From NCBI GenBank assembly GCA_977016875.1, contig CDRNST010000339.1, positions 186,001 to 250,000 on the forward strand: 64,000 nucleotides of DNA. The letters run 5' to 3'. Of the stretch, positions 1 to 64,000 are shown one piece after another. This DNA is from Pavona decussata. Taxonomy: Eukaryota. Under the pieces are notes generated by a model. It saw only the letters and a list, made by a program, of their open reading frames with translations, was not told where the DNA came from and did no database searches. Each line of letters opens with the position of its first letter. Position 1 is the first letter of the stretch. A program made the translations under genes and the position numbers.

Positions 1-27057: not shown

Positions 27058-30000
27058 TTAATTATTCTACGTCGGGAAATTTTACGAATAGCGATAGCTA
27101 CATTATAAGTGGCCTTCTTGCGTTTCAGATACAGTACCTTACTCAACGGTTTTATTCTTAAATGTTCGTTAAGTGTGGTCATTCAAATGAAAGCTATTGA
27201 GGAATATTTTCCTCTGGCGTTCTCTGTACTAAATGCTCTACAAGGTGGATGCAACATCTAAACCTGTGTTAGAATTCTTAAAGTTTCCAAAATGTTTTTT
27301 CTTCTTAATTTCTGCCGTGCTCTCAGTTGAGATTAGAGGATTATCAGAAGTGAACCTTGAGGTTCATTCCGTCGAGCCGCGAATTATTTCATATTAAATA
27401 AATACATCGTGTCTTTAAAAGAGATAGATGTGTCAGATTGTAAAATAAAGTTGAACATTTTGCGATAGAAGTTGTGAAATGTTTCATTGCGGGCTAAAAA
27501 TACAACTGTACTACACCTTGTCACATTGGAATGTTATATTTTGGATTATATCACAACCGGCGATCTTTCGTCGGTTTTCTCATTTTACATTTGTATTTTT
27601 CACATGCAACTATACAACACGTCGTAATTAGCTAAAATGTAATCATTTTTACCTCGTTAAACTAGTCATCGTTGACAGTAATGTAGATCTCATTATATGG
27701 CACGTATAAGACAGTGTTTTCGGTAGTGGTTGGAAATGATCCTTTCAGACATGACCACTGCCACATATATAGTTTCATCATGTTTAGAAGCCATAAGCGA
27801 TTTACTGGTCGATGTATTTGGCTTCTAATCCGCAACGTTTTTCCTAGTAGTTACTAAAGGTGGCCGAGGTTAGCTCGAGCCTGACTAAACTTTATATTTT
27901 ATAATAACACGACGGACGTTTCACTCATAGTTTAAGCATAAGTTGATACGGCGAAGACGTTTAGGTAGATCGGTGCTTCAAAAAATCATTTGTCACCGGA
28001 GCTATAAGTCTGTAATTAGTATAATAACAAGTTGATAGAACTATCGTTTGCCCAGAATAGTAGAAAAAAAGTTTTGCATATTACAGAAGAAAATGACTGA
28101 GAAACAAGCAAGAAATTATCTTTTAGGTCAGACTTTGTAGCTAAGTAATCCCATTCGGCCTTAAAAGAAAAATTTTAAAATCGTTTTCTTGAAATACGGA
28201 ATCCAAGTAGATATCACTTCTTAGATGTAGCAGTCGCCTTCCCGAGTGAAGGATACTCTACGACTTAGGAAGAACAAACCATCTTAAAATATAAACATCG
28301 AAAGTAAGCTGGAATGCACTTTATTCTTAATCAGATGAAGGACAACATCGGGCTATGAGTCCTCTGCATAAACTAATAGTTTTATCTAATTTTGAGAAAC
28401 GAAAGTTTGATGTATACGTTAGTTGCACTCTCAGTTTTCATGCGTAATATTAATGTACAACAATTCCATTTTCTAGCTCACCGGCCAAAGAACTTCAGAG
28501 AAAACGTTGAGCTAACAAACGCCACAGGAAAATGTATTGCTCAGTGGACTCTCATGTGAATGGTCACACAGGCTCAAAATAGTTAGATCGCAAACCAAAT
28601 CACCATAATTTGGACTCTGGTAGTAATTTCAACATTTTAAATTCATCTGGAGAGTCAGAACCCTCCGTACACATGATTTCTTAAGGTTTGATAATTCTGC
28701 ACGGGAAATGTTTTCCTTGCTCACCCTTCAACTTCTTCTGTGGACTTATGTTTGGGTTGAGAGTGAAGATGGTCAGTGGATGACATAAATCAACTGAAGA
28801 TAAATACGAATCGAAAATTACATTTTCGTAACGAAACAATTTTCACGAATCGTTGTTGTTACGTAGAAATTGCTTTTTGCGATTCTACAATTGTTTTAAA
28901 ATTAGTCTTGCAACATACCATGCTCGTAACTAAACTGAGTCCAACAATCATTTTCCAAAATCATGATCATGCACATTAAATTCATTTAAGTCACAAGCGG
29001 TTTAGAAGTTCAAAACAGCGACTGGAATTCCAGTGGTACAATGAAATATTCTTGTGATTAGTTTGTCAGATGTGTGTTTATTCGAAACGCACGTTCTTGG
29101 AAGATTGGAAATTTCAAAACATGTAAATTTATCTTGCTCTGAAATCACGAAAAGCTCCAAATATAATCTTATCGTATCACCGATACGGGTATGGTAGATC
29201 GTAATGGCCTTCCTATGCTGTTTAATTATAAGGTTGTAGTCGTAGAAAGGAAAATATGACTTAAAAAGGCGGGAATTTTAGTTTACGAAAACGTCTTCGC
29301 CTTAGTTTTAATGCAGACTAAATACATATCATACCAGACTTGTCCATAAGCTGACGCGTGACTCATGAAAAGCCATGATAAACAAGACTTGCCAAAACCA
29401 CGCTGTCGGAAGCAAAAGTCAGTGTGAAAGAAATGACTTGAGTAGATCAAGATACCCTCTGGTTTTACCTCCTTAACTGACCTTGTGTCGGTGTGGCGAT
29501 AAAAGTAATGAATCTTATAAAAAAGCTAAGAAATTTTTCAATTTATGTCGCTTAGAACTACTCAGTATGAAGGACTTTTTAATAATTTTCTTTTTGCTAT
29601 CCACTAGTATTTCATGTTCAGAATTAGATTTCACAGGTTTGTTTATGGCAACTGAATCGGATAGAAACTATAAACATTTCCAAAAAGAGATTTCAGTTAA
29701 AGAAACATTTTTAGTAGTGGGAGAAAATCACTGACAGAGATTGAAGGTCTGTGACCTCTGCCTTCTATAAAGTATCATGGTTTTTGCAATGAATATATTT
29801 GAAATAAAACGATTACACTGAAATCGAGACGCTACTAAAAAATTAGTCACTCAGAAAGTCGATTTTTTTCCTTTTTTTTTTTCTTTTCAATTTGACATAT
29901 CGTTATATTCATAAGAGTTCTAATTTACGAGCGACTCGGTTTAGAGAAAAAAGAGTTACTGGAAATACTCTAGAAACAAGCCGGTTAATGATGACTACTA

Positions 30001-33000
30001 CTGTTGGAAAGAAAATCTTCATAACCTAAAAGCTTTGGTTCGAGGTTTCGTTCACAGTGAACAAGTCGTGATTATGAAGACGTATTTGATCGGTTGTTTG
30101 GAATGCATCTACTGTGGTTGTAATGCGAAATACCGACATTGTCAGATTTTATTTTTGAGTGAATTAGTTTAATTCAGAGACATGCTATAGTAAACGTGAG
30201 AGCAACCACACCTATTTTTACATCACTTTCCTAGTTTCGCTTTGATCTTCATTTCTCCAAAACTGTCACTCCACCATCGTGTACTCTTGCATTTTTTCGA
30301 AGCCTTATAATTCAGTTTTTCTTAATTTTCTTTCCCTAAATTTCCTTTGTAACTCTTCGTTTGCTAAGACTATTTTTAAATTAGTATCCTTGAAGGTTTA
30401 ATAATCAAAACATCTCATTTTCGGTTTTAAGGATGAGGCATAGAAACATTCTCCTGGTGTTTAGCTCAATCGATTCCTTTTTGTATGTTGTATGGTCATT
30501 AAACCTCTTCAACAAAATCAGCATGCTTTATGTACAATACGTGCGAATTTAGATCAGACAAATTTTTTCTTCACAAGAAGGAAGTTTCATCTCTCAACTT
30601 GAGCACATCAGCCAGATGCTTATTTTCTCAATGAGACAACCTTTCCATTGATCGAGTCTCGGCAAAATATATCACGATGCTATAAAATCGCAGTTAAGGT
30701 TACACGTGTTATAACTGCAGTTTTCGATCACTTATATTATTCATTTAACTTAAGTTAAATTTAGGGTCAGCCCTGTCAAAATTAAGACCTTTTTGTGCAT
30801 GATTTTAATTGATTTTACGTATGTATAACACCCGTAAAGTTAAGAGTGTTTTTGTTTTCTGACTGAGGTCAATTCCAAGCAGTTGTGGTTTAATGAACTT
30901 TTCAAAACTCTGTGACCGCGGTCAGGATGGTGTTTTAGAGATGTTGATCTTCCAAAAACGTTGCTTTTTTTCACGAATCTTATGCAAAGCGCGTTCAATC
31001 AGTTTTAGCTTATTGCAGTTTAGTGGAGTTTGTGGTTTGGCTCTGTCACAATTCAATGACCATTTGAAGTTTATACGCCCATTTCCCTTCACGAAAAAGG
31101 CACGTGTAAAAAAGTAATGACAGAAAGCAATAAACGGTACAATTAAGAGCGTAATTAACACTTAGCACTGGGTTATTAAAACACATATGAACAAGAGAAT
31201 TACAGCCGTAGCCGAAAATTTGTATTGTCTTATTCTTGATCACACAATCTTAACGAAAAGCCATTTTACCTTTTTATTCTTTCCGAGGCATAAATTTGCC
31301 GCCCGGATCACGGTGTACTTTCGGCGGATATTTCTAATTCGTACGGTGTAATAAAGTTAAGGCGGAAGATCCTAATGAACTGTGCGCAAATTGTGTTTAA
31401 TTCTTCGATGAGATTGAAATTTACGCCTGGAAGAATGATTATTAAGGAAACTAACACCAGGAAAAAAGCAATTAAGGAATAATATTTTATTCTTCTTGGT
31501 TTTGCTTCAAAAACTCTCCTTTCGGTTTTGTTCAGCAAAACATTTTCTTTGAAGCTGCTGACCGCTTTCTGTCAAAGCGACAAGATCAAGAATTTCACTT
31601 CTTTGGACAGTTTTCCTTTCGCTTTTAAAGCGCTAGATTTGATTTGTGTTTTAAAGGAATATTATTTTTACTTCCCCTAATTTCGCGCTGCAGTGAATCG
31701 CACAAGTCTTCCTTTTACCGATTAACTCCGTGTTTTCACAGCATGAAGCCATATAAAATACCAAATGCACCATATAGTGAAAAACAATGATCAAGTTAGG
31801 TAAAATAAGCTAAATAAGAAAAATGCGTGTAGGAACTTAAAAGTTTTGTGTATAATTCAAAAGGTGTCTATTTTTTAACAGAAGAAAGGCAGGCTTCGTG
31901 TGTTTCTACCGTCACTTGATGATCAATAGCTCACATGGATTACAAAAAGATCGGGACAAAACAGTTTTTAAAATAGGACGTTTGTAGTCGTACAAAATTA
32001 AATGAGGTTTCTGAAGATTGACTTAATAAAAGTAAATGACTCAAAGATATACAGAACTTTGTAAGTGTTTCCTTCAAGCGTACAACAGCGATATTATAAA
32101 TGTCAAACATTTCGAACGTACGACAAGATTTATGACTTCAAGGTTTATTGTTGCCGGCGGTTTCCCCGCAAAGGCTCAGAATTCACCAGGTGTCTGCATA
32201 GGAGATCAGTGAGACCACTTTTTTTGCTTTTTGCGTGTCTTATTCAGAATTTGAAACTGTCATCTCTCATACCACAACACCAATACGACGAAAAAAAAAA
32301 CATCTTACTACCTTCATTACTTTCAGACTTTTCGGAAAAAAAATGGGCAGGACTGAGCTACACCCAATTATTTAGCCGACGCCGACGATTTTCACATTTT
32401 ATACATCTAAACCTGAAATTATACTCATTTCCCAGATCATATACTTGTGAAGACTATTAGATTCTGTTTTTACATGCTTGGCAACAGAAGACGTTTATTT
32501 TCAATCACATTAATCATATCATCTAGTGCAAATAGCCAGCATTTGTAGACATAGGTAACTATAAAGATGCAGTCTAGATCCTTACCAGCCAGATAAAATC
32601 TTTCTTGGCTAGGAAGAGAAATTTCTCACATTATTTTCTTTTTCGCCGGCAGTCCTAACTTTGACGTGGCAGAAGCAGTTTAAAAATGGAATTGACCAAA
32701 TGAATTTTGTTCAGTACAAAGAAAAGCATTGCTTAGAAATGGACTCACATACATGTTTAAGTGTTCATTTGAAAGTTTTCTTAGATTTTGTTTGTAAGGG
32801 GGCGACAAGAATACGGACAACCCATGGTGCAATTCGTCTTCTTTTTATTTTGCGGCTATAACACACTTACTAAGAGACAAATAACCCCATTTTTTTCTTA
32901 TTTTCTTTTTCATATTTTTTTTAATCTCTAAAAAAGTTAAACTTTCCTGTTGGAAAAACTGCAAGTAAAATAGGGGTGAGGTAAAATGAAACCAAGCAAT

Positions 33001-36000
33001 AGCACCGAGGGAAAGTCCTGATCGACACTGATCACTTGAAATGTAAGGATTTCTTTGCAATAATCAACGTTTAAACCACACAAAAAGGTTTAGTGTTTCA
33101 TTCCAGCTGGGAAGATCAAGGGATCGGAGGCCTCTTTACGGTAACATACGTGACACCCTCCAAAAATCTAGTTTCTTTACAAAAAAGGCACATTTTCATA
33201 GTTCGACGATCAACATATTAATTTTGTTTTTCTTGTTCTTTAGTGTGTAGAGCATTTTTCTATAGTTTTATTTTGACGCCTCTGTGTAACGAGATGCTAG
33301 CTTCTGTAATGTAACAGTCTCTCCTATGCGTTTTTTTCCCCACTCTTTTTATATTAACCAACGCCAAAAGTAGCCATTTCAAATTCTAGATATGAAGGCC
33401 GGCCGAGGACATACAAAATTGAAGATGAAAATGGTAATCAATAATATTATATTTTACAGGTAGTAACGTTTTTGAAAAAAAACTTGATTTCCTTGTCAGA
33501 AGCAACCCTTGGATGAAAGAAAAGTTTCGTCAAAGTTTGTGTTTTTTTTTTTTCGTCGATTAGCTGAACGCAAAGATAAGAAGAGATTCTAAAATCGCCC
33601 CCAGTTGAGCTGAGCAGAAACAGACTTAGCTATTCCGACTATTTAGAACTTAATTGCCTTATACAAAGACAATCAACACGTTGGCTTTAGAATCTATGTA
33701 CAAGGCAGGTGATGGAAGTTCATTCACACTTCCGATGTTTGAATCCAAAACAATCCTAGAGAACAATAGGTAAGACTTTACCCCCTACTGGCAATTAAAA
33801 CGTTTGGTTTGGGTCAATTGCTGTTTAAAAGCGGGTAAAGCCATTTTATGCCTGCCAGGGTCTAGAGATTGTTTTTCATAATTTTAGTTCTATCTTAGAT
33901 TTTCTACAGCTTTATTTTCGTGACTCAGTAGTTTGTATCCCCAACGCTTTTTTTGTTTCTTTTATTTCCTGCAAGCTTGTCATTTAATTTTTTTATGTCA
34001 AGAGTCTTCAATTGACACGTCAGCTCGTGAATGGATGAAACTGACAAATTGCCACAATGTTAATTAAAGGTATTTAACGACACAAAGCAAACACTATGAA
34101 AATCTGAGGATGTGTTCAATGGGCTTTAATTCGAATTTGGAATACAGAACGATCACAACTAGTCCCTTAAAAAAAACAAGAGTTTTCTCGGTTCAAATGT
34201 GCCTTAAAAAATTGATTTTCAACCGGGATTACCCCGTTTTCGGCCATTCCGAAATACAGCCGTTTTAACGCATCAACTTGGAATTTTTTTTGTTTGAAAA
34301 CATGACGATAAATTTGGGAATGAGTATTAATGTAAAATGAACGTGTATTTCATTTTCATAAGTTTCTTTATTTGTTTTATGAGATAAATATTTTTGTGAA
34401 ATTAGAAGTCAGGTCAAATCTCCGAGGCCTTCTGAATTGTTATTATTTGTTTTCTTTGCTACACCTGTATGTATTCACGTGGACCTCTTTTCAAGGAACA
34501 AGTGTCCCGTGGCTTATATATCGGGTATTTAATTACCAGTGTTTAGGCTACCGCACCTTAACTTTTCCTTTCTTAATTGGTACATTAGCCTCCCATTATC
34601 TAATTACCTCCCACAGAGAATCTTGGGCCTAACAATGTGTTCACCAATTTTGGATGTGTAGACGAATTCAAATTGTAAAGTGTGATCATTTAAATAAAGC
34701 TACTGAGAAGTAACTTCTCAGTTGCGATACCTCCTTTCATGTTGTGCAGATGGTTCTGACTTTTGCGTCTGATTTGAGAGCGAGTTAAAGAGTAGTTCCT
34801 TCCTGTGATACTGATAATACGTGCTGTTTGTTTATTTACTTAGAATCTGTTGGAAGTGAAAGGGTTAATTTAGACAAATTAGCGTTTGATGTGCTGACTT
34901 CAATGCGTTGTAAGAAGTCTTTCAAAACAGGCTTCATTTCCCAAATGATGGATGTCAACCATATAGTAGCCATAGTCAATTAAAGCTGCAGAATGCGTCA
35001 AATGAAAGACAATGACTGTGTTCCCAAAATAATAACGAAAAGACAACTCCGACACACCTAATTTAGAACGGCACTGCGGATAACCCCGCCTAGCGCTAAG
35101 TTCATTTAATTTTTCGAACAAGTTCCAAGATTTTAAAGGCGTTACAAGTGAGCATAGCCAATCGCAAACGCTTAATGAAACGAAGAGACATCAACGGATT
35201 ACATGTTGAAATCTTTGTCAGATGATTCTTTGAAATCTCAATTCTAACCTGCCATATTTGCAAGTATCTCGCCGTGATTGCTGGGAGGGGGAGAGGAGGG
35301 GGGGGGGGGGGGTCCTGCGAAGTTGCTAAAATCGAAGAAATCTGAAGATATTAGGCCAGGTTATATTTTCAATGAAATTTAAACAATTTACCATTTATTA
35401 AGGACAACGTGCACGAAGTACTGTCGACTTTTTATCAACCGGATTGCGAGACTAATTTTCCTGCTGAGCTGCAAGTTAACCATTCCGGCGCTATAGAGCA
35501 CGAGTCGAACATTTTATGCAGAAAACGCGGATTAGTAGTCTAATTCATTTTATATAAGACTAAGTCTGTGATGGGAAGTCAATATTGAACATATAGGTCA
35601 TTATCATTTGGTCTATGAGAAATAAACTGGAAACAGTTCAGTCTCCAAGTACATAACGTACAAGACTGCGTAGAATATCAGTGAATATAAAATAAACATC
35701 AGCAAATGAGATTATCGAATGAACAATAATAATAATGATAATCATAATGATAATGATGATGTTGATGATATTCTTTAAGAAAATCTTTTACACACTAAAA
35801 TGGTTTTCAAAAAGCTTACTGGTTCTCAAAATAACAATAACATCAGAGAAAATGGAATGAAATCACAACTAATTAATGACATAAGGTCGAAATCAAATTG
35901 ACCACGGGGTATGCCCACTTAGGGCCGATCTATGAACGGTACGTTAACCAATCAGATTTAAGGATTCGCAATATACCACTGCAAATATTTAAGGGAACTG

Positions 36001-36407
36001 GTCATAACAAGTTTGTTCGAAGAGGACCCACCTTGTCTGGGGTAAGGGGTTATCGAAGACACCACCTATCTCATGAACATTACCGACAAAATCAGTTTTA
36101 TTGGCTTTACAATTTGAGTTGACACAGTAATATTCAGCTAGCAAGAGTCAGCATTGCTTGATAAACAAGAAAAGTGAGGTTTGAATCTCATTTTGTCATT
36201 TTTTGCTGCTGCTGCTGGATAGAGGGGTGGCTATGCAATAAAGACATCATCTTTTGAGGTCGAGGAAGGGGGCGGGGGGGGGGGGGTACAGGCAGAGGTC
36301 ACCATCTGTTCGGTGGGTCCTGTTGGAGTGTAGTAGTTTTGACCACTTCCCTAATTCTGCAACTTTTACATTATTATCAAAGTTAAGGTATACACACCTT
36401 TCATCGT

Positions 36408-36804
36408 ATCAAAATCTTTAATCATGATTTCTTGTGCAACGAAGCTAGAAAGTGTGAATCTGTCAAAAAGAGCTACATAAAATAATATATCCAGATAATG
36501 TTCTGACAAGTTATCCAAGGCATGCATCTAAATGCTGTGAAAATCAAAAATCTTTAATCATGATTTCTTTTGCAACGAAGCTAAAAAGTAGGAATCTGTC
36601 CAAAAAGAACTACATAAAATAATATATCCAGATAATGTTCTGACAAGTTATCCATGTATCTAAATGCTGTGAAAATCAAAAATCTTTAATCATGATTTCT
36701 TTTGCAACGAAGCTAGAAAGTATGAATCTGTCAAAAAGAACTACACAAAATAATATATCCAGATAATGTTCTGACAAGTTATTCATGTATCTAAATGCTG
36801 TGAA
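36408..36804. repeat. Tandem repeat, 3 x ~132 bp
   Basis: Units ATCAAAA(A)TCTTTAATCATGATTTC...CTAAATGCTGTGAA start at ~36408, ~36543 and ~36675. Confidence 0.95.
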
Positions 36805-37016
36805 GCATTTAGAAACGAGTTTTTTCATAAGGACCATTGATTTATGAGTGCAGCACTGGTGCATTACACAATATCAAGCATGTCTAACCTACATACATGA
36901 ATCAACATCACCATGCATGGATCAATTGATAATACTAGAATGTTTGTAAAGGTTATCTATTAAATTCTTCGGTTGATCATAATATCTCTTTCCTTTATTC
37001 CAACATACCCATTCAT

Positions 37017-37786
37017 CTACTCGTGGTGTTCATCGTACGGTCGGGGCTGATAAGGTTTAGCGGGTTTCTGTTTCTTAGCAACCGCATCCATGACGTTCGC
37101 ATTTTTGTTACCAGCGGGACCAGTGACGTACTGACAACCATCAGCATCAGGATTGATGACGCAAGCAGCAAACTTCTTCATGTGGTTGTCAAGGTAACTG
37201 AGTGGCGAGGACCCCTGGGACAACACCTGGTAATGGAAATCCTTTTCACTGAATTTTTTGCTCGCTGCTTCAACTTTGGCCTGCGTTCGGTTACGCACCT
37301 GCCAGATTTTCAACTGGCCGATCATGTATGCGGTGGCCTGGCCCGGGTCACTCTGATAACGAGTGACGTCTTTCACGGCTTTGTCGGTCTTGTCCCAGGC
37401 CTTATCGGCAAAGAGCTTCAACGCTTCCCACCGTTTCATTCCTGCGAAGAACCATTAAGGAGGACGTATCATACAATATCCGTAAGCAAATTTCCCCTGA
37501 AAGTACCTCTGCAGAAACAGTGAGAGGGGTAATGGGCACGAATTTGGTACGTGAGGGATTCTGGGTTTCTGAATTGGGTGCAGAAATCAACTGTTATTTG
37601 AAAACAGTTTAATGAGGCAGAAATCCCAGGAGCGACGTTACCGAAAGTAAATCAACATTGAATCTCTCAAATAATCCAAGAAATGACTGTCTGGACTCTA
37701 CGCTGATTTCGAGAACATGATTTCGAGAAAGAAAAAGTTCATGACGATTACGTTATCTCATTACCTTCCAGAAGAGATCTGAATGC

Positions 37787-37829
<43 letters not shown>

Positions 37830-39757
37830 ACTCGCATAAAAAACAGGGAGGTACGGAGGCATGCTCCCCCGGGAAATGTTGAGACTTCACCCTCTGAAAG
37901 GTTGTTTTCGACATTCCTGAGACCGGAGAAGCAGTTTTCTATCCCTAAATTGTTGGCCATGTTTTAAACTATATCATACGATCGTGTGGGAGATAAAGAA
38001 GCGTTTTCAATTGCAGGTTAGTGGATAGCGAATATTGTAAATCTGGTGTCTTGGGACTTTGTGTTTCAAAACTGTCAAACTAGTCTGTTCATCTAGGTCC
38101 TCATCAGAACCGAAGGCTGAATCATCATTGTCACATCAAAGTACCGGCGGATATCATATAGCAAGCAGCAGGACTTTTCGTCCGAACTCTAACTTCACAT
38201 AAAAACCCTGGACTCATGTTAGAATTTATTACAAAAAAGTCTAGATTACTTTGTTACCAGTAACCATACCTGCAGAAGGCGGTGCTAACTTTTGAGCCCG
38301 TGGATGAATGTTTAAATGATTACTTTCTAAGTGTGACGTGTGCTTATAATAATTTCGCAAAAAGGAATCAGTTTCTTGCAAATCCTGCTAAAAAATGAAG
38401 TTTGACAATATTTGGCAGTTTTAAAGTTGGACACTTTCAGGAGTGAAAAGTTCAACCAACGAACCTTTATAATGAAGGCCAGTGTCCATCATAAGACGCA
38501 GTGCACGCCATATTTGCCACTTGAGCATCCCGTAAAGCTGAAGAGGGTTGTTATCGTATGTGTCTGTCTCTTCAGCGATCAGCGGATTCTCGGCATATAG
38601 TGCCCAGCCCTCTGTGAACGCGGTGTAATAGGACGCACCATTCAACCAACTGATGACACCTTCACAGCTATCACCAAACAACTCTCCAAAACCTTGAACC
38701 TGCAAGAGAACACGAAATGGCGAGTTCGAACATTTATTGTTATTACATTTACTAAATTTACGAGATGTTAAAGACGGCTGTGGCAAAGACTGCCATTCAT
38801 GTTCAAGTCAGTACTTTTAAAACTTTTCAAATTGTGATCTCTTTAGTTCAATCTGTCAATTACAAGTGTTGTAATTGAAACATTGACAGAATAATGTGCG
38901 TGGGCTTAGTTTTGATAATTGAAGTGTGATAATTTCGTAAATGAACGCTTTCGAGGAGTACTCTTCTATTGTGCTGTATATAATACAGGAGCAGATGAAG
39001 AGGTTTGGGTTTAAAATCCTAAGGTGCGGCCACCCAATGGAAGCTACTGTGCAAACTTTCCAGCGGTACTGTCATGTTACAGATTTGACCGTATGGATGA
39101 AATCCTGAATTGCGACCTTTCACGTAACAGGTATTTAATCAACTTCCTCGTGTTTGGTAAAGATCCCATAATTAATTACATAGTGACACAACAAAAAACA
39201 ACAACTCGGTGTGGCTGAAAATGGGGAAGTGGGTGACGAAGTGCTCTACTAAGAAGTCAGCCCCGTGTACTCCTGGAGTATCGCGCTAAGAAAACTTACG
39301 GCCCAGGGTGGTGCACAGAAGGTATGGAGGAGGGAGTAGGGCCTCCTCCCAGGGCCAACTGTGACCATTCCTGGGTAGAGAGGAGGGAGTTGGGCCTCCT
39401 CTCTGATTGGAGGGAGTTGGGCCTCCAGTCTAACCTAAATCCAAGGAGTACATAATGGAGGGAGTTGGGCCTCAATAATTTCGAGTCTATGGGGGCAAAA
39501 GTGTGACAAGAGGAGCACTTCATCCCCATTCCCAGGTTTATTGAATATTCTCAAATACATTCAGACTGTCACTAAAGTGGCTAAAATCAATCTAACATCT
39601 CCTCCAGGTCCTTAACTAGTATAATTACCCTAAGAGTATGTAACGTAAAGCAGATAATTTGCAATTTACAATTTGGTTGTCGAGATAACAGGTTAGGATC
39701 AAGTGGCCAATATATCGACATAGCAATTGACATGATTATTATTATTATTATTGTTAT

Positions 39758-39801
<44 letters not shown>

Positions 39802-42800
39802 ACAGAACAAATGAAACAATAATTAACATTAAGTAGCTTTGAGGAACTAGCTAATAGCAATTGAGAAAGTTTGAGAAGTCCTCTGTCCAGTGATTCTAAG
39901 CAGGGGGAAAGGAGTCCTGTTAGAGTTCACGAAATGAAATTATTGAGGGGAAACAAATAGAGATCAAACTCTTGGGTGGGATGGGTGGGAACGAAAGCGA
40001 ACGCTACTGCTTCGAGAATCGTTTTGCCTTGTTGCTTGAGTTGAAGCAAAAGACCACGAGCACATGGAGCATGCGCACGATACGGTAACATGGCGTCATT
40101 TGATTGGATAGTTTGGTGTCACGGAGGCTCAAATGGTTCTCACGTGCGGTCACGCGACAATCACTGGACAAAGTTCAAAGCTCAAACAAGAGTTGTTGAT
40201 TAACTAAAATTTATTTCCGATGTTCAATAAATTGTGATTTAATCAACTTCCTCGTGTTTGGTAAAGATCCCATAATTAATTACATAGTGACACAACAAAA
40301 AACAACAACTCGGTGTGGCTGAAAATGGGGAAGTGGGTGACGAAGTGCTCTACTAAGAAGTCAGCCCCGTGTACTCCTGGAGTATCGCGCTAAGAAAACT
40401 TACGGCCCAGGGTGGTGCACAGAAGGTATGGAGGAGGGAGTAGGGCCTCCTCCCAGGGCCAACTGTGACCATTCCTGGGTAGAGAGGAGGGAGTTGGGCC
40501 TCCTCTCTGATTGGAGGGAGTTGGGCCTCCAGTCTAACCTAAATCCAAGGAGTACATAATGGAGGGAGTTGGGCCTCAATAATTTCGAGTCTATGGGGGC
40601 AAAAGTGTGACAAGAGGAGCACTTCATCCCCACAAAATGCAAAGCATTCCCCCATTGACGAGCCACAGAAAATACCAGTAAAAACACTAAAAGCAAGTAA
40701 AAATTTACAATAGGTTCACTAATGTCTGAGGAACCTGTGCCAGAACTGAGGGTGGGGTTCTGATGTATCTCTCAAAGCAGTCGGAAGACCATCTACCCAA
40801 AACCTTAATTAACCATGGGGATAAATTTGCTGAAGCAGCCGCTGTTGCCGCACCTATCCGAAAACTATGCCCGGCGAATTCACTTGAGTCTAACCCTCCC
40901 CTAGAAAGTAAAAGCCTTGTTTCACTTGTGAGTTTTTCCCGAGTAAGGAATGATCCAGATACATAGGAAAAAAGGGGGCCTGTGGTGGGAAAGGGGGTCC
41001 TTGAGGCCAAGTATGCTTGCATAGCAAAAATAGGGCATAGGTTGGAGTTTGTCCTCCCAATTACTATGGTTTGCCCCTTTCTAAAGGGGTCTGTCTTTGA
41101 AACCTTTAACCGAACCAGCATATACTTGGGAGAAGAGTGAGGCATAAATGTTAAATCTGTTACCATCAAGTGAAGTTTGGGGTCAAAAATAGAATTACAT
41201 GTCAGTTCACTTATACGTAGGAAACCAAAAAAGGCAAGGGTCATTGCGGCCCAGACCATGAGAGAGTCTTTGTTGTCCGTATATTTGACATTGAGAAGGT
41301 GGTAGAATAAGTTTAGCAGTTGCAATGTGATTGGTCTGCGAACTTTAGAATGTGCCCCTTGGGAGCGTTTTATTCCCCGAAGAATTAGCTGCAGGCGAAG
41401 AAAACCGGCCATATGCAGCTCATAGCCATTACTGGAGTGGTAGTGTTTAATGGCGGATAGATAATTCTTGATAGTACTATGTTGGACTGTACGGGCCATG
41501 TAGACCGAGAAGTTGATCAGAGTAGCCTCATCAATGGGAAGCTTGGGAGTAATTCTCATTTGTGAACAGAAGGCATAAAATTGTCGCACACCAGAACTGT
41601 ACGTTTTCTTAGAGTTCTGGGCAAGGGCCATCCCCAGGAAATACTGAGCTTCTCTACTTAGAGACTGTACACATGGGCTGGGATGGGGTCTGGAGACACA
41701 TTGGACTGAGGAGCTAGCTGGCGAAAACGCTCCATCAGAGAGGATTTAACGCTACTGCTTCGAGAATCGTTTTGCCTTGTTGCTTGAGTTGAAGCAAAAG
41801 ACCACGAGCACATGGAGCATGCGCACGATACGGTAACATGGCGTCATTTGATTGGATAGTTTGGTGTCACGGAGGCTCAAATGGTTCTCACGTGCGGTCA
41901 CGCGACAATCACTGGACAAAGTTCAAAGCTCAAACAAGAGTTGTTGATTAACTAAAATTTATTTCCGATGTTCAATAAATTGTGATTTAGCAGTGTTTTA
42001 TCATGGTGTCACCTATTGTACTGACAAAGTGTTTTTTTTTTCTTTTATATATGGATAATTTTTTATCATTCAAATGAGAAGTTTCTACTTGCTATTACAG
42101 ATAACGGTAGCTCTTACCCTTTAAGCTCCAATAATGATCAGCAACTAATTTCTCATTTATATTGTTATACAATATCGCTACATACAGAGCATGAAAATAA
42201 ACGGAATGATTCCAGAAGATATTTTCCCAACTAATACCATATAAGAAATAGATGCAGAGCAGTGGCAACATATAAATATAAAATAAAAGTCATAAGTCTT
42301 TTGGATAGACTCCTCCGGTGTGCCTATTCAAATGAAAGCTACAAAGTAGTACTTCTTACGGTGTCGTTAACTTATCCATATTTTATTAAAATGAAGTTTG
42401 TGGATTATTTTTTACCATTTCAGGTTTAAGCGCGGGTTCCAGTTTGGGGCTGAAAGAGTCTACAACTCCATTCACACCAACAAAAAAAGTTCAATTAAAC
42501 TAGGTTTAACCAAATGAAAATTGGCAACAGAAAGCTGAATCGTTGGCTTTGCCATACGATTCAAGTAAACTTTAACTTGTGCTTTCATTTGTGCTAGGTC
42601 TGTAGTCGACAAAAATCCGAAAGCAGCTTTTATGAAGGAAACAATTTTAAACTGTGTTTAACTAAACAGCTCAGTTTTAAACGTGTTTAGGCCTTGGTGT
42701 GAATGGGGCATTAGTCTGTAGAGGGATTAGGGGGTTGGTTTCTGAAAGAAATAATGCGGTAGTGCGCCGGTGGGGGGAGTTAAAATAGATGTTTGGTTTT

Positions 42801-45800
42801 ATCAACAGATTTGAAAACGGGTAATTTGGTCACTATAACGACGTCGCTCTGACGAAGGCCTAACGCTCGAAACGTCAGCACTCGAATCTCTTCACGGTGG
42901 CCAATTTACCTTATCAATTCCATTGGTAAAACGGATTACCTGTGTGTGGTGCCCGGGCCTTGCTTCATGTGCTCCAACTGAGATAGCATTGTACCTCGGT
43001 CCCATGTCCTTCAAATAGAACGGTAATCTGTAGTGCGAGGGCCTGGAGCAACTTTTACCGCTGGCCGAGTAACTCTGGGAACCAGTACCCGGGTTGAAGT
43101 TTGCGACGAGTAGGACTGGGCAGTTAGGAGTGCTTTGCTTGTTCCCAGTGTGGTGGAACATCTTAGTTGTCTTCGGTGCAAGGCTACTAAGGACCGCTAA
43201 AACAATGTAACAGCACTTGAGTAAGTCAGTTATCAAATCTCGATATAACACGATATGACTCAACTGCGCGCAGTCCGTTAAGGAGGCAAATTTTTTCTCA
43301 GTGCAACAGTGCCCTCGTTGACAGTGTGCTGCAATTTGCTAACATTTTCTCTGCAAATGATATGCATACGTTACAACGTATAAAAGGTAGACAACTAGTA
43401 CACTTAAAAGTCAAATGGCAATTTTCCTTTGCGAGACCAATTGCGAGGAGGGGGTGTTACACGCGCAAAATAATCCGCAAGAAACGGCGTTGCGTTGTCA
43501 ACAGGTTGTTGCGTTGCAAGGTACGGAAAACGTTGCTTCGTGTTATAGCACTTTTACTGTTGCAAGCTCTTGTTAATGGTAACATTTCATTGAAGAATTT
43601 TTTTTTTTTTTTACAATTTGATATGCTTAGGGCACAAGAGAAATAAGCGCCCTGTCTGTTAGCGCTCTTCCTTCGGCGCTAAATGTTCACAGTACCGTGG
43701 ACATGCCATTATAATCCTATACGTTGGTTTTTTAGACAGCCGAATTAGGGGACTTCTAGTGAACAGCTATTGCAAACTTACTGTTGACATAATCGAACCA
43801 GGTCAACATGGCTTTGTATCGCTTGGGGCAGTAAATCTTTGCCGTCTCCATGCTGGTGCACTTGGAGAATGCATCTTTGTTGCTCTCGTTTTCTGGAATT
43901 TTCTCGTCATTGAAAAACATGCTCTGATCTTCCAAATGCTTTTTAAAGTCTTCAACGGCTTCGCCCTCGTCCTGCTTGCCAGTGATTTTCTTAGCGATTT
44001 CCACGGCTCTTGGATAAAGCTGGTTCAGCATTTTTTCGCCCAGGTTATAGACTTCATCCGGAGTCATCTGATTGGTTGTGAAGTAAGGTAATATCATCTC
44101 GTAAGCTCTCTTCCCACTGAGTGGTTCCCCACTCGGCAGTTTTCCAGTTGTTTTTATTCCAGTGTTGATACCGTTCTTGTAAATGTAAGGCAAAGGAAGT
44201 GTAGCTAAACCACTGGATATATTACTGGGGACGCAGTACTGAGAGTGGTTGAACTCCAAGTAGTTCAATAAACTGTCCAGCGGTTTCCCCACATATTCAA
44301 CCAGGGCGTCATTTATGGAGGCTCGCACTGACTTTTTATGTTCCTTCTCCCACGCCTCTGAGGCGCTTTTCTCGAGGTCGGCCAGCCATTTTGGATCTTG
44401 CATCGCCTTTGTATAGGATTCATTTAAAACACCTATTGAAAAAGAAACAATGGAATGAGCGCATAACTGAGATTTAAAGAGAAACTTAAAAAATCAGTGT
44501 CACCTATTTTTAGTGTCACTATGAATTAAACGTATTTGTTTCAACGAAATCGTTAAAATGATGGTTGAGTTTTGTTAATAATAACTCTACTTGTACACAG
44601 AAACTACTGTTAATCATGTTTGGCTGTGGATGGCTAGGATGGAAGTGGATTGCAACTTGAAAAAATTGTCCGCCTTTTTTAAATTCTTCCTGTGTATTTT
44701 AGAGAAGTCGCGAAAAACTGATTATAGTTAGTTCTTCTAGGAGAAAAATCTTATTATTTTCTTCCCGGTGTTATAAGAGCAACTTCATGCTACAAACTAG
44801 GTTCTTTGTAAAATGATTGAGCAGTTGACCAAAATATAACCTGCAAAACAGGAGTTATTTATTTTTATCTTTTGCGTTTTTCGGTCGAGCGGAGGCAAGC
44901 GCGGAGCGCGAGTGCGACAGGAGGGGCTCAAAAATACAACAAAATGGACGTGACAATTTGATTCCAATTTCTGCGACCACCTGGGATCCCTTTTTGCTTC
45001 CCCCTCTGCCACGCCCCCCCCCCCCCCCCCCTTCCACTTCCTTAGTAAGGCCTGAAGGCCTGATACTCCCACATGTTTCCATGTGATCGAAGAATTCTTT
45101 GTTATCTGTCCACGAAATCCACCGTCCAATATTAATTCATGTTCACACGATCCCATTGTCCACACTCCATGACATTCCATTCTACCCTTCACCCCATTGC
45201 GCCGTCCACAAAATCCACCTGTCCCATAAACCATTCCAAAATTGTTCACTCCGGCCCATTCAGGAGGCATTTCCGGTCGAGAAGCACTTGCCGTTCCGGG
45301 GTCATTTGCGGTGTAGTACCAAAGAAGTATTTGGACCATATTCGTCCTCTATATCGAGCCATATATATGAAGACAGTATTTACAAAATAATTATCGAACC
45401 ACACTGCATGATGCCTTAGCTTGGTGCCTGGGGAATGCCAGCCGATGACAGCTGATCTACAGAGCTATTTGACCCTTAGCATAAAAACAATACTCGAAAA
45501 ACCAAATTGTTTTAAGAACTATTGCACAAGCCCAAGAGGTTTCTAATAGGAACATGTTAACTCAGTCAAAACAAAAACAAATAAAAGAAACGTTGGAATG
45601 AGCTTACCTTCTGGTCCACCTTGTGAAACCTTAAGATAGGTACGCTGAATGGAATACAATCCATCCTGACAGTCTTCTTCCGACCGAACAAATCCCGCTT
45701 TAACACCATATTTCACGTTCTCGATGTACTGCATCAACGAGTCGTTCAGCTTCTTTAGGTGGTCGATCACGAAGTTCACATCGTCCACGGTTTTTGGCCG

Positions 45801-46436
45801 TATGCCCCAACTTTCATAGGTGAAATGAGCTTTGACATCGCTGCCCACGTCACAAATCGGTTGCCAACAGAACTTGTTAGGGCCAAGCATCCAGTCGCCT
45901 GCATAGTAATTCTCATCGTACGGAGCTCCGAAGTTGCTTTGTAAAAAGTGTTTCGCCTGAGCAATGGCCTTGATCTCGCGTGGTTTGAGTTTGTCACTAT
46001 CCACGCGATTGTCGAGCTCATTTGCTTCGTTGTACAATCGACTGGCGGCATCGGTCCTGTCACGGATGGCGTAAGGGTGTGCGTTGTATGGACTGAAGTC
46101 TTGGCGAACGGATTCGGGCGTTGAATCGGGATCGTAAACTGCGTTATTCGGTCGCATCTTGTAGTAAGTTGACTTGACTTTTTTCAGAAAGTCATCTAAC
46201 CCGACGCGTTTAGCTTCATCTGAATAATCGCAGGGTTTCGATTGCACGATTTCCGAATTCTCTTTTGATCCTTCCTTGCCGCAGCTTCCACTTTCGGACA
46301 ACTTCGCCCCACCAACCGCAATAAGAATAATTCCTACAATGCAGAAGACTATGGCTGCAGCCAAAGCGATGTAAAAAAGCCTTTTAGACGGTGGTTTCAC
46401 CTCCCTTAAAACGTACTCTTTGTCCTGGAACTCCAT
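37017..46436 (-). CDS. DUF885-family protein with N-terminal transmembrane anchor (putative metallopeptidase-like ectoenzyme), 798 aa; exons 46436-45608, 44432-43782, 43196-42940, 38699-38465, 37441-37017
   Basis: Five GT-AG exons join in frame (829+651+257+235+425 = 2397 nt). Hydrophobic LFYIALAAAIVFCIVGIILIAVG near the N-terminus. DUF885 signature motifs HEARPGHHTQ, FTEGWALYAE, RALRLMMDTGLH and RYQSDPGQATAYMIG. Confidence 0.88.
37787..37828. repeat. poly(A) tract, ~42 nt, in intron 4 of DUF885 gene 1
   Basis: Homopolymer run. Confidence 0.9.
39133..39528 (-). repeat. Split direct repeat B2 (3' terminus of the element)
   Basis: Identical by eye to 40237-40632. Confidence 0.95.
40000..40632 (-). 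repeat. Internal B1-A2 repeat junction (circle-junction-like)
   Basis: A2 (40000-40241) overlaps B1 (40237-40632) by ATTTA. Confidence 0.93.
40705..41631 (-). CDS. Tyrosine recombinase (DIRS/Ngaro-type integrase), 308 aa
   Basis: Uninterrupted ORF with the catalytic set: FFGFLRISE (R), SKTD (K), GHSFRIGAAT (H-x-x-R), LGRW (W) and FERYIR (Y); N-terminal core-binding region with STIKNYLSAI. Confidence 0.93.
   Translation of the reverse strand: MALAQNSKKTYSSGVRQFYAFCSQMRITPKLPIDEATLINFSVYMARTVQHSTIKNYLSAIKHYHSSNGYELHMAGFLRLQLILRGIKRSQGAHSKVRRPITLQLLNLFYHLLNVKYTDNKDSLMVWAAMTLAFFGFLRISELTCNSIFDPKLHLMVTDLTFMPHSSPKYMLVRLKVSKTDPFRKGQTIVIGRTNSNLCPIFAMQAYLASRTPFPTTGPLFSYVSGSFLTREKLTSETRLLLSRGGLDSSEFAGHSFRIGAATAAASANLSPWLIKVLGRWSSDCFERYIRTPPSVLAQVPQTLVNLL
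41658..41735 (-). pseudogene. Remnant C-terminus of the RT/RNase H ORF of the YR element
   Basis: MERFRQLAPQSNVSPDPIPAHVYSL* resembles the ERFRxLAP...PxPIP tail of DIRS/Ngaro RNase H; it overlaps the open YR frame in a different phase. Confidence 0.65.
41748..41989 (-). repeat. Split direct repeat A1 (5' terminus; promoter-like)
   Basis: Identical by eye to 40000-40241; sense strand has CACGTG, CCAAT, CGCCATGTT (YY1-like) and TGCGCATG (NRF1-like). Confidence 0.9.
42465..42709. mobile_element. Small TIR element (PIF/Harbinger-like MITE)
   Basis: Inverted termini CCATTCACACCAA / TTGGTGTGAATGG about 240 bp apart; superfamily assignment tentative. Confidence 0.55.
42788..42940. mobile_element. 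Penelope-like element terminal-repeat remnant in inverted arrangement
   Basis: 42788-42840 aligns with the reverse complement of 42890-42940 (TTTTATCAAC..TTGA.AA..GGTAA.TTGG.CAC) and brackets a hammerhead motif. Confidence 0.6.
42846..42879 (+). ncRNA. Minimal type I hammerhead ribozyme motif (Penelope-type)
   Basis: GCT-CTGACGA-A-GGCC-TAAC-GCTC-GAAA-CG-TC-AGC: catalytic boxes, 3-bp stem I, palindromic ACGT stem III; stem II has a mismatch. Confidence 0.7.
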
Positions 46437-46778
46437 GTTTTTTAACCACGATGTAATCCGACCCTGATACTGAACTATGCATGCGTGACTCAATTTTTGT
46501 CCACGTCCAGGCCTTGCGCTTGTCACTTGAAAAGGGATAAATTTGTATTTAACCCTTCTGGCCTCGTTTAAGGTAAAATATTATTTTCATTTTTAACCGG
46601 TAAGAAGGGCTTACTTTCCGCGTAATTTGAATACGAACAAAATAATAATAAAATGGTAGCTATTTCGGAATACGCTCAATAGACAATTTAATATCCTTTT
46701 GTGTGCATTCAAATTAGCTCCTATATTAGCCCTATATTATTTATATTAGCCCCTATATTTTCCTTCAGTATAGCTCTC

Positions 46779-46817
46779 GCCCTGAGGAAGGCTAATTCTA
46801 TTAGTCGAAATATTGGC
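46779..46817 (+). ncRNA. Minimal type I hammerhead ribozyme motif (Penelope-type)
   Basis: GCC-CTGAGGA-A-GGCTAAT-TCT-ATTAGTC-GAAA-TA-TT-GGC: intact core, 7-bp stem II with one G-U pair, palindromic ATAT stem III, AATAAA just downstream. Confidence 0.75.
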
Positions 46818-48240
46818 CACAAATAAATCTGCCCTTTGCCGTAGTGCCAGCCTTGCATTCAGTTTTGTATTTTCACATTCAAGTGACGCCTGACACGAGG
46901 TCTTTCACAAGAGAGATCCGGCAAAATTACCAGCAAGTTTAATTCCTGCGTTGTGTGGACCTCTGCATTCAAAAGTTTTTCTTTTAGCCCTACTAGTACT
47001 AGCCTCGTTCCTCCGACATTTCTGAATAGGGTCTATGGGCGGAGGAAATGCTTTCTCCTCGACTCTTTTTCGGGTCTAAATATTTCGTGTGAATTTTCTT
47101 TGATTAGTTTACAACACCTTTCTCTACGTTCATTTCCCCAAAGCCAATTTACCTTAAGTTATCAACTCCGTTGACAAACCAAACATTCTTTTTATTGAGT
47201 TGCGCAACATGTCGCTCCTCCTACCCGTGGTTGCACCATGACCTTCCACATTAGTAACACATGTAGCTAATAGGCTACAATTGGAACTCGCAAGTAGCGA
47301 CGTTTAGTCAACGTTGGAATACACATGTGCACTATAATCACTCATGAAAGGAAGGGGCGCTAGTGCAATAACTTAAAAGAGAACCATAGCAATGCGGAAG
47401 TAAGAAGCGATTAGGGCGCGCGCGAAAACGAGGGGAGCGAGGAGAGGAGCGAGGAGAGGAGGGAAAGGGGGGAAGGGGCTTTACTTTCGCGCTCCGCGCT
47501 CTACCCACGCACTTCGCGCGTGGGTCAGATTGCTATTGCGTGCGTTCCCTTAACCCCTGAAACATGACAGCAGCCGAAAACACTTTGCATCCGCCGTTGA
47601 AGACTTTTTTCTGAGCTAGTACTGTAGGTTCTGTAGGTTTAATACTGGGAATTAAATTTGAAAGCTGAAGCATTTTAGACCCTACGAGACGCATGTTTGG
47701 AAGAATTTGGTATATGAAGGGATAAAACTGTCCAAGTCGGAAAATCCTGATGCCTGATACCCTGTCGATTCCTTCGAGAAAGACTTCAGCGTATTAAACT
47801 GGATCAGCGGAGCAGTGATTGGTCGATTACGCATCGTATGATACTGATTTCGGACCGTGTCCAAACACAACTTTACAGCGGTCACTCTTGACTAGATTCC
47901 AGTACATGTAGACGCAATTTCTTGGGACATTCGACAGTCAAAATTCTTCTTCGTAAGCTTCCCTTATACTGTCAATGTGTTTTCTTTAGTAGTGGCTGGA
48001 TAGAAAATATCACAAAGGAAAGCAACAGCGAGACCTAAACGGTGCCCGATACATGTATTTTTGTAGTTTAGACCTAGCTGGCGATAGAAGTAGCTGCAGA
48101 TGCGTTTGTAGTTCTCTGTAGATACCTATTAAGAGACTTGTTGCCGTGTCAGTTTTTGAAACTGAAGGTACGAAAAGTTGACTATTGTTTGGCGGTGCTT
48201 GGTAGGAATTTGGTGGAAATAAACGGAATTTATACATATA

Positions 48241-48804
48241 CCGTCGAACCTGTTCTAAGCGGTCGCCCTGGGGGAATGGCTAAGTGACAGCTTGCACAGA
48301 ATGCACGTCGAAGGTAGCCTCCCTCGCAGACCTCGCAGACCTTTTGGCTCGTCACGCAATCTTTCTTCCACATGACCTAACACGTGGAGGAAAGATTGCG
48401 TGACGAGTCAAAAGAGCGTCTGCGATGGAGGCCAAATAAAAGGGGTATTTTTAAATACTGTATAACATGTCAAAGGAGAACATGGTATAGAAACAGATTA
48501 ATAAAACATTAACGCTAAGATCCCATAGTCAGTATTGCAAGTCATTAGAAATTCAATTGCCTGGCATGCTATTTTGTTACCATAATTATTTGAATGGTTT
48601 CCTTTTATAAAGCGACCGTTTAAAACAGATCAATACCGATAGAAACTGCTCGCTGGGACTTAGAAAAGAGTGTCCGCGACTGCTTATTAAATAGAGGTGA
48701 CTGTTCAACAGAGGTCAGTAATTAAGGGAGGTAATTTTCGGGACTTTGACTGTTTGACAACTGACCACTCAATACCTTGCCGCTTAACACAGCAGGTTCG
48801 ACTG
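48241..48804. mobile_element. Degenerate pogo/Tc1-like MITE
   Basis: Termini CCGTCGAACCTGTTCTAAGCGG / CCGCTTAA...CAGGTTCGACTG flanked by TA (48239-48240, 48805-48806). Confidence 0.65.
48315..48434. mobile_element. Palindromic (foldback) mini-element nested in the MITE
   Basis: TAGCCTCC..CGCAGAC..TTTTGGCTCGTCACGCAATCTTTC pairs with GAAAGATTGCGTGACGAGTCAAAA..GTCTGCGATGGAGGCCA. Confidence 0.7.
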
Positions 48805-49145
48805 TAGTCAATATATGTAGTCAATAATCACTTTTAACTTTGATTTCTGGAGAAATAATGAAACGAGATCGTCGACTTCGGGGAATGAATCCTTTCAAAA
48901 TACCGGTATTTTTGAAGTGGCTAAAATCAGCCGATTTGTTGACAGTCCTATTAATAAACAGTGACTAGGGAATTTAGAATCGCACAGTGCAACCAATAAG
49001 AGATCAAAGCCACAGTTTACATCACAGTTTGACGCACATGTCAACAACCGGAGTAAAGAAGCCTGATAAGTGATATCTGTCACATGTACATGTACCGCTA
49101 GTCGGTGTTCCAGCGCTTACACAAGCTTACATTTGGGTCGACAAA

Positions 49146-61417: not shown

Positions 61418-62467
61418 CACGGATCTTTATACCCGGCCCGGTAAAATTTCTCTATACTATGGAAAAGAAACAGTTACAGTTTATAGCTTCAGTTTATTTA
61501 CACTTGGATATAGTATTTACATTGTATATAAGAACATAGAAATAAAATAACAAATAAAAGGAGAAAAGAAATAAGTTAATTTCTCTGAGATACTCTGATC
61601 AAGGACGGTTATTGAAGCTGTTCAAAACACCCACAGCAGGTGTTTTACTAAAACACTTTGATACAATAATGCCGATTGTATTTTAAAAAGTGCTTCAGTC
61701 AAGCCTCTCACTGTGTTGATTCTTAGTAACAACAAAAACTTCGTGGGAAATTTGCCGTGCAAAACAACTGAGAAACGTCAGATGTCGCCCATCACATGAG
61801 GCGAACTCAATTTAATGAAGTTCGGCGTATGCGAAGTTCTTCAGTAAATTCGACTTCGAATTCGCGTTTTTCAATTTCTTACTCTTTTATAAGTTCTAAC
61901 CTTGTAATGTAAGCTACTTTGTAGAGAGGCTCCTTAGCTATAAAAAAAAAAACGACTTTGGGATTTTTGAACAAGAACGGAACCATATTTAAAAAATCAC
62001 AGAGTGCACTGACTTTGAGGCAAAAAGTTACGAATAATTTCAAGCGCGGAAAATGATCAGATCACTTAATATCATTAAGACATTTTAAGTTTTAAAAAGT
62101 ATAAACGTAACTAAGGTCCATTTATAAAATTATTAAATCTCGAGAAAATGTAAAGCTTTGGGGTGTCTTCTATCAAAGCGCTGGAATAAAAGAAAGTCAG
62201 TTTAGAGATGGTCATTACAGAGGCAGTATATTTCGATTTATTGCGAGTGTAATCACAACAGTCCTCTAGTACAAGAAATCATTGCTTTATGAAAAGCTAC
62301 ACTTTATTGCAGTCTATCATATGACAGCAATCGGTATGCGGTCACCTTCATTTTACCTAGCTTCAGGTGAACTATCCAGATATAATCATTGCACAACTTT
62401 CAAATTAAAGATATTTACAAACTTCATGATATGAATTTTACCAACGTTTTTAAAAGTTGTCATCAGT

Positions 62468-63421
62468 TTAATTTTGTCTTCTAAGAAGCGCAATCATTGC
62501 TTTACGGATATCCTTACATCTCCAGCAATAAACTATTGGGTTAGCAAGTGAGTTTACCATAAGAATATAAGTAATAAAGGGCTGAAAAACTAGTCGAGCT
62601 CCTAGTGCAAAACCAGTGAATATCCAGAAATCTAATGCAACTACTGGCAAAAACGACAAAATCACAAAACCAATAATTATGCTGGTGGTTTTCCAAGCTT
62701 TCTTTTCCTTTAGGAACTTTTCAGCGGCTTCTCTTGAAATTTGTTCAGTTGCAATTTGCTTTTCGTGACGTCTAGTGACCAGATAAACAGCAAAATGACA
62801 GTATACAATTACTAAGGTGCCAAGGAGAGCGAGGGTAGTGGTAACGGCAGGAGGAAACAAAGAATGAGACAAAAGTCTGTTGGGTAGATAAAGCACGACC
62901 AGAACCCAGCTAAATACAACAGCTATCGTCAACCGAGGTTTTGTTACAATTTCGTGGTATCGGAAAGGATATTTTAGTGCGATAAAACGCTCAAAACTTA
63001 TTAACACTAAATGAATTAAGGACAGTACAATGGGTCTCAAAACCACCGGATAGATTTTAGCCACGATCAATTTACAGTACGTTTCCAGTGAACCACCAGT
63101 GAGAATATAGATCTCCCCTCCAATCAAACCAGGCAGAGTAACAGCTCCTACAAGCACATCAGTTGACGCCAAGCAAGCTAACAGAATGTTGTACGTATTC
63201 TGTAATCTTTGTCTTGTTTTAACCACCAATATAACCAACAGGTTCATCGTAATAATAACGGGAGAGGATAACGCGTTGAGAATTAACGAAATCACAGTGG
63301 AGACATAGTTTGCCGTTAAGAAATTTTCGTTTTCGAGTCGGTTACAGAATTTGCTCGTCACAGAAAGTTGGGTTGCTGAGTCGGTGATGTTCATCGAGGA
63401 ACCGTTTTGCCACTTCAACAT
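62468..63421 (-). CDS. Intronless class A (rhodopsin-like) GPCR, orphan; ATG at 63421 (alternative 63394)
   Basis: Seven hydrophobic segments; TM1 MNLLVI, TM2 LACLASTDVLVG, TM3 ISFERFIALKYPFRY (DRY variant), TM4 FSW, TM6 SFLP, TM7 NSLANPIVY; N-terminal NGS and NIT sequons. Confidence 0.92.
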   Translation of the reverse strand: MLKWQNGSSMNITDSATQLSVTSKFCNRLENENFLTANYVSTVISLILNALSSPVIITMNLLVILVVKTRQRLQNTYNILLACLASTDVLVGAVTLPGLIGGEIYILTGGSLETYCKLIVAKIYPVVLRPIVLSLIHLVLISFERFIALKYPFRYHEIVTKPRLTIAVVFSWVLVVLYLPNRLLSHSLFPPAVTTTLALLGTLVIVYCHFAVYLVTRRHEKQIATEQISREAAEKFLKEKKAWKTTSIIIGFVILSFLPVVALDFWIFTGFALGARLVFQPFITYILMVNSLANPIVYCWRCKDIRKAMIALLRRQN

Positions 63422-63611
63422 TATATTGAGTTCCACAGTTGAAGTTTGTAAGTTCTGTCAGTGTCTGGAAGCTGGGTGATCGCTCTCTTGTGACCTGTCA
63501 GCTTGTTTCCTTATAATGGTGTTGTTTTATAGCGGCAAACGTTTGCGCACGCCGGTATTGACGATCAAACGCTTGACGGTTTTAACTTAATACATTTGAA
63601 ATTATGTTTTC

Positions 63612-63790
63612 GTAAGGTGTAGTGTTGGAAGTATTAAAAGATATGCTAAAAGTTGTTCACACCTTTTTTAAATTGATATATATTTTTTAATTATTATCTT
63701 TTTCTTCCTTAAGGTGTAGTGATGGAAGTATTAAAAGATATGCTAAAAGATTATTCATACCTTTTATAAATTAATATATTTTTATTATTA
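63612..63790. repeat. Tandem duplication, 2 x ~98 bp, upstream of the GPCR
   Basis: TAAGGTGTAGTG.TGGAAGTATTAAAAGATATGCTAAAAG occurs twice. Confidence 0.85.
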
Positions 63791-64000
63791 TCATTATTTT
63801 ACGTGATTGCTTGCTTCTTTGAGAAAACACGCTTTTTTCGACTACGATCTTCTTGTTTTTCTCTGGTTTAGTAAATCATTAATGAATATCAATTGAAACA
63901 AAAAAACTCTCGAACAGCCATGGCTTGACAGTCACCTGGTCTGGACTGAACTGCCTTGACTCACTCCAGGACAAAGTTTTCTATATTCTCTTATCACGTT

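Follow-up and report, generated by a model that had tools for sequence, protein, structure and literature searches.

The window (the whole 64,000-nt stretch analysed) carries on its minus strand a 2.86-kb element with the order A1-YR-B1-A2-spacer-B2, where A and B are split direct repeats and YR is a tyrosine recombinase (Table 1). The preliminary description had reported this layout with identical repeats, and alignment bears it out, as A1 and A2 match at 242 of 242 positions and B1 and B2 at 396 of 396 (100% identity). In full copies of the parent family the A repeat is 249 nt long, and the window A1 is without its last 10 nt because a 5' deletion (junction J1) begins inside it, while the TAA at the outer edge of A1 may come from the flank or from the crossover. 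B1 contains four hairpins, each with the 8-nt loop CCCAACUC, and overlaps A2 by 5 nt (TAAAT), such that the B1/A2 boundary forms the equivalent of a circle junction, ...GTTGATTAA then ATCACAATTT..., whose TAAAT is common to both ends of the window copy. No target-site duplication is present at the element, and both flanks are unique in the assembly, which speaks for an independent insertion. A fixed target trinucleotide is unsupported over 12 copies (constant are only the element ends, AT-CACAATTT and GTTGATTAA), and a conserved role of the spacer poly(A) in replication was rejected, since the tract is missing or elsewhere placed in two other families.

Table 1. Features of the element at the window locus (positions count from the first letter of the window).
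Feature	Position	Strand	Remarks
A1, 5' terminal repeat	41748..41989	-	242 nt = TAA + 239 nt of the family's 249-nt A repeat
Putative gag exon 1 remnant, 12 nt, AAATCCTCTCTG	41736..41747	-	Equals L031 3000-3011
J1	41748-41747 boundary	-	A position 242 joined to gag (L031 2222 to 3000); 777-nt gap, microhomology absent
J2	41736-41735 boundary	-	Putative exon-exon junction (L031 3011 to 5209, equal to C91:1949410 to 1951608); 2197-nt gap
Putative exon 2 start: last 25 codons + stop of RT/RNase H ORF (MERFRQ...YSL, stop)	41658..41735	-	
Tyrosine recombinase (YR) ORF, 308 aa, intact	40705..41631	-	Own ATG
B1, internal copy of 3' repeat, 396 nt	40237..40632	-	
A2, internal copy of 5' repeat	40000..40241	-	
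Spacer between A2 and B2, 471 nt	39529..39999	-	
A37 tract inside spacer	39761-39797	-	Tract length differs among copies
AATAAA just ahead of B2	39537-39542	-	Conserved in three families
B2, 3' terminal repeat, 396 nt	39133..39528	-	Same as B1; element terminus ...GTTGATTAA

Evaluating the recombinase, we found its motifs LRISE, HSFR, GRW and ERY to align with Cre R173/E176, H289/R292, W315 and Y324, a motif-level correspondence (the E-value is weak, 0.4) that agrees with the earlier statement that the catalytic residues are intact. Matches to a SAM-like N-domain lie below the Pfam cut-off, and of the 1358 homologues found, part carry PF00589. The full-length copy at C169 encodes the very same YR protein (P0001). 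The RT/RNase H tail just upstream doubles as a linker, the YR frame being open from this tail onwards into YR.

Full-length partners and family membership

A full-length gag-RT-RNase H partner, which the preliminary description had proposed to look for, is present at two further loci, C91 (L031 1984-7792, equal to C91:1948383-1954191) and C169, at 98.6% and 99.8% identity to the window element, respectively. These partners hold an extra 2969-2976 nt between A1 and the YR leader, encoding SAP-gag (29.7 bits), RVT_1 (34.8 bits) and RVT_3 (21.7 bits); no ORF of the full copy matched a methyltransferase domain, and the pol ORF directly overlaps YR. The parent is a low-copy element of about 5.8 kb (5809 nt) that reads A1, gag with an N-terminal SAP, RT/RNase H, YR, B1-A2, spacer and B2. 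The earlier view that the element is very young is upheld.

Ngaro elements, described by Goodwin and Poulter 2004 (as summarised in PMC4157794 and PMC9210276), are defined by split direct repeats in the order A1...B1-A2...B2, the internal pair lying beyond YR on its downstream side (PMC4157794). The parent family shares this arrangement, including the internal pair downstream of YR, as well as gag, RT/RNase H and YR without methyltransferase, overlapping ORFs and the lack of a target duplication, and the Ngaro-type architecture claimed earlier, with internal repeats directly after YR, is thereby sustained. The window copy differs in lacking gag and RT/RNase H, which, as had been noted, are absent but for the 25-codon RT/RNase H tail. 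Because RT/RNase H is missing in the window copy and is encoded (as RVT_1 and RVT_3) in C91 and C169, the family is Ngaro-type and the window copy is a defective derivative of it.

Borders of the 2197-nt gap

In the full copies the 12-nt gag remnant is followed by GTGAGT, and the window sequence resumes at L031 5209, immediately past CTCTTTCTCGCTTTCAG. The gap at J2 begins at the sole coding-region GTGAGT (G then GTGAGT, in gag) and ends directly after ...TCTCGCTTTCAG, giving the borders G/GTGAGT ... TTTCAG/ (slashes mark joints), an exact GT donor and AG acceptor with 1 nt (G) ambiguous. The sense strand of the 5809-nt element holds 3 GTRAGT motifs, two of them in B1 and B2, and 9 strong acceptors, and the chance of both gap ends falling on splice sites is about 1e-6. 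Since the borders coincide with the only coding-region donor and an exact acceptor end, we interpret the 2197-nt gap as a removed intron, a reading for which the GT..AG borders and the same loss in other families both argue.

The YR frame opens just 21-33 nt upstream of the acceptor in every family and the splice join is in frame, and in one family (L054) the YR frame has no Met before codon 161 and hence no usable YR start codon. The in-frame relation across families is inherited and is worth one observation. The donor GGTGAGTT is kept, synonymous third positions included, in families down to 65% nucleotide identity, a conservation that is partly protein-forced because the donor encodes GEF (Gly-Glu-Phe) and the acceptor encodes SLSRFQ; the 72% families entered the comparison through a subset of loci. 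Logan contigs of four runs, aligned to the full element, gave the unspliced form only and no 3011>5209 joint, in a data type where contigs drop rare isoforms.

Two further families, in other assemblies, have DNA copies from which exactly this intron is absent. In the first (assembly ERZ25067868), three loci with different flanks (L072, L077 and L078) read A1, a single SAP-GagN::YR ORF of 541-597 aa, B1-A2, spacer and B2, with the junction ...CAGACCG then ATGGCCCG, where the unspliced relative L074 has ...CAGACCG then GTGAGTTTT; the 999-nt alignment holds too few informative sites to settle the mutual descent of these copies. In the second (L084, ERZ26858540), the junction is ...ACAATCCG then ATGGAGAGG, the comparison being with the donor and acceptor sites that unspliced L054 carries in the Pavona decussata genome.

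Proposed origin and its alternatives

We put at roughly 80% the probability that the window element arose when a spliced RNA of a young Ngaro-type tyrosine-recombinase retrotransposon was copied into cDNA and integrated. On this proposal the genomic RNA probably spans A1 to just within B2, beyond the conserved AATAAA, and a portion of it would be spliced, joining the donor inside gag (G/GTGAGT, within the Gly-Glu-Phe triplets) to an acceptor that precedes the final 25 codons of the RT/RNase H ORF (...TTTCAG/ATGG), which would excise 2197 nt and bring the gag frame into phase with the YR frame. The spliced RNA would retain every terminal and internal repeat, so that RT from a full-length copy could copy it in trans, the B1-A2 template would complete the cDNA, and YR would integrate it without a target duplication. 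There is precedent for the trans step, in that the RT of DIRS-1 can serve a construct without RT in trans (PMC7192593). The earlier suggestion that RT is borrowed in trans accordingly holds in one sense, as RT in trans would be needed to make the copy if it descends from a spliced RNA without RT coding, and fails as a trait of an established minimal parasite family.

The window copy additionally has the 777-nt gap, which starts where A1 ends, stops 12 nt short of the donor and removes the gag-N coding part, leaving only the 308-aa YR ORF with its own ATG. J1 was rejected as a canonical splice, since its gap would start with TG or CG and end with AG, and neither microhomology nor an alternative alignment is available. 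A second event is therefore needed, for which template switching by RT or a subsequent deletion is the most likely cause. The 51-aa ORF across J1 and J2 had no exact match on record.

Extending this origin to the Ngaro-type elements of this animal group, one may propose that they possess a conserved functional intron, that YR is normally translated from a spliced sub-genomic mRNA, giving a SAP-domain Gag-N::YR fusion, and that the spliced RNA is trans-mobilisable and repeatedly seeds RT-less copies, with small families in some species; we hold this wider proposal to be evenly balanced between right and wrong. As YR is in frame with RNase H in some lineages (P0044, P0153), read-through or frameshifting is an alternative or additional way to make it.

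The preliminary description had instead favoured a propagating minimal non-autonomous family that supplies its integrase itself, relies on RT in trans and has multiplied in this genome as a 2.86-kb unit. Such a family would fit the window copy's full set of cis repeats and intact YR, the trans activity of DIRS-1 RT, and the RT-less, YR-carrying split-repeat elements found at 2-3 independent loci in related genomes, but it is contradicted for this assembly, in which both junction 20-mer sets (J1, the A1-to-YR side, and J2) have one occurrence each in 602 Mb, at this locus only. All other matches to the element either begin at its position 248, following some 3 kb of gag-RT, or are solo A-spacer-B units, and other spliced copies in the same genome were found neither by the L072-family junction patterns nor by a degenerate all-family junction pattern. 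We consider this family improbable here: RT-less, YR-bearing split-repeat elements exist in nature, yet not as a family in this genome.

A full-length insertion that later suffered one or two ordinary genomic deletions, ending at splice-like sequences by chance, would account for there being just one such copy and for the resemblance of J1 to a plain blunt deletion. We judge it very unlikely, given that J2 lies on the sole coding-region GTGAGT and a strong acceptor (the chance coincidence calculated above) and that copies of two further families from other assemblies lack this very intron. Of the outcome named beforehand as refuting the preliminary reading, a single deleted copy, the count of one proved right and the plain post-insertion deletion did not, as the 3' gap corresponds to a precise intron removal. 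A search for an empty-site haplotig found no second match to either flank in the assembly, and thus neither an empty site nor an excision footprint.

Crypton-like origin or movement, in which YR would excise and integrate a DNA circle without reverse transcription, had been named as an option in the preliminary description and is not supported. It has in its favour the missing target duplication and the TAAAT shared by the circle-junction equivalent and both copy ends. The genome also contains both A-internal-B (C169) and A-spacer-B units, the two products expected on resolving a molecule with two B/A junctions, but homologous recombination between repeats yields the same products, as with solo LTRs, and the intron loss demands an RNA stage, such that we give a DNA circle hardly any weight. 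That faulty assembly produced the duplicated repeats or the internal deletion is scarcely credible, for although perfect repeat identity can confuse assemblers and the window-specific junctions are known from the assembly alone, the same architecture occurs on C91, in another species (three loci) and in additional families, run contigs cross the family's B1/A2 and A2-spacer-B2 joints, and the locus reads alike in an ENA assembly (L081, with the element, 100% identical over 9.8 kb), which is probably the same data and is not counted as independent.

Relation to known elements

Integrated copies of spliced retroelement RNA are known as L1 SpIREs, and Drosophila copia makes a spliced sub-genomic gag RNA. 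A retroviral case is the MLV SD' RNA with its splice-associated retroelements (PMC2925334). The proposed origin of the window copy resembles SpIREs and SD' elements in that a spliced sub-genomic RNA keeping its cis signals would be reverse transcribed and integrated, leaving a genomic copy without exactly one intron, and differs in that it involves a split-direct-repeat YR retrotransposon rather than an LTR, retroviral or LINE element, and in that the spliced product carries the integration enzyme instead of losing it. For Ty1/Copia elements, spliced sub-genomic gag RNA is treated in a further report (PMC5580714). There, as is proposed here, host splicing shifts the ratio of element proteins from one transcript, but the Copia splice removes pol for more Gag, whereas here gag-C and pol are removed, which would give a Gag-N::recombinase fusion.

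In the literature covered by our search, we found no account of Ngaro splicing or of spliced-form copies, nor of a SAP-Gag-N::YR fusion or a conserved intron, an absence that is not proof of novelty. Both the expression of the recombinase from overlapping ORFs and replication are poorly understood in DIRS/Ngaro elements, and a genomic copy of spliced RNA would be a natural record of splicing at one defined, conserved intron, with a predicted protein in which a SAP DNA-binding Gag-N is fused to YR. It would also suggest that Ngaro RT and repeat completion are able to act in trans on RNA without RT coding.

Cryptons are YR-only DNA transposons (PMC3212892), and the window copy shares with them YR as the sole enzyme, the absence of target duplications and a short identity between element junction and target. 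Cryptons, however, have neither split direct repeats nor an RT-bearing near-identical partner, whereas the window copy is 98.6-99.8% identical to an RT-bearing Ngaro, and a Crypton identity is ruled out by these partners together with the split direct repeats. 'YR-only' split-repeat elements in invertebrate genomes should be checked for a spliced parent before being called a Crypton or a new class.

The window element and its relatives in the assembly

The A1-YR-B1-A2-spacer-B2 layout set out in the preliminary description is present on the window minus strand (see the table), with B1 and A2 adjoining and sharing 5 nt (TAAAT), and with an interval of 116 nt between A1 and the recombinase ORF, whose end is made up of the final 25 codons of a foreign ORF. 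In Pfam the 308 aa ORF gave only sub-threshold matches, to the phage-integrase SAM-like N-domain. Its LRISE, HSFR, GRW and ERY motifs line up with Cre R173/E176, H289/R292, W315 and Y324, and a word search returned 1358 homologues; judged by sequence, we regard the ORF as an intact tyrosine recombinase (YR).

Searching the whole 602 Mb assembly that holds the window (G000), we found an end-to-end match at the window only (C339:186001-250000). The match on contig C91 begins at element position 248, with the A repeat ~3 kb upstream, and belongs to a 5.8 kb copy (locus L031) built as A1(249)-gag-RT/RNase H-YR-B1-A2-spacer-B2, its own repeats 100% identical, 98.6% identical to the window copy and with pol broken into two ORFs in different frames. 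A further copy on C169 (99.8% identity) reads A-gag-pol-YR-B without A2-spacer-B2, and in two other same-species assemblies gag (423-503 aa, SAP), pol (495 aa, RVT_1) and a YR identical to the window YR are all called as uninterrupted genes at this locus. Including four 1.1 kb A-spacer-B units at 92-96% identity and older pieces located on C80, C250 and C49, the family in G000 is low-copy, and its A-gag-pol-YR-B and A-spacer-B forms are the two reciprocal products of A- or B-repeat recombination, or of resolution at the two B/A junctions. Pfam assigned SAP (29.7 bits) to gag and RVT_1 (34.8 bits) and RVT_3 (21.7 bits) to pol, with no methyltransferase match in the family element; copies end in AT-CACAATTT ... 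GTTGATTAA and lack target-site duplications. One contig of run X7 links A2 to A1 (L031 6821 to 2045) at a 54 nt offset from the repeat register, which might reflect either a variant A repeat or a mis-join.

Repeat B contains four hairpins with GGAGG/CCUCC-type stems and an 8 nt loop that hardly varies, CCCAACUC (CCCUACUC in one case). Folded as 241 nt, this region reached -101 kcal/mol (z = -7.07 against shuffles), and such an array might bind protein or serve in packaging. The spacer poly(A) is longest in the youngest copy, the window element (37 nt), measures 20 nt in the C91 copy and is either 13-16 nt long or missing from older solo units; it is not conserved in other families.

Coordinates of the element, its family copies and neighbouring features (window positions unless a contig or locus is named)
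Feature	Position	Strand	Remark
A1	41748-41989	-	242/242 identical to A2
A2	40000-40241	-	242/242 identical to A1
B1	40237-40632	-	396/396 identical to B2
B2	39133-39528	-	396/396 identical to B1
YR ORF	40705-41631	-	intact, 308 aa
A37 tract	39761-39797	-	inside 471 nt A2-B2 spacer
Hairpins in B2	39268-39479	-	four
Hairpins in B1	40372-40583	-	same stretch
12 nt segment	41736-41747		L031 3000-3011
CAATAAA(N)(Y)TGGG	39537-39542	-	window element
CAATAAA(N)(Y)TGGG	L031 about 7380; L072 about 8990; L076 about 7530
Full copy, C91	L031 1984-7792
C169 copy	C169:2701186-2705908
A-spacer-B units	C129:2729505-2730584; C129:3027642-3028748; C93:946574-947646; C56:3815717-3816740		independent loci
Host-gene exon ORFs	45543-46526; 43756-44403; 38421-38786; 37017-37439	-	PF05960 on record for three
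A41 tract	37788-37828	+	1.3 kb from element

Two junctions separating the window copy from full copies

Compared with full copies, the window element has two gaps, and the 12 nt between them (AAATCCTCTCTG) lie within gag. At the downstream junction (J2) these 12 nt precede GTGAGT in full copies and the window sequence picks up at L031 5209, directly after CTCTTTCTCGCTTTCAG, so that the 2197 nt gap has exact intron borders, G/GTGAGT ... polypyrimidine-CAG/ (slashes mark junctions). The 5809 nt element has three sense-strand GTRAGT sites, two of them in B1 and B2, and strong acceptors number only nine; the chance of both J2 ends coinciding with splice sites is near 1e-6, with 1 nt of ambiguity allowed for.

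The upstream junction (J1) joins A position 242 to L031 3000 bluntly across a 777 nt gap, and no microhomology is seen there. We favor a template switch by RT on the spliced RNA, at a probability of about one half; a later genomic deletion is a serious but somewhat less probable source. Read as a canonical intron, the gap ends in AG but starts with TG (CG in the window copy's own A2) and was rejected, and non-canonical splicing of a 12 nt micro-exon appears unlikely.

The 20-mers spanning J1 and J2 occur once each in G000, and no other spliced-form copies were found there. The minimal family proposed in the preliminary description thus gives way to a single copy, apparently from spliced RNA, and we saw no evidence for Crypton-like movement, whereas its Ngaro type (a kind of YR retrotransposon), youth, lack of RT and origin needing RT in trans stand. 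An ENA assembly locus (L081) is 100% identical to the window locus over 9.8 kb and probably represents the same data as the window assembly.

Reading frame and intron loss across families

Taken together, these comparisons suggest that Ngaro-type elements share a conserved intron, which would yield a message fusing the front of Gag to the recombinase (SAP-Gag-N::YR) and, recurrently, spliced-form copies. This is the more interesting result and lies outside what the preliminary description had claimed; our literature search found no description of a Ngaro intron, of such a message or of spliced-form copies. L1 SpIREs and MLV SD'-derived retroelements are the closest precedents for the latter.

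The donor cuts a gag Gly codon in phase 1 and the acceptor falls between two codons of the RT/RNase H frame, 25 codons ahead of its stop, such that the exon join carries the gag frame into the YR frame, open through to the recombinase domain (by arithmetic and in-script translation of the two natural exons; searches used the exons separately or natural intronless ORFs). Such a splice makes sense for the element, continuing gag into YR. In every family examined the YR frame opens only 21-33 nt upstream of the acceptor, and in the family of L054, an unspliced locus in G000, its first Met is at codon 161, so independent initiation cannot make the whole YR there. Families down to 65% nucleotide identity keep the donor octamer GGTGAGTT without change, and this extends to the third, synonymous positions of its Gly and Glu codons; conservation of the acceptor is largely coding constraint, because it specifies SLSRFQ, the conserved terminus of RNase H.

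A word search with linker plus YR recovered P0053, a 541 aa SAP-domain protein (...YVKEIQT/DGPFS..., with ...YVKEIQT/GEFFDL in the related gag P0121) that is a single continuous ORF in locus L072 of another assembly (ERZ25067868), lying between A1 and a B1-A2-spacer-B2 block, the repeats being 100% identical. At the DNA level, unspliced L074 reads ...CAGACCG/GTGAGTTTT against ...CAGACCG/ATGGCCCG in L072. Two further loci of that assembly (L077, L078) hold the same spliced-form element at 98.8-99.4% identity, with different flanks, an identical junction and intact ORFs of 543 aa and 597 aa, and in a second family L084 (ERZ26858540) shows the same precise intron loss relative to L054. The window, L072-type and L084 copies indicate that the intron has been removed, and its loss fixed in DNA, on at least three occasions across three families.

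YR-only split-direct-repeat elements, drawn from a 70-member protein cluster, also occur at two loci of ERZ25071797 (L075, L076), where similarity to full Ngaro begins exactly at the acceptor, after ...ATATATACCATAG/. The ~1.4 kb ahead of it shows no relationship to gag/RT, and part of this stretch is similar to another G000 repeat; the leader may be a retained, remodelled intron or may come from a chimeric spliced RNA. Their ORF is 390 aa and the element spans about 3582-8230 in L076. RT-less, recombinase-bearing elements of this architecture do reach several loci in other genomes.

Spliced RNA was not seen: Logan contigs of four runs, aligned to the full copy, show the unspliced form only. 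YR lies in frame with RNase H (...SRFQ...RF...) in P0044 (388 aa) and P0153 (592 aa, Paramuricea clavata), and therefore read-through or frameshifting is an alternative or additional route to YR in some lineages, which may make it as part of Pol.

Proposed origin and setting of the window copy

We propose that the genomic RNA would start in A1 and end a few nucleotides into B2. Three families with otherwise dissimilar spacers have CAATAAA(N)(Y)TGGG immediately before B2, and this AATAAA motif is consistent with an RNA that ends just inside B2. Part of this RNA would be spliced, retaining A, B1-A2 and B2; RT from a full copy would then act in trans to copy it, the cDNA would be completed on the B1-A2 template, and YR would integrate the product. 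DIRS-1 offers precedent for both a trans-acting RT and the need for an internal complementary region (PMC7192593). The window element is inserted at a unique locus without target duplication and still encodes YR, with a short upstream ORF before it; with gag-N lost and no capacity to produce RT, this copy is best regarded as a one-off by-product. Mobilization in trans may be within its reach, but we saw no sign that this has happened.

The element sits in sense orientation within an intron of a DUF885-type host gene (window 37017-46526, minus strand). An A41 tract in the same gene region may represent the tail of some other retroposed sequence.
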